DNA of 64,000 nucleotides from Bacteroidota bacterium. GTDB taxonomy: Bacteria > Bacteroidota > Ignavibacteria > Kryptoniales > JAKASW01. The stretch is taken from NCBI GenBank assembly GCA_023480735.1, contig JAMCXB010000043.1:12750-76749 (forward strand), written 5' to 3'. The position numbers and the translations under genes were made by a program. How positions within the stretch are numbered: position 1 is the stretch's first letter; each line of letters begins with the position of its first letter. A model generated the notes under the pieces. The model searched no databases and was not told where the DNA came from. It worked only from the letters and a program-made list of their open reading frames with translations. Positions 1 through 64,000 of the stretch are shown here, piece after piece.

Positions 1-191
1 ACTACATGAAGATGGACGTCATGAAGAATCAGAAACTAGCCGTTGCGAATGGTTTGGTTCTCCTTTCGATTAAGGATGGCAGTGCAGAGAAACTCTGCAT
101 GACATGTCATAACAAGAAGAGCCCGACCTTCAAGGGTTTCGACTTCAAGACTATGTGGTCCCAGATAGCTCATCCAGTTCCGGCAAATTAA
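1..191 (+). CDS. C-terminal end of a c-type cytochrome (5' partial, runs off the left edge)
   Basis: Reading frame is open back to position 3. One CxxCH haem motif (CMTCH), ends ...IAHPVPAN*. Lies directly upstream of the barrel and multihaem genes on the same strand. Confidence 0.6.
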   Translation, partial: YMKMDVMKNQKLAVANGLVLLSIKDGSAEKLCMTCHNKKSPTFKGFDFKTMWSQIAHPVPAN

Positions 192-228
192 TTATGTCCT
201 CTTTCATCTCCATAAAGGAAGGTGGGTT

Positions 229-1704
229 GTGAAAGTCGCTGTGCAAAAACGATCGGAAATTTGTGGAGAAAACCGGCATCGTGAAGACGATGCCGGCTCT
301 TTTCTCCTGAATGAACTGACGATTAATTACTCGGCAAGGCTGAGAACCGATTCCTGGAGACGTGCACCGAAGCGTACGGTGCGCGGTTTCATAATCTTCG
401 GGCTGCTTTCATTTCTCTTCCTTTTCCTCATGAACCCATTGGGAACCGGACGAGCTTATGGCCAAGCGGTAAGCGGTCGGTTCGTTACTTCGTTCTATTC
501 TTACCAGCAATATGATACGACCGATGCTGCCAGACTCGATTTGCGAGGGTTCGAGGCTATGCAGTTGAATTTCGGAGCAGGGAATTACCAGCTGCATACG
601 TATATACTTGCTACTAACGACTTCGTCACACCACTGCCCAATGATCCTTTGCTTAGGGCCGGCAATTTGTATTTAGAGGCGAGGAACATTGCTAATGTGG
701 TGGACCTGAAACTCGGAAGGCAGCCGATTTTCAGCAAGGTGGGCGTTTCTTCCTTCGACGGCTTGAGCGCGGATGCCAAGTTCCTCAACAATCAGGTCTG
801 CGTCGTAGCATTCGGCGGGGCGCTTCCGCCGGTCGACGAAAGATTTGAACTGAACTCCGACCTGAAGAACAATACCCTTTACGGTGGACAGGTATACTAT
901 TCTCCCATTGAGAATTTCAGAGTGGGCGGCGCCTACGTAGACAAGAACTTCAAGCCGCCAAGCTATTATGCTTATCGCCTGACAGACCTCCACAACACTC
1001 CAAGCTTCGGCGACAGTGTTTATATTGACCCGTCGGCTACGGCCTACCAGTTTGTCTCCGGCGATATCCTCTACTACAATAATAATGTCACCGGGTATGT
1101 TCGAATCGACTATGACCTTAACTTCGCGGATTTCAATCGTACCGAGTTTTCGTTTAGATATTCTCCAATAACTTCTCTTTCCGCTAATGTGGAATATTTT
1201 CATCGTGACGCGCGACTTCCGTTCAATTCGATCTTCTCTGTGTTCGACCATGCGGGTACAGACGAGTACGATCTGGGGCTGAACTACAGGCTTACGAATA
1301 ATGTCAGTGCGTTTACGTCCGTCAGCAAGGTTTACTACACGGGAGACAATTCGACTCAGTATTCGATCGGTACAAATATTTATCTGTTCTCGGTGAACTT
1401 CTCCCACAATGACGGATTTGCAGGAAACCTCAACGGGCTGAACGCCCAATTTATGTACCCAATGTTCGAACGCAGGCTTGTTCTGATCGCTTCCGCATCG
1501 GCGATGGACTACAAGATACTCCAGGAGAGTTCTCTCCCGACGAATCGTCTGTACCCGCATGGTCGAACACAGACATATCGGCCGATCGATCTGCTCTCGT
1601 TCAACTTGCAGGGGCAGTACTATCAGAACCCCGTGTATAAGAACGACGTCAGGGGATACCTGCAGGTGAACTACTATTTCTTCAAAAGTTTTGATTCCAA
1701 TTGA
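229..1704 (+). CDS. putative outer-membrane beta-barrel (porin-like) protein
   Basis: GTG start 4 nt after AAGGAAGGTGGG. Signal-peptide-like segment RGFIIFGLLSFLFLFLMNPLGTGRAYG/Q (alternative GTG start at 379). The remainder is Y/N/S/G/T-rich with alternating-polarity strand-like stretches and ends ...GYLQVNYYFFKSFDSN. Stop overlaps the next start (ATGA at 1701-1704). No family recognised by eye. Confidence 0.5.
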   Translation: MKVAVQKRSEICGENRHREDDAGSFLLNELTINYSARLRTDSWRRAPKRTVRGFIIFGLLSFLFLFLMNPLGTGRAYGQAVSGRFVTSFYSYQQYDTTDAARLDLRGFEAMQLNFGAGNYQLHTYILATNDFVTPLPNDPLLRAGNLYLEARNIANVVDLKLGRQPIFSKVGVSSFDGLSADAKFLNNQVCVVAFGGALPPVDERFELNSDLKNNTLYGGQVYYSPIENFRVGGAYVDKNFKPPSYYAYRLTDLHNTPSFGDSVYIDPSATAYQFVSGDILYYNNNVTGYVRIDYDLNFADFNRTEFSFRYSPITSLSANVEYFHRDARLPFNSIFSVFDHAGTDEYDLGLNYRLTNNVSAFTSVSKVYYTGDNSTQYSIGTNIYLFSVNFSHNDGFAGNLNGLNAQFMYPMFERRLVLIASASAMDYKILQESSLPTNRLYPHGRTQTYRPIDLLSFNLQGQYYQNPVYKNDVRGYLQVNYYFFKSFDSN

Positions 1705-2978
1705 TGGAGGCGCAGATGAAAAGATCTATACTCTTTGGAATTGTCAGTATCGTCGCGCTCCTGTCAATCTCGAATCTTTATGCGACGAAGGATGCTCCTA
1801 AGGTTGACAATGCGAAACTGATAAAATTCTCTCATTCGTTGCATATTAACGATGTAGGCGCCGCTTGCACGGATTGTCATACGAATGTCACGAGTAGCAC
1901 GAAGGAGACCGATTATCTTATACCAAACATGTCGGTTTGTTACTCCTGTCATGACCAATCATCGACAAAGTGCGAGTTCTGTCATACTTCCTCGGACAGC
2001 AGCACTTATCGCGATCTCGTTCAGACGCCAAGCCCGGTATACTTCTCACACAAGCGGCATGCGGGCGTACTGAAATTGAAATGCGAGACTTGTCATCAGG
2101 GATTGGACAAGGTCAAGTATGCGGAGGAAGCGCCTAACGGCGGTCTTCCGAAAATGGAACAATGTACGGTTTGTCACGGCCAGTTAAGCAACAACTTCAA
2201 AACTAAGAATGTCAGTCATGCCATAACCCCGGCTCCGGGTGCATGCGGCGCATGTCATAAAGACTTGACGCAGCTCATTCCCGAGTCACACAAAATGCCT
2301 GACTTTATGACGCAGCATAAAGATTTCGTCAATGCTACCGGTCCGCAAAATGATTGCAGGTCGTGTCACTCTCCTACATCATGTCAGGAATGTCATGACG
2401 CAGGCAACTTTGCGAAGGACCTGACGCCGGGTCAACTGTATGTGCCTTCGACTCCGTCACTTTCGCCATTGACTGCCCATAAGGAACTTACGTTCCAGAA
2501 GGTGCATCCGTCTAATTTCAGATTCACACACGGAATAGAGGCAAAGGGACGCGAGAGCACTTGCTACACTTGTCATGACGAGAGGACATTTTGCGTGCCA
2601 TGCCACAACTCCGAAGCCAACGGCGCTCGCATCGAGCCGGTATGGCACTTCGGAGGGGACTTCGTGACGCTCGGGGTAGGCAGTGGCGGAGGAAGACATG
2701 CACAATACGCGAGAAAAGACATTGAAAGCTGTGCAAGCTGTCATGATGTCCAGGGCGCCGATCCGGTTTGCATAACCTGTCACACGGATCCGGATGGAAT
2801 AAAAGGGGATGACCCAAGAACCCATGCTCCATTCTTTATGCGTGACGTTAATGGAGACTGGCACACAAATCCGGGATCGGTCTGCTATGTATGTCATACC
2901 GATCCTAATGCGCATCCGGGCGGAAAGCCGGGTGTCGGCTTTTGTGGTTATTGTCACGGCAGCAATCCGGGAGACTGA
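1701..2978 (+). CDS. secreted multihaem c-type cytochrome with 14 CxxCH motifs
   Basis: N-terminal signal peptide (ILFGIVSIVALLSISNLYA). I count 14 CxxCH sites. Several sit in c3/c7-like modules (FSHSLH...CTDCH, FSHKRH...CETCH). Confidence 0.9.
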   Translation: MMEAQMKRSILFGIVSIVALLSISNLYATKDAPKVDNAKLIKFSHSLHINDVGAACTDCHTNVTSSTKETDYLIPNMSVCYSCHDQSSTKCEFCHTSSDSSTYRDLVQTPSPVYFSHKRHAGVLKLKCETCHQGLDKVKYAEEAPNGGLPKMEQCTVCHGQLSNNFKTKNVSHAITPAPGACGACHKDLTQLIPESHKMPDFMTQHKDFVNATGPQNDCRSCHSPTSCQECHDAGNFAKDLTPGQLYVPSTPSLSPLTAHKELTFQKVHPSNFRFTHGIEAKGRESTCYTCHDERTFCVPCHNSEANGARIEPVWHFGGDFVTLGVGSGGGRHAQYARKDIESCASCHDVQGADPVCITCHTDPDGIKGDDPRTHAPFFMRDVNGDWHTNPGSVCYVCHTDPNAHPGGKPGVGFCGYCHGSNPGD

Positions 2979-2981
2979 GAA

Positions 2982-3846
2982 ATGAAAAGATACATTGAAA
3001 TGATACTAGCTATTGCTGTGGGCTTCACCTTTAGTTCATGCAGTAAGCTGCAAAACAATGTCCTCGCCCCTGCCTCGGTACAGGATGTAGTTCATCCGGC
3101 AGGGTGGACGGACCTCAATTCGGCGGAATTTCACGGGACGTACATCAAGGAACATAATTACGATCTGGGCACGTGTGCGTCATGTCACGGTGCGGATTTT
3201 CGAGGTGGGATTTCCGGCAAATCGTGTTACACCTGCCATGAGGAAACTAATGGTCCGTTGGCATGCAACACTTGTCATGGCAGTCTGACCAACTCCGCTC
3301 CACCCCCTGATCTGTCGGGTAACACAAGTACATCTGATGCCGGAGTCGGCGCTCACCAGAGCCATCTTGAGGGGAACAGTTATCTATCCTCGGTGGCCTG
3401 TTCTTCATGCCATGGTCGTGCCGCAGGCGGCCGGTCCCGGTATTCACCCGGCTGGTTCTCAACCTGCCGTGGTGGCTTTTTCAGGAATTGCCACGACTCA
3501 GACTAACACGCCGGGGTCTCGTTTCTATGACAGTAGTCAGCCGACGATCACGCCACAGCCGATGTTCAATCAGCAGACGCTGCAATGTTCGAACACCTAT
3601 TGCCACGGTGATTTCAAGAACGGAAACAATTACTCGCCGACCTGGAACAAGGTTGCTTCGGGGCAGGCCGCATGCGGTACCTGTCACGGTATTCCACCCA
3701 ATACGCCGATTCATAAGGGACAGACTTTGCTGACCTGCTACCTCTGTCATGAACCCATGATGGGTCCGAACGGGGTTATACAGGACAGCTCGCTCCATGT
3801 GAATGGCAAGCTTGAACTGTACGGCAAGTCGGTCTCAGTGTGGTGA
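2982..3846 (+). pseudogene. multihaem cytochrome c lipoprotein, split by a +1 frame break near 3414
   Basis: Lipoprotein signal MKRYIEMILAIAVGFTFSSC. Frame 3 (2982-3413) carries CASCH, CYTCH, CNTCH, CSSCH. Frame 1 (3415-3846) carries CSNTYCH (CxxxxCH), CGTCH, CYLCH. The two ORFs (2982-3506 and 3337-3846) overlap, and one extra G at 3414/3415 separates the coherent parts. Confidence 0.75.
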
Positions 3847-3911
3847 CCGCCGGGACCTGTTGGGTGCAGAAGAAAAACATATTCGAGAGATAGATATTCG
3901 CCGGTAAGATG

Positions 3912-3950
3912 GAAAGCCAAGGGTATACGAGATGTCCTTGGCTTTCTTCT
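3912..3950 (+). terminator. rho-independent terminator candidate after the cytochrome module
   Basis: Perfect 11-bp stem gaaagccaagg (3912-3922) / ccttggctttc (3936-3946) followed by the T-rich ttct. Confidence 0.6.
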
Positions 3951-4060
3951 GTATGGATAGTGCTCCTGAATGCAACCGCCTGTTTCTATCCAACGATTTT
4001 GATGCTTCTTAGGGTCTAAAACATTATCTTAACATTTCGTCCGCAAATAGCAGGAAAGAA

Positions 4061-4855
4061 TTGACAGAGCTTACCGACATAAAAGGCTGGCTGGTAGATT
4101 TGGATGGAACTCTTTATCTAGGGGAGACCATTCTACCCGGAGCGATTGAATTTGTCGAGAAACTAGAATCACAGAAGCGAAGGTTCAGGTTCGTCTCAAA
4201 TACTACAGTCTACTCCCGTAGACAAATTGCAGATAAGTTGAAACGTCTCGGGATGAATGCGAGTGAAAGACAGATATTCACGGCGCCTTCGGCTGCGGCA
4301 GAATTACTGAGAACATTCGGCGGAGTCAAATGTTATCTGGTCGTTGCCGATGCGTTGCGCGAAGAATTTGAAGGATTAGAGATTTCCGAAAGGAATCCGG
4401 ACTACGTGGTGATTGGAGATGTCCGCGGGGAAATGAACTATGAGCTGCTGAATAAGGTGTTCAGGCTTGTCATGGGTGGTGCGGAGCTGATTGCCCTGCA
4501 AAAGAATAAATTTTTCAGGGGATCTGAGGGTTTGCAGATAGATGTCGGAGCGTTTGTGGCCGGTCTGGAATACTCTTCGAATAAACAGGCGAAAATCATA
4601 GGCAAGCCTTCGAGGCAGTTCTTCAATCTTGCCGTGCATGATATCAGGATGGAGGCAGGGGAGCGGTGGCTCTCAGCGGACTTTGGAATGGTTGGAGATG
4701 ATATCGAGTCGGATATTAAAGGTGCCATGGACGCGGGCTTGATAGGAGTGCTCGTTAAAACGGGCAAATACAACGACTCCTACAGTGAGCACTTTGGAAT
4801 TGTTCCCGAGTACTCTTTCGACTCCATCAAGGACTTGAGCGAGAGACTCGGTTGA
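4061..4855 (+). CDS. HAD-superfamily hydrolase, subfamily IIA (NagD-like phosphatase)
   Basis: TTG start. Motifs LVDLDGTLY (DxDGT), VSNTT and GDDIESDIKGAMDAG. 264 aa. Confidence 0.8.
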   Translation: MTELTDIKGWLVDLDGTLYLGETILPGAIEFVEKLESQKRRFRFVSNTTVYSRRQIADKLKRLGMNASERQIFTAPSAAAELLRTFGGVKCYLVVADALREEFEGLEISERNPDYVVIGDVRGEMNYELLNKVFRLVMGGAELIALQKNKFFRGSEGLQIDVGAFVAGLEYSSNKQAKIIGKPSRQFFNLAVHDIRMEAGERWLSADFGMVGDDIESDIKGAMDAGLIGVLVKTGKYNDSYSEHFGIVPEYSFDSIKDLSERLG

Positions 4856-5084
4856 TCCTTGATCCAAGCCGGACTATTCCTATTTGAATTCCTATTACGA
4901 CCTGTTCGCGTAACCCCACACTTATGGTTTCTCGCCAAGCCGCAAAGCGAACCGCTCGTCAACATTTCTTTGCGTTCTTGGCGCCTTTGCGAGAGAAATA
5001 ACCCTTTCAGTGAGGCATTACCTGTTCGCCCAGAAAGTTGTTGCTTTTCTGCGGCCCATTTGATTATTATCTTGCCGTAAACTA

Positions 5085-5708
5085 ATGAAAAATTTACAAG
5101 TAATTGATCATCCCCTAGTCAAGCGGGACGTGAGTCTCCTGCGCGCAAAAGCGACCACAAGCGAGGATTTCAGAATAGTCATGAGAAGGCTGACCTCTAT
5201 CATGGTCTATGAAGTCACCAGAGACCTGAGGCTGGCCTCGCATTCCATTGAAACTCCGTTGGAGAAGACCGACGGGTTTACTCTGGCGGATGAAGTGATT
5301 TTGGTCCCTGTGCTGCGCGCTGGACTCGGCATGCTCGAAGCTTACTTGAGTCTGCTTCCAAACGCGAAGGTCGGACACGTAGGCGTATATCGAGATGAGA
5401 CGACGCTGAAACCCGTCGACTACTACGCGAAATTTCCCCCTAACCTTTCAAGGAGTGTCGTGATACTAATCGACCCGATGCTCGCCACTGGCGGGAGTGC
5501 CTCGGCGGCAATCAGCTATCTTGAAGAGCGCGATGCGAAGAATATTCGCCTGAACTGTGTGGTGGCAGCGCCAGAAGGAGTTGCGCTTCTCGAGAAGGAA
5601 CATCCGAATGTGAGAATATACGCTGCAGTTCTCGACAGGGCACTCAATAAGAACGGTTATATTGTACCGGGTCTGGGCGACGCGGGAGACAGGATTTACG
5701 GCACCTGA
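5085..5708 (+). CDS. upp: uracil phosphoribosyltransferase
   Basis: 207 aa. PRPP loop ILIDPMLATGGSA and the C-terminal signature GYIVPGLGDAGDRIYGT. Confidence 0.95.
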   Translation: MKNLQVIDHPLVKRDVSLLRAKATTSEDFRIVMRRLTSIMVYEVTRDLRLASHSIETPLEKTDGFTLADEVILVPVLRAGLGMLEAYLSLLPNAKVGHVGVYRDETTLKPVDYYAKFPPNLSRSVVILIDPMLATGGSASAAISYLEERDAKNIRLNCVVAAPEGVALLEKEHPNVRIYAAVLDRALNKNGYIVPGLGDAGDRIYGT

Positions 5709-5714
5709 GTATCG

Positions 5715-6473
5715 GTGCGGGAAACACAAGTCAGCATGAAGTCTGAGCAGGACGAGAGAGTCTACGGATCCGGGAATGAGAACCTGCCGTCAAATACCGT
5801 CACAAAGGAAAGGCTGCGGGCTTATTACGACAGATTCTTTGAGAGCTCAGAGTTCAGACACTACGATGAGGGCGCAACCCGGAAAATCCTGCGGTCGCTG
5901 GTAAGAAAGGCGGGGGTAGGGGAAGGAAAAACCGTTTTGGATCTCGGCTGCGCTACCGGGTTTTACACAGATCAGTTTCGTCATCTGGGGATGTCATCCG
6001 TAGGCATTGATATAAGTAGTGTAGGGGTATCTAAGGCGAGAGCGAAATATCCCGATCTTCCTTTTGTCGTCGGTGATGCGGCCAGACTGCCATTCAAACA
6101 ATCTTCCTTTGACATCCTTTTCATGTCGGGTTGCAGCTTGACCAACACTCGTGACTTTCCGGCCATTCAGTCCTTCTTCGGGAGTCTGACCGACTATATC
6201 CTGAAAGGTGGGGCTCTGGTCGTTCTGAGTGCGAGCGATTTTTCCGGGGAAGAGGCTCCGATCAATGAATGGATCTATCATACCTATGATGAAATTCAGC
6301 GTTATGTAGACCGGGACAGCGTGCAGGTGCGTGGACCGTATGTCACAAACCTCAGGCTTCTCTCCAAGGTGGGTAGGATTGCTTTGAACAGGTTTACTTC
6401 TCTGGTACTCAGGAAAATACCCGGTAGAAGGAGATGGAGCGTCGTCTATTTTATTGGAAAAAAGGGGAGTTAG
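5715..6473 (+). CDS. class I SAM-dependent methyltransferase
   Basis: SAM-binding motif I VLDLGCATGFYT. 252 aa. Start uncertain (GTG 5715 or ATG 5736). Confidence 0.75.
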   Translation: MRETQVSMKSEQDERVYGSGNENLPSNTVTKERLRAYYDRFFESSEFRHYDEGATRKILRSLVRKAGVGEGKTVLDLGCATGFYTDQFRHLGMSSVGIDISSVGVSKARAKYPDLPFVVGDAARLPFKQSSFDILFMSGCSLTNTRDFPAIQSFFGSLTDYILKGGALVVLSASDFSGEEAPINEWIYHTYDEIQRYVDRDSVQVRGPYVTNLRLLSKVGRIALNRFTSLVLRKIPGRRRWSVVYFIGKKGS

Positions 6474-7207
6474 CTCGCAAATAGTTTGCCCACTATGAAA
6501 GTAGCTGCGGCTGCCAGTCCACCAATCGTGACGCTTTCCAAGCCGCTCCTCCAAGGGCTCTTTCCCGTAACCGCGGTTTTTGCCGCACCAACGCCGAAGA
6601 GAGAAGATAGTGTCAGGATCGCGCTGGCAATTAATCCGTTGTCAGGACGCATGAAAAAATACGGGATAATCGGCATGAGAGCACCGAAAGCATAAGCGCC
6701 TCCCGTAGCGATTGCCGATTTCAAAGGGGACACTGTCGAGTCTAATGAGAGGCCGAGCTCTTCCTGCATCATGATGTCAACCCAGCGTTCTTTGTCTGAA
6801 GTGATATGTGAGATGACCTTTTCCAGGATTTCCCCTGTGAAGCCTTTGGAACGGTAGATGTTACGAATCTCCTGGCGTTCGACTTCAGGGAAGTTATCGA
6901 CTTCAAAGCTCTCACGGTTCATCTCGCCGCGATAGTACTCGATCTGTGATTTTGTCGAGAGGTAAGCTCCGAGGGCCATTGATATTGTCCCACCAATGAG
7001 TTCCGCCAGTCCGGCTATCAGGATTACTTCGCTCTTGACGCCGGCACCGTTGACTCCCGAGGCAACAGCAAAGGCGGCAATCAGGCCGTCGTTTGCCCCG
7101 AAGACCAACTCACGGACTATGCTTCCACCGGGAATATGTAATGCCTCAGTATGGTGGCGTGAGTCCTTCGTATTCATAGCCTTGCCGCGCCAGGACCACT
7201 TTGCCAT
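6470..7207 (-). CDS. VIT1/CCC1-family iron/manganese transporter
   Basis: LVFGANDGLIAAFAVASGV motif, a central soluble stretch and C-terminal TM helices. Converges on the methyltransferase gene and overlaps it by 4 nt. Confidence 0.8.
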   Translation of the reverse strand: MAKWSWRGKAMNTKDSRHHTEALHIPGGSIVRELVFGANDGLIAAFAVASGVNGAGVKSEVILIAGLAELIGGTISMALGAYLSTKSQIEYYRGEMNRESFEVDNFPEVERQEIRNIYRSKGFTGEILEKVISHITSDKERWVDIMMQEELGLSLDSTVSPLKSAIATGGAYAFGALMPIIPYFFMRPDNGLIASAILTLSSLFGVGAAKTAVTGKSPWRSGLESVTIGGLAAAATFIVGKLFAS

Positions 7208-7368
7208 AAGTAGCTCCTTTTTTAAAATTTAGGACATATTGGGTGACCATAAAACCAGATGGCATGATTTCTTCGATTTTTAAGGCAAAGATTAGGCCTT
7301 CGCCCGAAACGATCGTTTTATGGTTCCAGTTCAGGTCCCGTCCGACCGCCCACTGAATTGCGCGTTAT

Positions 7369-7398
7369 CTTGACTGATTTAGATTGAATTGCTATATT
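7369..7398 (+). promoter_or_regulatory. sigma70-like promoter candidate for rplM-rpsI
   Basis: TTGACT (7369-7374), 18-nt spacer, TATATT (7393-7398), about 25 nt upstream of the rplM start. Confidence 0.4.
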
Positions 7399-7422
7399 AC
7401 TAAACAAAATTCGGAGAAAAAA

Positions 7423-7863
7423 TTGTCTGTTGAAGCTTCAACGAAAAGTTTTGCGAAAGAGGATGTCGAGCGAAAGTGGCTTGTCGTCGACGCGAATGGA
7501 AAGACACTTGGACGGTTGGCAACCAAAGTTGCATCTCTACTGAGAGGGAAGACCAATCCCCGGTTTACGCCGCATTCTGATACAGGCGATTTTGTGATCG
7601 TAGTAAATGCCGAGAAGGTGAAAGTAACCGGCAAGAAAATGGATACAAAGGTCTACTTCCATTACACCGGTTATCCCGGCGGCGCGACGTACACAAAATA
7701 TCGGGAACTTATCGAGAAGAAACCGGAAGTTGTAATAGAACATGCGGTCAAAGGAATGCTGCCAAAGAACCGCTTGGGTGCACGGCTCTTTACAAAGCTT
7801 AAGGTATATGCTGGATCTGACCATCCACACAAGGCTCAAAAGCCAACTGCAATTGAAATATAA
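7423..7863 (+). CDS. rplM: 50S ribosomal protein L13
   Basis: [31 protein letters not shown]... Start moved to the in-frame TTG 7423 behind GGAGA. The ORF-track start at 7384 adds 13 non-conserved residues. Confidence 0.93.
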
Positions 7864-7875
7864 TCAGGAGTTTTA

Positions 7876-8274
7876 ATGGCTTCAGTTCAAAACGCACAAG
7901 TAGCCGTTGGAAGGAGAAAGACCTCAACGGCGAGAGCGAAACTTGTGCCCGGTTCCGGTAAAATTTTTGTCAATGATCAACCGCATTTCGAGTACTTTCC
8001 GGTTGTCTCAGTTCAGAACGAGCTTACGAAGCCGTTCGAGGCGACTGAGACACAGGGTAAGTATGACGTCTACGCCGTTGTGGAGGGAGGCGGGTTGTCG
8101 GGACAGGCCGGAGCTCTCAGACTCGCGATCGCCAGAGCCTTAGTAAAAGAAGGCGAAGAAATGCGAGGCAGGTTGCGTGCGGCAGGCGTTCTGACGCGAG
8201 ACCCGAGAATGGTCGAGCGAAAGAAGTATGGACGCAAGAAGGCACGTAAACGCTTCCAGTGGACAAAGCGTTAA
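7876..8274 (+). CDS. rpsI: 30S ribosomal protein S9
   Basis: 132 aa. EGGGLSGQAGALRLAIARAL and a basic C-terminus ...KKARKRFQWTKR. SD is AGGAG. Confidence 0.95.
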   Translation: MASVQNAQVAVGRRKTSTARAKLVPGSGKIFVNDQPHFEYFPVVSVQNELTKPFEATETQGKYDVYAVVEGGGLSGQAGALRLAIARALVKEGEEMRGRLRAAGVLTRDPRMVERKKYGRKKARKRFQWTKR

Positions 8275-8518
8275 TTAGTTAAAATAATCATACTTCCCAA
8301 GCTGATTTCTCGCATATAGCGGGAGTCCGCTTCCCGGGCCGGTCGAACGATTGGGAGTACTCAATAAGTTCGACCTGGAAACTCAGCAAGTGAGTCGCAG
8401 AGGCAGGGAATTCACGCGGCGGTGTGACCTGAGCGTCATTCCGCGTGGAGATGAGGGAAGTAGAAGTGATGCCGGAGGCGGGTTGGCTTCCGGCAGCAAA
8501 AAAACCAAAGGAGCAACA

Positions 8519-9283
8519 ATGCCAAGAGTAACTGTAGAAGCACTCCTCTCATCGGGTGCTCATTTCGGACATCTAACCCGCCGTTGGGATCCCAAGATGA
8601 AGCCCTACATCTTCATGGAACGAAACGGGATCCATATTATTGACCTACGCCAGACACAACAGCTTCTTGAAGAGTCTTGCGACGTAATGGCTAATCTCGC
8701 TGCCGAAGGGAGAAAGGTCCTTTATGTCGGAACAAAGAAGCAGGCGCGCGATATAATTCGTCAACAGGCTGAAAGGGCTGGAGTCCATTACGTTACCGAG
8801 CGATGGCTCGGCGGAATGCTTACCAACTTCACTACAATCCGCAAGAGTGTCAGGAGGCTTCAGCATATCGAAAAAATGGAAAGTGACAATACGATCGAGA
8901 GCCTGACGAAAAAAGAAGGTCTCCGCCTGAAGAGGGAGAAGGAGAAGCTTGACAAGATACTCTCCGGTGTCCGCGATATGAATAAGCTTCCCGGTGCTGT
9001 GTTTGTTGTGGATATAAAGAAGGAACATATTGCCATAAAGGAAGCGGAAAGACTGGGTATCCCGATATTCGCGATGGTTGATACGAACTGTGATCCTGAT
9101 CCGATCGACTATGTAATCCCTTCAAACGATGATGCGGCGAAGGCGATAGAGGTTGTAGTGACTGCATTGACCGACGCCTATGTGGAAGGAAGCCAGCGCG
9201 CGAAAGAATTGAAAGTTGAAGCTATGATGGAGCATTCCGCGGGATCTGCCGATGCGTCCACCAAAGAAGGAACTGGAAAGTAA
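8519..9283 (+). CDS. rpsB: 30S ribosomal protein S2
   Basis: ATG 8519 behind AAAGGAG. N-terminus [24 protein letters not shown]. The 56-codon upstream extension in the ORF track has no S2-like sequence. Confidence 0.95.
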
Positions 9284-9285
9284 AA

Positions 9286-9891
9286 ATGGAAATAACGGTT
9301 GAAATGGTAAAATCCCTTCGGGACCTCACCGGAGCGGGGATGATGGAGTGTAAGAAAGCTCTTCAAGAAACAAACGGTGACATGGAGCAGGCAAAGAGGG
9401 TCCTTCGGGCTCATGGCGCACAGGTCGCGGAGAAAAGGTCAGGCCGGGAAGCCAAACAGGGCGTCGTTGAATCGTACATTCATGCCGGCGGACGCATCGG
9501 AGCAATGGTCGAAGTCAATTGCGAAACGGACTTCGTAGCCCGGACCGAAGAGTTTAAGCAGCTCGCCCGGGACATCGCTATGCAGATCGCCGCAATGAGC
9601 CCGCTCGTTGTGAGCCGTGAAGAGGTCCCCGCGGAGCTTTTGCAGAAGGAATTAAGCGAGTATCGCGAGGAAGCTTCATCAGAGGGAAAGTCTGAGGAAG
9701 TAGCCGAGAAGGTCACGAATGGGAGACTCGAGAAGTTTTATCAGGAAGTCGTCCTCCTTGAGCAGGCATTCATAAAGGACCCACAGCGAATGATCAAGGA
9801 TCTAATTACCGATATGTCCGGAAAGACGGGAGAGAACGTGTCGATCAGAAGGTTCCAGAGGTTTGAGCTTGGAGTCGATGGTTCAAGGTGA
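9286..9891 (+). CDS. tsf: translation elongation factor Ts (short ~200-aa form)
   Basis: N-terminal UBA-like VKSLRDLTGAGMMECKKALQETNGDMEQA. Canonical position after rpsB. Confidence 0.9.
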   Translation: MEITVEMVKSLRDLTGAGMMECKKALQETNGDMEQAKRVLRAHGAQVAEKRSGREAKQGVVESYIHAGGRIGAMVEVNCETDFVARTEEFKQLARDIAMQIAAMSPLVVSREEVPAELLQKELSEYREEASSEGKSEEVAEKVTNGRLEKFYQEVVLLEQAFIKDPQRMIKDLITDMSGKTGENVSIRRFQRFELGVDGSR

Positions 9892-9938
9892 AAAGCGTTG
9901 TGAATCTCCGTTAGCACTTGTTGCGTAGAGGGTTTCGG

Positions 9939-9973
9939 AAGCTGCACTAGCTTGTGAGGGTGCAGCTTTTTTT
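9939..9973 (+). terminator. rho-independent terminator after tsf
   Basis: Stem aagctgca (9939-9946) / tgcagctt (9961-9968) followed by a T7 run. Confidence 0.7.
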
Positions 9974-9982
9974 ATGTGTTGA

Positions 9983-11334
<1,352 letters not shown>

Positions 11335-11362
11335 ATAAGAAGGACCGGATGTGATTCATTTC

Positions 11363-11387
11363 AAAGCGGCGCAAGCCGCTTTTTTTT
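11363..11387. terminator. terminator hairpin between the convergent frr and histidine kinase genes
   Basis: Stem aaagcggc / gccgcttt with a gcaa tetraloop, then T7 on the + strand. An A-rich 5' flank allows use from both strands. Confidence 0.7.
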
Positions 11388-11398
11388 GTCTTCTAAAG

Positions 11399-12892
11399 TC
11401 AGGAGAGTGCGTCAGCAGTCCGCGGCTCAGCCAGGCCACCTACGGAAAGAGCCGGAAGGGTGATGGTCACCGTTGTCCCGCTTCCCATCTGGCTGTCTAT
11501 CGCAATCGCGCCATGATGTGATTCGATGAGAGATCGGGCGATTGAAAGACCCAACCCGCTTCCGCGTTGTGCGGCGCCGGATGAACGTGACTTGTCGGCG
11601 CGATAAAATCTGTCGAACACGTGCGGGAGGTCCCGCGGAGGGATGCCGACGCCCTTGTCGACGATCAGCAGTCTTACAAGATCCTTCTCAGCTATCTGGA
11701 CTACTCTTATTGTTTCTCCGTCGTATGAATACTTTATGGCGTTGTCCAGAAGATTGATGAACGCGCTGAGGAGTTTGTCCCTATCGGCGGCGACAAATAC
11801 TTCCTCGTGTTCCCGGCCGGGAGTGTTCTGAACCTCGTAGTTTATCTGGATTGAACGCTGCGAAGCATACGCGGAAGTTTTGGAAATTGCGTCGAGTAGC
11901 AGTTCGTCGATTCTAATTGAGCGCATCTGAAGCTGAAGCTGCCCGCTTTCAAGTCGTGCCATGGTCAGCAGCTCGTCGACTATGTTCGTGATTCTCTTAA
12001 TCTCTTCGACAGAACTGTTCAGGATACTCACGTAATCTTCCGGTGTGCGAGGATTCTTAAGTGCAACCTCGATCTCGCCAAGCAGGATTGTTAACGGGGT
12101 CTTCAATTCGTGAGATGCGTCTGCGGTAAATTGCCTTTGAAGCGTGAAGGCGTCTTCGATTCTGTCAAACATGGCATTGAGAGTCTTGGAGAGACGCGAT
12201 ATTTCATCGTCGACTCTCTTCGTCTCCAGCCGCCTGTCGAGATGTTCAGCGGAGATGGACTGTGCCGTACGAATTATCCGGTCAATCGGGTCGAATGCCT
12301 TCTTCGCTAAATAGAATCCCCCCAGAGCCGCCGCCAGGATGGTCAACGGAACCGCGATGAGGAGCAAAATGCGGAGGCCGAGGAGGCTTTGATCCAGGAT
12401 CAAAGTGTTCGAAGCTACCTGGACAAGATATGTTGGGATGCCATTGTCGAACACGGGGTACGTAACGATTCGTAGGTGACCCTTTCTTATGAGGTGTGAA
12501 GATGTTCCTTTGTCAAGCGTCTGGAAGACTTGATGACGGCTGAGCGCGAGTGCAAGGACCTCAGGGGTAACCGGCAAATTGAGACTCTTTAGGCTTGTAG
12601 ATTTGATTACTATTGTGCCGTCGATTGACAGAACTTGCACGTACTCGTTCGTGCCAAAGTTCGCCGTAATGGGCTGCTGGATCAGTCCTGACTGAATTTC
12701 CAACTCAAGGCGCTCATCTCCCTTGATCTGTCCGGCAATTTCAAGGGCATCGTTGCTCAAGTTGAGATCGAAATTCTGTGCGCTTTGGCGAGCATACAGG
12801 AAATAGAGCGACCCGGCAAAAATAGAAAGTGTGAACCCGAAGATTACGACAAAGAGCAGTGTTATTTTTGCTCTAATCGTCCTCATTTTCAT
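11399..12892 (-). CDS. sensor histidine kinase (two TM segments, periplasmic domain, HAMP, HisKA, HATPase_c)
   Basis: H-box ADASHELKTPLT, N-box LLDNAIKYS, G-boxes DKGVGIP and GSGLGLSIA. Two hydrophobic segments flank a region of about 150 aa. Confidence 0.85.
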   Translation of the reverse strand: MKMRTIRAKITLLFVVIFGFTLSIFAGSLYFLYARQSAQNFDLNLSNDALEIAGQIKGDERLELEIQSGLIQQPITANFGTNEYVQVLSIDGTIVIKSTSLKSLNLPVTPEVLALALSRHQVFQTLDKGTSSHLIRKGHLRIVTYPVFDNGIPTYLVQVASNTLILDQSLLGLRILLLIAVPLTILAAALGGFYLAKKAFDPIDRIIRTAQSISAEHLDRRLETKRVDDEISRLSKTLNAMFDRIEDAFTLQRQFTADASHELKTPLTILLGEIEVALKNPRTPEDYVSILNSSVEEIKRITNIVDELLTMARLESGQLQLQMRSIRIDELLLDAISKTSAYASQRSIQINYEVQNTPGREHEEVFVAADRDKLLSAFINLLDNAIKYSYDGETIRVVQIAEKDLVRLLIVDKGVGIPPRDLPHVFDRFYRADKSRSSGAAQRGSGLGLSIARSLIESHHGAIAIDSQMGSGTTVTITLPALSVGGLAEPRTADALS

Positions 12893-13556
12893 CCCTTAAT
12901 ACGTAACCAGCCCCGACTATAGTGTGGATTAGCGGTTTGTCGAAATCCCTGTCAATTTTCTGTCGAAGCAGCTTAACGTAAACGTCGATTACGTTGGATT
13001 CCATGTCGAAGCTGACATTCCAGACGTGCTGAGCAATATAAGACCGCGACAGGATTTGCCCCTTGTTGCGCATAAGATATTCGAGAAGGGCAAACTCTCT
13101 CGTTGTTAAACGGATCGGGGTGCCATCGCGTTCGACTTTCCTTGAGACGGGGTCGAGTATCAGTCCTCCTACCTGAAGGACTGCAGATTTGTCTTGGCTT
13201 TTTCGTCGAAGCAGAGCCCTGATCCGGGCGAGGAGTTCTTCAAAATGAAAAGGCTTTGTCAGATAGTCGTCTGCGCCCGAATCGAGGCCCCGTACCTTAG
13301 CGTCGGTGTCTCCAAGGGCGGTTAACATCAAGACAGGTGTATCCACTTTCTTGCTGCGAATGTTTCGGCAGGTGGTTACCCCGTCCTGTGAAGGGAGGAG
13401 TACGTCGAGTATTATGGCATCGTAAGCGTTTTCGCAAGCCTGTTGTTCACCCTGCAGTCCGTCATATGCCACATCCACGGTATAGGATTGTTCCTCCAGG
13501 CCTTTACGGATGAAGGACGCTACTTTCTTTTCATCCTCGACGACAAGTATGCGCAT
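12873..13556 (-). CDS. OmpR/PhoB-family response regulator
   Basis: Receiver domain (MRILVVEDE, ILDVLLP, LTKPF) plus a winged-helix C-terminus (LTTREFALLEYLMRN...). Overlaps the kinase start by 20 nt. Confidence 0.9.
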   Translation of the reverse strand: MRILVVEDEKKVASFIRKGLEEQSYTVDVAYDGLQGEQQACENAYDAIILDVLLPSQDGVTTCRNIRSKKVDTPVLMLTALGDTDAKVRGLDSGADDYLTKPFHFEELLARIRALLRRKSQDKSAVLQVGGLILDPVSRKVERDGTPIRLTTREFALLEYLMRNKGQILSRSYIAQHVWNVSFDMESNVIDVYVKLLRQKIDRDFDKPLIHTIVGAGYVLRDENEDD

Positions 13557-13707
13557 TGTTCATTCTCTCTTTTACGAGAACGGTGGAGCAACTGAGATTG
13601 CTCCACCATGTCTGAATATTTTCTTTCAGCAGCAGATGCTGTCACTTGCCAGGCAAACCCGTCTGCCGACGATGCGGTTAAGAGCATAGACGGTAGGAGG
13701 TTCAGCG

Positions 13708-16700
13708 TCAGGGCTTCTCCGGCACCTTGAAATCTTTTAGCGCCTCGATAACGGCGTTTGCAACAGCGGGCCTGACTCTGGCGATTTTGTAGTTGTCTCT
13801 CGTCGGGCAGACGCGATTCGTTAGAAGGATTACGTATAATTTTCTAACGGGATCGACCCACACCGAAGTTCCTGTAAATCCTAGATGTCCCCAGGAATTG
13901 GGGGAGAAGTAACGTCCCGCGCTCGAGTGCTCGGGAGCTTTTGTGTCCCAGCCGAGAGCTCTTGTACTCAGACTCGAATGCCTCTTGGTAAAGAGTGCGA
14001 TAGTTGAATCATGGAGATATCGATGGCCGTCGTATACGCCGCCGTTGAGAAGCATTTGCAGGTAGATAGCAAGGTCATGGCTGGTTGAAAAGAGACCCGC
14101 GTGTCCGGCGACGCCGCCGAGCGAGCGGGAGTTTTCATCGTGGACGATACCCTGCAATAGATGACCCGCCGCAGCGTCGAATTCTGTCGGAGCGCACATG
14201 TCAACGAGTGATAATGGCGGCGTGAACATGGTTTCGGTCATCCCAAGCGGTTTATAGAAATTCTTTTCCACATACTCATTTATGGGCATCCCTGTTATTT
14301 TCTCGATGACTTTTGCAAGGACGAGGAAATTAATGTCGCTGTAAACCATTTTTGTCCCTGTCTTGTAGACAAGCGGGCTGGCATAAAGCGAGTCGTACAT
14401 TGCTCCGTGTGCTGCGAGAGCAGCCGGGTCGGTTAGGAAAAGCCTCGGGTGCTTCAGGAGTTCCATAAGGGTATCGTGCGGTATTGCTTTTGTGTCCCAC
14501 AAGTGCCGCGGCGGATCCGGCGGAAGTCCGGAATCATGTACGAGAAGGTTCATGATGGTTACTTTTTCTTTTCCGTTTTGCCCGAACTGCGGGATGTATT
14601 TGACGACAGGCGCATGAATGTCAAGTTTTCCTTCATCGTAGAGCTTCATCGCTGCAAAGGTCGTGGCTATGACTTTTGTCAGCGAGGCGAGGTCATACAT
14701 GGTTCTGAGCGTAATGCGTCTTGAGTAAGGGGAATAATCATAAGTCCCAAACGGCTTGTTGAACACGATTTTCCCGTCTTTTGCCACTAGAAGCTCTGCT
14801 CCGGGAAACGCGCTGTCGGCTATCCAGAAGTTCATAATTGAGTCGAGTCTAGCGAGCCGCTCGGCCGAGAAACCAGCCTCAATCGGGTCCGCATAGCTCA
14901 GGCTTGTCTTCTTCAGGTCGATCCCGTCTCCATACTTTGCAACTCCCGGAATCGTGACGGGAAGCTTCCCTGTTACATTTATCTCGCCGAAGAGCGCCTG
15001 AGCCGCCGCTTGGACGACGTACCTTGAACCGGAATAAGCGCAAACATAAGCAGACACGTTCGGAACGCTTCTCAAGAGATACGGGTTTCCGAATGAAACC
15101 ATAACGCTCGGCTTGCCTTCGCTCAGGAGAGTATCCAGAAATCCCTGGATCGGCTTGCTAAAATCGACTGTACCTTGGCCTGCGCTCCAGCTGACGTAAG
15201 TGGGGAGCAGTACCATATCAGCCGATTGTGCGAGTTGATAGATATTATCAAAATCTATTTGGTTCGACCATGGGCCAACCTGTCTGTAGATTACGTCTCT
15301 ATACCGGCTGGACAACTCTTGCCGGAACTGCTCGCCGGTTGCCGGATTTCCATTGTCGGACACTGTGAGGCACAGTATCTCCGGTGATTGATCATACTGA
15401 AGCGGAAGTATGTTTCCGTCGTTTTTCACTATGGTAATTGAACGGCGCGCCGCCTTTTCGGCCAACAGCCTGTGGCTTTGTATGCCTACTATCTTTGCAA
15501 TGTTGGCTATGTTGATGTAGCGGTCTCTGTCCAGGCCAAGCTCGGATTTGATCGTTAAAATCTTTCGTACTGACTCATCTATCCGTGCCTCACTTATCTC
15601 ACCTCTTTGCACCGCTTTGGTTATGGCGTTGATAGCAGTCTCCTCATCTGGGGGCATGAGAAGGATGTCGGCGCCCGCTTTTACTGCCATGACCGCTGCT
15701 TGCGCAGCCGAAAACTCGCTCGTCACGCCTCTCATTGTAAGCGCGTCTGTCACAACCAACCCATGAAAGCCGACGGAATCCTGAAGAAGTCCTGTTGATA
15801 TTTCCGGCGATAATGTCCCAGGCATATTTGAATTGCCTACGATCTTCGGAAAAGCTATGTGGGCCACCATGACTGATTTTATTCCCGCGGCAACGTCATC
15901 GCGAAATGGGACGAGCTCCACCTTTTCCAACCTGCCGTACCCAAAATCGATAACGGGAAGCGCCATGTGTGAATCGATATCTGTGTCTCCATGTCCCGGA
16001 AAATGTTTGGCAGTCGCCACAACTCCGGCGTCCTGCGTGCCGACGACGAAAGCGGATGCGAGTTTTCCGACAAGCTCCGGATTTTCTCCGAAAGACCGTA
16101 CGTTGATAATTGGATTATCAGGATTGTCGTTCACGTCTGAAACCGGTGCATAGTTTTGAAGGACGCCAACCGCGCGGGATTCCTCTCCGACAACTCTTCC
16201 GATCTTGTAAACTAATGCGGAATCTCTCGTTGCGCCCAGACCCATGTTGCTTGGGAAAGCGACGGCGTCCTGCAATCTCATTCCGAGCCCGTACTCATAG
16301 TCGGAAGAGACGAGCAGCGGAACCTTTGCGACACTCTGAAGCCTGTTCAGGACCATCGCTTGTTCATATACATCTCCCAGCGATACGACCAGACCGCCTA
16401 TTTTCAGGTCACGAACCAGGTGAACGAGTTGGTCGTAACTTCTATTGTCGTCGCTCATGTAATGTGTCATCGTGTAAGCGACAATCATCTGGGCGACTTT
16501 GTCGCGGAGCGAGAGCGATTGGAGGGTACTGTTGACCCACGTGGTGTCTACTTTCCAATGATAAATAGCCGTGTCGGGCAGCCCGGCAGAGGTTTCCGCG
16601 AGCGCAGCAGGCGTGGATGCTGCCTGAGGAATGACTTCCTTTGTCTGATATGTTCCCGTAGAACACGATACAAATGAAAAAGAGAGTGCTGCTAATAACA

Positions 16701-16719
16701 GTAAACTAGGTTTCATCAT
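13708..16719 (-). CDS. lipoprotein fusion: GH3 beta-N-acetylhexosaminidase (NagZ-like) + serine hydrolase/beta-lactamase-fold domain
   Basis: Lipobox ...SFSFVSC. GH3 motif KHFPGHGDTDIDSH in the N-half. SxxK (ASLTK), YSD and GHLGFTGT motifs in the C-half. 1003 aa. Confidence 0.85.
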   Translation of the reverse strand: MMKPSLLLLAALSFSFVSCSTGTYQTKEVIPQAASTPAALAETSAGLPDTAIYHWKVDTTWVNSTLQSLSLRDKVAQMIVAYTMTHYMSDDNRSYDQLVHLVRDLKIGGLVVSLGDVYEQAMVLNRLQSVAKVPLLVSSDYEYGLGMRLQDAVAFPSNMGLGATRDSALVYKIGRVVGEESRAVGVLQNYAPVSDVNDNPDNPIINVRSFGENPELVGKLASAFVVGTQDAGVVATAKHFPGHGDTDIDSHMALPVIDFGYGRLEKVELVPFRDDVAAGIKSVMVAHIAFPKIVGNSNMPGTLSPEISTGLLQDSVGFHGLVVTDALTMRGVTSEFSAAQAAVMAVKAGADILLMPPDEETAINAITKAVQRGEISEARIDESVRKILTIKSELGLDRDRYINIANIAKIVGIQSHRLLAEKAARRSITIVKNDGNILPLQYDQSPEILCLTVSDNGNPATGEQFRQELSSRYRDVIYRQVGPWSNQIDFDNIYQLAQSADMVLLPTYVSWSAGQGTVDFSKPIQGFLDTLLSEGKPSVMVSFGNPYLLRSVPNVSAYVCAYSGSRYVVQAAAQALFGEINVTGKLPVTIPGVAKYGDGIDLKKTSLSYADPIEAGFSAERLARLDSIMNFWIADSAFPGAELLVAKDGKIVFNKPFGTYDYSPYSRRITLRTMYDLASLTKVIATTFAAMKLYDEGKLDIHAPVVKYIPQFGQNGKEKVTIMNLLVHDSGLPPDPPRHLWDTKAIPHDTLMELLKHPRLFLTDPAALAAHGAMYDSLYASPLVYKTGTKMVYSDINFLVLAKVIEKITGMPINEYVEKNFYKPLGMTETMFTPPLSLVDMCAPTEFDAAAGHLLQGIVHDENSRSLGGVAGHAGLFSTSHDLAIYLQMLLNGGVYDGHRYLHDSTIALFTKRHSSLSTRALGWDTKAPEHSSAGRYFSPNSWGHLGFTGTSVWVDPVRKLYVILLTNRVCPTRDNYKIARVRPAVANAVIEALKDFKVPEKP

Positions 16720-17645
16720 TTTGCCTCTTCAATTTTGAAAGCCAGAAGCGCCGCTCCGACTGCAGGAGAGGATTCTGCTGGTTGTACTCCAATTTCCGGA
16801 AAGTCTTCAGCAATGATCTGTAAAAACTTTCGGGACAAAGGGTTTGACTTCGTAAGTATGCTTCCAATTAAGACAAGGGGAAGCGGCTCCTTGAGTTTGT
16901 TTATTACCGCCCGGACGTGATCCGATAGCTGCCTAGCACTCTCCGCTATTATGTCTATAGCTGTCTCATCACCGTTTTCCGCGGCTTCAAGGGTGACGGG
17001 CGCAGCGGAGGCGATATCAAAGTTCTTTTGATATACCTCTACGACCATCGACTGAGCATCCATGATATTCTTTTTCTCCCTCAGTAGCCGGGTCATCATA
17101 GTCTCCTTGCCGCGGCCGTCAAAAGCTCTCGCCACTGCGACGAGGCAGGCTCTTCCAATCGCATAACCGCTTCCTTCGTCGCCGATGAAGCGTCCCCAAC
17201 CTCCGATTCGATGAATTGAGTTTGCCTTATCCTTAGCAAAGAGAATTGAACCTGTGCCGCTAATTAGGATCATTCCCGGTTTGCCTCTGAAAGCACCCTC
17301 CAAAGCGGCTATTGCGTCGCTGCCGACACCAACTCCGGGAATCGGGAGGGACTTCTTACTAAGGAGTTCAATAAAAGCGGCGCGCATCCGATTAGCATCG
17401 TCAGGTCTTCCTGCACCCGCCAATCCCAGAAACATGGACTGGATACGTGAAAAGTCCGCACCGAGTTTCTCCAGCATCTTTTCTGTTACTTGCAGTATGT
17501 GTTCGGAAGCCCTTTCAACGCCAATGATCTGGAAATTTGCCGACTCACCTACAGACTCGGTGAGTATTTCCTTCTCGCGATTAAGAGCTACCCCGGCTGT
17601 CTTTGTTGCCCCGCCGTCAAAACCCAAATAGAGTGAATCATTCAT
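16716..17645 (-). CDS. BadF/BadG/BcrA/BcrD-type ATPase, N-acetylglucosamine-kinase-like sugar kinase
   Basis: Motifs LGFDGGATKT, ILISGTGS and GGWGRFIGDEGSG. Start moved to ATG 17645. Stop overlaps the GH3 start (ATGA). Confidence 0.75.
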   Translation of the reverse strand: MNDSLYLGFDGGATKTAGVALNREKEILTESVGESANFQIIGVERASEHILQVTEKMLEKLGADFSRIQSMFLGLAGAGRPDDANRMRAAFIELLSKKSLPIPGVGVGSDAIAALEGAFRGKPGMILISGTGSILFAKDKANSIHRIGGWGRFIGDEGSGYAIGRACLVAVARAFDGRGKETMMTRLLREKKNIMDAQSMVVEVYQKNFDIASAAPVTLEAAENGDETAIDIIAESARQLSDHVRAVINKLKEPLPLVLIGSILTKSNPLSRKFLQIIAEDFPEIGVQPAESSPAVGAALLAFKIEEAK

Positions 17646-17696
17646 GAAATAAAAAGTATCTTTTCTTCGACAAAAAGTCAATTTGTGCCGTAAAAC

Positions 17697-18804
17697 ATGT
17701 CAGGAGTCTCGAATTATGTATTTCGCGCTGCACTCCGGCAGAGCAGGAATGATAATCACCTTCTTAATGGGAGTGCTTCCTTGCGTCGAGGCTGTGCAAT
17801 ATTAGATTCGAAACATGGAAGAGATAATTGTGGACGTCAGGGGATTGCTTGGGTGTTCCTGTCGTTTGCCAGTTATCCGTTTGCTTACACCTTCGCGTCT
17901 CTTTCGTCGTGCATGCCCCAGTCGGGAGGCGTCTATTCATTCGCAAAGGAGGGCTTCGGCCAGCAGGCTGCGACGGTCACCTCATGGCTCTTCGCGCTGT
18001 GGTACATAGCGGGATCGCCGGCGGTAACGTTGATCGCGGCATCGTACCTGGCGTACGCGTTTCCTATGAGCAGAACGGATTTGTACCTGGTTGCGGCGGC
18101 GGTAATAGTGCTTACCTTCGTTGTCAATTACCGCGGAATAACTTTCAGCAATAAGGTTCAGCTCGGAGTCGTTATATCAATAGTGTTAATGCTGGTTGCA
18201 GCCGTTGCCACGTCTGTAAGCTCGGTGGAGCCGGGGAACTTCACGCCGCTCTTTCCAAATGGCATTTTGCCTGTCGGCACCGCCGCTGCCCTGATATTCT
18301 GGTCGTACCTGGGTTATGAAAACGTCTCGAACGTTGCGGAGGAATTCAAGAACCCGGAGCGCGATTTCAGGAGGAGCGTCGTAATCAGCGTCTTGCTGAT
18401 CGGCGTTCCTTATGTTTCCGTCGCTGTCGTCACTGTCGGGACGCGTGCGTACGAGGTGGGGGGAGCGTAGCGCCGTTCTCAGAAATATTCTACAGACTGT
18501 TGGGCAAATATGGAGCAGCAGGAACGGCTGCTCTCGCATTCTTCATCATATTCGGTGCTGCAAATGCTTACACAACAGGAATAACGAGAGTGATTTACGC
18601 AGCCGCGAAGGACTCGGGTTTTCCTCCGATGCCTGCGCATTTTATGTCTTCAACGCAAACCTTCAAACGGCGCTGCTATCATCGTTTACATCATCGGTTT
18701 CTCGGCGGGCATCAAGCTGCTTAAGGAAAGAGGCTGGAGGAAGAGTCTACCGTGGATGGCGCTGGCTATATCTGTCGTTGCTTTGCCTTTTGGGAGACAT
18801 CTCT
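17697..18804 (+). pseudogene. APC-family amino-acid permease remnant (multiple frame breaks, stop, internal deletion)
   Basis: Permease-like sequence (IAWVFLSFA...MPQSGGVYSFAKEGFG..., ...IFWSYLGYENVSNVAEEFKNPERD...) ends at a stop at 18470. It continues in another frame (FSEIFYRLLGKYGAAGTAALAFFIIFGAANAYTTGITRVIYAAAKD). Short pieces follow in two more frames (NANLQTALLSSF; AIIVYIIGFSAGIKLLKERGW...). The N-terminal TM region is also out of frame. Confidence 0.7.
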
Positions 18805-19022
18805 TTGTTTCCGACATTGTTTTCCAGGAAAACGAGAAATTCCTCTTGACAGAGATAAAGAGATTCTTCGTGGAGGCTGAAGTGTACCTTTTCATGCCTG
18901 ACCATGCACATTTCCTGCTTCGGGGAATGAGCGAAACCTCCGATGTATTGCGTGTCATGAAGGCATTCAAGCAGCAATCGGGGTTCTGGCTTTCCAAACA
19001 CAGGCATCATCCACGCCCTTAA
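18805..19022 (+). mobile_element. fragment of a REP-associated/IS200-like tyrosine (Y1) transposase, fused in frame to the permease remnant
   Basis: ...FLLTEIKRFFVEAEVYLFMPDHAHFLLRGMSETSDVLRVMKAFKQQSGFWLSK contains the characteristic hUH-type motif (MPDHAHFLL). Both the N-terminus and the C-terminal catalytic Tyr region are missing. Confidence 0.55.
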
Positions 19023-19266
19023 TCTTCCCGCATATTTTGCATGCCTCCTTATTGTCTCTTGTCTTCTTGTATCCGTCCCAGTGTTTGCACTGCAGTCCAA
19101 GGAATTCCCAGGCCAACCCGAGCTGTCGATAGATGTTGAAGAAGAGTTGAGATTCCTTTTTGCTGATTTTCTCGCTCTCCAGAAAAGTGTCGTTGACGAA
19201 ATCCATACTCCTGAAGAGGGTGTTCAGTTGCTTCTTAAGCTCTTTGATGGTTTGTTCTTGCCTCAT
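18967..19266 (-). CDS. hypothetical 99-aa protein (coiled-coil-like N-half, Cys cluster)
   Basis: ATG preceded by AAAGGAG at 6 nt. C-x14-C-x2-C (CKHW...CKICG) near the C-terminus. No family recognised. The 3' end overlaps the transposase remnant. Confidence 0.4.
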   Translation of the reverse strand: MRQEQTIKELKKQLNTLFRSMDFVNDTFLESEKISKKESQLFFNIYRQLGLAWEFLGLQCKHWDGYKKTRDNKEACKICGKIKGVDDACVWKARTPIAA

Positions 19267-19433
19267 TTGCTACTCCTTTCTTCAACGGCGTGGTCGTCTT
19301 TGGGGGCACAGCGGGATATACCTGTTAATTTGACCCCGTTTATTTCCTCCGGTAATCAAACCATTGAGGATAATGAGCAGGCTGCTCGCGTCAACCAACG
19401 GAATTCGGCGGGTCCGGAAAATCATTCGTCGCG

Positions 19434-19450
19434 TGAATGATAATCATTCA
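19434..19450. promoter_or_regulatory. Fur-box-like perfect palindrome
   Basis: TGAATGATAATCATTCA is a perfect 8-1-8 palindrome. Its 13-nt core AATGATAATCATT equals the centre of the classical Fur box GATAATGATAATCATTATC. An extra half-site, aatcattc, lies at 19419-19426. Confidence 0.45.
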
Positions 19451-19584
19451 TGCACCGAACGGCAAATTGTCATTATCTGAGGTTCCAGAATTGATTACAT
19501 GAGAAGTGGGTTCAATGAACTGATTCGAAGCAACGGCGGTTGTTCTATTACCCGGCATTCCATAACTAAATAAAGGAGGAACCC

Positions 19585-20031
19585 ATGAAATACATTTGCC
19601 TTGTCTATGGCGAAGAGGAAAAGATCGGAGCCATGACAGATGACGAATGCATGGAATACGATGCGGGGATAAGAAGAAGCGGGGAGTGCATTGCGTCAGA
19701 AGCTCTTCAAAGAACTATCACCGCCAAAACAGTGAGAGTATGAAACGGCAAGGTGTCCATCATGGACGGGCCTTTTGCGGAGACAAAGGAGCAGCTAGCG
19801 GGCTTCTACTTGGTTGATGCGGAGGACACGCACTCCGCGCTTGAAATCGCATCTAAAATTCCGCCAGCACAAGTCGGCTGCATCGAGGTTCGTCCGGTAC
19901 GGGAGCTGGTCAGTACGCGCGGCGAGCGGAGAAAAAAGGCGCTTCATGAATATTGCAGGCGACGGCGAAAGCGAGATCAGGCTGATGCCCGACGCGCCGG
20001 CATACGCCCGTTGACCGACTCATTTAGCTAA
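19585..20031 (+). pseudogene. YciI-like (DGPF-motif) protein gene with an in-frame TGA at 19741-19743
   Basis: ATG behind AAAGGAGG. MKYICLVYGEEEKIGAMTDDECMEY...TAKTVRV*NGKVSIMDGPFAETKEQLAGFYLVDAEDTHSALEIASKIPPAQVGCIEVRPV. The stop sits where, as I recall, homologues usually have Arg (CGA to TGA). The tail beyond about 19915 is non-homologous. Confidence 0.7.
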
Positions 20032-20118
20032 TCGAGAACGAACAGCCTAAGTTGCTGAAACAGGCCTATGAAAATGCATAATAAGAATATTCGGAGTGTG
20101 ATATGAAATATCTATGCT

Positions 20119-20385
20119 ATGCAGCGCTTTGAAGAAACTCCGGCAGGGGACAGAGCGCCTGCAAACGAAAAAGACAAAATTATGCATATTTCCCTGCCGA
20201 TTGGAAAAGGAAACGTACTGATGGGCACGGACGCTCTCGAATCCATGGGACATAAACTGACGGTCGGTAACAACTTCAATATCTCAATTGAAACTGACAG
20301 TAAAGAAGAGGCAAAAAAACTCTATGACGGACTATCTGTCTTTATTATACACCGCGTGATTAGGACGCGTATCGGGGCGTCATAA
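20119..20385 (+). pseudogene. VOC/glyoxalase-fold (PhnB-like) gene fragment, truncated at both ends
   Basis: ...EKDKIMHISLPIGKGNVLMGTDALESMGHKLTVGNNFNISIETDSKEEAKKLYDGLS matches the middle of VOC proteins of about 140 aa. An in-frame stop lies 5 codons upstream of the ATG. The sequence after DGLS is unrelated. Confidence 0.6.
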
Positions 20386-20446
20386 CATCGGATGTCGAGA
20401 AGGGAAAGGGACTGCCGAGCATCAGGCAGGAGTATTTGCAGGTGAT

Positions 20447-20779
20447 TTAAAGAGAGAGCAGCAGTATAACAAAACCTACCGCTGCGACGAACCCATGGAG
20501 TATTGGCAGCCACTTGGGGAACCGCCGATCCTTCTGACCCATTTTGAACAGTGTAAACCCGATGAGCGCAGCAATGACCAGTACCATCATGCCCGCAAAT
20601 GGTGGCGGCGTGTTGCTCAACGAAAAGAAGACGATCACCAAAATGAGTGCTACAACGGCGATCACCCCATGAACACGGGCGAACCCGCGCGGCGTCTTGC
20701 CGTCGAGAAAGAAAACCGTGAGCAGTATTACGCCGGCGAAAATGGCGAGCGTGAAAAGTACTATTGCAACCGTCAACAT
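20447..20779 (-). CDS. small integral membrane protein (4 predicted TM helices), unknown family
   Basis: ATG 20779 behind AGGAAA. Four hydrophobic segments in 110 aa. Confidence 0.5.
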   Translation of the reverse strand: MLTVAIVLFTLAIFAGVILLTVFFLDGKTPRGFARVHGVIAVVALILVIVFFSLSNTPPPFAGMMVLVIAALIGFTLFKMGQKDRRFPKWLPILHGFVAAVGFVILLLSL

Positions 20780-20995
20780 GTCTATTTCCTGACTCAATAA
20801 TAAACGCAGAGTGTCTGCAAAACAAGCGCACAAGGCAGTGGCATACTGGCAGTGTTAACTGGGAAGTATTTCTTATTCTCCGAATTGCGAATTTTGGTCT
20901 TTGCGAAATTCCTGTATATATTTTCCTGCAATCAGGGCTTGCGAGACTTCCATTATACATCTAACTCTCTAAAAGTATTCAAAAGGAGGGCGAAT

Positions 20996-21694
20996 ATGGG
21001 TGCGGTAAGTGCGGCAATTCCCGTCGAAACAACTGGTTGGAAGACCCTTTTCAGAATCGCTGGTTCCGTTGCGTTGATTATGGTTGCATTCATCCCAATC
21101 CAAATCGCAGTTTTTGCGATTTGGCCCCCGCCGAGTACGGCCGCTGGATGGTTCGAACTCTTTCAAAGCAACAATCTTGTCGGTCTCATCGATATGGACT
21201 TATTGCTGATGGTCGACCAGATCTTCGTTGGAATAATGCTAATTGCCCTATACGTTGTACTCCGGACGACCAATCTATCACTGATGACGGTTGGATTGGC
21301 TCTTGGCTTGACAGGGATGGTAATTTACTTCAGTTCGACAGTCGCCTTCGAGATGATGTCCCTGAGTCACCAGTATGCGACCGCCGCAACCGCATCGGAG
21401 AGGACGATATTGCTGGCCGCAGGGCAGACGATGCTGGTTACCTGGCAGGGGACTGCTTTCAATATTGGTTACGTTGCAGAAGGTGTCGCTTTCCTGATAA
21501 TCGCTTCCGTCATGCTGGGGAGTACGATCTTCGGCAAGACGACCGCGTGGATTGGAATTGTTCTCGGCGTTATGTCTCTGGTACCTCCGACGGTAGCTGT
21601 TGTCGGGATGTATTTTGCACTCGGCTCTCTCGTGCCGCTGGTGGTCTGGGACATTCTTGTCGCCAGGAGGTTGTTCCAACTGGCAAATATGTAA
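20996..21694 (+). CDS. polytopic membrane protein (DUF4386-like by recollection)
   Basis: ATG 20996 behind AAAAGGAGGG. 232 aa with about 6 hydrophobic helices. The ORF-track start at 20852 adds a non-coding-looking leader. Confidence 0.5.
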   Translation: MGAVSAAIPVETTGWKTLFRIAGSVALIMVAFIPIQIAVFAIWPPPSTAAGWFELFQSNNLVGLIDMDLLLMVDQIFVGIMLIALYVVLRTTNLSLMTVGLALGLTGMVIYFSSTVAFEMMSLSHQYATAATASERTILLAAGQTMLVTWQGTAFNIGYVAEGVAFLIIASVMLGSTIFGKTTAWIGIVLGVMSLVPPTVAVVGMYFALGSLVPLVVWDILVARRLFQLANM

Positions 21695-21967
21695 ATTGCC
21701 AGTATGGGGTAAGGAGTATAATGAAGGAACTGGCTGTTAAAGCGGCAGTGAGATACTTCTTGTCCGGGCTGGTACGCTGTCGTATTGAAATGCCTGGTTG
21801 TATTGTTTTTTGTCGCATTCGTGTTAGGATCATTTTATGAGTTAATACCGATGCTATTCTTGCACTTCCAATGGCATGCATGGGTCTGCCTGGAAGGAGT
21901 GGAAATTTTCCCGCATTGCATATGAGGACTCAACGTCCTAATTTAACACGGTTTTAAGGAGGTCTTA

Positions 21968-22663
21968 ATGGTTTCTCTGATTGTAGTGGTGCTCATAAGC
22001 TATATGGTCGGCTCGATACCGACAAGCATTATCGTCACCAAAGCCCTTAAGGGGATCGACATACGAGACTACGGCAGTGGCAATGCCGGGGGAACGAATG
22101 TGATTCGAGTTCTAGGTTGGGGACCCGGAGTTTTCGTTATTATAATAGACGCTCTCAAAGGCTTTCTGGCTGCAGTCGTAGTTTCAAGATTGTTCTACGG
22201 ACACTTTCCATTGGAGAATGCCACACCATTTTCAGACTTTACTGTAGTTCAGATCATTGCCGGAATGAGCGCAATTCTCGGTCATACGTGGACGGTGTTT
22301 GCGGGTTTTAAAGGCGGCAAAGGGATCGCTACGGCTGCAGGAATGCTTCTGGGAATTGCACCCGTTGATGTGGGCATCGCAGCAGGGGTATTTGCCATCG
22401 TGGTCGTAAGTTCACGCTATGTATCACTGGGGTCGGTCAGCGCCGCTGTTGCTTTTCCCGTGGTTATGTTTGTGCGCGCGAACGTTTTTGATGTCGGAAT
22501 GCGGTATTACCACTCGATGATTATTTTCAGCATATTTATTTCCGGCTTTTTGATCTACAACCATCGTGCTAACATAGTACGTCTGATTCAGGGCAGAGAG
22601 CACCGAATCGAGAAATTGAGGTTTTTCCACAGTTCGAAGATCCGTCCCAACACGGGCAAATGA
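21968..22663 (+). CDS. plsY: glycerol-3-phosphate acyltransferase PlsY
   Basis: SD AAGGAGG. YMVGSIPTSIIVTKALKGIDIRDYGSGNAGGTNV and ...FKGGKGIATAAG. Confidence 0.9.
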   Translation: MVSLIVVVLISYMVGSIPTSIIVTKALKGIDIRDYGSGNAGGTNVIRVLGWGPGVFVIIIDALKGFLAAVVVSRLFYGHFPLENATPFSDFTVVQIIAGMSAILGHTWTVFAGFKGGKGIATAAGMLLGIAPVDVGIAAGVFAIVVVSSRYVSLGSVSAAVAFPVVMFVRANVFDVGMRYYHSMIIFSIFISGFLIYNHRANIVRLIQGREHRIEKLRFFHSSKIRPNTGK

Positions 22664-23658
22664 AGGTTGCGGTTCTCGGAGCAGGGGGATGGGGCACAGC
22701 GCTGTCCATTCTTCTTCACGATAACAAACACGACGTAACTCTCTGGGCATACAAGAAGGAGTATGCCGAGGAATTGTCAAACCTCAGGGAGAATCGGACT
22801 TATCTGCACGGTGTTACAATTTCTCGCGAGATAGTTATCACGTGCGACATCGAGGCTGCCGCGAAGCAAGCAGATGTTGTCGTCGCCTCCATCCCATCGC
22901 AGTATCTCCGCGAACAGCTCAAGAACATTGAGGATATTGATTTTAAGAAGAAGATCTTTGTGAATACGGCAAAAGGCATTGAGGCGGCCACGCTTTCGAC
23001 TATGTCTGATGTCGTCAGTTCCACCCTAAAAAAATGTCCCTCCGCAAATTATGTGGTCTTGTCCGGGCCGAGTCATGCCGAAGAAGTCAGCCGCCGGATG
23101 CCGACAGCGATTGTGGCATCTTCTCACCACCGTAAGAGTGCGGAGACGATTCAGTCCGTTTTCATGAATCCGTATTTCAGAGTCTATCTCAACAAGGATG
23201 TGAAGGGGGTCGAGCTTTGCGGAGCCTTGAAGAACGTGATTGCGCTAGCTGCCGGAATGAGTGACGGCGCCGGCTACGGTGATAATACGAAGGCTGCACT
23301 CATGACGCGTGGAATGGTCGAGATTACCCGGCTCGGCGAGACCCTTGGAGCGCATCACAAAACATTCTCCGGACTTGCCGGCATGGGCGATTTAATTGTT
23401 ACATGCATGAGCAGGTACAGCAGGAACAGGTTTGTAGGGGAGCAAGTCGCGGCAGGAAGAAAGCTTGAAGAAGTCCTGAGCGAGATAAAAATGGTTGCAG
23501 AGGGCGTCCCCACTGCCAGGGCAGCTCATCAACTGGCGTTGAAACACGGTGTTGAGATGCCCATAATGGAGCAGGTATACAAAGTGCTCTTTGAGGGGAA
23601 GGATCCGCAATTGGCAGTTGGAGATTTGATGAGAAGGCCCGGAAAGGACGAGTACTGA
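22660..23658 (+). CDS. gpsA: NAD(P)H-dependent glycerol-3-phosphate dehydrogenase
   Basis: MKVAVLGAGGWGTALS Rossmann start and ...GALKNVIALAAGMSDG... 4-nt overlap with plsY. Confidence 0.95.
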   Translation: MKVAVLGAGGWGTALSILLHDNKHDVTLWAYKKEYAEELSNLRENRTYLHGVTISREIVITCDIEAAAKQADVVVASIPSQYLREQLKNIEDIDFKKKIFVNTAKGIEAATLSTMSDVVSSTLKKCPSANYVVLSGPSHAEEVSRRMPTAIVASSHHRKSAETIQSVFMNPYFRVYLNKDVKGVELCGALKNVIALAAGMSDGAGYGDNTKAALMTRGMVEITRLGETLGAHHKTFSGLAGMGDLIVTCMSRYSRNRFVGEQVAAGRKLEEVLSEIKMVAEGVPTARAAHQLALKHGVEMPIMEQVYKVLFEGKDPQLAVGDLMRRPGKDEY

Positions 23659-23670
23659 GGGGATTTGGGG

Positions 23671-24609
23671 ATGTTTGGATTTGATACGCTTCATGTCGGA
23701 ACGACCGAAGACCTGGAAGGCATTACCGGTTGCACCGCAATTATCTTTGAGGGTGGAGCGCGGGCCAGTGCTGACGTGCGCGGGGCCTCGCCCGGAACTC
23801 GAGAACTTGCGCTTCTTGCTCCTGATAAACAGATGGACCGAATCGATGGTATTATGTTGACCGGCGGGAGCGCTTATGGCTTGGCAGCCGCAACGGGTGC
23901 GATGAGATTCCTTTCGGAACACGGAATGGGTTACAAGACCCCCTGGAGAGTAGTCCCAATAGTACCCTCTGCGGTAATTTTCGATTTGAATATAGGGAGT
24001 CCCGATGGATTTCCTGACGATCAGATGGGATATCTTGCATGTGCTGCCGCAATGAAGGATGAATTTAGGAAAGGGTCTCACGGGGCCGGAACAGGCGCTA
24101 CAGTAGGGAAATGGGCCGGAATCGAGAATGCGATGAAATCGGGACAGGGAGTCGGAATTGTTGAAGCCGAAGGAATCAGGGTTGTGGCCCTGGCCGTCAC
24201 AAACGCTGTGGGAGATGTGATCGACGATTCAGGCCATGTCCTCGCCGGCGCAATAGCCGGCGGGAAGTTTGTCGCTGACACTCCGCGGGAATCTGAAAGG
24301 ATTCCCAAGCGCGTCTTGCCGGGTGCCAATACCACGCTCGTCGCAGTTGTTTCCAATGTCGACTTAACCAAGATCGAGCTGAACAGGGTCGCGCAGCGGA
24401 GCCATGATGCGCTTGCGAAGAGGATCATGCCGGTTCACACGAGCTATGATGGCGACACAGTCTTCGCTGTATCGGCCGGCAATGTAAATGCCCCCCTTGA
24501 CCTTGTTGCGTCTCTTGCAGTCGACGCCGTATCAGATGCCATCATTGATGCAGTGAAGTCCGCCCAATCGCTCGGTGGTTTCCCTTCCTATTCGGATTTG
24601 CATAAGTAA
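23671..24609 (+). CDS. P1/S58-family (DmpA-like) aminopeptidase
   Basis: ITGCTAIIFEGGARASADVRGASPGTRE...IMLTGGSAYGLAAATGAMRFL...VPIVPSAVIFDL pattern. About 312 aa. Confidence 0.8.
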   Translation: MFGFDTLHVGTTEDLEGITGCTAIIFEGGARASADVRGASPGTRELALLAPDKQMDRIDGIMLTGGSAYGLAAATGAMRFLSEHGMGYKTPWRVVPIVPSAVIFDLNIGSPDGFPDDQMGYLACAAAMKDEFRKGSHGAGTGATVGKWAGIENAMKSGQGVGIVEAEGIRVVALAVTNAVGDVIDDSGHVLAGAIAGGKFVADTPRESERIPKRVLPGANTTLVAVVSNVDLTKIELNRVAQRSHDALAKRIMPVHTSYDGDTVFAVSAGNVNAPLDLVASLAVDAVSDAIIDAVKSAQSLGGFPSYSDLHK

Positions 24610-24840
24610 GCCAATCTCGACTTGGTTTCATATCCTTCCTGATTTGCTCGATCACTCTTCACTAATCACTACTCAATTTTTTTATTTCTGACTGTTACAC
24701 AAGCGCAGCGATCATAGAGAATGCTTTATGGAATATGACCTGCGCTTGTCGAAGGCAACACTGAAACGACGTTTATTCAATCTTGGTAATGTTGAAACGC
24801 AGGCGGGGCAAACCTAAATTAAGTACATCAAGGAGTTGGA

Positions 24841-26097
24841 ATGAAAATAGCGTACTTCGATACATTTGCGGGCATCGCGGGAGACATGGTACTTGGCGCT
24901 TTCGTCTCTCTGGGAGTTGACCCTGACGATATCACAAAAGAATTGGCAAAGCTGAAACTTGGCAACGTTGAGCTTAAAGTAAGCAAAGTCGTACGCAGCG
25001 GAATAACGGCTGCAAAGGTTGATGTGGTTGTCTCGGGGGAGACGGAGAAGGTAGCTGATCTGGGGAGCAGCGTTCAGAAGCATACTCACGACAAACACGA
25101 AGCTCTTGATCACGAACATTCTCATACCCATGCTCATGGCAGGAGCTATCTGGAGATAAGGCATCTTATTGAGAATTCCGACCTGTCTGAGGTGGTGAAG
25201 CGCAATTCCCTCGAGATATTTCGAAGAATCGGTGAAGCCGAAGCGAAGATACACGACACGACCGTCGAGAAGATACATTTTCATGAGGTAGGTGCGGTCG
25301 ATTCTATAGTGGACATAGTGGGCACTGCGATTTGCCTTGAGTTGATCGGAGTAGAATCGGTCTTCACTTCTCCTGTGAGACTCGGGTCAAATGGATACTT
25401 TGAGGCAAAGCATGGTGTCCTACCGGTTCCGGGACCGGCCGCGCTCGAGATACTAAAGGACTATCCGGTTGTTTTCAACGATATTCCATTCGAACTGACG
25501 ACTCCAACCGGGGCGGCAATCGTTGCATCGCTATCGAAGGGGCTGCTGAAAGACAGGTCCGTCGAAATCAAGAAGATTGGATATGGTGCAGGATCCAGAG
25601 ATTTGGGACGACTTCCGAACTTGTTGAGGGTCGTAATAGGAGAGATCGGCTCTGACCTCGAAGAGGATCACGTCGTGCTGGTTGAAACAAACATGGATGA
25701 TATTAATCCGCAGATCGTCCCTCATGTAATTGAAAGGGTCCTTGCGGCAGGAGCCACAGATGCCTTTGTGATTCCACTACTCATGAAGAAGGGGAGACCC
25801 GGATTCCTGCTTACCGTGCTTACTTCGGAAACATTACTTGACACAATCGCGGGAGAAATCTTTTCCCAAACCACAACGCTCGGTTTGCGAATACAGCATA
25901 TACGCAGAATGAAAGTGCAGCGAGAATTGAAGAAAGTGAAAACGAGTTTCGGGGAAGTGAGCGTGAAGGAGAGTAACATAAATGGGAACAAGAGAATCAT
26001 GGCTGAATTTGAGGATTGCAAAAGAATTGCCGAGTCGAAATCACTTCCTCTCATAGAGGTCATGCAGAGACTCAGCTCGGAGTTGAACCACGAGTGA
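24841..26097 (+). CDS. larC: LarC-type nickel-insertion protein (DUF111, nickel-pincer cofactor biosynthesis)
   Basis: N-terminus MKIAYFDTFAGIAGDMVLGA. His-rich tract HTHDKHEALDHEHSHTHAHG. 418 aa. Confidence 0.85.
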   Translation: MKIAYFDTFAGIAGDMVLGAFVSLGVDPDDITKELAKLKLGNVELKVSKVVRSGITAAKVDVVVSGETEKVADLGSSVQKHTHDKHEALDHEHSHTHAHGRSYLEIRHLIENSDLSEVVKRNSLEIFRRIGEAEAKIHDTTVEKIHFHEVGAVDSIVDIVGTAICLELIGVESVFTSPVRLGSNGYFEAKHGVLPVPGPAALEILKDYPVVFNDIPFELTTPTGAAIVASLSKGLLKDRSVEIKKIGYGAGSRDLGRLPNLLRVVIGEIGSDLEEDHVVLVETNMDDINPQIVPHVIERVLAAGATDAFVIPLLMKKGRPGFLLTVLTSETLLDTIAGEIFSQTTTLGLRIQHIRRMKVQRELKKVKTSFGEVSVKESNINGNKRIMAEFEDCKRIAESKSLPLIEVMQRLSSELNHE

Positions 26098-28559
26098 GTG
26101 AGAAGTTCTGTGAGATTGCGTTTCCGATTCCGGTACACAGGGAGTTCACTTATGAAATACCCGGTGAGCTTGCCGATTCTATAGCTGTCGGAGTGAGAGT
26201 CGTAGCTCCTTTCAGGAAGCGATATATGACTGGAGTGGTTGTAGGGTTAACCGGTGAAACTAAGCTCTCGGAAGTCAAGCCGATCCGTGATATCGTAGAC
26301 AATGGCCCCATTTATTCTGCGACAATCATGAGGCTAACCCGTTGGATATCTGACTATTACCTGAGTTCATGGGGTGAAGCCCTTAAGGCCGCAGGGCCTG
26401 CTGGAACGTCAGTGGAAAGCTCGCAAGTCGTAAGACTCCTCGATCAGAAACCGGAAGAGAAGAACGAGATGCGCCGGGCGATCATAGAAGCTCTCGTGTC
26501 CGAAGAGACGATGACGGTAAAGCAACTCGGAAGGAAATTCGGGGTGAGCGGCATCAGATACCATGTCGGCAAGCTGCTCGAATCAGGAGCTGTTGCACTT
26601 GAGGAGAAACTCTCCGACCCGCGCGCGTCGATAAAGTATGATAGCTACGTTCAGCTCAAGGAGGAATACAGAAATCCCGAGAAAATGTCGGTGGTTCTCA
26701 ATGAACTGGACAAACGGGCGACTAAGCAAGCGGAGCTACTGTTGAAGTTGGCTCAGCTTCAGAAGGTCTATGAAGAAGGAGTCAGCGTCGTTCAGCTCCT
26801 CTCGCAGGCTAAAGCAAGTATGAGTTCACTTCAGGCATTGGCTGAGAGGGGAATTGTCGAGCTCTTCGGGAAAGAAAGCTATCGCGAGGCGGAGTTTGGT
26901 TACCATGAGCCTGAGACTCAATTCGAGCTGACGCCGCTTCAGAGAGAGGCGGTTGGAAACATCGATAAGGCTCTCTCCACAAATACTTACTCGACATTCC
27001 TGCTCCATGGTGTAACAGGCAGCGGGAAGACGCAGGTTTACATCGAATCGATCGACCTTGCATTGAAACAGGGGAAGGACGCCATCGTTCTTGTTCCCGA
27101 GATCTCATTGACGCCTCAGATCGTCGACAGGTTCAAGCGGCGCTTCGGGCAGACAGTGGCCGTGATGCACAGCCGGATGTCTCTGGGAGAAAGGTACGAT
27201 GCCTGGCGAAAAATTCACCGGGGAGAAGCGGCCGTAGTTATCGGCGCTCGGAGCGCAGTGTTTGCGCCGGTGAGAAACTTGGGATTAATTGTGGTCGATG
27301 AGGAACATGAGTCGAGCTACAAGCAAAGCGACTCCGTACCGCGCTATAATGCCCGGGACGTGGCCGTCATGCGGTGCTTAATCGGGGGTGCAGTAGCGTT
27401 GCTCGGCAGCGCGACGCCTTCGGTCGAGTCGTACTACAACGCTGCCACCGGTAAGTATACGCTTCTCAGTTTGCCCGACAGGATCGACGGTGCCAGGATG
27501 CCGAGGATAGAGATCGTCGACATGAGAAAGAAGCGCAGGGAAAAGCTTGTGTTCGGGAGTTTCAGCGACGAGTTGAAGTCCAAAGTTGATGACCGGTTGA
27601 CGAAGAAGGAAGGCATAATCATACTGCGCAACAGGAGGGGCTTCTCGACTTATCTTCAGTGTACAGATTGTGGCATGACGGAGATGTGTCCAAATTGTGA
27701 CGTCGCGCTGACCTTCCACAAGCGCCGGAAGCATTTGCGCTGTCATTACTGCGGCTTCGTCAAGGAGCCGCCAGTGCGGTGCCCGAAGTGTGGCAGCGAG
27801 AAACTGTTCTACGGGGGAATCGGCACGCAAAAGGTAGAAGAGGAAATGACCGGATATTTTCCTGAGGCAAAGATATTGCGGATGGATTTGGACACCACTT
27901 CCTCAAGAGGCGCTCATGACAGGATTCTAACACAATTTGGCAGCGGAGAAACCGACATGCTCATCGGGACTCAGTTGGTCGCGAAGGGTCTGGATTTCCC
28001 CCGCGTGACTCTCGTGGGCGTTATCTCTGCAGACTCGATGATGTTGATGCCTGACTTCAGGTCTAATGAGAGGACCTTCCAACTTCTCACTCAGGTTTCA
28101 GGAAGGGCAGGGAGACGCGAGAAAGAAGGAGAAGTTATAATTCAAGTTACAAACAGCGATGAGGACGTCCTGAAATTTGTCGCCAATCACGACTTCCAGG
28201 GTTTCTACAACCAGGAAATAAAAGTCCGGCGTGAGCTGAATTATCCTCCCTTCTCACGAATGGTCGTGCTGGAGTTTCGTGGACAGGATCTAAGTGAGAC
28301 CGACAAAGCTGCTGAGAAAGCTGCCAGAAGAATTAAGAAGAGTTTGCCGGTGATAGCAGTACTTGGACCCGCCCCCGCCGTCATAGGAAGACTGCTGGGT
28401 AAATTTCGGTTTCAGATAATAATCAAAATGAGCAAGCAGCTTGATAAGGCAGGCGAACGTCTTGAGGCCGTGCTCGATGAAATTGATCTGGATCTGAAGC
28501 GGGATTACGGCGCCTCCGTCCGTTTCTTTCCGGATGTGGATCCCGTAACAACATTGTAG
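26094..28559 (+). CDS. priA: primosomal protein N' (replication restart helicase PriA)
   Basis: GTG 26094 overlaps the larC stop. Walker A GVTGSGKT and DEEH box. Cys-rich zinc region CTDCG...CPNCD...CHYCG...CPKCGS. Confidence 0.9.
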   Translation: MSEKFCEIAFPIPVHREFTYEIPGELADSIAVGVRVVAPFRKRYMTGVVVGLTGETKLSEVKPIRDIVDNGPIYSATIMRLTRWISDYYLSSWGEALKAAGPAGTSVESSQVVRLLDQKPEEKNEMRRAIIEALVSEETMTVKQLGRKFGVSGIRYHVGKLLESGAVALEEKLSDPRASIKYDSYVQLKEEYRNPEKMSVVLNELDKRATKQAELLLKLAQLQKVYEEGVSVVQLLSQAKASMSSLQALAERGIVELFGKESYREAEFGYHEPETQFELTPLQREAVGNIDKALSTNTYSTFLLHGVTGSGKTQVYIESIDLALKQGKDAIVLVPEISLTPQIVDRFKRRFGQTVAVMHSRMSLGERYDAWRKIHRGEAAVVIGARSAVFAPVRNLGLIVVDEEHESSYKQSDSVPRYNARDVAVMRCLIGGAVALLGSATPSVESYYNAATGKYTLLSLPDRIDGARMPRIEIVDMRKKRREKLVFGSFSDELKSKVDDRLTKKEGIIILRNRRGFSTYLQCTDCGMTEMCPNCDVALTFHKRRKHLRCHYCGFVKEPPVRCPKCGSEKLFYGGIGTQKVEEEMTGYFPEAKILRMDLDTTSSRGAHDRILTQFGSGETDMLIGTQLVAKGLDFPRVTLVGVISADSMMLMPDFRSNERTFQLLTQVSGRAGRREKEGEVIIQVTNSDEDVLKFVANHDFQGFYNQEIKVRRELNYPPFSRMVVLEFRGQDLSETDKAAEKAARRIKKSLPVIAVLGPAPAVIGRLLGKFRFQIIIKMSKQLDKAGERLEAVLDEIDLDLKRDYGASVRFFPDVDPVTTL

Positions 28560-28773
28560 GGCAAAGCTGTCCAAAGAACTCTTCTTGGGTTTCAAACGCG
28601 CCTTCTTTATCATGTTGTTAACATTGTCTTTAACGGTCTAGCAAATAATCAAGGTCGTGCGCCAGCGGGTTAATGCCCATCTCCGTCAGGCAGAGCTCCG
28701 ACACGCTCCGAAGCGGCCATAGAAGCAAGTTTGGCAGTTCCCATCCGGCGCAGTCAGCAGATTGAGGGATAAG

Positions 28774-29121
28774 ATGAAAGCATTGGTCTTCCTTTTGTTT
28801 TCAGTGAGCCTTTCTTTTGCGCGTGCTCCGAGAAGCCCGCTGTCCGCCGGTGACAGTCTATCACGCCATCAGGACCATGAAGTTAGGATGGTTCCGCAAG
28901 TTGGACTTGGTTTGGGTGTGGGAAAGGGGAGCGTGCTCTTTATAATGGCAGGTTGGCAGCTAAATGAGAATTATGCCATCGAGGGAAGGCTCGACGCAAG
29001 AAGCGTGATAAAAAACTCGGACCGCGAGTGGGGTGATTCGGGCGGCTGGAGTATACTGGTACGCCGCCAATTTCCGATCTCATACTATATCATTGTAAAG
29101 CCGCATCTGGATTTCTTTTGA
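28774..29121 (+). CDS. hypothetical small secreted protein (possibly a beta-barrel fragment; ends in Phe)
   Basis: ATG behind GAGGGA. Signal peptide MKALVFLLFSVSLSFA. C-terminal ...HLDFF. No family recognised. Confidence 0.35.
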   Translation: MKALVFLLFSVSLSFARAPRSPLSAGDSLSRHQDHEVRMVPQVGLGLGVGKGSVLFIMAGWQLNENYAIEGRLDARSVIKNSDREWGDSGGWSILVRRQFPISYYIIVKPHLDFF

Positions 29122-29138
29122 TTTGGAGAAGGCGTGTT

Positions 29139-29185
29139 GAAGGTTTCCTTCTCCCGTGGTTCAAACTTAGCCGAAGGAAACCTTC
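29139..29185. terminator. 13-bp perfect inverted repeat between convergent genes (bidirectional terminator candidate)
   Basis: gaaggtttccttc (29139-29151) / gaaggaaaccttc (29173-29185) with a 21-nt loop, followed by ttgctttg. Confidence 0.45.
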
Positions 29186-29205
29186 TTGCTTTGCCCCCGG
29201 TGCAC

Positions 29206-30042
29206 TCATCCGAGATGTTTTAGCATCAGGTAAATAAATGGGGCAGAGAAAAGCAGACTATCGAACCTGTCAAAGATACCTCCGTGACCAGGAATAAGGT
29301 TTGATGAGTCCTTCACCCCTGCGTCTCTCTTGAACATCGACTCGACAAAGTCACCTGCTTGTCCGAGTACACCGACGATGACTCCCATCAACACGGCAAT
29401 TTTCAAACTGAGGTCCGGTATGGCTATGTATTTTGCGGTAACGGCAGTGGCAACTGCGAATATAAATCCGGCGACTCCGCCTTCCCATGTTTTGTTGGGG
29501 CTTACAAACCTGCTCATCTTATGTTTGCCAAAAGCCCTGCCTACGAAGTAAGCCGCGGAATCGCAAATCCATATTGAAGCGAGTATCGCGATGATGAATA
29601 GCCCTGCATCTTTGTCATTCGGAAGGACACTCTGTAGTCCGAGCCTTTCCCTTATTGCGGTAAGCATCGATCCGAAAAGTCCGACGTACACGATTCCGGC
29701 GAGCGTGGTGCCCGCGTTTTCGAAAGTACCGGTCACTTTTTCAGCTCTCCGTCTGGACAACTCCCACAACAGCACGAATGCAATTATCAGGATGAGGAGA
29801 TCGAATGCTGCAGCGATCCCTGACGAATATACGATCGCATTGAGCATTCCGGCAGAGACTACGCCGACAACGGCAGAAGGCTCAATGTTCTTGGACCTCG
29901 CAAGATAGTAGAACTCGTTCACCGCGAAGATAATAATCGCGGTGGTAAAGAGGAAGAAGTAAGGTCCGCCCAAGTAACATGCGATGACGATAAGCGGTAT
30001 TGCGACTACCGCTACCAGAACACGCGCAGTGAGATTTGACAT
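29206..30042 (-). CDS. cdsA: phosphatidate cytidylyltransferase
   Basis: Polytopic, 278 aa. C-terminal signature SMFKRDAGVKDSSNLIPGHGGIFDRFDS. Confidence 0.9.
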   Translation of the reverse strand: MSNLTARVLVAVVAIPLIVIACYLGGPYFFLFTTAIIIFAVNEFYYLARSKNIEPSAVVGVVSAGMLNAIVYSSGIAAAFDLLILIIAFVLLWELSRRRAEKVTGTFENAGTTLAGIVYVGLFGSMLTAIRERLGLQSVLPNDKDAGLFIIAILASIWICDSAAYFVGRAFGKHKMSRFVSPNKTWEGGVAGFIFAVATAVTAKYIAIPDLSLKIAVLMGVIVGVLGQAGDFVESMFKRDAGVKDSSNLIPGHGGIFDRFDSLLFSAPFIYLMLKHLG

Positions 30043-30596
30043 TAGAATTCATCCTCCTCGTCTTCTTCCCATAGACCGAGTGATCTTAAAATATCCTTTG
30101 CCTCTTCAAGCTTGTTGTCGTGTACCAGTATCTCGACGATCGTCGGCCGCACGGCTGCTTCTGTCGAATCGGGGTTCATCTTCGTGAATACCTGCGTCTC
30201 GATCCCCTGCTGTTCCAGGTTGGCGTACAATATGGCGGCTTCGTATTCGAAGTCGAATGTCCGCAGGATTTTCCACTTGTCAAGGTATTGCCGATGCTCG
30301 GGGTCGTCGCAGAGTATCTTATCGCCGTAGTTTTCCGCACACTCGGCGCAGACGGCCTTTCCGCATACGACGCAAAATGCTATTGCGCGGTTGTCTGTGT
30401 GGGTGTCACAGACTATGCCTTCATCCACCGCCTTTTCTTCGTTTATTGCGCCGCAATTGGCACAATACAGGTATGTTTCAGCATCGATTTGCCCGCCGCA
30501 GTTACGGCAACGTCCCGGAGACGTCGGTTCAGATCCGCACTGAGGGCAGTGCGAGAAGTCGTTCGCACTTATAAATCCGCAATTTGAACAGATCAC
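30042..30596 (-). CDS. zinc-ribbon-rich protein with a DUF2007-like C-terminal domain
   Basis: N-terminal CxxC pairs (CSNCG...CPQCG, CRNCG...CANCG, CVVCG...CAEC). C-terminal alpha/beta-like segment and an acidic tail EEDEEDEF. TAATG junction with cdsA. Confidence 0.55.
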   Translation of the reverse strand: MICSNCGFISANDFSHCPQCGSEPTSPGRCRNCGGQIDAETYLYCANCGAINEEKAVDEGIVCDTHTDNRAIAFCVVCGKAVCAECAENYGDKILCDDPEHRQYLDKWKILRTFDFEYEAAILYANLEQQGIETQVFTKMNPDSTEAAVRPTIVEILVHDNKLEEAKDILRSLGLWEEDEEDEF

Positions 30597-31498
30597 TGCT
30601 TAAGCGCCTCCTGGATTTCGTGGTGATGTTTTTTTGTAAGATAGAGAGTGGCAAGGAATATCATCGCCAGCAAAATTGACAATGCTAAGAGGTACCATAG
30701 GTTGACTTTTTGACCGACGGATGGTGCGATGAGACTGTCTCTTCCGGATTCATAATAGACAAATGCCGAGATGAAGTTGTTGGTGAAGTGTGCCGCCATA
30801 GGTACCAGTATACTTCCGGTTGTTGAAACGAGATAGCCGAAGTAAATTCCCAGAACGCATAGCGCCACGAAGGTAAACGGGTCAAGATGATAGGCTCCGA
30901 AGATTATGCCGGTCCATATTATAGCCTTGTTTCTTGACATCGGCATCTCGAAGTTGCTTTGGACCAATCCGCGAAACAATGTCTCCTCGCAGATGGCGGG
31001 CGTGACGCCGACAACGAGAAGAACGAAGAGAAATTCGCCGGGGCTGTGCGCCGTTATGAGTATCTTGTAAGTGTGCTCGACCGCCTGCTGAAACTGGTTA
31101 ACGAACTTGTCCAGAGGTGCGGGAACGGGGATCAGCCCCTGGAAATAAAGGTAAACTTCGAGGAGTTGTTCCAGAGCTATAACTCCGACAACGGCCAGAA
31201 TCACATAATACCAATCCGTCTTCCTGATTCGAAGGAACTCCTTCCAACTGCCTACCTGAATCTTTGTCAGGAAGTAGGTGGGTATGAGAATAAAGATGAA
31301 CTCCGCTATCATGGTGGCGAGTCTGAAGATGACCGCCTGATCGGCTGTCGGCGCATTACCGAAGAGATAGATAGTCAGTCCGCCACCGATGAGTTGGTAA
31401 AGAAAAAATACCAGCACGAGAGAAAGTAGGGCAAACCCTATCGGATTGAATCTTGGTCCATTTCCGACTGGTTCGTGAATCGCTTCGTCTTCTGACAA
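30593..31498 (-). CDS. CPBP-family (CAAX-type) intramembrane metalloprotease
   Basis: Motifs EETLFRG, FGAYH and HFTNN within a polytopic protein of 301 aa. Confidence 0.8.
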   Translation of the reverse strand: MSEDEAIHEPVGNGPRFNPIGFALLSLVLVFFLYQLIGGGLTIYLFGNAPTADQAVIFRLATMIAEFIFILIPTYFLTKIQVGSWKEFLRIRKTDWYYVILAVVGVIALEQLLEVYLYFQGLIPVPAPLDKFVNQFQQAVEHTYKILITAHSPGEFLFVLLVVGVTPAICEETLFRGLVQSNFEMPMSRNKAIIWTGIIFGAYHLDPFTFVALCVLGIYFGYLVSTTGSILVPMAAHFTNNFISAFVYYESGRDSLIAPSVGQKVNLWYLLALSILLAMIFLATLYLTKKHHHEIQEALKQ

Positions 31499-31506
31499 GT
31501 TGTCTC

Positions 31507-32400
31507 CTAGAATTTTGACGTCAGTTTCCCGGCGAGACCACTGTAGCTCACTAGCTCAGCAACGACAGATCCGATCAGGACTTCGGTCTGCACTTTTATG
31601 GGCAGTTTCAGTGAGTCATCGCTTATCCAAATAACTATTCGCCCTGTGTTCTTAAACAGCCCCCCTTTGACGATAATCGGCTCAATAATCTGGCAGTGAA
31701 ATCTTCCGGCCTTGGTCCTAACATCCTGATGCCCAAGATATTTTACATCGAGTGGGTAAACTTTGTTGTCATAGAAATTTGAGAAATGGATTTCCTGCCC
31801 GACTTTCAGTGTGTCGTAGTTCAATGTTCTCGCGTAGTAGAAGGTACTGACAGCGTCCTGGGTGTATGGGGTTATCTTATACGGTCCGCCGGAACTAGTT
31901 TCCGCCGTATGATCTGTCTGGTTGAACCACGCCGTGAAGTCTTTCTTATATCCGCCCTCTCTTACGTGCTGCTCGAATTTCCATGGGAAAAGACCCTGAA
32001 CGTCGATGTATGATAAGTAGGAGTCTCTGACTTTGAAGAAAAAATCGAAGAATTTCGCCGACCGCATGGAGAAGTCAACTCTGTAGCATTTTCTTCCTGC
32101 ATAGTAAACGTAAGATGGGATGGAAATAGTGGCCGCTCCGGCGACTATCGGACCGTATTGGATATCGTAATTTAATTTTTCGCCGACAGTGAACGCCTCA
32201 TTGTGAAGAACGCGGAAAAGAGCGTCATCCAGATCATAGCCTTTATGTTCAGGCTGTGACTTTGATACGGTATCCTTATGAACAGAGGGATGGACAATTC
32301 CAGCCGGGTATGTTTTGAGTTCTCGGGAGAATGATCCGAAATAGGCTCCCATAAATAGAAGGGCGGCCGCCGGCGCAAGTATGAGGAGTCTGTTTTTCAC
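31507..32400 (-). CDS. DUF3108-like secreted protein
   Basis: GTG start, signal peptide, GEKLNYDIQYGPIVAGAATISI-type N-terminal strands. Call made by recollection of the family. Confidence 0.6.
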   Translation of the reverse strand: MKNRLLILAPAAALLFMGAYFGSFSRELKTYPAGIVHPSVHKDTVSKSQPEHKGYDLDDALFRVLHNEAFTVGEKLNYDIQYGPIVAGAATISIPSYVYYAGRKCYRVDFSMRSAKFFDFFFKVRDSYLSYIDVQGLFPWKFEQHVREGGYKKDFTAWFNQTDHTAETSSGGPYKITPYTQDAVSTFYYARTLNYDTLKVGQEIHFSNFYDNKVYPLDVKYLGHQDVRTKAGRFHCQIIEPIIVKGGLFKNTGRIVIWISDDSLKLPIKVQTEVLIGSVVAELVSYSGLAGKLTSKF

Positions 32401-33386
32401 TAAGCTTTTACCGAAATTAGGCTGGTTATCGACTGCATGACATCCTTCACGTCAATTGAGGAGAGGTTATCTGAACCATCTTTCGGCGTCAGAATAATTT
32501 TTCTGCCGGTCAGGGGAGCCCACCTAACCGGAGTCATGGGCGGGTTGTTCGGATAAATGCCTACGATCGGAGTCCCTACTGAAGCGGCAAGGTGAAGCGG
32601 GCCAGTGGAATTCGACGCAAATAATTCCGCTTGGGAAAGGAGCGCGATGAATTCGCGGAGCGAAAACCTGCCAGCCGTATTTAAAGATTGTGATATCCCT
32701 TCAGATGTTCTCGCACAGAGTTCATGCTCAGAAGACGTGCCCGTAATCAGGACTTTTAATCCAAGATCGTCGGCTACGGCGCGCGTCAGACTGCGAAAAT
32801 TGTCTGGTCCCCATTCGTATGCAGATCCTCCGCTGCCGGGATGTATTACGACAAATCTTCCGATTTCATTACTGTCCATGAACTGTCTTACATTTCGCAG
32901 GGCTTCTGTGTCTACTTCGAGGTGAGTATCGAGAACGACTTCCCCGCATCCCAGTGTTCTTGCAAGAGTAAGATTGTATTCCGCCTCACTCTTGACGGAA
33001 TCTTTTCTGTGTTCATGAACCTTTGAGTTGTGGAGGAAAGAGTACCAGCGATATGCTGTACCGACCCGCATCGGAATTCCTGCTTGAAAGGACGCAAAGG
33101 ACACCTTGAATCTGGGGAAGAGGATGAGGATGACATCCGCATTTACTCGTTTGAGTTTCTGACGGATGGAATAAATCGATTCACCCGGCTCAATAGTCAT
33201 TACTCGATCCACGGCTCGAGATGATGAGACCACATCAGACGCGTATCCGCTGACCAGCGCGGTGAGTTCCGAGTCCGGGTAGCATCTCTTGAGAGTCGCG
33301 AAAACCGGAAGGGAAAGGACGACATCGCCAATTCTGTCAGTGCGGGCTACAATGATTCTCTTAGGCTTGTCTAACATTCGAAGCAA
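32400..33386 (-). CDS. glycosyltransferase family 9 (LPS heptosyltransferase-like)
   Basis: RIIVARTDRIGDVVLSLPVFATLKRCYP N-terminus and a C-terminal ...SNSTGPLHLAASVGTPIVGIY motif. Confidence 0.8.
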   Translation of the reverse strand: MLRMLDKPKRIIVARTDRIGDVVLSLPVFATLKRCYPDSELTALVSGYASDVVSSSRAVDRVMTIEPGESIYSIRQKLKRVNADVILILFPRFKVSFASFQAGIPMRVGTAYRWYSFLHNSKVHEHRKDSVKSEAEYNLTLARTLGCGEVVLDTHLEVDTEALRNVRQFMDSNEIGRFVVIHPGSGGSAYEWGPDNFRSLTRAVADDLGLKVLITGTSSEHELCARTSEGISQSLNTAGRFSLREFIALLSQAELFASNSTGPLHLAASVGTPIVGIYPNNPPMTPVRWAPLTGRKIILTPKDGSDNLSSIDVKDVMQSITSLISVKA

Positions 33387-33582
33387 TATAATGTTAGCAC
33401 GACTTCAAATTCAATTTTCGACGAGCTTCGGGAGCGTGGAATTTGAAGTGGCTTTCACTTGAGGCTCCCAATGTTTATAATTGTCAAAAGCGGAGGAGGC
33501 CCCGTTGTTTCCGTTTATTTCGCCCGCCTGTTTCAATCCTTGGTGTGCGAGTCGTCTGTTGTGATTTATGAGGAGGTTTTAG

Positions 33583-34836
33583 GTGCAGGACGAAAACTTT
33601 AGTCTCTTTGATCGACAGGTAAATGTTCCGATCGAAGATAAGATCCTGAAGGTAAAGGACCTTACGAGAATGGCCAAGGAGATTCTCGAGCAGAGTTTTC
33701 CATCGGTAATCGTTGAAGGGGAAATCTCGAACTTCAAGAGACATATGCCTTCCGGACACCTATATTTCACACTAAAAGATGACGAAGCGCAGATCCGCGT
33801 TGTGATGTGGCGCTCTGATGCAGTGCGGCTGAAGTTCGGTATCAGCGACGGCATGAAGGTTCTCGTAAAGGGTAGAGTATCACTATACGAACCGCGGGGT
33901 GACTTCCAATTGTACGCAGCAAACATAACTCCAGCAGGACAGGGAGCACTCCAGCTTGCCTTTGAGCAGCTCAAGAAGAAATTGGAAGAAGAAGGACTTT
34001 TCTCCGAGGAGCACAAGAAGCCCATCCCGGTGTTCCCGAGAAGGATCGGAGTTGTAACGTCTCTCGAGGGAGCCGCGGTTCGCGATATAATCAGTATAAT
34101 CAATAGACGATTTCCGGCTGTTGAGCTGGTCATTTATCCCGTCAAAGTACAAGGTGAAGGCGCCGCGGAGGAAATAGCGCGGGCTATTGACGACTTCAAC
34201 AGGGGACCTATCGTGGATGTGTTGATCGTCGGGAGGGGAGGCGGAAGCCTCGAGGACCTGTGGGCGTTCAACGAGGAAATCGTGGCACGTTCGATTTTTA
34301 ACAGCAATGTTCCGGTAATTAGTGCAGTCGGCCATCAGGTTGACTTCACCATAGCGGATTTTGTTGCCGACGTGCGTGCCGCTACTCCGAGTGCCGCAGC
34401 TGAACTCGTGGTTCCGGACCGGTCGGAATTTCTGGAAGGACTGCAGACTTCAATCGGGAAGATGTCGAAGGCGGTCGAACGGGCCACTGACCAGCTTACT
34501 TTGGAACTGGATAAACTGATGCACCACTATGCGCTCCGGCAGCCGGTTTCTCTTGTCGAGCAGAAGCTGCAGTTTGTGGATGACCTATCCAGAAGGGTCC
34601 AGACATCGGCGGAACACTTTCTTGACAGCAATGATCAGAAAATAAAGTCGATCCACTCTCACTTGAATGCCTTGAGTCCGAACGGGATCCTCCGCCGGGG
34701 ATACGCCTTTGTGGAATCTTCTGGCGAAGTTGTTACCTCTGTAATGAAGGTGGAAATAGGACAATCCGCATCGATACATTTGCACGATGGAATCTTAGAT
34801 ACACAAATTACCGGAAAACATGAGCAAAAACACTAA
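33583..34836 (+). CDS. xseA: exodeoxyribonuclease VII large subunit
   Basis: GTG behind GAGGAGG. OB-fold N-terminus (VIVEGEISNFKRHMPSGHLYFTLKD) and ...RIGVVTSLEGAAVRDI...GRGGGSLEDLWAFNEE. Confidence 0.95.
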   Translation: MQDENFSLFDRQVNVPIEDKILKVKDLTRMAKEILEQSFPSVIVEGEISNFKRHMPSGHLYFTLKDDEAQIRVVMWRSDAVRLKFGISDGMKVLVKGRVSLYEPRGDFQLYAANITPAGQGALQLAFEQLKKKLEEEGLFSEEHKKPIPVFPRRIGVVTSLEGAAVRDIISIINRRFPAVELVIYPVKVQGEGAAEEIARAIDDFNRGPIVDVLIVGRGGGSLEDLWAFNEEIVARSIFNSNVPVISAVGHQVDFTIADFVADVRAATPSAAAELVVPDRSEFLEGLQTSIGKMSKAVERATDQLTLELDKLMHHYALRQPVSLVEQKLQFVDDLSRRVQTSAEHFLDSNDQKIKSIHSHLNALSPNGILRRGYAFVESSGEVVTSVMKVEIGQSASIHLHDGILDTQITGKHEQKH

Positions 34837-35062
34837 GACGAAAGAAGCTGTGAGCTTCGAGGTTTCTTTGAAGAGACTCGAAGAAATCGTAGATACCCTC
34901 GAGGCGGGGAATGCGCCGTTAGACGAGTCGATCAAGCTTTATGAAGAAGGTATGACGCTTGCCAAGTCTTGCATGATGCAGTTGAACGAGGCTAAATTAA
35001 AGCTGAAAAAAATCCAAAGAGCTACAGGAGGCGCCATTGAAGAGAACGATCTTGAACTTTGA
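34820..35062 (+). CDS. xseB: exodeoxyribonuclease VII small subunit
   Basis: 80 aa. FEVSLKRLEEIVDTLEAGNAPLDESIKLYEEGMTLAKSC. Overlaps the xseA end. Confidence 0.9.
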   Translation: MSKNTKTKEAVSFEVSLKRLEEIVDTLEAGNAPLDESIKLYEEGMTLAKSCMMQLNEAKLKLKKIQRATGGAIEENDLEL

Positions 35063-35073
35063 ACGGAGAGCAG

Positions 35074-36987
35074 ATGGAGTATAAGTACCTATATTCGATA
35101 AATTCTCCGGAGGATCTCAGGAAGCTCGACCTGAAGGATCTGAAGATTGTTGCACAGGAACTGCGGGAGTTCCTCATTGACACCATATCGAAGATCGGGG
35201 GGCATCTCGGCGCAAGCCTCGGCTCAGTAGAGCTGACCCTGGCCTTGCATTATGTCTTCAACACACCTGTCGACCAGATCATATGGGATGTCGGACATCA
35301 GGGATATATCCATAAGATCATTACGGGAAGGCGTGACGTCTTTCAGACGGTAAGGCAATTTCACGGGATAAGCGGTTTCCTCAAGCGTTCGGAGAGTCCT
35401 TACGATGTGTTTGGTGCCGGACACGCAAGCACTTCGGTGTCAGCAGCAATAGGAATCGCGACGGCACGCGACTTCATGAATGAGAAATTCAAAGTCGTCG
35501 CGGTGATAGGAGACGGTGCAATGACCGGCGGGATGGCATACGAGGCCATGAACAATGCCGGCATGCTGAAGAAGAATTTAATCGTAGTCCTGAACGACAA
35601 CAGGATGTCTATCGCACCGAACGTCTGGGCCGTTTCCAACTACTTCAGTAGTTTCACCGTTACCGGGGCATACAACAGACTGAAATCAGACGTGTGGGAC
35701 CTCACCGGCAAACTTGATTTGGTCGGTGATCGCATAAGAAAGGTTGCGGGCCGCATCGAGACGGGGATGAAGGCAGTCTTCACGCCGGGGATGCTTTTTG
35801 AAGCTCTCGGATTCAGGTATTTCGGTCCGTTCAACGGGCACAACCTGCCGCAGCTGGTCAAAACTTTCAATGAGGTGAAGGATCTCAAGGGTCCTCTTCT
35901 TGTCCATGTCACAACCGAGAAGGGAAAAGGATATCTTCCCGCCGAGGAAGACGATCAGAGACTTCATGGCGTGGTCGCTTTTGACAAGGTTACCGGCACT
36001 CAGTTCAAGAAGAATGGCCCGCCTGCATTGACAAAGGTGTTTGGCGAGGCACTGGTCGAAATTGCAAGAGAAAACGAGAAGGTTGTCGGCGTTACGGCTG
36101 CGATGCCTGACGGTACGGGGCTTAATATTCTTCAAAAGGAATTTCCCGAGAGGTTCTTCGACGTCGGCATAGCCGAGCAGCATGCCGTCACGTTCTGTGC
36201 AGGAATGGCTACACAGGGTTATGTGCCGGTTGCGGCCATATACTCTACCTTCCTTCAGAGAGCTTTCGATCAAATCATTCACGATGTGGCTCTTCAACAG
36301 CTGCATGTTGTGTTTGTTCTTGATCGCGGCGGTCTCGTCGGAGCAGACGGTCCGACCCATCACGGTGCCTTCGACCTGACGTATCTCCGGCTCGTGCCCG
36401 GCATGGTAATCATGGCTCCGAAGGATGAAAACGAGCTGCGCGATATGTTACTGACCGCTGTGAATTACAAGGAAGGTCCCATCGCTTTGCGATATCCGCG
36501 TGCGAGTGCGCTCGAAGCGCCTGCGAAGGAGATGCGGACAGTTGCGCTGGGTAAGGGCGAAGTAGTCCGAGAAGGTGACGACGTCGCCATCCTGGCAGTC
36601 GGGATAATGGTTCAACATTCGCTTAAGGCGGCGGATTTGCTGGACAAGGAGGGAATTCACGCCAAGGTCGTGAACATGCGATTTGTGAAGCCGATTGATA
36701 CTGAACTGCTCGACGAATTGGCGGAGAAATTTGATAATATCGTGACGGTTGAAGACAATTCCGTGGTTGGCGGGTTTGGAAGCGCCGTGCTCGAAACGCT
36801 CCAGGAAATTGGCAAACCACGGCGTGTTTTGAGGGTTGGGCTGCCTGATTCCTTTATCGAACATGGGTCTCCTCAGCAGCTCTATGAACTCGTCGGACTA
36901 GACCCTGAAGGATTGGCCGACAAGGTGGTGCACTTTATCAACGTTGAAGGGTCATCGCCCAGACAAACCGTATTGGTAAACAAATAA
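35074..36987 (+). CDS. dxs: 1-deoxy-D-xylulose-5-phosphate synthase
   Basis: ATG behind GGAGAG. GGHLGASLGSVELTLALH and the TPP motif GDGAMTGGMAYEAMNNAG. Confidence 0.95.
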   Translation: MEYKYLYSINSPEDLRKLDLKDLKIVAQELREFLIDTISKIGGHLGASLGSVELTLALHYVFNTPVDQIIWDVGHQGYIHKIITGRRDVFQTVRQFHGISGFLKRSESPYDVFGAGHASTSVSAAIGIATARDFMNEKFKVVAVIGDGAMTGGMAYEAMNNAGMLKKNLIVVLNDNRMSIAPNVWAVSNYFSSFTVTGAYNRLKSDVWDLTGKLDLVGDRIRKVAGRIETGMKAVFTPGMLFEALGFRYFGPFNGHNLPQLVKTFNEVKDLKGPLLVHVTTEKGKGYLPAEEDDQRLHGVVAFDKVTGTQFKKNGPPALTKVFGEALVEIARENEKVVGVTAAMPDGTGLNILQKEFPERFFDVGIAEQHAVTFCAGMATQGYVPVAAIYSTFLQRAFDQIIHDVALQQLHVVFVLDRGGLVGADGPTHHGAFDLTYLRLVPGMVIMAPKDENELRDMLLTAVNYKEGPIALRYPRASALEAPAKEMRTVALGKGEVVREGDDVAILAVGIMVQHSLKAADLLDKEGIHAKVVNMRFVKPIDTELLDELAEKFDNIVTVEDNSVVGGFGSAVLETLQEIGKPRRVLRVGLPDSFIEHGSPQQLYELVGLDPEGLADKVVHFINVEGSSPRQTVLVNK

Positions 36988-36990
36988 CCT

Positions 36991-37992
36991 ATGGAAGATA
37001 TCAGACTGGGGGTTATCGGCGGAGGTGCAATAGCCCAGGTTATTCACCTCCCGCTTCTGAAGAAAATAAGCGGCGTAAAAGTAGTAGCGCTTTCTGAACT
37101 TGATAACCAGAGGTTGCAGATTCTGGGAACCCAGCATAATATATCCAGACTTTATCCGACACCCGAGAAGCTGCTGGAGGACCCCGACATAGATGCGGTT
37201 GACATTTGTACTTCGAGCGAAAGCCATTTCCAAATTGCACTCAATGCATTGAACGCAGGTAAGAATGTCCTTATCGAGAAGCCGCCCACTATAAGCAACG
37301 GTGAATGCGAGATGCTGGCAAAGGTCGCCGCGGAGAAAAACAAAGTCGTCCTGGCCGCGATGAATAACAGATTCCGGGCTGACTTCATGATGCTAAAGAG
37401 TTACATGATCGACAAACAGCTCGGCGATGTTTTTTATATTAATGCCGCATGGCACAAGAAGGAGCCAAGCACTAAAGTCCGCGTTAACTCTAAGTCGGAT
37501 TCGAGTCGGGGAGTCATGTTGGATCTCGGTATAGTACTCATCGACCTCTCTCTCTGGCTTCTTGATTTCCCGAAAATAAACGGAGTGAATGCTGCCTTCT
37601 TCAGCCGCCGCTTCAAGAAGGTTGAGGATACGGCATTGGTTACCATGCGAACCAGTTCAGGTGCAATGATAAGATTAGACTCGAGCTGGGGTTTGCAGCA
37701 ACCCGACGAGAGCTTTAAATTCGAAGTATATGGCACCAATGGAACTGCTACTTTGAGTCCTTTGCTGCTCCATCATCGGGTAAAGGATGAGCTGGTAAGC
37801 CTGACACCCGTGCAAAATTCGAAATTCGAAAATGTGTTCAAACGGAGCTACGAGACCGAGCTGACCAACTTTGTCCGATTCCTGACGGGCGTGAAGACGG
37901 ACGTCCCTACGATTAACCAGATGTGTCATGTTATGAAAATCGTCGATGCGTCGTATTCTTCGGCGAAACGAGAAAGCGCCGTGAAGCTCTGA
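36991..37992 (+). CDS. Gfo/Idh/MocA-family NAD(P)-dependent oxidoreductase
   Basis: Rossmann N-terminus RLGVIGGGAIAQ and the LIEKPP motif. 333 aa. Confidence 0.85.
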   Translation: MEDIRLGVIGGGAIAQVIHLPLLKKISGVKVVALSELDNQRLQILGTQHNISRLYPTPEKLLEDPDIDAVDICTSSESHFQIALNALNAGKNVLIEKPPTISNGECEMLAKVAAEKNKVVLAAMNNRFRADFMMLKSYMIDKQLGDVFYINAAWHKKEPSTKVRVNSKSDSSRGVMLDLGIVLIDLSLWLLDFPKINGVNAAFFSRRFKKVEDTALVTMRTSSGAMIRLDSSWGLQQPDESFKFEVYGTNGTATLSPLLLHHRVKDELVSLTPVQNSKFENVFKRSYETELTNFVRFLTGVKTDVPTINQMCHVMKIVDASYSSAKRESAVKL

Positions 37993-38765
37993 TGGCCGTA
38001 ATTGTTCTCCTGACCGATTTTGGTGTCAAAGACTATTTCGTCGGCGCGATGAAGGGGGTAATCGCTTCGGTTAATCCTGTCGTCCATGTCGTAGACCTTA
38101 CCCATGAGATTGAGCGTCAGGATGTTCGCCAAGCTTCGTTTGTCCTCTGGGCCTCAAGGAAGTCGTTCCCCGAAGATGCTATTTTCGTGAATGTCGTAGA
38201 CCCGGGTGTCGGCAGCAAGCGAAAGATTATTTGCGGAAAAATCGATGGTCAGATCTTCCTGGCGCCCGACAACGGATTGCTGGATTATGTCGCAGCGGAG
38301 GCGAATGAGAAAGAGTTTTATGCCGTTACCAGTGAAGGCTTCTTTCTCAAGAACGTCAGCAGCACTTTCCATGGCAGAGATATTTTTGCACCCGTCTCAG
38401 CTTACCTGTCCCGCGGAATTCGGTTGAATGAGTTAGGTGAGAGATTCCTTTATCCTGAAGTCAAACCCTTTTATAAGGCCATCGACACGGGCAAGAACAC
38501 TGGAGAGGTTGTCTATCACGACCGGTTCGGTAATGTGTTTACAAACTTTCTATGGGACGATATCCTTCTCGCAAAGGCGTCGAATGTGAAAATGGGGGCC
38601 AGAGTAGTCTCAAGGTTTTATCTGTCATACTCTGAGGCACAGGGTAGAGCCGTGTCGGGGATAAGAGGAAGCAGCGGCCTCCTCGAATTAGCGATAAATC
38701 GCGGGGATGCTGCCAGGTCGCTGAAGACAAAGATAGGGCAGAAAATCATCCTTACAACGAGATAG
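37992..38765 (+). CDS. SAM hydrolase / SAM hydroxide adenosyltransferase family protein (DUF62)
   Basis: ATG 37992 overlaps the preceding stop. N-terminus VIVLLTDFGVKDYFVGAMKGVI and ...VVDPGVGS..., ...TFHGRDIFAP... Confidence 0.8.
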   Translation: MAVIVLLTDFGVKDYFVGAMKGVIASVNPVVHVVDLTHEIERQDVRQASFVLWASRKSFPEDAIFVNVVDPGVGSKRKIICGKIDGQIFLAPDNGLLDYVAAEANEKEFYAVTSEGFFLKNVSSTFHGRDIFAPVSAYLSRGIRLNELGERFLYPEVKPFYKAIDTGKNTGEVVYHDRFGNVFTNFLWDDILLAKASNVKMGARVVSRFYLSYSEAQGRAVSGIRGSSGLLELAINRGDAARSLKTKIGQKIILTTR

Positions 38766-38771
38766 CTTCCT

Positions 38772-39869
38772 ATGTATACGAAGGAAGAGTTGATGCTGCG
38801 ATGCATCAGGCTCGCCGAAAGTGGGAGAGGAAGCGTCAGTCCTAATCCGATGGTTGGATGCGTAATAGTCAGGAACGGGGCTATTGTTGGCGAGGGATTC
38901 CACGGGAAGTTCGGCGAGGCGCATGCCGAGGTAAATGCAATCAACTCCTCGACCCAGGATGTAGCGGGTTCGGACGTGTATGTTAACCTGGAGCCTTGCA
39001 GTTTTTTTGGCAAGACTCCGCCATGCGTCGATTTGCTTATACGTAAACGTGTCAGGAAGGTCTACGTGGGGATGTTTGATCCTAATCCGCTGGTCAACGG
39101 AAAAGGAATCAGGAAGCTGACGGAAGCCGGGATTGAAGTGGAAGTGGGCGTGCTTGAAGAAGAGGCCCGCAAGCTCAACGAAGCCTTTCAGAAATTTATG
39201 ACGAAGAAGCTGCCATTCGTTGTCTTGAAGGTCGCCCAGTCTCTGGACGGAAAAATCGCTCTGTGGAATGGCAAGTCGAAGTACATCACTTCTCACGAAT
39301 CACTAGTAAAGGTCCATGAGCTGCGTTCACGTTATGATGCCGTTCTTGTCGGGGCCGGTACCGTACGCGAAGACGACCCCGAATTAACCGTGCGTTACGC
39401 CGAAGGGCGGTCGCCTGTCAGGATAGTTCTGGACGGCGCCTTATCATCTCCGGTCGATTCGAAGGTTTTTCGGAAGGGACGAACTATAATATTCTATTCT
39501 TCCGTTTCGACTAAGAATTCCAAAGAGGCACAAAAAAGATTGCGAACGTTACAGGAGCAAGGTGTTGAGATGTATCCCTTGAGGAGCGACTCGAAGGGCA
39601 AACTATCAATCCAGAGTGTCCTCAAGCGCACTGCTGAACTTGGGATAGCCTCAGTGATGGTTGAGGGCGGTGGCGATGTGTTTTCGCAATTCATAAGATC
39701 CGGGATGGCCGATAAGCTCCATCTTTTTGTTGCACCGAAGATTCTGGGGAGAGGGAAGAGTTTTGCCGATGGGATTGATTTGAGGAATCTGTCGGAATCG
39801 GTCGAAGTTGACGGCATCGTGATTGAGCAATGCGGCGTCGACCAGCTGTTCACTGGATATTTCAAATAG
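38772..39869 (+). CDS. ribD: bifunctional riboflavin biosynthesis deaminase/reductase
   Basis: Deaminase zinc motifs HAEVNA and EPCSFFGKTPPC. C-terminal reductase domain. 365 aa. Confidence 0.95.
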   Translation: MYTKEELMLRCIRLAESGRGSVSPNPMVGCVIVRNGAIVGEGFHGKFGEAHAEVNAINSSTQDVAGSDVYVNLEPCSFFGKTPPCVDLLIRKRVRKVYVGMFDPNPLVNGKGIRKLTEAGIEVEVGVLEEEARKLNEAFQKFMTKKLPFVVLKVAQSLDGKIALWNGKSKYITSHESLVKVHELRSRYDAVLVGAGTVREDDPELTVRYAEGRSPVRIVLDGALSSPVDSKVFRKGRTIIFYSSVSTKNSKEAQKRLRTLQEQGVEMYPLRSDSKGKLSIQSVLKRTAELGIASVMVEGGGDVFSQFIRSGMADKLHLFVAPKILGRGKSFADGIDLRNLSESVEVDGIVIEQCGVDQLFTGYFK

Positions 39870-39914
39870 AGGAATCCTATTTCACGCTTTTGCCTTACTC
39901 GGGAGGGTTGAGTC

Positions 39915-40505
39915 ATGTTTACGGGAATTATCGAAGAGATTGGAACGATTGAGGAAATAAAGGGTTCGCGGAATGGCGCCCGGAGATTTTACGTAAATTG
40001 CAGTCTCGTTTTAGAAGATTTGAAGATAGGCGACAGCCTGGCAGTGAACGGAGTGTGTTTGACTGTTGTTGAGAAGAACAAAAGCAGGATCTCAGTTGAA
40101 GCGGTTGAAGAAACGATCAAGAAAACAACGCTCGGTAGCTATAAGCCGGGAGACTTTCTGAATCTAGAGCGAGCAGTAAAGGTGAACGACAGGCTTGGCG
40201 GCCATATTGTTCAGGGTCATGTCGATGCAACAGGGAAGGTCGTGTCGATAGAGAAATTGCCGTTGAGTCGAATGTTTAGGTTCAGAATGGCCCGGAGCCT
40301 GATGAAATACGTCATTCCCATGGGGAGCATCGCAATAAACGGCGTGAGCCTGACGGTTGCTGAAAAACTGTCCGACTCTTTTCGAGTGGCGATAATCCCA
40401 CACACTTTCGAAAACACGGTGTTCAAATTCCTGCGCGTCGGAAGTGAGGTCAACATCGAGATCGATATGATTGCAAAGTATATTGAGAGCATAATTAAGA
40501 AGTGA
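39915..40505 (+). CDS. ribE: riboflavin synthase (alpha chain)
   Basis: MFTGIIEEIGTI N-terminus and an internal duplicated barrel (GDSLAVNGVCLTV / GSIAINGVSLTV). Confidence 0.95.
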   Translation: MFTGIIEEIGTIEEIKGSRNGARRFYVNCSLVLEDLKIGDSLAVNGVCLTVVEKNKSRISVEAVEETIKKTTLGSYKPGDFLNLERAVKVNDRLGGHIVQGHVDATGKVVSIEKLPLSRMFRFRMARSLMKYVIPMGSIAINGVSLTVAEKLSDSFRVAIIPHTFENTVFKFLRVGSEVNIEIDMIAKYIESIIKK

Positions 40506-40506
40506 C

Positions 40507-41253
40507 ATGGCAAGAAAGATATTTTATCGTATACCCGACAATGGCGAGAATTTTATTTCTGATGAGGAATGGGAATCAATTCGTTCCCTTCAGAACTGGT
40601 ACAACTCTGAATTCTTCTGGACCGGCGGAAAGATCGACCTGAGGCGATTTCTCGTGTTTCCGAACTACGATTCAATCGGCAATGATACTTCAGAAATACG
40701 AAAGAGATTCTCAGAGCTCGGAAAGGCTGGGTATTCCGAGGTGGAAATGGTAAGTGAGCTGGAGGCCAGAGGGTTGATCATAGTCAAGCGAGGCGGATAT
40801 GAGGACGGCATGATTGCCAGCGGCTTCACAAGAGTGGCGGACAATGAGTTTAATGCCTTTCTGGTCCTCGATTTCCTCCTCAAAGTGTCCCGCATGGCTC
40901 CCACCGCCAGGATCAGTGTGTTCGATGAGGGAAGCTTTGTCAAGACTCATTCCGTCAGTCTGGTCAACGGCGACGGAGAGTTAAGAGCTGCGGATTTAGA
41001 ACCTCAAACCCTGGATGAAATCAGGGCGACGAGACGGGTTTTTGCCGTTGTGAACCCGGATAAATACGACGGGCACCCCGAATTCACGAATTGTGTTATT
41101 GAATTCAACGAGCTTTTGCCGGACGAACGAGCGAAAGTTGTCGAAGACTGGAACTGGCTCGGATACGAGAGCAAAGCTGATTTTGATTTCAATGGTGACG
41201 ACTTTTTCGGATTCGACTTGAACCGGAAGCTGTGTCATTTGTTTTTCAAGTAA
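40507..41253 (+). CDS. hypothetical cytoplasmic protein, 248 aa, no recognisable family
   Basis: ATG 1 nt after the ribE stop. Coding-like composition throughout. No signal peptide, TM segment or motif that I recognise. Confidence 0.6.
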   Translation: MARKIFYRIPDNGENFISDEEWESIRSLQNWYNSEFFWTGGKIDLRRFLVFPNYDSIGNDTSEIRKRFSELGKAGYSEVEMVSELEARGLIIVKRGGYEDGMIASGFTRVADNEFNAFLVLDFLLKVSRMAPTARISVFDEGSFVKTHSVSLVNGDGELRAADLEPQTLDEIRATRRVFAVVNPDKYDGHPEFTNCVIEFNELLPDERAKVVEDWNWLGYESKADFDFNGDDFFGFDLNRKLCHLFFK

Positions 41254-41266
41254 AGAGGAGGAAGAA

Positions 41267-41794
41267 ATGGTGAGAAGATTCCTATCGCCGATGCTGATGA
41301 TTTTCCTGGGTATTACTGTAAGCGCCAGCGCTAAGATCACTGTCAAGGTCGGAGAAATTGCCCCGAACTTCACACTGAGAGGAAGTGACGGGCGTTTGCA
41401 TTCGTTGAATCAGTTCAGAGGTCAGTACGTCGTACTGTACTTCTATCCGAAGGACGAGACTCCGGGTTGCACGACGGAGGCATGTAATTTCAGAGACCAC
41501 ATCTCGGCAATCACTAGGGACGGAGCGAAAGTGATTGGAGTGAGTGTCCAGACGGTCAAATCGCACAAGGCGTTCATTAAGAAATACGATTTGACCTTCC
41601 TGTTGCTTGCAGATCCTCAGCACAAGGTGGTAAGCGAATATGGGGTCTACAATAAGAAATGGGATATGGCGAACAGGGTCACATTTCTTATAAATCCCCG
41701 GGGAAGAATCGTGAAAATTTATCGCGATGTAGATCCGAAAATTCATGCGAAGCAAGTTCTTGAAGAGCTAGCCACGCTTCGGACCAAACACTGA
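41267..41794 (+). CDS. bcp: thioredoxin-dependent peroxiredoxin (Bcp-type) with a signal peptide
   Basis: SD GAGGAGGAAG. FYPKDETPGCTTEAC peroxidatic-Cys motif. Hydrophobic N-terminus. Confidence 0.9.
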   Translation: MVRRFLSPMLMIFLGITVSASAKITVKVGEIAPNFTLRGSDGRLHSLNQFRGQYVVLYFYPKDETPGCTTEACNFRDHISAITRDGAKVIGVSVQTVKSHKAFIKKYDLTFLLLADPQHKVVSEYGVYNKKWDMANRVTFLINPRGRIVKIYRDVDPKIHAKQVLEELATLRTKH

Positions 41795-41811
41795 AATAAA
41801 GAACACTTATG

Positions 41812-41846
41812 AGCTGTTTGTCTACGGAGTCAGACAGCTTTTTTTA
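41812..41846 (+). terminator. terminator candidate after bcp
   Basis: agct..gtct / agac-agct interrupted stem followed by a T7 run. It lies inside the ORF-track extension of the next gene. Confidence 0.5.
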
Positions 41847-41859
41847 CCAGGGAGTGGAA

Positions 41860-42219
41860 ATGTATCCAGCGCAGTTTAAGAAACTGAACGACTCAGAAAT
41901 CTTCATCAAATGGGACGACGGCAGTGAGTTCACTTTAAGCATGAAGTATCTTCGTGACAAGTGTCCGTGCGCGTCTTGTGCCGGCGAATCGGTACTCTGG
42001 CGGGAGTATAAACCAACGACACTTCCGGTTCTAACACCCGGCAAGTATAACCTGAAGTCCGCCGAGATCGTCGGGAACTATGCTATAGCGTTGACATGGG
42101 TGGACGGCCACAACACCGGGCTGTATGCGTTCGATTACCTGAAGAAGATATGCGGTGAATACGGAAAGGCGGCTACCGCAATCGGAGATGCGGGGAAGAA
42201 GGAAGGGAGTACCTACTGA
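41860..42219 (+). CDS. DUF971-family protein (gamma-butyrobetaine-hydroxylase-like N-terminal domain)
   Basis: ATG behind GGGAGTGGA. IKWDDGSEFTLSMKYLRDKCPCASC...NYAIALTWVDGHNTGLYAFDYL. Confidence 0.7.
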   Translation: MYPAQFKKLNDSEIFIKWDDGSEFTLSMKYLRDKCPCASCAGESVLWREYKPTTLPVLTPGKYNLKSAEIVGNYAIALTWVDGHNTGLYAFDYLKKICGEYGKAATAIGDAGKKEGSTY

Positions 42220-42281
42220 AACTTGTGACTATGCCGGGTGCATGAGTTGCTGCGTTATTCGGGGAAGAAGTCTCGTAGGAT

Positions 42282-42325
42282 AAAAAAAAAGGGAAGGCGG
42301 CCGCCGTTCGGCTAAACCGTCTTCC
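42282..42325 (-). terminator. rho-independent terminator of htrA (minus strand)
   Basis: On the minus strand: stem ggaagacgg / ccgccttcc followed by T9 (the A-run at 42282-42290 on the plus strand). Confidence 0.7.
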
Positions 42326-42350
42326 TCTTATTGGGGGAGTGGAGCAAAAC

Positions 42351-43889
42351 TTACTTCTTAGGTATTTCCAGCGCGAGATAAGCACTTAGTTTTGATGTAG
42401 TAGTGACTCTGAACAGAAGTGCATCTCCGGGTTTGCGAGACTTGACTATCTTCTTCAGCTCGTCTGCCGTCTTAACGGGCTCGTTGTCGACGCTTGTAAT
42501 GAGGTCGCCTTTTTGGATCCCGCGGTTTTCCGCTTCGCTGCCAGGTGTGACGCCTGTAACGAGCACCCCATACTTCTTGCCGTACTTTTCTGTTGTGGCT
42601 TTATCGGCATCCTGTACGGACAATCCTAGTGAATTCAAATTTGCCGAGACGGATGGAGACGAGGTATTAACCGCAAATTGCGCTCCACTTCTGGCTTCGA
42701 GTACTACAGTCTTTTCCTCCTTTTTCCCATCACGTAAAATTTGAACCGTGGCCTTGTCTCCAGGCTGTTTCGATGCCACCAGAGCCTGCAGCTGGTTTCC
42801 GTGCTCGATCTCCGTGCCGTCGAACTTGAGTATAACGTCGCCTGATTTTATACCTGCCTTCTCAGCCGGCGAATTGCTCTCGATGGACTGTACTATCACA
42901 CCATGTGCGGTTTTCATTCCAAGTGCCTTCGCCATGGTCTGGTCGATATCCTGAATCTGAACGCCTATATAAGGCCGGATTATCTTACCGTGTTCTATTA
43001 GATCCGTCGCGACTTCCTTTGCGATATTTATTGGGATCGCGAAACCATATCCTTCATACGAACCAGTGTTTGTAGCTATTGCTGTATTTATTCCGATTAC
43101 CTGGCCGTGGAGGTTGACAAGCGGTCCTCCGCTGTTTCCGGGGTTGATAACCGCGTCGGTCTGAATGAAATCCTCAATGCCGTATTGGTTGCGAATGATT
43201 CCTATGTTCCGGCCGAGCGCGCTGACGATTCCCTGGGTTACTGTGTAATCCAAACCAAATGGATTTCCAATTGCAACGACCCATTCTCCTACGTGAGCAC
43301 TATCTGAATTTCCTAAGGACACATACGGCAGGTCATGGCCATCTATTTTAACGACGGCTATATCCGTAGTCGGATCCCGTCCGATCAGCTTCGCGCGATA
43401 GGTTCTCCTGTTCAGCAAGGTAACCTTTATTCCGTCGTGGTCTGCACCCTGAACAACGTGGTTGTTGGTGATGATATAGCCGTCCGGATTAACAATTATC
43501 CCTGATCCTAAGGCAACCTCTGGTTCCGGCTTAGGACTGGGCATATTGAAATTGTGAAAAGGGAAGTTAGGACCGAAGAAGAATTTGAACAGATCACCGT
43601 TCGGCGAACTCTCTCCGTTCGGCACATTGACGGCTTGAGGTGTCGAAGTAACCTTTATCTGTACTACTGCCGGAGTGACTGCCTTCGCGACTGAAATGAA
43701 TGCATTGCTCAATTGCTCAACCGCGGGAGGCATTTGTGTTATGGGGGGCTTTTCTGCCCCGAGTTCCACATGCTTGACTGTCCCTCCGATCTTTCCATAT
43801 GTCAGGCCCATTGTCAAGACAAACAGTGCGGCGATTAGACCAAGAGCTCCGATTCCGTAAATAAGTTTTCTTTTAATTAAATCAGCCAT
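42351..43889 (-). CDS. htrA: periplasmic serine endoprotease, DegP/HtrA family with two PDZ domains
   Basis: ATG 43889 behind AAGGAGAA. Triad contexts TNNHVV and GNSGGPLVN. Two PDZ-like repeats (GDVILKFDG..., GDLITSVDN...). Confidence 0.9.
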   Translation of the reverse strand: MADLIKRKLIYGIGALGLIAALFVLTMGLTYGKIGGTVKHVELGAEKPPITQMPPAVEQLSNAFISVAKAVTPAVVQIKVTSTPQAVNVPNGESSPNGDLFKFFFGPNFPFHNFNMPSPKPEPEVALGSGIIVNPDGYIITNNHVVQGADHDGIKVTLLNRRTYRAKLIGRDPTTDIAVVKIDGHDLPYVSLGNSDSAHVGEWVVAIGNPFGLDYTVTQGIVSALGRNIGIIRNQYGIEDFIQTDAVINPGNSGGPLVNLHGQVIGINTAIATNTGSYEGYGFAIPINIAKEVATDLIEHGKIIRPYIGVQIQDIDQTMAKALGMKTAHGVIVQSIESNSPAEKAGIKSGDVILKFDGTEIEHGNQLQALVASKQPGDKATVQILRDGKKEEKTVVLEARSGAQFAVNTSSPSVSANLNSLGLSVQDADKATTEKYGKKYGVLVTGVTPGSEAENRGIQKGDLITSVDNEPVKTADELKKIVKSRKPGDALLFRVTTTSKLSAYLALEIPKK

Positions 43890-44009
43890 TTTCAGTTCTC
43901 CTTTTTTCTGGGAATAATATTGCAACGGGTGCATGAATCGGCAATTAAAACGAAATGAAAAGATTTTCACGGGAGGATGGTGTGTCGGCAAGCGGGGACG
44001 CACACTTAA

Positions 44010-45904
<1,895 letters not shown>

Positions 45905-45992
45905 CTTCGGGTTAATCATTCTACTTCGTGTCTTTTTTCCTTTCTTGTTTGGAATCCCATCCAAACTTAAATTTAGCCGAAGAGGAGAAATT

Positions 45993-47726
45993 GTGTATAA
46001 GTTTGCTGTCATTGCCCTGGTCATATCCACGTTAGCGATTGGCGGATGCTCTACTACTAAAGAGACACTGAAGCAGGGAGCTGATAAAACATCGCAGCCC
46101 GATCTGATCGCACTGGATCCCAATTATCGGGCAGCCATGGATCATTTCATCGACGGAAATCTGAACGACGTAGTGGGAGATTATGCGAACGCCATACTTG
46201 ATTATCAGGATGCGCTGCGCCACTACCGTGCGCCGGCAATACTCGATGCCATGGCACATGATTATGTCAGACTCGGAAAGTCGGAGATAGCTATCGGCGA
46301 AGCCCGACAGGCTGTGGATCTTAGTCCGGATAACATAAACTACCGGAGGACTCTGGCACAGGCGTATCTATCGGTTTTTAACATAGACAGCGCGAGAGTG
46401 CAATTCTCGAAGATCCTCTCGATCGACAGCACTCAGGTTGGAGATATGTTGGTCCTGGCGCAGTTGTACCAGAAGGATGATCCTAAGGAAGCGGCGGCGT
46501 TGTACGAAAGGGCTCTCAATCTGACCGGTCCCGATCTCCCGACGATGATGCAACTGGTTCAGTTGTATAATTCGACTGAACAGTACGACAAGTCCATCCG
46601 CGTCATTAAGGAAATGATTCAGGTGGATCCGACGAATATGAAGTTGAAAGAAATGCTTTCGCGCCTTTACCTGCAGACGGGGAAGAATGCCGATGCCATA
46701 AGTGTGCTCGATAGATTGATGAAAGAGGATACGAGTGACTTTAACCTGAAGGCGCTAGCTGCTACTGCATATCTGCGTATGAACGATTTTGCGCACGCAG
46801 ACAGCCTTCTTGATACGATATTCACTTCCGACTCGAGCAGGGCCGATGCAAAATTTGCAATCGGTCAGTTTTACCTCGATGAAATGCGGCGCGATTCGGC
46901 TGTGATCCCTTTTGCGGAACAGATTTTTCATAGGCTTCTTGCTCTCTACCCCGGCGATGCGAGGTCATATCTAATGGCAGGGCTGGGCGCCTCTTACGCC
47001 AACAACGACTCCCTCGCTGAAAAATACCTCGAGAAATCGGTGGAGATAGACTCGACGAATCAGAATGCCTGGGAGGCAATTGCAGTCTTCTATTTCCAGC
47101 ACAACGATTTTTCCAAAATGGCGGACGCAATGTCGAGAGCCGTGCGGATTTTTCCTGATGATTTCAGAATAAACCTGTTTTACGGACTCGCGCTTAACCG
47201 GTCCGGTGACAATGCGGATGCGGTGAAGCCGCTCAAGGAGGCCGTCTCCTTGAAACCGACCGACATGGATGCCTTGAGCACGCTTGCCCTGGTCTATGAA
47301 TCATTGAATAGATATGATGATGCGTACAGGATCTACGAGACTGCCCTGAAGGTCGATGGAAAGAACTCTCTGATATTGAACAATTACGCTTACAGCCTTT
47401 CGGAGCGGGGTCTTCATCTGCATAAGGCATTAGAGATGGCACGGCTTGCCGTTGACCTGGACCCCAGCAACAGCGCCTACCTGGACACGATGGGATGGGT
47501 CTATTATAAATTGGCAGATTATAAGAGGGCCGAGATGTATGTCGAGAAAGCGTTGTCGATGAGGAAACCTTCCGACGGATCACCGGCGACGCTGGAGGAA
47601 CACCTGGGTGACATCTACGCAAAAATGGGGAAAGAAAAACAGGCGGTGGAACACTGGAAGAAAGCTCTCCAATTGGATCCCGGTAATGAATCTATTAAAG
47701 AAAAGATTGCGAAAGTGAAGATTTGA
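45993..47726 (+). CDS. TPR-repeat lipoprotein
   Basis: GTG 45993 behind AGGAGA. Lipobox LAIGGC. Many TPR-like repeats (...A...Y......A...Y..AL..P). Confidence 0.75.
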   Translation: MYKFAVIALVISTLAIGGCSTTKETLKQGADKTSQPDLIALDPNYRAAMDHFIDGNLNDVVGDYANAILDYQDALRHYRAPAILDAMAHDYVRLGKSEIAIGEARQAVDLSPDNINYRRTLAQAYLSVFNIDSARVQFSKILSIDSTQVGDMLVLAQLYQKDDPKEAAALYERALNLTGPDLPTMMQLVQLYNSTEQYDKSIRVIKEMIQVDPTNMKLKEMLSRLYLQTGKNADAISVLDRLMKEDTSDFNLKALAATAYLRMNDFAHADSLLDTIFTSDSSRADAKFAIGQFYLDEMRRDSAVIPFAEQIFHRLLALYPGDARSYLMAGLGASYANNDSLAEKYLEKSVEIDSTNQNAWEAIAVFYFQHNDFSKMADAMSRAVRIFPDDFRINLFYGLALNRSGDNADAVKPLKEAVSLKPTDMDALSTLALVYESLNRYDDAYRIYETALKVDGKNSLILNNYAYSLSERGLHLHKALEMARLAVDLDPSNSAYLDTMGWVYYKLADYKRAEMYVEKALSMRKPSDGSPATLEEHLGDIYAKMGKEKQAVEHWKKALQLDPGNESIKEKIAKVKI

Positions 47727-48484
47727 ACCGCCTTCTTCCTCTCTTTGCGGCTGCTGTTTTCCTTGCAGGGTGTGCCACAACGTCTTACATGAATCTGACA
47801 AACGTCTCGGCAGTACAGGTCGCCGCGAATATAGAGAGTCAGTCTCGTTCCCTGAAGTATTTCTCTTCGAGCGGGTACGGAAACTTCGAGACCAAGGACG
47901 GAGCTTACAGCGCCAGATTTGACCTATCTGTCCGGAGACCCTCTTCTGCATATGTGAGTCTCTACGGTCCATTCGGAATAAAAGTGATGCAGGTGAAACT
48001 GACGGCCGACTCGCTCCTGGTTTATAACAGCATGCGAAACGAAGTCTTTGTAGCGAGACCGACCGAAGACAATCTTAGAAACTTGCTGATGATCGCCTCA
48101 AACGGCGCTTCTCTTACCGATCTTCTTCTCGATCTCATGACGCCGGTCAGCCATCTTGACGGCCCCCGCTGTTCATCACATGCCAGCGGAAACGTTGTCA
48201 GTTACACTTATGTGAATGAAGACACGGTTGAGAAGTATACAGTCGACGGGGCGTACATGCGCACCAGAGACTACGAGAAGCTGGTAAACGGGGAAACGGT
48301 AATGAAGATCGGCTATTCGGATTTCACGAGCATCAATGATATGTACTTCCCCCGAAGCGTATCCTTTCAGGATACGAAACGTGGAATTTCTGCCAAACTG
48401 TTTTACCAGGACATCACATTGAATCACAAAGGCAGAGTTGATTTTACCGTACCGTCTGATGCGAAGAAAGTTATTATATATTAG
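47723..48484 (+). CDS. LolB-like/DUF4292-like outer-membrane lipoprotein
   Basis: TTG start overlaps the TPR stop. Lipobox VFLAGC. Sits between the TPR and M23 genes, an arrangement I recall from Bacteroidota. Confidence 0.55.
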   Translation: MNRLLPLFAAAVFLAGCATTSYMNLTNVSAVQVAANIESQSRSLKYFSSSGYGNFETKDGAYSARFDLSVRRPSSAYVSLYGPFGIKVMQVKLTADSLLVYNSMRNEVFVARPTEDNLRNLLMIASNGASLTDLLLDLMTPVSHLDGPRCSSHASGNVVSYTYVNEDTVEKYTVDGAYMRTRDYEKLVNGETVMKIGYSDFTSINDMYFPRSVSFQDTKRGISAKLFYQDITLNHKGRVDFTVPSDAKKVIIY

Positions 48485-49679
48485 TGCTTGGGCACTCCTG
48501 GTGTCATGTGTCGCCTCGTCTTTGGCATCGATGTCTTTCGGCCAGGATAAGCGCAAATTGAACACAAAGAAGCAGGAACTCAACAGACTTCGCGGGAATA
48601 TAAAACTGTACGAACGTAAGATTGCCGAAAGCAATAAGAAGGAGACGACTTCGCTTGGGGCACTCGACCTATTGGAAAGACAGAACCTGAAAGCAAGGCA
48701 GATGATAAAGAAGATCTCTGATGACATGGCAAAGAATTCGAATCTGATTGACGGGGTTGAGGGGAAAATAAGCGAAGCCTCAACGAAGCTGGACGATCTG
48801 AGGGGCGAATACGCCAGGTTCGCACGAGCCTTCTACGAGCAGGGGAGAATGCACGATCTGGAACTGATACTCACGGCGTCGTCAGTTAACGAGATGCTTG
48901 TTAGGTACGAGTATCTCAAGAGATTTTCGGACCAGACTAAGGTCGATTTGAATTCAATAAGCTCCGAGAAAGCAAAGCTGTCGGACTTGAGAGAACAGCT
49001 TCATCAGCAGATGGCAAAGCAGCAGTCTTATCTCGGCCGGAAGAGATCAGAGGAAAAAATGTTGGCCTCAAGAATTGTCGAGCATCGGCGGCTAATCGGC
49101 AGGCTGAGGAAAGATAAGAAGGTTTATGCGCAGCAGCTCAGAAGGTCGCAGAACGCAGCTGCCGAATTGGAAAGACTGATTCGGAATCTGATTGCAGCAG
49201 AATCCGGTAGGAAGAGGGAAGAGAGAAACGCCACAAGACGTCCTCCGGCAAGTCCCTCTGCGATTTTTTCAAGAACTCTTTCCACACTGAAAGGGCATCT
49301 TCCCTGGCCTGTGGTCGGCGGGCGAGTCGTTGCCAAGTTCGGAGAACATGAGAATCCAGTGCTGAAGACCGTGACCCTGAACTACGGTATAGATATCTCA
49401 GTTCCTGAGAATACCCAGGTGAGAAGTGTGGCGGATGGCCAGGTGTCAAGAATATTCTGGCTGCCGTCGTACGGCAACCTCATCATCATCAACAACTATA
49501 ACGGACTTAGGACAGTGTACTCTCATCTCTCTGATATTTTCGTGAAGGAGGGAGACAAAGTCAAAGCCGATGAGCCTATCGGTACTGTCGGGGAATCTTT
49601 GAGTGGATCCATACTACATTTTGAAGTGTGGGTAAACACTAACAAACAGGATCCGGAGACGTGGCTAAGCAAAAGGTAA
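48459..49679 (+). CDS. M23-family peptidase / murein hydrolase activator (EnvC-like)
   Basis: Signal peptide, long coiled-coil N-half, and a C-terminal LytM domain (GIDISVPENTQVRSVADG...YSHLS...GSILHFEVW). Confidence 0.85.
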   Translation: MRRKLLYISAWALLVSCVASSLASMSFGQDKRKLNTKKQELNRLRGNIKLYERKIAESNKKETTSLGALDLLERQNLKARQMIKKISDDMAKNSNLIDGVEGKISEASTKLDDLRGEYARFARAFYEQGRMHDLELILTASSVNEMLVRYEYLKRFSDQTKVDLNSISSEKAKLSDLREQLHQQMAKQQSYLGRKRSEEKMLASRIVEHRRLIGRLRKDKKVYAQQLRRSQNAAAELERLIRNLIAAESGRKREERNATRRPPASPSAIFSRTLSTLKGHLPWPVVGGRVVAKFGEHENPVLKTVTLNYGIDISVPENTQVRSVADGQVSRIFWLPSYGNLIIINNYNGLRTVYSHLSDIFVKEGDKVKADEPIGTVGESLSGSILHFEVWVNTNKQDPETWLSKR

Positions 49680-50965
49680 ACTCAATACCGGGCGGAATGC
49701 GCTTTTTGTATTCCTATGTGTTCGTACCTTTGACGCATCTGTTCTTTTTCGTCAGCTCTCTCTTCAATAAGAAGATGCGGCGCGGTTTCGTGGGACGAAA
49801 AAGCCTTTTCGGGGAGCTTAACAAGAAGATGTCCGGTGTTCCCGAAGGAAACCGGATATGGTTCCATGCGTCGTCTTTCGGCGAATTTGAACAGGCAAAG
49901 CCGATCATCGAAATTCTCAGGCAGGCCGGTTACAGGATCATAGTCTCGCTTTTTTCCCCCTCCGGCTACGATTACTCCAGGAACTATCCGAATGCCGATG
50001 TGATTACGTATATCCCGCTGGACAGTCCCGGGAACGCAAGGAAATTCGTCTCTCTCGTCAAGCCTTGCGTAGTGGTCATTATGAGATATGATCTCTGGCT
50101 TAATCATCTGATTGCTGCCAAGGAATTTGGGGCGAAAGTAGTGATAGCAGACGCGACTTTCCCTGTGAAGTTGCTGCAGCGTGCCGATTTCCTGAAGAAG
50201 TTCTTCCGAAAGTTATACGGCCTATCTGATTTGATCCTGACCACTACCTCTGAACACCAGAAGATGTTTGACTTCTTTCTCGGCTCGAAGAGAGCGGCCG
50301 TCGTCGGCGACACTCGATTCGATCGTGTTTACGGCCGCCGTGCTGCTAACAATATATCCGAGAAAATTCCGTTCGTTCTAAATGACCCGAAGAAAATCGT
50401 TGTCGTTCTCGGCAGCACATGGCGGCAAGACACTGACATACTTGCTCCCGGGTTGAACAGGCTGTCGAAGAGGTGTACTTCGCTTACGGTCCTGGTCGTG
50501 CCGCATGAGCCGACATCAGAAGAGGTGGGACGGCTTCGGCTACAATTTCCTACGGCCAGGGTAATGTCCGAAATTGGCGCGGGGGAGGGTGAGTTCTCTT
50601 TTCTGATCGTAGACAGGGTGGGTATACTCTCTCAACTCTATGTGTTAGGAGATGTGGCCTACGTGGGTGGAGGGTTTGGTGCCGGTGTGCACAACGTTCT
50701 TGAACCGGCTGTTTATGGAATACCGGTGATTACGGGGCCTCGCATCGAGCGCTCAGATGAGGCGATTCAACTTATGCAGACCGGGGCGCTCTTCTTCGTG
50801 AAGGATTCCGCCGGTGCATATAGGGTCCTTTCGAAAATGGTGGAGGACAGCGTGGCGAGAAAGAGCGCGGGGAATATTGCGAAGAGTTTTGTAGACAAGC
50901 ATCTCGGCGCCTCGTTAGTTGTTGCGGAGAAGGTGATGGAATTTTGTGATGGAAAAATAGTGTAG
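49661..50965 (+). CDS. waaA: 3-deoxy-D-manno-octulosonic acid (Kdo) transferase
   Basis: IWFHASSFGEFEQAKPIIE... motif typical of KdtA and a C-terminal ...GGGFGAGVHNVLEPA... Start could be GTG 49661 or ATG 49697. Confidence 0.85.
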   Translation: MAKQKVNSIPGGMRFLYSYVFVPLTHLFFFVSSLFNKKMRRGFVGRKSLFGELNKKMSGVPEGNRIWFHASSFGEFEQAKPIIEILRQAGYRIIVSLFSPSGYDYSRNYPNADVITYIPLDSPGNARKFVSLVKPCVVVIMRYDLWLNHLIAAKEFGAKVVIADATFPVKLLQRADFLKKFFRKLYGLSDLILTTTSEHQKMFDFFLGSKRAAVVGDTRFDRVYGRRAANNISEKIPFVLNDPKKIVVVLGSTWRQDTDILAPGLNRLSKRCTSLTVLVVPHEPTSEEVGRLRLQFPTARVMSEIGAGEGEFSFLIVDRVGILSQLYVLGDVAYVGGGFGAGVHNVLEPAVYGIPVITGPRIERSDEAIQLMQTGALFFVKDSAGAYRVLSKMVEDSVARKSAGNIAKSFVDKHLGASLVVAEKVMEFCDGKIV

Positions 50966-51004
50966 AATTTTCCTGGGGGAGTTCCTAAATTGCTCAGTCA
51001 GTCA

Positions 51005-51185
51005 TGACAGTCATAAATGGTAGGTTATGCGAGTCTTGGAGTAATTGTCCTGATTAGTTTGAGTTATAATCAAGAAAATGAAATGCCGGATGAATCAAAT
51101 CATACTTAGACCGGGTGATTTTGGCCGGACAATCGTTATTGTCTTTGTTTCCATGAGTGCTAAGAGAACTCTGCGGTAATGAGAC
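51005..51185 (+). promoter_or_regulatory. M-box (ykoK-type) Mg2+ riboswitch candidate in the mgtA leader
   Basis: Blocks resemble the B. subtilis M-box: gGUAGGUuAuGC...uGGAGUAa (compare GUUAGGUGAGGC...UGGAGAUA), GGGUGAUUUU (compare AGGUGAUUUU), CCAUgAGUGCUAAgagaaCUCUgCGg (compare CCAUACAGUGCUAAAGCUCUACG). It ends at the mgtA start codon. Confidence 0.5.
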
Positions 51186-53806
51186 TGTCTCTTCCGAATA
51201 TTTTGCCGAAACTTTTTCCCGCTGTGAAATCCGGCGCTAATCGGATCGATCTGTCGCCTCAGCTTCTCAAAGCTTCGAAGAGCACAGTCGCTGAATTATA
51301 TGGGGATCATGGAACCTCGCCTGATGGCCTTACGACCGAAGAAGCTGAACGAAGGATCGAGGAATACGGCGCGAACGTTGTCGTCCGAGAACACAGAAAC
51401 GGATGGATAAAACTCCTTCTCAATGCAGTAGTGAATCCGCTGGTGATTCTTCTTGCTATATTGGGGACAGTCTCACTCCTCACACAGGACATTGAGACGG
51501 CCATTATCATTGGGTCCATGGTATTGCTGGGTATCGTTTTGAGGTTTGTTCAGGAGTATCGTGCCGACACAGCCGCAGCAAAGTTAAAGGCGATGATCCA
51601 TGTTACGGCGACTGTATTGCGCGACGGTGAAGCGAAAGAAATTCCCCTCGCAGAAATCGTTCCGGGCGACATTGTGAAGTTGGCAGCGGGAGATATGATA
51701 CCTGCCGATGTCCGTCTCGTTGCAGCGAAAGATCTGTTTATCATCCAGAGTAGCCTTACGGGTGAGTCACTTCCTGTGGAGAAGTTCGATACGCTGCAGG
51801 ACGGCACCGGGCGTACCCCGCTCGAATCACAGAACCTCTGTTTCCTCGGCACAAGCGTTGAAAGCGGCAGCGGGACGGCGGTCGTTATTAACACGGGGTT
51901 CAACACGTATTTGGGCCGTATGGCGGGCATGATCACCACGCAGACACAGGAAACCGGCTTCGACAAGGGTGTCAAGCGGTTTACCTGGCTCATGTTGCGG
52001 TTTATGTTTGTCATGGTTCCGTTTGTGTTCCTTATAAACGGCCTGACCAAAGGCAACTGGCGTGAAGCGTTTTTCTTTGCATTGGCAGTCGCCGTGGGTC
52101 TGACTCCTGAAATGCTTCCCATGATCGTGACCGTTTGCCTTTCCAAGGGCGCAATTGCAATGTCGAAAAAGAAGGTTATTATAAAGCGGCTCAACTCGAT
52201 ACAGAACTTGGGAGCGATGGACGTGTTGTGCACCGACAAGACGGGCACACTTACCGTCGATCACGTTATTCTCGAGCAGCATTGCGACGTTGTTCAAAAC
52301 GAAGACGATGACGTGCTGATGATGGCATACCTCAACAGTCACTTCCAGACCGGGTTACGAAACATTCTCGACCGTGCCATTCTGGCCCGAAAGGAAATCC
52401 ACGAACAGCTTCATATTCCTGACCACAAGAAGGTTGATGAGATACCCTTCGATTTCTCCCGCAAGGTGATGTCGGTTGTAGTGGAACTGCCCGACTCCAA
52501 GACACGAATGATTACAAAGGGAGCTCCGGAAGAGATTTTCAAGAGGTGCACAGACTTTGAACTAGATGGGGAGATTCACCCGATCGATCCGGTTCTTATA
52601 ACGGATTTGAAAGAGGAGTACGAAAGATTGAGCAGCGACGGATTCCGTGTCCTTGCGCTGGCATACAAAGATTTGGAGCGTAAGCAGGCTTACACAAAAG
52701 ATGACGAGAGTGGAATGATCCTGAAGGGGTATCTTGCATTTCTGGATCCACCGAAAGAGACGGCGTCACCTGCGATCCAGGCGCTTCAGACTCATGGGAT
52801 CGCCGTGAAGGTACTTACCGGCGACAACGAACTTGTGACGAAGAAAATCTGCAGCGAAGTGGGCCTCGCAGTGGACCACTTATTGTTGGGGAGCGAAGTG
52901 GCACAGATGTCTGACCAGGGGCTGGCGGAAGCTGCTGAAAAGACTACGGTCTTTGCCAGACTCTCGCCCGCTGACAAGCAGCGCATAGTCAAGGCGCTGC
53001 AAGCTAACGGACATGCGGTCGGTTTTATGGGTGATGGCATCAACGATGCCCCGGCCTTGCGTGCTGCCGACGTAGGAATATCGGTCGACTCTGCGGTCGA
53101 CATTGCAAAGGAATCTGCCGATGCCATCCTGCTTGAGAAGAGCCTGATGGTGCTTGAAGAAGGGGTGATTGAGGGTAGAAAAGTCTTCGCTAACATACTG
53201 AAGTATATCAGGATGGGAGCAAGCTCCAATTTTGGAAACATGTTCAGCGTTTTGGGCGCGAGCATCTTCCTTCCTTTTCTTCCTATGATGCCCGTCCAGA
53301 TTCTAGCTAATAATCTCCTCTACGACATCTCCCAGACTTCCATCCCGACCGATGATGTAGACCCTGAGCAGGTCGCCAAGCCGCGTCCATGGTCTATGGG
53401 TGAGCTTTCGCGATTTATTCTTTTCATCGGGCCCGTCAGTTCTATTTTCGACTACTCGACATATTTCATGATGCTTTATCTCTTCAATTGCTGGAATCCT
53501 GCCCGGGCTCCGCTATTCCAGACCGGTTGGTTTGTCGAGTCTTTGCTTACTCAGACGCTTATCATTCACGTAATCAGGACGAACAAGATCCCCTTCCTGC
53601 AGAGCCGTGCAAGCTGGCCGCTGATGCTGACAAGCGCAATGGTTATGATAATCGGCATCTGGCTTCCACACTCGCCATTTGCGTCCGCGCTCGGCTTTGT
53701 TGGATTACCGGGACTCTATTGGCCTCTTATAGTTTTGACATTGCTTTGCTACGTTGTTCTGACCCAATTTGTGAAGAACTTTCTATTGAAGAGAGCGTGG
53801 CTGTGA
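51179..53806 (+). CDS. mgtA: magnesium-translocating P-type ATPase
   Basis: TGES, DKTGTLT and GDGINDAPAL motifs. 875 aa. MgtA-like N-terminus (...TTEEAERRIEEYGANVV). Confidence 0.93.
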   Translation: MRLSLPNILPKLFPAVKSGANRIDLSPQLLKASKSTVAELYGDHGTSPDGLTTEEAERRIEEYGANVVVREHRNGWIKLLLNAVVNPLVILLAILGTVSLLTQDIETAIIIGSMVLLGIVLRFVQEYRADTAAAKLKAMIHVTATVLRDGEAKEIPLAEIVPGDIVKLAAGDMIPADVRLVAAKDLFIIQSSLTGESLPVEKFDTLQDGTGRTPLESQNLCFLGTSVESGSGTAVVINTGFNTYLGRMAGMITTQTQETGFDKGVKRFTWLMLRFMFVMVPFVFLINGLTKGNWREAFFFALAVAVGLTPEMLPMIVTVCLSKGAIAMSKKKVIIKRLNSIQNLGAMDVLCTDKTGTLTVDHVILEQHCDVVQNEDDDVLMMAYLNSHFQTGLRNILDRAILARKEIHEQLHIPDHKKVDEIPFDFSRKVMSVVVELPDSKTRMITKGAPEEIFKRCTDFELDGEIHPIDPVLITDLKEEYERLSSDGFRVLALAYKDLERKQAYTKDDESGMILKGYLAFLDPPKETASPAIQALQTHGIAVKVLTGDNELVTKKICSEVGLAVDHLLLGSEVAQMSDQGLAEAAEKTTVFARLSPADKQRIVKALQANGHAVGFMGDGINDAPALRAADVGISVDSAVDIAKESADAILLEKSLMVLEEGVIEGRKVFANILKYIRMGASSNFGNMFSVLGASIFLPFLPMMPVQILANNLLYDISQTSIPTDDVDPEQVAKPRPWSMGELSRFILFIGPVSSIFDYSTYFMMLYLFNCWNPARAPLFQTGWFVESLLTQTLIIHVIRTNKIPFLQSRASWPLMLTSAMVMIIGIWLPHSPFASALGFVGLPGLYWPLIVLTLLCYVVLTQFVKNFLLKRAWL

Positions 53807-54000
53807 TTGATATCGGGTTGCAATGTCATCAAGGATCTCCTCTCTTTCCTGGAGCTTTCCTTGCGAAGGAACCGGCGCGAATTCTCATTAGGCTAAGCGG
53901 CCTGTTTTTCTCCGACAACGGGCATCATAAAACTGTTGCAAAGGGGCCCTGTAACAATTTGTTGACTAACTAATAGTAACTTGTGGTATCAGAAGGATTT

Positions 54001-55188
54001 ATGGATAAACCTTTTCATATTGCGACTGCAAAAGAAATTTTAGAAGGCAAAGTCACAGACGTATACTTTACGCGTGCACTAAGTGTTCTCAACACGAAGA
54101 ATATTCGCAAAACCGTAAAGGCCGAATTTGTCGTAAAACGTTTCCCGCGCAATTATCCGTGGGCAGTGCTTGCCGGTCTGGACGAGGCAATTGCATTGCT
54201 GAGCAACCTTCCCGTGAAGGTGAAGGCCATGCGAGAGGGAACCGTCTTCTATCCGAATGAGCCGGTGCTTGTAATCGAGGGTCTGTATCAGGACTTTGCC
54301 ATTCATGAAACAGCATTGCTCGGTTTTCTATGCCAGGCGTCCGGCATTGCAACAAAAGCCTCGCGTGTGAGAGTAGCCGCGGGAGATAAACCGGTAGTGC
54401 ATTTTGGTGCCCGTCGAATGCATCCGTCGATAACTCCGATGATAGACCGCAACGCATTCATAGGCGGCTGCGATGGGGTTGCTACTCTTTTGGGGGCTGA
54501 CGACATAGGAATCAAGCCGAGCGGCACAATGCCTCATTCGATGATTCTGTTATTTCGGGATACGGTGGAGGCGGCGAAAGCTTTCGACGAAGTCGTCGAT
54601 CCATCAGTACAGAGAACCGTACTCATAGATACTTTCCATGATGAGAAGTTCGAATCGATCAGAGTCGCCGAGGCCCTTGGAAAGAAACTATTCGCGGTAC
54701 GGCTTGATACTCCGGGCTCAAGGCGGGGAGATTTTTTGGCGATATGCAAGGAGGTGAGATGGGAACTGGACGTCCGCGGATATAAGGATGTGAAGATATT
54801 CGTGAGCGGCGGCGTCGACGAGTTCTCCATTCAGCAAATGAATGCCGTGGTTGACGCATACGGCGTCGGGACCTCCATAAGCAGTGCGCCTGTGCTTGAC
54901 TTCGCAATGGATATTATCGAGATCGAGGGCGAACCTGTTTCCAAGAGAGGTAAACTCTCCGGGGAAAAGCAGGTGTATTTGAACAGAAAGACGGGGAAAC
55001 GAAAAGTGGTCCCGGCCTCTCACAAGCGCGAGAGATCGTTTGAGCCTCTGCTTAAGCCGATACTTAGCAACGGAAGGCTCTTGCTGAAGCAGTCTGAGAA
55101 CTTCGAACTCAGAAACTATGTGTTGAAGCAGATAAAGGATTCCCATTTAGAAATTGAGACGCTTACTCGAGACAGAAATCTCGGATGA
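54001..55188 (+). CDS. nicotinate phosphoribosyltransferase (type II PRTase, archaeal/Thermoplasma-like form)
   Basis: ATG behind GAAGGA. ...KVTDVYFTRA...AVLAGLDEA...HETALLGFLCQASGIATKA...GTMPHSMIL...VRLDTPGSRRG. Confidence 0.8.
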   Translation: MDKPFHIATAKEILEGKVTDVYFTRALSVLNTKNIRKTVKAEFVVKRFPRNYPWAVLAGLDEAIALLSNLPVKVKAMREGTVFYPNEPVLVIEGLYQDFAIHETALLGFLCQASGIATKASRVRVAAGDKPVVHFGARRMHPSITPMIDRNAFIGGCDGVATLLGADDIGIKPSGTMPHSMILLFRDTVEAAKAFDEVVDPSVQRTVLIDTFHDEKFESIRVAEALGKKLFAVRLDTPGSRRGDFLAICKEVRWELDVRGYKDVKIFVSGGVDEFSIQQMNAVVDAYGVGTSISSAPVLDFAMDIIEIEGEPVSKRGKLSGEKQVYLNRKTGKRKVVPASHKRERSFEPLLKPILSNGRLLLKQSENFELRNYVLKQIKDSHLEIETLTRDRNLG

Positions 55189-55417
55189 AAGCGTCAGGGC
55201 AAGGGTGTCTCAAGAAACCGAAGAGATGTTTGGGAAATTCATTTCCCTCCTGGCAAAGGCCGTGGAGTATTTGCCTGATACTGAAAGGAAGGATGTGAGG
55301 GGCGAGTTTCTTGTGCCAACCGGCGATTCTTTCTCCAGAACAGCGAGCCTCCTTGAGGATTTCTCCACTGTGAAGGACTTTTTTCTCAGCCGCCGTGATA
55401 TGGAAGAAGGGCAATGA
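55154..55417 (+). CDS. hypothetical small acidic protein (63-87 aa depending on start)
   Basis: Open frame bridges the NAPRT stop and the thioesterase start (ATGA overlap at 55414-55417). Start ambiguous (TTG 55154 or ATG 55226). No motif recognised. Confidence 0.35.
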   Translation: MRRLLETEISDESVRARVSQETEEMFGKFISLLAKAVEYLPDTERKDVRGEFLVPTGDSFSRTASLLEDFSTVKDFFLSRRDMEEGQ

Positions 55418-55785
55418 AAAGCGGTTTGAGCGTCGGTATGGAGTCTACCGTAACTTTCTTCGTTGACGAAGGGATGGCGGCGACTTTCGAGGGAAGGACT
55501 GTTCACAAACTCCTCTCGACGTTCCTTCTCGTCTATTATGCCGAGCTTGCTGCTAGGAACCTGATAGAGCCTTATTTGCAGGAGGGGGAGGATGCAGCGG
55601 GCGCTGGAATTTGTCTGAACCACATTGCGCCGACTACGATCGGTGAAACCGCCAGGGTCACCGCTATTCTTTCGGAGATACATGAGAAGAGATTGGTCTG
55701 CAAGATAGAGGGGACGAATTCAAAAGGGAGTATTTGCAACGGCACCCAGACGCAGATATTGATAGAGAAGGGAAGTCTAAACTGA
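55414..55785 (+). CDS. hotdog-fold thioesterase (FlK-like family)
   Basis: 123 aa. ...LLSTFLLVYYAELAARNLIEPYL...AGICLNHIAPTTIGETARVTA...RLVCKIEGTN... pattern typical of small acyl-CoA thioesterases. Confidence 0.65.
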   Translation: MKSGLSVGMESTVTFFVDEGMAATFEGRTVHKLLSTFLLVYYAELAARNLIEPYLQEGEDAAGAGICLNHIAPTTIGETARVTAILSEIHEKRLVCKIEGTNSKGSICNGTQTQILIEKGSLN

Positions 55786-56967
55786 AACTGAGTGCACGCC
55801 GAGAATTTCACCGGCAATTTCATCGCATACAGTAAAGCCCTTTGTAGTCAATAGAAGTTTATTGCCAGCAATAGTGCAGTATCCTGACTTTTTCAGGCCG
55901 GTAACAAAATCCTCTTCGAGGGCTATCCCGAACCTGGATATAAGAACGCTTAAATCCAACTTTCCCTGACGCAGGCTGAGAAATATAAACTCATCCTGGA
56001 CTTGAGACGGCGACAGGACCTCCTCTGCGGAAACCGGAAGCACGTTGTTACCGAGGCGGCTAAGGTATCCGTTCAGAGATGAGACATTCCACCATCTTCT
56101 ATTGTTCATGTGAGAATGGGCACTTGGGCCGAAGCCGATATAATTATACCCGTTCCAGTATTTCAAATTGTGTTTGCACTGAAAACCCGGAGCGGAATAG
56201 TTCGAGATCTCGTAATGATCGTACCCTTTTGCCTTCATAAATTCCATGACTGTCTCGTACATCGCTGCTTCGGTGTTGTCCTCCGCCGGATTTAGTTCTC
56301 CTTTGGAAACGGCTGAAAACAGTGGGGTGCCAGGCTCAACTATCAATGCGTAAGCTGATATGTGATTTGGGTTTAACGCGACTCCCGTTTCAAGGTTGGA
56401 GAGCACTCTCTCCGTAGTCTGAGCGGGCAGGGCGTACATCAAGTCTATGTTGATGTTTTGAAACCCCGCATGGCGAGCCTCCTCGATGGCCGCAACAGCA
56501 TCATGCGAATTATGGATTCGTGAAAGAAACTTGAGATCGTCATCGAAAAAAGACTGCACGCCGAAGCTCAGTCTGTTTGCCCCGAGTGTGCGGTAACTCG
56601 ACAGATTGTTGGTGTTAACTGTTCCCGGGTTGCATTCGATTGTAAACTCCGGATCGCTTACAATTATGAAATGATGCCCGATCGCTTCGATGATTTTCTC
56701 GAGTTCGGACGGCGAGAGAAGAGAAGGTGTTCCACCGCCTAAGAAGATCGTATCGACTGTCTGTTTCGGATTAGATTCGGAATAGAGAGCTACTTCTTTT
56801 ATGAGGGACGCTACGAATTCGTCACGTTGAGAATGATTCTCGATTGAGTAGAAGTCACAGTAGAAGCACTTCTTTTCGCAGAATGGAATGTGGATGTATA
56901 ACCCAAGGTTCGAAGGGTTGGTTTCCGCAGTCGCCTTTATCTGGGGATTATTCCGATCCTGTCCCAT
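55777..56967 (-). CDS. hemW: radical-SAM haem chaperone HemW (HemN-like)
   Basis: LYIHIPFCEKKCFYCDF (CxxxCxxC) and ...IFLGGGTPS... 396 aa. Confidence 0.9.
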   Translation of the reverse strand: MGQDRNNPQIKATAETNPSNLGLYIHIPFCEKKCFYCDFYSIENHSQRDEFVASLIKEVALYSESNPKQTVDTIFLGGGTPSLLSPSELEKIIEAIGHHFIIVSDPEFTIECNPGTVNTNNLSSYRTLGANRLSFGVQSFFDDDLKFLSRIHNSHDAVAAIEEARHAGFQNINIDLMYALPAQTTERVLSNLETGVALNPNHISAYALIVEPGTPLFSAVSKGELNPAEDNTEAAMYETVMEFMKAKGYDHYEISNYSAPGFQCKHNLKYWNGYNYIGFGPSAHSHMNNRRWWNVSSLNGYLSRLGNNVLPVSAEEVLSPSQVQDEFIFLSLRQGKLDLSVLISRFGIALEEDFVTGLKKSGYCTIAGNKLLLTTKGFTVCDEIAGEILGVHSVSV

Positions 56968-57923
56968 TTTATCGACGCTAATTTTTGAGGAAGATCATAA
57001 ATTGGAATCCCCTGATTCCAATTCCAGTAAACTACCATTGGCTCACCGACAATGTCCTTGAACGGAACGAAACCCCAATACCTGCTATCGAGACTGTTTT
57101 CTCTGTTATCTCCCATCATGAAGTAGTAATTCCCCTCGACCTTGTAATCCATGGCCGGCTTGTTGTCTACGTAGACCGTCGAGCCGCGCAGGTCGCAGGT
57201 GTGCCCCTCTCGCTCGATGAAAATCTTCCATTTCAAAAAATTGCCCGGCGTGAGACGAATCACTTCACCTTTCTTCGGTACGACAATGGGTCCGTAGTTG
57301 TCCGCATTGAAGCCGGAGCCTTCAGGGAAAATCATGGGATCGGCATAACCTTTTGGGAGGATGTTGTAAGTATCGAATTTCACGTCTGGCGGGAAGGGAA
57401 TGCGGTTGCCGTTCACATAAACGATTCGGTTCACGATCGATACCGTATCTCCGGGAAGTCCGATGCATCTCTTCACATAATCGGTGTCCAGGACGGTCTT
57501 GACCTCATCCCGGTCTCCCGGCCAGTCGAATACGATGATATCGCCCCGATGCGGAAGGCGGAGCCCCGGAAGACGAAAGTATGGAATTGGAATACGCGTT
57601 AAGGGAATGTATTGAGGAGGCCGGGCTCCATATATGAACTTGTTAACGAAGAGGAAATCTCCGGTCATTACGGTATTTTCCATAGACTCTGTAGGCACGC
57701 CATATCCTTGAACGACAAAGGTGATGAGAAGCAGGGCAAATGTAACGGGCGCGACGAAGCTCGCCCCCATTGAAGAGATCCTTTTTAGAAGTGTGATCTC
57801 TTTGGTTTTACGTGCTGATCGTTCACCTGTCTGCCTTTCTACTCCTGCGGCAGTGTCATGCTTGCTGCGTGCTTTCCGGCCGGACCTGCTCGGACCATTC
57901 GACCTATCTTGTGACGACTGCAT
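56937..57923 (-). CDS. lepB: signal peptidase I (downstream copy of a tandem pair)
   Basis: TM anchor, nucleophile motif VPTESMENT, general-base motif VKRCIG, and GDNRENSLDSRYWG. Confidence 0.9.
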   Translation of the reverse strand: MQSSQDRSNGPSRSGRKARSKHDTAAGVERQTGERSARKTKEITLLKRISSMGASFVAPVTFALLLITFVVQGYGVPTESMENTVMTGDFLFVNKFIYGARPPQYIPLTRIPIPYFRLPGLRLPHRGDIIVFDWPGDRDEVKTVLDTDYVKRCIGLPGDTVSIVNRIVYVNGNRIPFPPDVKFDTYNILPKGYADPMIFPEGSGFNADNYGPIVVPKKGEVIRLTPGNFLKWKIFIEREGHTCDLRGSTVYVDNKPAMDYKVEGNYYFMMGDNRENSLDSRYWGFVPFKDIVGEPMVVYWNWNQGIPIYDLPQKLASIKWDRIGIIPR

Positions 57924-57971
57924 ACTTCCTTCCTCCGCTCAGACTAATGCAAAAGCTTTCAACCGTTCGAC

Positions 57972-58889
57972 CTAATGTATTATCATCCCTATTCTATTCC
58001 AGCGCACGCTTCCTAGCTTCGAGAATATGTCATAAATCGGTATATTGGGGCTCCAGGACCAATACACAATCATTGCCTCTCCCACAATGTTTCGAAACGG
58101 CACAAACCCCCAGAATCTGCTGTCCAAGCTGTTCTCCCGGTTATCTCCCATCATAAAATAATAGTTGTTCTTGACGGTGTACTCAGTTGTCGGCCTGTTG
58201 TTTACAAAGACTGTTGAACCTCGAAGGTTACAGGAATTTCCCTCACGCTCGATGAATATTTTCCACTTCAGGTAATTTCTCGCGCTAAGGTGGATCACCT
58301 CACCCTTCTTTGGGACTACAATCGGTCCGTAATTGTCCTCGTTGAAGTCCGACCCTTCGGGAAAGATCTGAGGATTCGGATAGCCCTTGGGGAGAATGGT
58401 GTAGGTGTCAAACTTCACTCCCGGAGGAAACGGTTGAAGTTTGCTGTTTACATAGACAGCCCTGTTCACGACCTGGACTGTGTCGCCGGGAGTGCCGATA
58501 CATCTCTTTATATAATCGACAGGTTGAGCAGGCTTGACCTCATTGCGGTCGCCCGGCCAGTTAAACACCACGACATCGCCCCGGTGGGGATATCTCAGCG
58601 GCGGCAGCTGGAAATAGGGGATCGAGATGTCGGTAAAGGGAAGATATTGCGGGCTCTTCGACCCGTAGATGAATTTATTTACAAGAAGGAAATCGCCGAC
58701 GAGCAGAGTGTTCTCCATGGAACCCGTGGGAATCCTGAAGGCTTCAACGACAAACGTTTTAAGGAGTAATGCGGCGATGATCGCAAAGATCAAGCCTTCG
58801 ATCGAATCTCTGAATCTTTTCTTTTGAGGTTTGTTCTGTTTCTTCTGTGCGGTTTGTTCCACATTACGGGTTCCCGTGGACTGTTTCAA
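57972..58889 (-). CDS. lepB: signal peptidase I (upstream copy of a tandem pair)
   Basis: IPTGSMENT, IKRCIG and GDNRENSLDSRFWG. Colinear with the adjacent copy at roughly 70 percent identity by eye. Confidence 0.9.
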   Translation of the reverse strand: MKQSTGTRNVEQTAQKKQNKPQKKRFRDSIEGLIFAIIAALLLKTFVVEAFRIPTGSMENTLLVGDFLLVNKFIYGSKSPQYLPFTDISIPYFQLPPLRYPHRGDVVVFNWPGDRNEVKPAQPVDYIKRCIGTPGDTVQVVNRAVYVNSKLQPFPPGVKFDTYTILPKGYPNPQIFPEGSDFNEDNYGPIVVPKKGEVIHLSARNYLKWKIFIEREGNSCNLRGSTVFVNNRPTTEYTVKNNYYFMMGDNRENSLDSRFWGFVPFRNIVGEAMIVYWSWSPNIPIYDIFSKLGSVRWNRIGMIIH

Positions 58890-58914
58890 TTTTTCTTCTC
58901 CATGATCCTAAGGA

Positions 58915-60726
58915 TTATTCTTCTTCATTAAGTGAAAGCACAGCGAGGAAGGCTTCCTGCGGAACTTCGACCCTTCCAATCTGCTTCATCCGCTTCTTGC
59001 CCTCTTTTTGTTTCTCCAGGAGTTTTCGCTTTCTGGTGATGTCGCCGCCATAGCATTTTGCTATGACATTCTTCCTTATCGGGGAAATGCTTTCGCGAGC
59101 AATGATTTTGCTGCCGATTGCAGCCTGAATTACGACTTCGAAAAGTTGTTTCGGGATCAGCTTGCGCAGTTTCGAGCTGAGCTTTCTTCCCCAGTCGTAG
59201 GACTTCTCCCTGTGGACGACTGATGATAATGCGTCAACTACCTCTCCGTTCAATAAGATATCGAGCTTGACTAGATCTGACTCCCGGGTGTCGAGATATT
59301 CGTAGTCGAATGAAGCGTAGCCTCGTGTAAGAGACTTCAGCTTGTCAAAAAAATCAAACACAATCTCTGCAAGAGGAAGTTCAAACCTTATGTCTGCGCG
59401 CTTAGTGTCGATGTAGGTCGTGTTCTTGTAGACACCGCGCCGATCCATGCAGAGCTTCATAACATTTCCGATGAATTCGGACGGGCAAATGATCTGTGCG
59501 GTCACGTATGGCTCTTCGATGTGGTCTATCTCGGCAGGCGAGGGCATCGCCGCAGGGTTGTCAACGAGCAGGACCTCTTTGTTCGTTCTTACCACTTTGT
59601 ATTCGACGTTTGGGACCGTAGTAATGATTGTCTGGTTGAATTCCCGCTCGAGTCTCTCCTGCACGATTTCCATGTGGAGGAGTCCGAGGAAACCGCATCT
59701 GAAACCGAAACCGAGAGCGGTCGATGTCTCCGGCTCATAGAGAAGAGCGGCGTCATTCAGTTTGAATTTCGCGAGAGCGTCCCTGAGTTCCTCAAAGTGT
59801 TCGCTCTGTGCCGGATACAGGCCGCTGAAAACCATCGGCTTCACCTCACGATAACCTGGCAGCGGGTCGTGTGCCTCATTGTCCGCGTTCATCACCGTAT
59901 CGCCGACGCGTGCATCGGTTAGTTCCTTCACTCCCGCAATTAGATATCCCACGTTACCCGCCTCGAGTTCCTTTGTCGGAACTCGATTTATCTCAAGCAC
60001 GCCGACCTCTTCTGCCAGGAAGACTTTTCCAGTCTTGTGAAATGACACTTTGTCGTTAGTCTTGAGTACCCCATCGACGATACGAATATATGTAACTACA
60101 CCTCTATAAGAGTCGTATTTGGCATCAAAAATCAGGGCACGCGTCGGGGCGTCTACATTGCCCGCAGGAGGCGGTATGCGGTTGACTACTGCCTCCAGCA
60201 CTTCATCGATGCCGATCTTAGCCTTAGCGCTGGCCAGGAGAATATCCTCCTCTTTGCACCCAATGAGGTCTACGAGCTGCTTCTTTACATCTTCCACCAT
60301 AGCGCTGGGCAGATCTATCTTATTTATGACCGGGACTATCTCCAGTCCGGCATCTACGGCCATGTAGACATTGCTGATTGTCTGAGCTTCGACGCCCTGT
60401 GACGCGTCGACTACAAGTATGGCACCCTCACAGGCCGCAAGTGATCGCGACACTTCATAAGAAAAATCGACGTGGCCCGGTGTATCGATGAGGTTGAGTG
60501 TGTAAGCGTTGCCGTCCCTTGCACCGTACTTCATCTGAATGGCGTGACTCTTGATGGTTATGCCTCGCTCCCGCTCTAACGGCATATCGTCGAGTATCTG
60601 GTCTACCATCTGTCGTTGAGCTATAGTACCGGTCCGTTCAAGCAGCCTGTCGGCAAGAGTTGATTTCCCGTGATCTATGTGCGCAATGATACAGAAATTC
60701 CTAATAAGCTGGGGAGAAAGACTCAT
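58915..60726 (-). CDS. lepA: translation elongation factor 4
   Basis: [30 protein letters not shown], and the C-terminal LepA-specific region ...[25 protein letters not shown]. Confidence 0.97.
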
Positions 60727-61171
60727 TTGTGTGGCTGATTCATCTCATCTTTTTTTGTGCATCAATATACGCAAGGCCATGCCCTTTATCAATTTACGCG
60801 GTGATGAATAGATGAAGTTGTTCAAGGTATTTACGATCTGATGAAGCATGAAGCGGCCGGCAGGAATAATGATTCCGACTCCTTAGAAATCCTTTTCCCC
60901 TGTAATATTGTGCCGAAAGGTCGCCTGTTCGGACTTCTCGGTGCCCGGTGGAGACTTGGCGGGAATTGCCTTGAGCAGGAACCGCAAAAGCCATCACAGC
61001 ATAGCTGACCAGTGTTCCAGATGCTGCAGCATCAGGATAAGAGAAACGAGGTTGATGGTTTCCGGTAAGTTGACCATATTTGCATAAGAATTTCTCATCG
61101 CGTCTTTGTGGCGGAGAAGTCGTGAATATCCGGTTTGAATTTTCGAACTCTCATTTGGAAAGGAGTAAGTG

Positions 61172-61951
61172 ATGAGTAACAGAGTCAGCTTTGAGATAAG
61201 GGGGAAGGTGGCTTATCTAAAATTGAACCGTCCCGAGAAGAGAAATGCAATCGATGACGTTGCGATTGAGGAGATGGGTCGGCATTTCGATCGGGCAAAC
61301 TCTGACGAAAATGTGAGAGCCATCGTCTTCGAAGGCGAAGGAAGTGTCTTCTCTGCAGGAGCCGACCTGGACTATCTAATGAAGCTATCGAAGAATTCGT
61401 CGTCCGCCAATTTTGAAGATTCATGTGCGTTGAAGGATTTTCTCCTCGAAGTTTACAGGAGCCGGAAGCTTGTCTGTGCAATAGTGAGAGGTCCTGCTTT
61501 GGCCGGCGCTTTCGGACTCGTCCTCGCGTGCGATATTGTCTTCGCCTCCGAGAAGGCGAAGTTCGGCTTCACCGAGGTCAAAATTGGGTTTGTTCCGGCT
61601 GTGGTTGTCAATCTAGCGCTAAGGAAGATGCGGGAAGTTGATGTGAGGAGACTGGTGTTAACGGGCAAAATCATGGGAGGGGAAGAGGCTTTGCGTCTCG
61701 GGCTCATTTCAGAGGTGATTGAAGATTCTGATATCCAACAGCGTGTCGGGGAGTTCTTGCGCGAGTTTGTCACAGGCACAAGCAAGAGAGCCGTTTCGTT
61801 GACAAAGGAGATTCTGTCAGAAGTAAGAGACATGACGTTGGAAGAAGCCATGAAATACGGTGCCATGATGAATGTTGTAGCGCGTTCAACGGACGATTTT
61901 CAAAAAGGAGTGAATTCATTCTTGAACAAAAGTCAAGTGGAGTGGGAATAA
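61172..61951 (+). CDS. enoyl-CoA hydratase/isomerase (crotonase) family protein
   Basis: SD AAGGAG. ...LKLNRPEKRNAI...FSAGADL...GPALAGAFGLVLACDIVFAS... Confidence 0.9.
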   Translation: MSNRVSFEIRGKVAYLKLNRPEKRNAIDDVAIEEMGRHFDRANSDENVRAIVFEGEGSVFSAGADLDYLMKLSKNSSSANFEDSCALKDFLLEVYRSRKLVCAIVRGPALAGAFGLVLACDIVFASEKAKFGFTEVKIGFVPAVVVNLALRKMREVDVRRLVLTGKIMGGEEALRLGLISEVIEDSDIQQRVGEFLREFVTGTSKRAVSLTKEILSEVRDMTLEEAMKYGAMMNVVARSTDDFQKGVNSFLNKSQVEWE

Positions 61952-62472
61952 TGGAGATTGGTAGTAGGATTAGAGCAGTACCGGACTTTCCGAAAAAGGG
62001 AATATTGTTTAGAGACATCACGACTCTTCTGAAGGACAAGGAAGCCTTTGCATACGTAGTCGAGCAGTTCTACCAGCATTACAAAGATAAGAAGATCGAC
62101 AAGGTCGTCTCCGTTGAATCACGGGGGTTCATATTTGGAAGTGTCCTCGCCTACAGGCTGGGTGCAGGCTTCGTACCGATACGGAAGCCGGGCAAACTGC
62201 CCGCGGAGGTGATTCGACAGGAATATCAGCTTGAGTATGGCACAGACTCCATGGAGATCCACACTGATGCCATTAAGCCGGGAGAAAGGGTGCTGGTCCA
62301 TGATGATCTGCTCGCGACGGGCGGAACCGTGGCGGCTGCCTGTAAGCTGATCGAGCGGCTGCAAGGAAAGGTGGAAGGAGTCTGCTTTTTAATTGAACTG
62401 ACGCCGTTGAACGGGAGGAAGGCCATTCCGGATATGGATGTTTTCTCGCTGATAGAATACGACACCGACTGA
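61951..62472 (+). CDS. apt: adenine phosphoribosyltransferase
   Basis: TAATG junction with the preceding gene. IRAVPDFPKKGILFRDIT and PRPP motif VLVHDDLLATGGT. Confidence 0.93.
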   Translation: MEIGSRIRAVPDFPKKGILFRDITTLLKDKEAFAYVVEQFYQHYKDKKIDKVVSVESRGFIFGSVLAYRLGAGFVPIRKPGKLPAEVIRQEYQLEYGTDSMEIHTDAIKPGERVLVHDDLLATGGTVAAACKLIERLQGKVEGVCFLIELTPLNGRKAIPDMDVFSLIEYDTD

Positions 62473-62658
62473 AGAGCGGCTAAACCACGTCGAGGTTGAA
62501 GTAAAGTATAGCATTGATGGCTTGCCCACCCGCTTCATCGGAAACAAAATTCGGAAAATAATCGCAAAGGTTTTAATTTCAACTGAGGATCCGTGCTTGA
62601 GCGGTTCCTGAATTTGCCAACGCATCTCAGCAAGTTCAAAATTAGAAGAGAGAGGAAA

Positions 62659-63555
62659 ATGGAAAAAGTAATCACAACGACCGACTTTGCAAACCTGAAT
62701 TTATTTCAGCGCGGTAAAGTCCGTGATATATACGACCTCGGCGATAAACTGTTGTTCGTCGTCACCGACCGAATCAGCGCATTCGATGTTATCCTTCCGA
62801 ACGGGATACCGTTTAAGGGAAAGGTACTGAACCAAATATCGAATTTCTGGTTCGACTTCACGAAGAATATTGTCAAGAACCATGTCATCGCCACTGATGT
62901 TAAGGACTATCCCGCCGAATGCAAGCCTTACCTGAACGACCTCGCCGGTCGAAGTGTAATCGGCAAGAAGACGAAACCTCTTCCGGTTGAGTGCATCGTC
63001 CGCGGATACATCAGCGGCACGGGTTGGAAGGATTACCAGAAGAGCGGCGCCATTTGTGGGATCCCACTTCCAAAAGGATTAAAAGAGTCGGACAGACTTC
63101 CCGAGCCGATATTCACCCCATCCACCAAAGCGGAGATCGGCGTGCACGATGAGAATATCGGCTTCGATGAGGTTGTAAAGCTCGTCGGCAAAGATACTGC
63201 CAAAAAGGTACGCGACAACACAATCGCTGTCTACAAAGCAGCTGCTTCTTACGCCGAAAAGAAGGGAATCATCATCGCAGATACCAAGCTTGAATTCGGT
63301 CTCGACGAGAAGGGGGAAGTGACGCTGATCGACGAGGTCTTGACTCCAGATTCTTCCCGCTTCTGGGACAAATCAAAATATGAGCCCGGGAAATCGCAGC
63401 CGAGTTTTGACAAGCAATTTGTCCGAGATTATCTCCTCTCAATAAACTGGGAGAAAAAGCCGCCTGCACCGAAGCTGCCCGATGAGATCATCAAAGGAAC
63501 GAGCGAGAAGTACCTGCAAGCCCTCAAAGTTCTCGCCGGTATTCAACTTTCATAG
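62659..63555 (+). CDS. purC: phosphoribosylaminoimidazole-succinocarboxamide (SAICAR) synthase
   Basis: ATG behind [24 protein letters not shown]...[13 protein letters not shown]...IADTKLEFG. Confidence 0.95.
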
Positions 63556-63716
63556 TTCTCGGTGTCTCGCGGGTCCTTCACCCGCAATGAGTCGGCGGCG
63601 TATGGATCGGGCGAGTAGTCCGTGTGCAAGGTTTGGACCAGCAAGAAGAATAGGACGGGCCAGGGACACGAAGTAATTGTTCGGGTTGATACAAATCCTA
63701 AAGGCGGACGCCTGTT

Positions 63717-64000
63717 CTAGCCATCCAGTAGCGTCTTCACGGCTCCCAGAACTGAAGCCGGGTCTATTTCAAGCATGCACTTAAAATGCCCCTTTGGGCA
63801 TGATTCTCTCCCAATGTGTGAACAGGGTCGGCATTTCAATGCCGCAATTTCCAGTACTTCATTCTTAACGCCGTATGGGAAGAAGCCAAATTCGCGGACG
63901 CTTGATCCGAAGATGGCTACAATCCTTTTTCCGAGAGCATTCGCTGCATGCATAAGAAAGGAGTCGTTAGTGACGACTACTGAGGCATGCTTCAATAGCG
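63717..64000 (-). CDS. glycosyltransferase family 9 (heptosyltransferase-like), C-terminal part; 5' end lies beyond the window
   Basis: ...VVTNDSFLMHAANALGKRIVAIFGSS...CRPCSHIG...CPKGHFKCM motif typical of GT9 C-termini. The frame is open to the right edge. Confidence 0.7.
   Translation of the reverse strand, partial: LLKHASVVVTNDSFLMHAANALGKRIVAIFGSSVREFGFFPYGVKNEVLEIAALKCRPCSHIGRESCPKGHFKCMLEIDPASVLGAVKTLLDG

What the first reader, a model, noticed from the sequence alone, without database searches (positions are those of the whole stretch)
1..3950. Porin-cytochrome-like module: barrel candidate + 14-haem secreted cytochrome + multihaem lipoprotein cytochrome
Seen: four same-strand genes are joined by 4-nt overlaps or 3-nt gaps, and one strong terminator hairpin follows them at 3912-3946. 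The genes are (i) a cytochrome c tail (CMTCH), (ii) an ORF of about 490 aa with a signal-peptide-like segment and strand-like Y/N/S/G-rich sequence, (iii) a secreted protein with 14 CxxCH, and (iv) a lipoprotein (lipobox FSSC) with 6 CxxCH plus 1 CxxxxCH. Established knowledge: outer-membrane electron conduits are built from exactly these three part types (Shewanella MtrCAB, Geobacter Pcc ombB-omaB-omcB). The order barrel, then periplasmic cytochrome, then lipoprotein cytochrome is the Geobacter omb-oma-omc order. Inference: this is an extracellular electron transfer conduit. I recognise no MtrB/OmbB-like sequence in the barrel, so it may be an undescribed barrel family or conduit type. The module is truncated by the left edge, so more components may lie upstream.
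Basis: partly seen in the sequence, partly recalled or inferred. Interest (0 to 1): 0.7.

Follow-up and report, generated by a model that had tools for sequence, protein, structure and literature searches.

The report
Porin-cytochrome electron conduit, known family
This is the outer-membrane end of a multi-haem "electron cable" gene cluster, predicted to let Kryptoniota and Ignavibacteria pass respiratory electrons through the outer membrane to minerals; it is real, but the same cluster was described from genomes in 2014 and 2016, and here its outermost cytochrome gene is broken by a frameshift.

Summary
The four same-strand genes exist. They are the tail of a small tetrahaem cytochrome, a barrel gene, a 14-CxxCH periplasmic cytochrome and a lipoprotein cytochrome, followed by a strong hairpin at 3911-3947.

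AlphaFold2 models the barrel as a 22-stranded outer-membrane beta-barrel (pLDDT 84.9). In 76 of 76 related loci with enough sequence, a 13-14-haem gene lies directly downstream of it. The conduit reading is therefore well supported.

It is not an undescribed type. The barrel is a full-length homologue (34% identity, E 1e-76) of IALB_1839. Shi et al. (2014) listed that protein as the porin of the Ignavibacterium album Pcc cluster, next to a 400-aa 14-haem cytochrome and an outer cytochrome with an atypical motif. Eloe-Fadrosh et al. (2016) drew the Kryptonia version as a putative iron-respiration pathway.

Its "6 CxxCH + 1 CxxxxCH" exist only if two reading frames are joined.

In close relatives the missing upstream part encodes CbcL-like and NrfH-like quinol-dehydrogenase cytochromes.

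One feature is unexplained: a hypervariable 0-60-codon stretch, always in frame, holds a conserved hairpin. It lies between a conserved start site and the barrel's signal peptide.

Verdict: real, a new member of a known but experimentally untested kind. Interest is modest.

The parts
3..191 (+). 3' end of a small periplasmic tetrahaem cytochrome c (c554-like). Only the last 62 codons and one CxxCH (CMTCH) lie in the window. It corresponds to IALB_1840 of I. album.
   Evidence: It aligns with the C-terminus of the 183-aa L001 protein, which has 4 CxxCH and a signal peptide. A ~190-aa 4-haem gene precedes the barrel in nearly all 80 related loci.
201..234 (+). Conserved translation-start block of the barrel gene: Shine-Dalgarno AAAGGAAGGTGGG (214-226) and GTG (229-231). 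It can fold into a weak hairpin that pairs the GTG with upstream TTTCAT.
   Evidence: The motif is found, in frame and open to the barrel ORF, in the window and 20 of 26 other Kryptoniota loci scanned (alignments). The fold is only -10.4 kcal/mol with z = -1.1, which is not significant on its own.
229..1704 (+). Outer-membrane beta-barrel (porin-like) component, a homologue of IALB_1839. From GTG 229 the precursor is 491 aa, and the signal-peptide h-region starts at about codon 52. An internal alternative start exists at GTG 379. The mature protein starts at about Q at 463.
   Evidence: AF2 model: pLDDT 84.9, pTM 0.73, 22 long strands, with long loops after odd strands and 2-4-residue turns after even strands. 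Foldseek finds only outer-membrane barrels. It is 34% identical to I. album WP_041294121.1 with E 1e-76. IALB_1839 sits in the same 90% cluster as hit P0086. No Pfam or NCBIfam family matches.
265..307 (+). Strong GC-rich hairpin flanked by an A-tract and a T-tract (terminator-like). It lies inside the variable N-terminal extension of the barrel ORF. Its role is unknown.
   Evidence: One search lists the site at 273-296. One search gives -28.9 kcal/mol, z = -7.0, with 0 of 200 shuffles folding as well. It is conserved in L001, and in L007 two stem pairs change on both sides. There is only one copy in the 64-kb window.
1075..1098 (+). Codons for the family's most conserved motif, NSIFSVFD (residues 283-290 of the 441-aa form). 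It lies in a low-confidence loop between strands 13 and 14, which strand parity places on the extracellular side (loop L7).
   Evidence: N283, S284, I285, F286, V288 and F289 are invariant, and S287 and D290 at least 90% conserved, in 92 sequences. pLDDT is below 50 for residues 281-290.
1716..2978 (+). Periplasmic 14-haem c-type cytochrome (420 aa) with a Sec signal peptide. It corresponds to IALB_1838.
   Evidence: 14 CxxCH. All 14 motifs and 11 further His are invariant in 69 homologues. Pfam cytochrome c7 / c3 domains match. The N-terminal ~150 aa are modelled with pLDDT ~90 and resemble ActA of alternative complex III and a GSU1996 fragment. A 13-14-haem ORF follows the barrel in 76 of 76 loci.
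2982..3506 (+). Outer cytochrome gene, first piece: lipoprotein signal (lipobox TFSSC), 4 CxxCH, then 30 out-of-frame codons and a stop. It corresponds to the N-terminal half of IALB_1837.
   Evidence: The frameshift is located at 3414 by alignment to L001.
3415..3846 (+). Outer cytochrome gene, second piece, in the +1 frame: a CxxxxCH/CxxCH domain (CSNTYCH, CGTCH) plus CYLCH. As the sequence stands it has no signal peptide of its own.
   Evidence: TIGR01904 at 49.7 bits (cut-off 27) and PF09698 at 29.3 bits (cut-off 21.7) match the frame-repaired protein. The intact 287-aa orthologue in L001 reads CSSCHVVPQAAGPGIHP across the site.
3911..3947 (+). Hairpin closing the gene set; probably an intrinsic terminator.
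   Evidence: 16-bp stem, -26.5 kcal/mol, z = -4.4. The stem is conserved in L001. The simple terminator scan did not list it.

Best explanation
Window 1-3950 is the outer-membrane end of a respiratory extracellular-electron-transfer gene cluster of a Kryptoniota bacterium. It is orthologous to the porin-cytochrome (Pcc) cluster IALB_1840-1837 of Ignavibacterium album.

Proposed working:
1. Quinol-dehydrogenase cytochromes in the inner membrane take electrons from the quinol pool. These genes lie upstream, outside the window. In close relatives they are a CbcL-like protein (18 haems fused to an FdnI-like cytochrome b), further cytochrome b subunits, and an NrfH-like protein with 18 haems.
2. 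The small tetrahaem cytochrome (gene i) and the 14-haem cytochrome (gene iii) carry the electrons through the periplasm.
3. The 14-haem protein sits partly inside the 22-strand barrel (gene ii), which insulates its haem chain across the outer membrane.
4. The lipoprotein cytochrome (gene iv) receives the electrons on the cell surface and passes them to insoluble Fe(III)/Mn(IV) oxides or similar acceptors.

Shown here by computation: the gene set, the barrel fold, the haem motifs, the export signals, the strict gene linkage, and the homology to the published clusters.

Inferred by analogy with Geobacter Pcc and Shewanella MtrCAB: complex formation, threading, the direction of electron flow, and the substrate.

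In this particular sequence gene iv is split by a +1 frameshift. The surface cytochrome may therefore be truncated to a 4-haem lipoprotein, unless the extra base is an assembly error.
For: Barrel:
- AF2 gives pLDDT 84.9 and 22 strands with the loop/turn alternation typical of outer-membrane proteins. Only outer-membrane barrels are found by Foldseek.

Linkage:
- In 80 loci from Kryptoniota and Ignavibacteria the order is 4-haem, barrel, 14-haem, 4-8-haem with an atypical motif.
- 76 of 76 loci with enough sequence have the 13-14-haem gene.
- 70 of 70 loci with enough sequence have the third cytochrome.

Homology to the published Pcc cluster:
- IALB_1839 is in the cluster of hit P0086.
- The window barrel against the I. 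album RefSeq protein gives 34% identity over the full length, E 1e-76.
- Shi et al. describe IALB_1838 as 400 aa with 14 haem motifs, IALB_1837 with an atypical motif, and IALB_1840 as periplasmic.

Kryptonia: an iron-respiration cluster with pfam09698 and pfam14522 cytochromes was already proposed. Gene iv matches PF09698 and gene iii matches PF14522.

Upstream modules in relatives with conserved flanks.

Haem ligands: all 14 CxxCH plus 11 extra invariant His in gene iii fit bis-His electron-transfer haems.

A VIT1-type iron transporter gene lies 2.6 kb downstream in conserved synteny.
Against: - No member of this barrel/14-haem subfamily has been tested experimentally. I found no paper on these genes beyond Shi 2014, and the Melioribacter omics papers do not address them.
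- Pcc-type clusters also occur in bacteria not known to reduce iron, so the substrate is uncertain.
- The barrel has no detectable sequence relation to MtrB. I could not test its relation to Geobacter OmbB.
- The model of the 14-haem protein is poor beyond residue 150 (pLDDT 62 overall). No complex could be modelled, so threading is unverified.
- Gene iv is frameshifted in this window.
- A terminator-like hairpin at 265-307 lies between gene i and the body of the barrel gene. This questions simple co-transcription with the upstream genes.
Confidence: 0.75

Rival explanations
1. The same conduit runs inward. It takes electrons from extracellular Fe(II), a cathode or a partner cell and feeds them to the quinone pool or to an oxidase, as proposed for MtoAB and PioAB.
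For: CbcL/MtoC-type and NapC/NirT-type inner-membrane cytochromes occur in both iron reducers and iron oxidisers, with no distinguishing feature (PMC6295460). The Kryptonia paper speaks of 'redox transformation of iron' and reports an aerobic respiratory chain. Nothing in the sequence fixes the direction.
Against: Shi et al. note that mtr-type clusters involved in Fe(II) oxidation often lack an outer-membrane cytochrome. This family almost always keeps a surface lipoprotein cytochrome. The cultured relative M. roseus is reported to reduce Fe(III). Eloe-Fadrosh et al. favour ferric iron respiration.
Confidence: 0.12
2. It is a trans-outer-membrane conduit, but its natural acceptor is not iron mineral. 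Candidates are elemental sulfur or polysulfide, humic substances, selenium or arsenic species, or a syntrophic partner.
For: Shi et al. found Pcc clusters in sulfur, selenate and nitrate reducers and in an anammox bacterium. I. album itself is described there only as a chemoheterotroph. The haem number of the outer cytochrome varies widely between loci, from 4 to 14, which suggests adaptation to different acceptors.
Against: Ignavibacteria carrying this cluster are enriched on anodes and in Fe(III)-reducing hot-spring sediments. The neighbouring VIT1 gene is a weak hint of iron.
Confidence: 0.2
3. In this genome the module is decaying. The frameshift in gene iv is real, the surface cytochrome is lost or truncated, and the conduit is impaired or reduced to a two-component form (barrel plus 14-haem).
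For: There is a +1 insertion at 3414, not in a long homopolymer. It is the only uncompensated frame-breaking indel in a conserved coding region across about 12 kb compared with L001, so the assembly is not generally error-ridden. Two-gene Pcc clusters without an outer cytochrome exist, and Shi et al. argue that 12-14 haems could span the membrane alone.
Against: A single-base assembly or consensus error cannot be excluded without reads. The rest of gene iv shows no further damage, and its downstream frame is still open and conserved. This points to a very recent event or an error. Orthologues are intact in most loci.
Confidence: 0.4
4. The barrel is an ordinary diffusion porin or an LptD-like protein that merely sits next to periplasmic cytochromes of a soluble-substrate reductase (Nrf-, Hao- or Hmc-like).
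For: Some database entries label homologues 'LPS assembly protein LptD' with weak PF04453 hits. The cytochromes give weak sub-threshold hits to HmcA, NrfB and QrcA models.
Against: The LptD similarity is insignificant (E = 1.7 with the family profile), and the barrel has 22 strands and about 410 mature residues. All reductase-family hits are far below their cut-offs (for example HmcA 32.7 against 400 bits). No catalytic NrfA or HAO gene is present in the relatives' clusters. The barrel is never found apart from the 14-haem gene.
Confidence: 0.03

Closest known systems
Ignavibacterium album JCM 16511 Pcc cluster IALB_1840-1839-1838-1837 (Shi, Fredrickson & Zachara 2014, PMC4245776)
   Same: The gene order and part list are the same: a small periplasmic cytochrome, a porin-like barrel, a ~400-aa 14-haem periplasmic cytochrome, and an outer cytochrome with an atypical CXnCH motif. 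The barrel is a full-length homologue (34% identity, E 1e-76). The 14-haem homologues in Ignavibacteria are 42-47% identical.
   Different: The phylum differs (Kryptoniota). The Kryptoniota barrels carry a variable 0-60-residue N-terminal extension before the signal peptide. Gene iv is frameshifted here. Upstream inner-membrane modules differ between lineages.
'Ca. Kryptonia' proposed iron-respiration cluster (Eloe-Fadrosh et al. 2016, PMC4737851, Suppl. Fig. 8)
   Same: The phylum is the same. The Pfam signatures named in the legend match: pfam09698 for the outer cytochrome and pfam14522 for the multihaem cytochrome, plus several inner-membrane and periplasmic multihaem components.
   Different: I could read only the text and the legend, not the figure. 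I cannot say whether the barrel gene was identified there. The window comes from a different genome.
Geobacter sulfurreducens Pcc complex OmbB-OmaB-OmcB (Liu et al. 2014, as summarised in PMC4245776)
   Same: The architecture and order are the same: barrel, periplasmic multihaem cytochrome, outer lipoprotein multihaem cytochrome. The barrel size falls in the 18-22-strand class. The CxxxxCH/CxxCH domain was first defined in Geobacter (TIGR01904).
   Different: Here the periplasmic cytochrome has 14 haems against 8, and the outer cytochrome 6+1 against 12. Shi et al. place the I. album barrel and cytochrome outside all five Pcc phylogenetic groups. Sequence homology to OmbB was not testable here.
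Shewanella MtrCAB and the MtoAB/PioAB conduits
   Same: The functional logic is the same: a periplasmic multihaem cytochrome insulated by an outer-membrane barrel, with or without a surface cytochrome.
   Different: The family differs. There is no match to the MtrB_PioB models or to any PDB sequence. Shi et al. predict 28 trans-membrane motifs for MtrB, against 22 strands here. The cytochromes are not DmsE/MtrA-family decahaems; their scores are far below the cut-offs.
CbcL / MtrH / MtoC inner-membrane quinol-oxidising cytochromes (PMC6295460)
   Same: In relatives, the 884-900-aa protein upstream has many N-terminal CxxCH motifs fused to a C-terminal FdnI/HydC-like cytochrome b domain. This is the CbcL architecture.
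   Different: It has 18 haem motifs against 9 in Geobacter CbcL. It lies outside the window. Homology to CbcL itself was not tested.

Membership tests
Ignavibacteria/Kryptoniota Pcc cluster (IALB_1840-1837 type) | The barrel is homologous over its full length to IALB_1839. | tested here: met
   AFH49545.1 (IALB_1839) is a member of the 90% cluster of P0086, which hit the window barrel at E 2e-61. A direct BLASTP against the I. album RefSeq form gives 34% identity over 439 columns, E 1e-76.
Ignavibacteria/Kryptoniota Pcc cluster (IALB_1840-1837 type) | A ~400-aa periplasmic cytochrome with 14 CxxCH is encoded directly downstream of the barrel. | tested here: met
   Window 1716-2978: 420 aa, 14 CxxCH, signal peptide. 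This holds in 76 of 76 related loci. Shi et al. give 400 aa and 14 motifs for IALB_1838.
Ignavibacteria/Kryptoniota Pcc cluster (IALB_1840-1837 type) | A third gene encodes an outer-membrane lipoprotein cytochrome with an atypical CXnCH motif. | tested here: inconclusive
   The lipobox, 6 CxxCH, 1 CxxxxCH and the TIGR01904 domain are all present, but they are split over two frames by a +1 insertion at 3414. Orthologues are intact in most loci.
Ignavibacteria/Kryptoniota Pcc cluster (IALB_1840-1837 type) | A small periplasmic cytochrome gene lies directly upstream of the barrel (IALB_1840 position). | tested here: met
   The window holds only its last 62 codons. The L001 orthologue is 183 aa with a signal peptide and 4 CxxCH. 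The gene is present in nearly all loci.
Geobacter Pcc (OmbB-OmaB-OmcB) in the strict sense | [quoted passage not shown] | tested here: met
   The AF2 model has 22 long strands; pLDDT 84.9. The range is taken from Shi et al..
Geobacter Pcc (OmbB-OmaB-OmcB) in the strict sense | Sequence homology of the barrel to OmbB/OmbC (GSU2733). | not testable with these tools
   No OmbB sequence, curated model or solved structure was reachable. Pfam and NCBIfam give no hit for the barrel. The literature is mixed: Shi et al. call IALB_1839 'distantly related' to all groups, while an OmbB-seeded HMM picked up Ignavibacteria porins in PMC7399161. Distant family members sampled here are Marinimicrobia, FCB-group and Bacteroidota proteins.
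Geobacter Pcc (OmbB-OmaB-OmcB) in the strict sense | The three proteins form a complex that carries electrons across the membrane. | not testable with these tools
   This needs biochemistry or a multimer structure prediction. Only monomer prediction was available.
MtrCAB / MtoAB / PioAB | The barrel belongs to the MtrB/PioB family (PF11854, TIGR03509). | tested here: not met
   No hit at E <= 0.1 in Pfam or NCBIfam. The family profile finds no PDB sequence apart from LptD at E 1.7. MtrB is absent from the top 50 Foldseek matches.
MtrCAB / MtoAB / PioAB | The periplasmic cytochrome is a DmsE/MtrA-family decahaem (TIGR03508). | tested here: not met
   Gene iii has 14 haems and no TIGR03508 hit. 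Its best NCBIfam hits are far below their cut-offs (TIGR03507 at 37 against 209 bits). Its structural and sequence neighbours are ActA of ACIII and a GSU1996 fragment.
Periplasmic multihaem reductase operons (Nrf, Hao, Hmc) | Presence of the catalytic or signature subunit (NrfA, HAO, or a full HmcA with its partners). | tested here: not met
   HmcA scores 32.7 against a cut-off of 400 bits and NrfB 17 against 184. In relatives the upstream genes are cytochrome b, NrfH-like and multihaem proteins, with no NrfA or HAO family on record.

The most novel reading that the evidence does not exclude
The barrel family of the FCB group (Kryptoniota, Ignavibacteria, Marinimicrobia, Bacteroidota) may be an evolutionarily independent class of porin-cytochrome conduit. 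The profile search found 526 clusters at 50% identity. Under this reading the family is neither OmbB- nor MtrB-derived. It would be built for a 14-haem cytochrome made of c7-type repeats and held by an invariant extracellular-loop motif (NSIFSVFD). In Kryptoniota its synthesis would be controlled by an unusual element: a hypervariable, always-in-frame stretch of 0-60 codons containing a conserved terminator-like hairpin, placed between the start codon and the signal peptide. That arrangement would couple transcription read-through to translation of the barrel gene itself.
Probability: 0.2. Interest if true: 0.5.

Novelty: new member of a known kind. Interest (0 to 1): 0.3.

Why it matters
Porin-cytochrome conduits are how Gram-negative bacteria respire minerals and electrodes. 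Outside Geobacter and Shewanella they are known almost only from genome predictions.

This window adds one more Kryptoniota copy of a cluster that is widespread: 420 of about 186,000 species-representative genomes carry a relative. Genes of this cluster have not been studied experimentally in any paper I could find.

Its practical value is as a well-delimited target:
- a 22-strand barrel with a sharply conserved loop motif;
- a strictly linked 14-haem partner;
- cultured relatives (I. album and M. roseus, the latter reported to reduce Fe(III)) in which the prediction can be tested.

It does not change what is known about extracellular electron transfer.

Tried and rejected
- Exact look-ups of the window's own 14-haem protein and of the identical barrel entry P0001 found no contig on record. 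The missing upstream part was therefore read from relatives whose barrels are 90% and 70% identical, which share the downstream synteny.
- The AF2 model of the 14-haem protein is poor (pLDDT 62). I draw no conclusion on its overall shape.
- Rfam found nothing in the window.
- I considered whether the overlapping ORFs at 20852-21840 signal a second frameshift. They do not: one is a membrane protein and the other is an alternative-frame artefact.
- I considered whether the 5' hairpin of the barrel gene belongs to a repeated mobile element. There is only one copy in the window. The rest of the genome could not be checked.
- The LptD annotation carried by some homologues was rejected (E 1.7 with the family profile).
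- A programmed frameshift in gene iv was rejected. There is no slippery motif at 3411-3416, and orthologues are uninterrupted.
- I did not try to co-fold the barrel with the cytochrome. Only window sequences and database hits are accepted as input, and only as monomers.

Full report
**What is in the sequence**

Window 1-3950 carries four genes on the + strand.

- Gene i is cut by the left edge. Its last 62 codons end at 191 and contain one CxxCH (CMTCH).
- Gene ii is an ORF from GTG 229 to 1704 (491 aa). It has a hydrophobic signal-peptide core (FIIFGLLSFLFLFL) and an AYG|Q site.
- Gene iii most likely runs 1716-2978. ATG 1716 is preceded by GGAGG. The gene has a Sec signal peptide and exactly 14 CxxCH.
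- Gene iv starts 3 nt after gene iii, at 2982, with a lipoprotein signal (lipobox TFSSC).
- A 16-bp hairpin at 3911-3947 closes the set (-26.5 kcal/mol, z = -4.4).

Frame 3 carries four CxxCH and stops at 3506. The CxxxxCH and the last two CxxCH lie in frame 1, which runs to 3846. Alignment with L001, a relative whose barrel is 90% identical, shows a single extra base in the window at 3414 (TGCCATGGTCGT against TGCCAC-GTCGT). The intact L001 protein reads CSSCHVVPQAAGPGIHP across the site.

Across about 12 kb of window-to-L001 alignment, this is the only uncompensated frame-breaking indel inside a conserved coding region. It is either a real recent mutation or an isolated assembly error.

**Family scans**

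- The barrel candidate matches no Pfam or NCBIfam family.
- Gene iii contains cytochrome c7/c3-type domains.
- The frame-repaired gene iv contains the CxxxxCH/CxxCH domain: TIGR01904 at 49.7 bits against a cut-off of 27, and PF09698.
- All hits to MtrC/OmcA, DmsE, HmcA, NrfB and QrcA models are far below their cut-offs.

**The barrel**

An AlphaFold2 model built on 92 homologues has mean pLDDT 84.9 and pTM 0.73. It shows 22 long strands. Loops after odd-numbered strands are long (up to 29 residues). Turns after even-numbered strands are 2-4 residues. This is the usual outer-membrane pattern, with both termini in the periplasm.

Foldseek against the PDB returns only outer-membrane barrels: PapC/FimD ushers, OccK/OpdK porins and AlgE, with TM-scores of 0.4-0.5. 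MtrB is not among the top 50. The family profile finds nothing in PDB sequences except LptD at E 1.7.

The most conserved motif of the family is NSIFSVFD (residues 283-290 of the 441-aa form; six of its eight residues are invariant). It lies in the one loop modelled with pLDDT below 50. Strand parity places that loop on the extracellular side as L7. This is what one would expect of a segment that folds only against a partner, but that reading is inference.

**Linkage**

The barrel has 178 database relatives at E <= 1e-3. A scan of one genome per species found 420 loci that encode a relative. The best 80 are Kryptoniota (60-90% identity) and Ignavibacteria/Melioribacteraceae (32-36%).

In these 80 loci the order is a ~190-aa 4-haem gene, the barrel, a 400-450-aa gene with 14 CxxCH, and then a gene with 4-8 or more CxxCH and at least one CX3-4CH motif.
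- The 13-14-haem gene is present in 76 of 76 loci with enough sequence.
- The third cytochrome is present in 70 of 70 loci with enough sequence.

In gene iii all 14 CxxCH and 11 further histidines are invariant across 69 homologues. This fits bis-His electron-transfer haems.

**What lies to the left**

The window's own contig could not be retrieved. Two relatives share the downstream synteny (HAD hydrolase, uracil phosphoribosyltransferase, methyltransferase, VIT1, rplM, rpsI, rpsB, tsf, pyrH, frr). Upstream of the barrel they show:
- an 884-900-aa protein with 18 CxxCH fused to an FdnI/HydC-like cytochrome b (the CbcL architecture);
- in the closer relative, two more cytochrome b subunits, a 9-haem protein, and a 664-aa protein with an NrfH-like N-terminus and 18 haems;
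- one or two small proteins, which in L001 match DksA/TraR-type zinc-finger models;
- then the 4-haem gene.

A sensor kinase (plus, in L004, a sigma-54 response regulator) is encoded divergently upstream. No NrfA or HAO catalytic subunit is present. The cluster therefore spans from quinol-oxidising modules in the inner membrane to the outer membrane.

**Comparison with what is known**

Shi, Fredrickson and Zachara (2014, PMC4245776) listed a Pcc cluster in Ignavibacterium album JCM 16511:
- IALB_1839, the porin-like protein;
- IALB_1838, the largest Pcc periplasmic cytochrome, at 400 aa with 14 haem motifs;
- IALB_1837, an outer-membrane cytochrome with an atypical motif;
- IALB_1840, an associated periplasmic cytochrome.

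The link to the window is direct. AFH49545.1 (IALB_1839) is a member of the 90% cluster of P0086, one of the window barrel's hits. The window barrel aligns with the I. album RefSeq protein over its full length at 34% identity, E 1e-76.

Later genome surveys repeat the assignment for Ignavibacteria and Melioribacter (PMC6137239, PMC7399161).

For the phylum of this window, Eloe-Fadrosh et al. [quoted passage not shown] The legend of their Supplementary Figure 8 names extracellular cytochromes with pfam09698 and pfam14522, which are the families of genes iv and iii.

I found no experimental work on these genes. No other paper cites the IALB locus tags. The Melioribacter omics papers do not address the cluster.

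**Membership**

- The module meets the defining features of the IALB-type Pcc cluster, with the reservation that gene iv is frameshifted here.
- It does not belong to the Mtr/Mto/Pio family.
- Whether the barrel is homologous to Geobacter OmbB could not be tested with these tools. Shi et al. place IALB_1839 outside all five Pcc groups.
- A profile search of 1.84 billion representatives finds 526 clusters. The distant members I sampled are from Marinimicrobia, the FCB group and Bacteroidota.
- The N-terminal 150 residues of the 14-haem protein resemble ActA of alternative complex III and a GSU1996 fragment, not MtrA. The rest of that model is unreliable.

**Mechanism**

The best-supported reading has confidence of about 0.75. 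It is a trans-outer-membrane electron conduit in which the 14-haem cytochrome is sheathed by the 22-strand barrel and hands electrons to the surface lipoprotein cytochrome. Upstream quinol dehydrogenases feed it through the small tetrahaem protein.

- Shown here: the parts, the barrel fold, the export signals, the strict linkage and the homology.
- Inferred by analogy: assembly, threading, direction of flow and substrate.
- Still open: reverse operation (electron uptake) and acceptors other than iron.
- If the frameshift is real, this genome may run a truncated or two-component version. Shi et al. consider that feasible for 12-14-haem cytochromes.

**An unexplained detail inside the finding**

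In the window and in 20 of the 26 other Kryptoniota loci scanned, a conserved Shine-Dalgarno plus GTG block (AAAGGAAGGTGGrTTGTG; GTG at window 229) was found. Wherever it was found it is in frame and open to the barrel ORF. The distance from this GTG to the signal-peptide core varies from 3 to 62 codons. The intervening sequence is hypervariable and rich in Arg, Lys, His, Cys and Ser.

In the window, L001 and L007 this stretch holds a strong hairpin flanked by A- and T-tracts (window 265-307; -28.9 kcal/mol, z = -7.0). In L007 two stem pairs have changed on both sides.

In another subgroup the stretch has a constant length (the ORF is 492 aa) but an almost unrelated sequence. It is bracketed by a 15-bp long-range pairing, GGTATCCCGGAAAT...ATTTCCGGGAATAC.

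An alternative internal start exists at window GTG 379, which is ATG in L001. I cannot decide between three readings:
- an unusually long translated n-region of the signal peptide;
- an attenuator read through by the translating ribosome;
- an in-frame palindromic insertion.

**Verdict**

The conduit interpretation is well supported. The suggestion of an undescribed type is not. This is a new member of a known, computationally described and experimentally untested kind. Interest is modest (0.3).

Noticed in passing
window 229-385 (and L006-L030 at the matching place): Between a conserved SD+GTG start block and the barrel's signal-peptide core lies a hypervariable stretch of 3-62 codons, rich in R/K/H/C/S. 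It is in frame and open wherever the start block was found (the window plus 20 Kryptoniota loci). One subgroup keeps a constant ORF length (492 aa) although the sequence is almost unrelated, and brackets the stretch with a 15-bp long-range pairing.
   Followed up: partly
window 265-307: A terminator-like hairpin (A-tract, 10-bp GC-rich stem, T-tract; -28.9 kcal/mol, z = -7.0) sits inside the 5' part of the barrel ORF. It is conserved in L001, and in L007 two stem pairs have changed on both sides. It may be an attenuator between the periplasmic and outer-membrane parts of the cluster.
   Followed up: partly
window 3414: A single-base insertion splits the lipoprotein cytochrome gene. The insertion creates an ATG (3412-3414) in the new frame, but the downstream piece would lack an export signal. 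Two other loci (L021, L028) also have this gene split in two.
   Followed up: yes
L001 1371-1679 and 8953-9375 (relative; outside the window): Two small DksA/TraR-type zinc-finger proteins (102 and 140 aa) are encoded inside the upstream cytochrome cluster. They may be dedicated regulators.
   Followed up: no
window 6470-7207 (- strand): A VIT1/CCC1-family iron/manganese transporter gene lies 2.6 kb downstream of the cluster. It is in the same position in relatives whose barrels are 90% and 70% identical. This is a weak contextual link to iron handling.
   Followed up: no
window 1554-1577: Against L001 the barrel gene shows a +4 and then a -4 indel 19 nt apart. This gives a short stretch read in another frame, in the region modelled as extracellular loop L10. 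It may be an alignment artefact of a fast-evolving loop.
   Followed up: no
L004 1667-4851 and L001 1-311 (relatives); window 11399-12895 (- strand): Sensor kinase genes flank the cluster. A HAMP-PAS-HisKA kinase lies divergently upstream in relatives, with a sigma-54 response regulator beside it in L004. The relatives also have a HAMP-HisKA kinase about 7.5 kb downstream, and a 498-codon open frame on the - strand occupies the matching place in the window. This suggests the cluster is under sigma-54 control.
   Followed up: no
L032, L050, L060, L072, L077 (related Ignavibacteria loci): The outer cytochrome gene varies widely in size between loci, from 4 to 14 CxxCH and 1 to 3 atypical motifs. 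Some loci add a further ~10-haem gene downstream. The barrel and the 14-haem gene stay constant.
   Followed up: no
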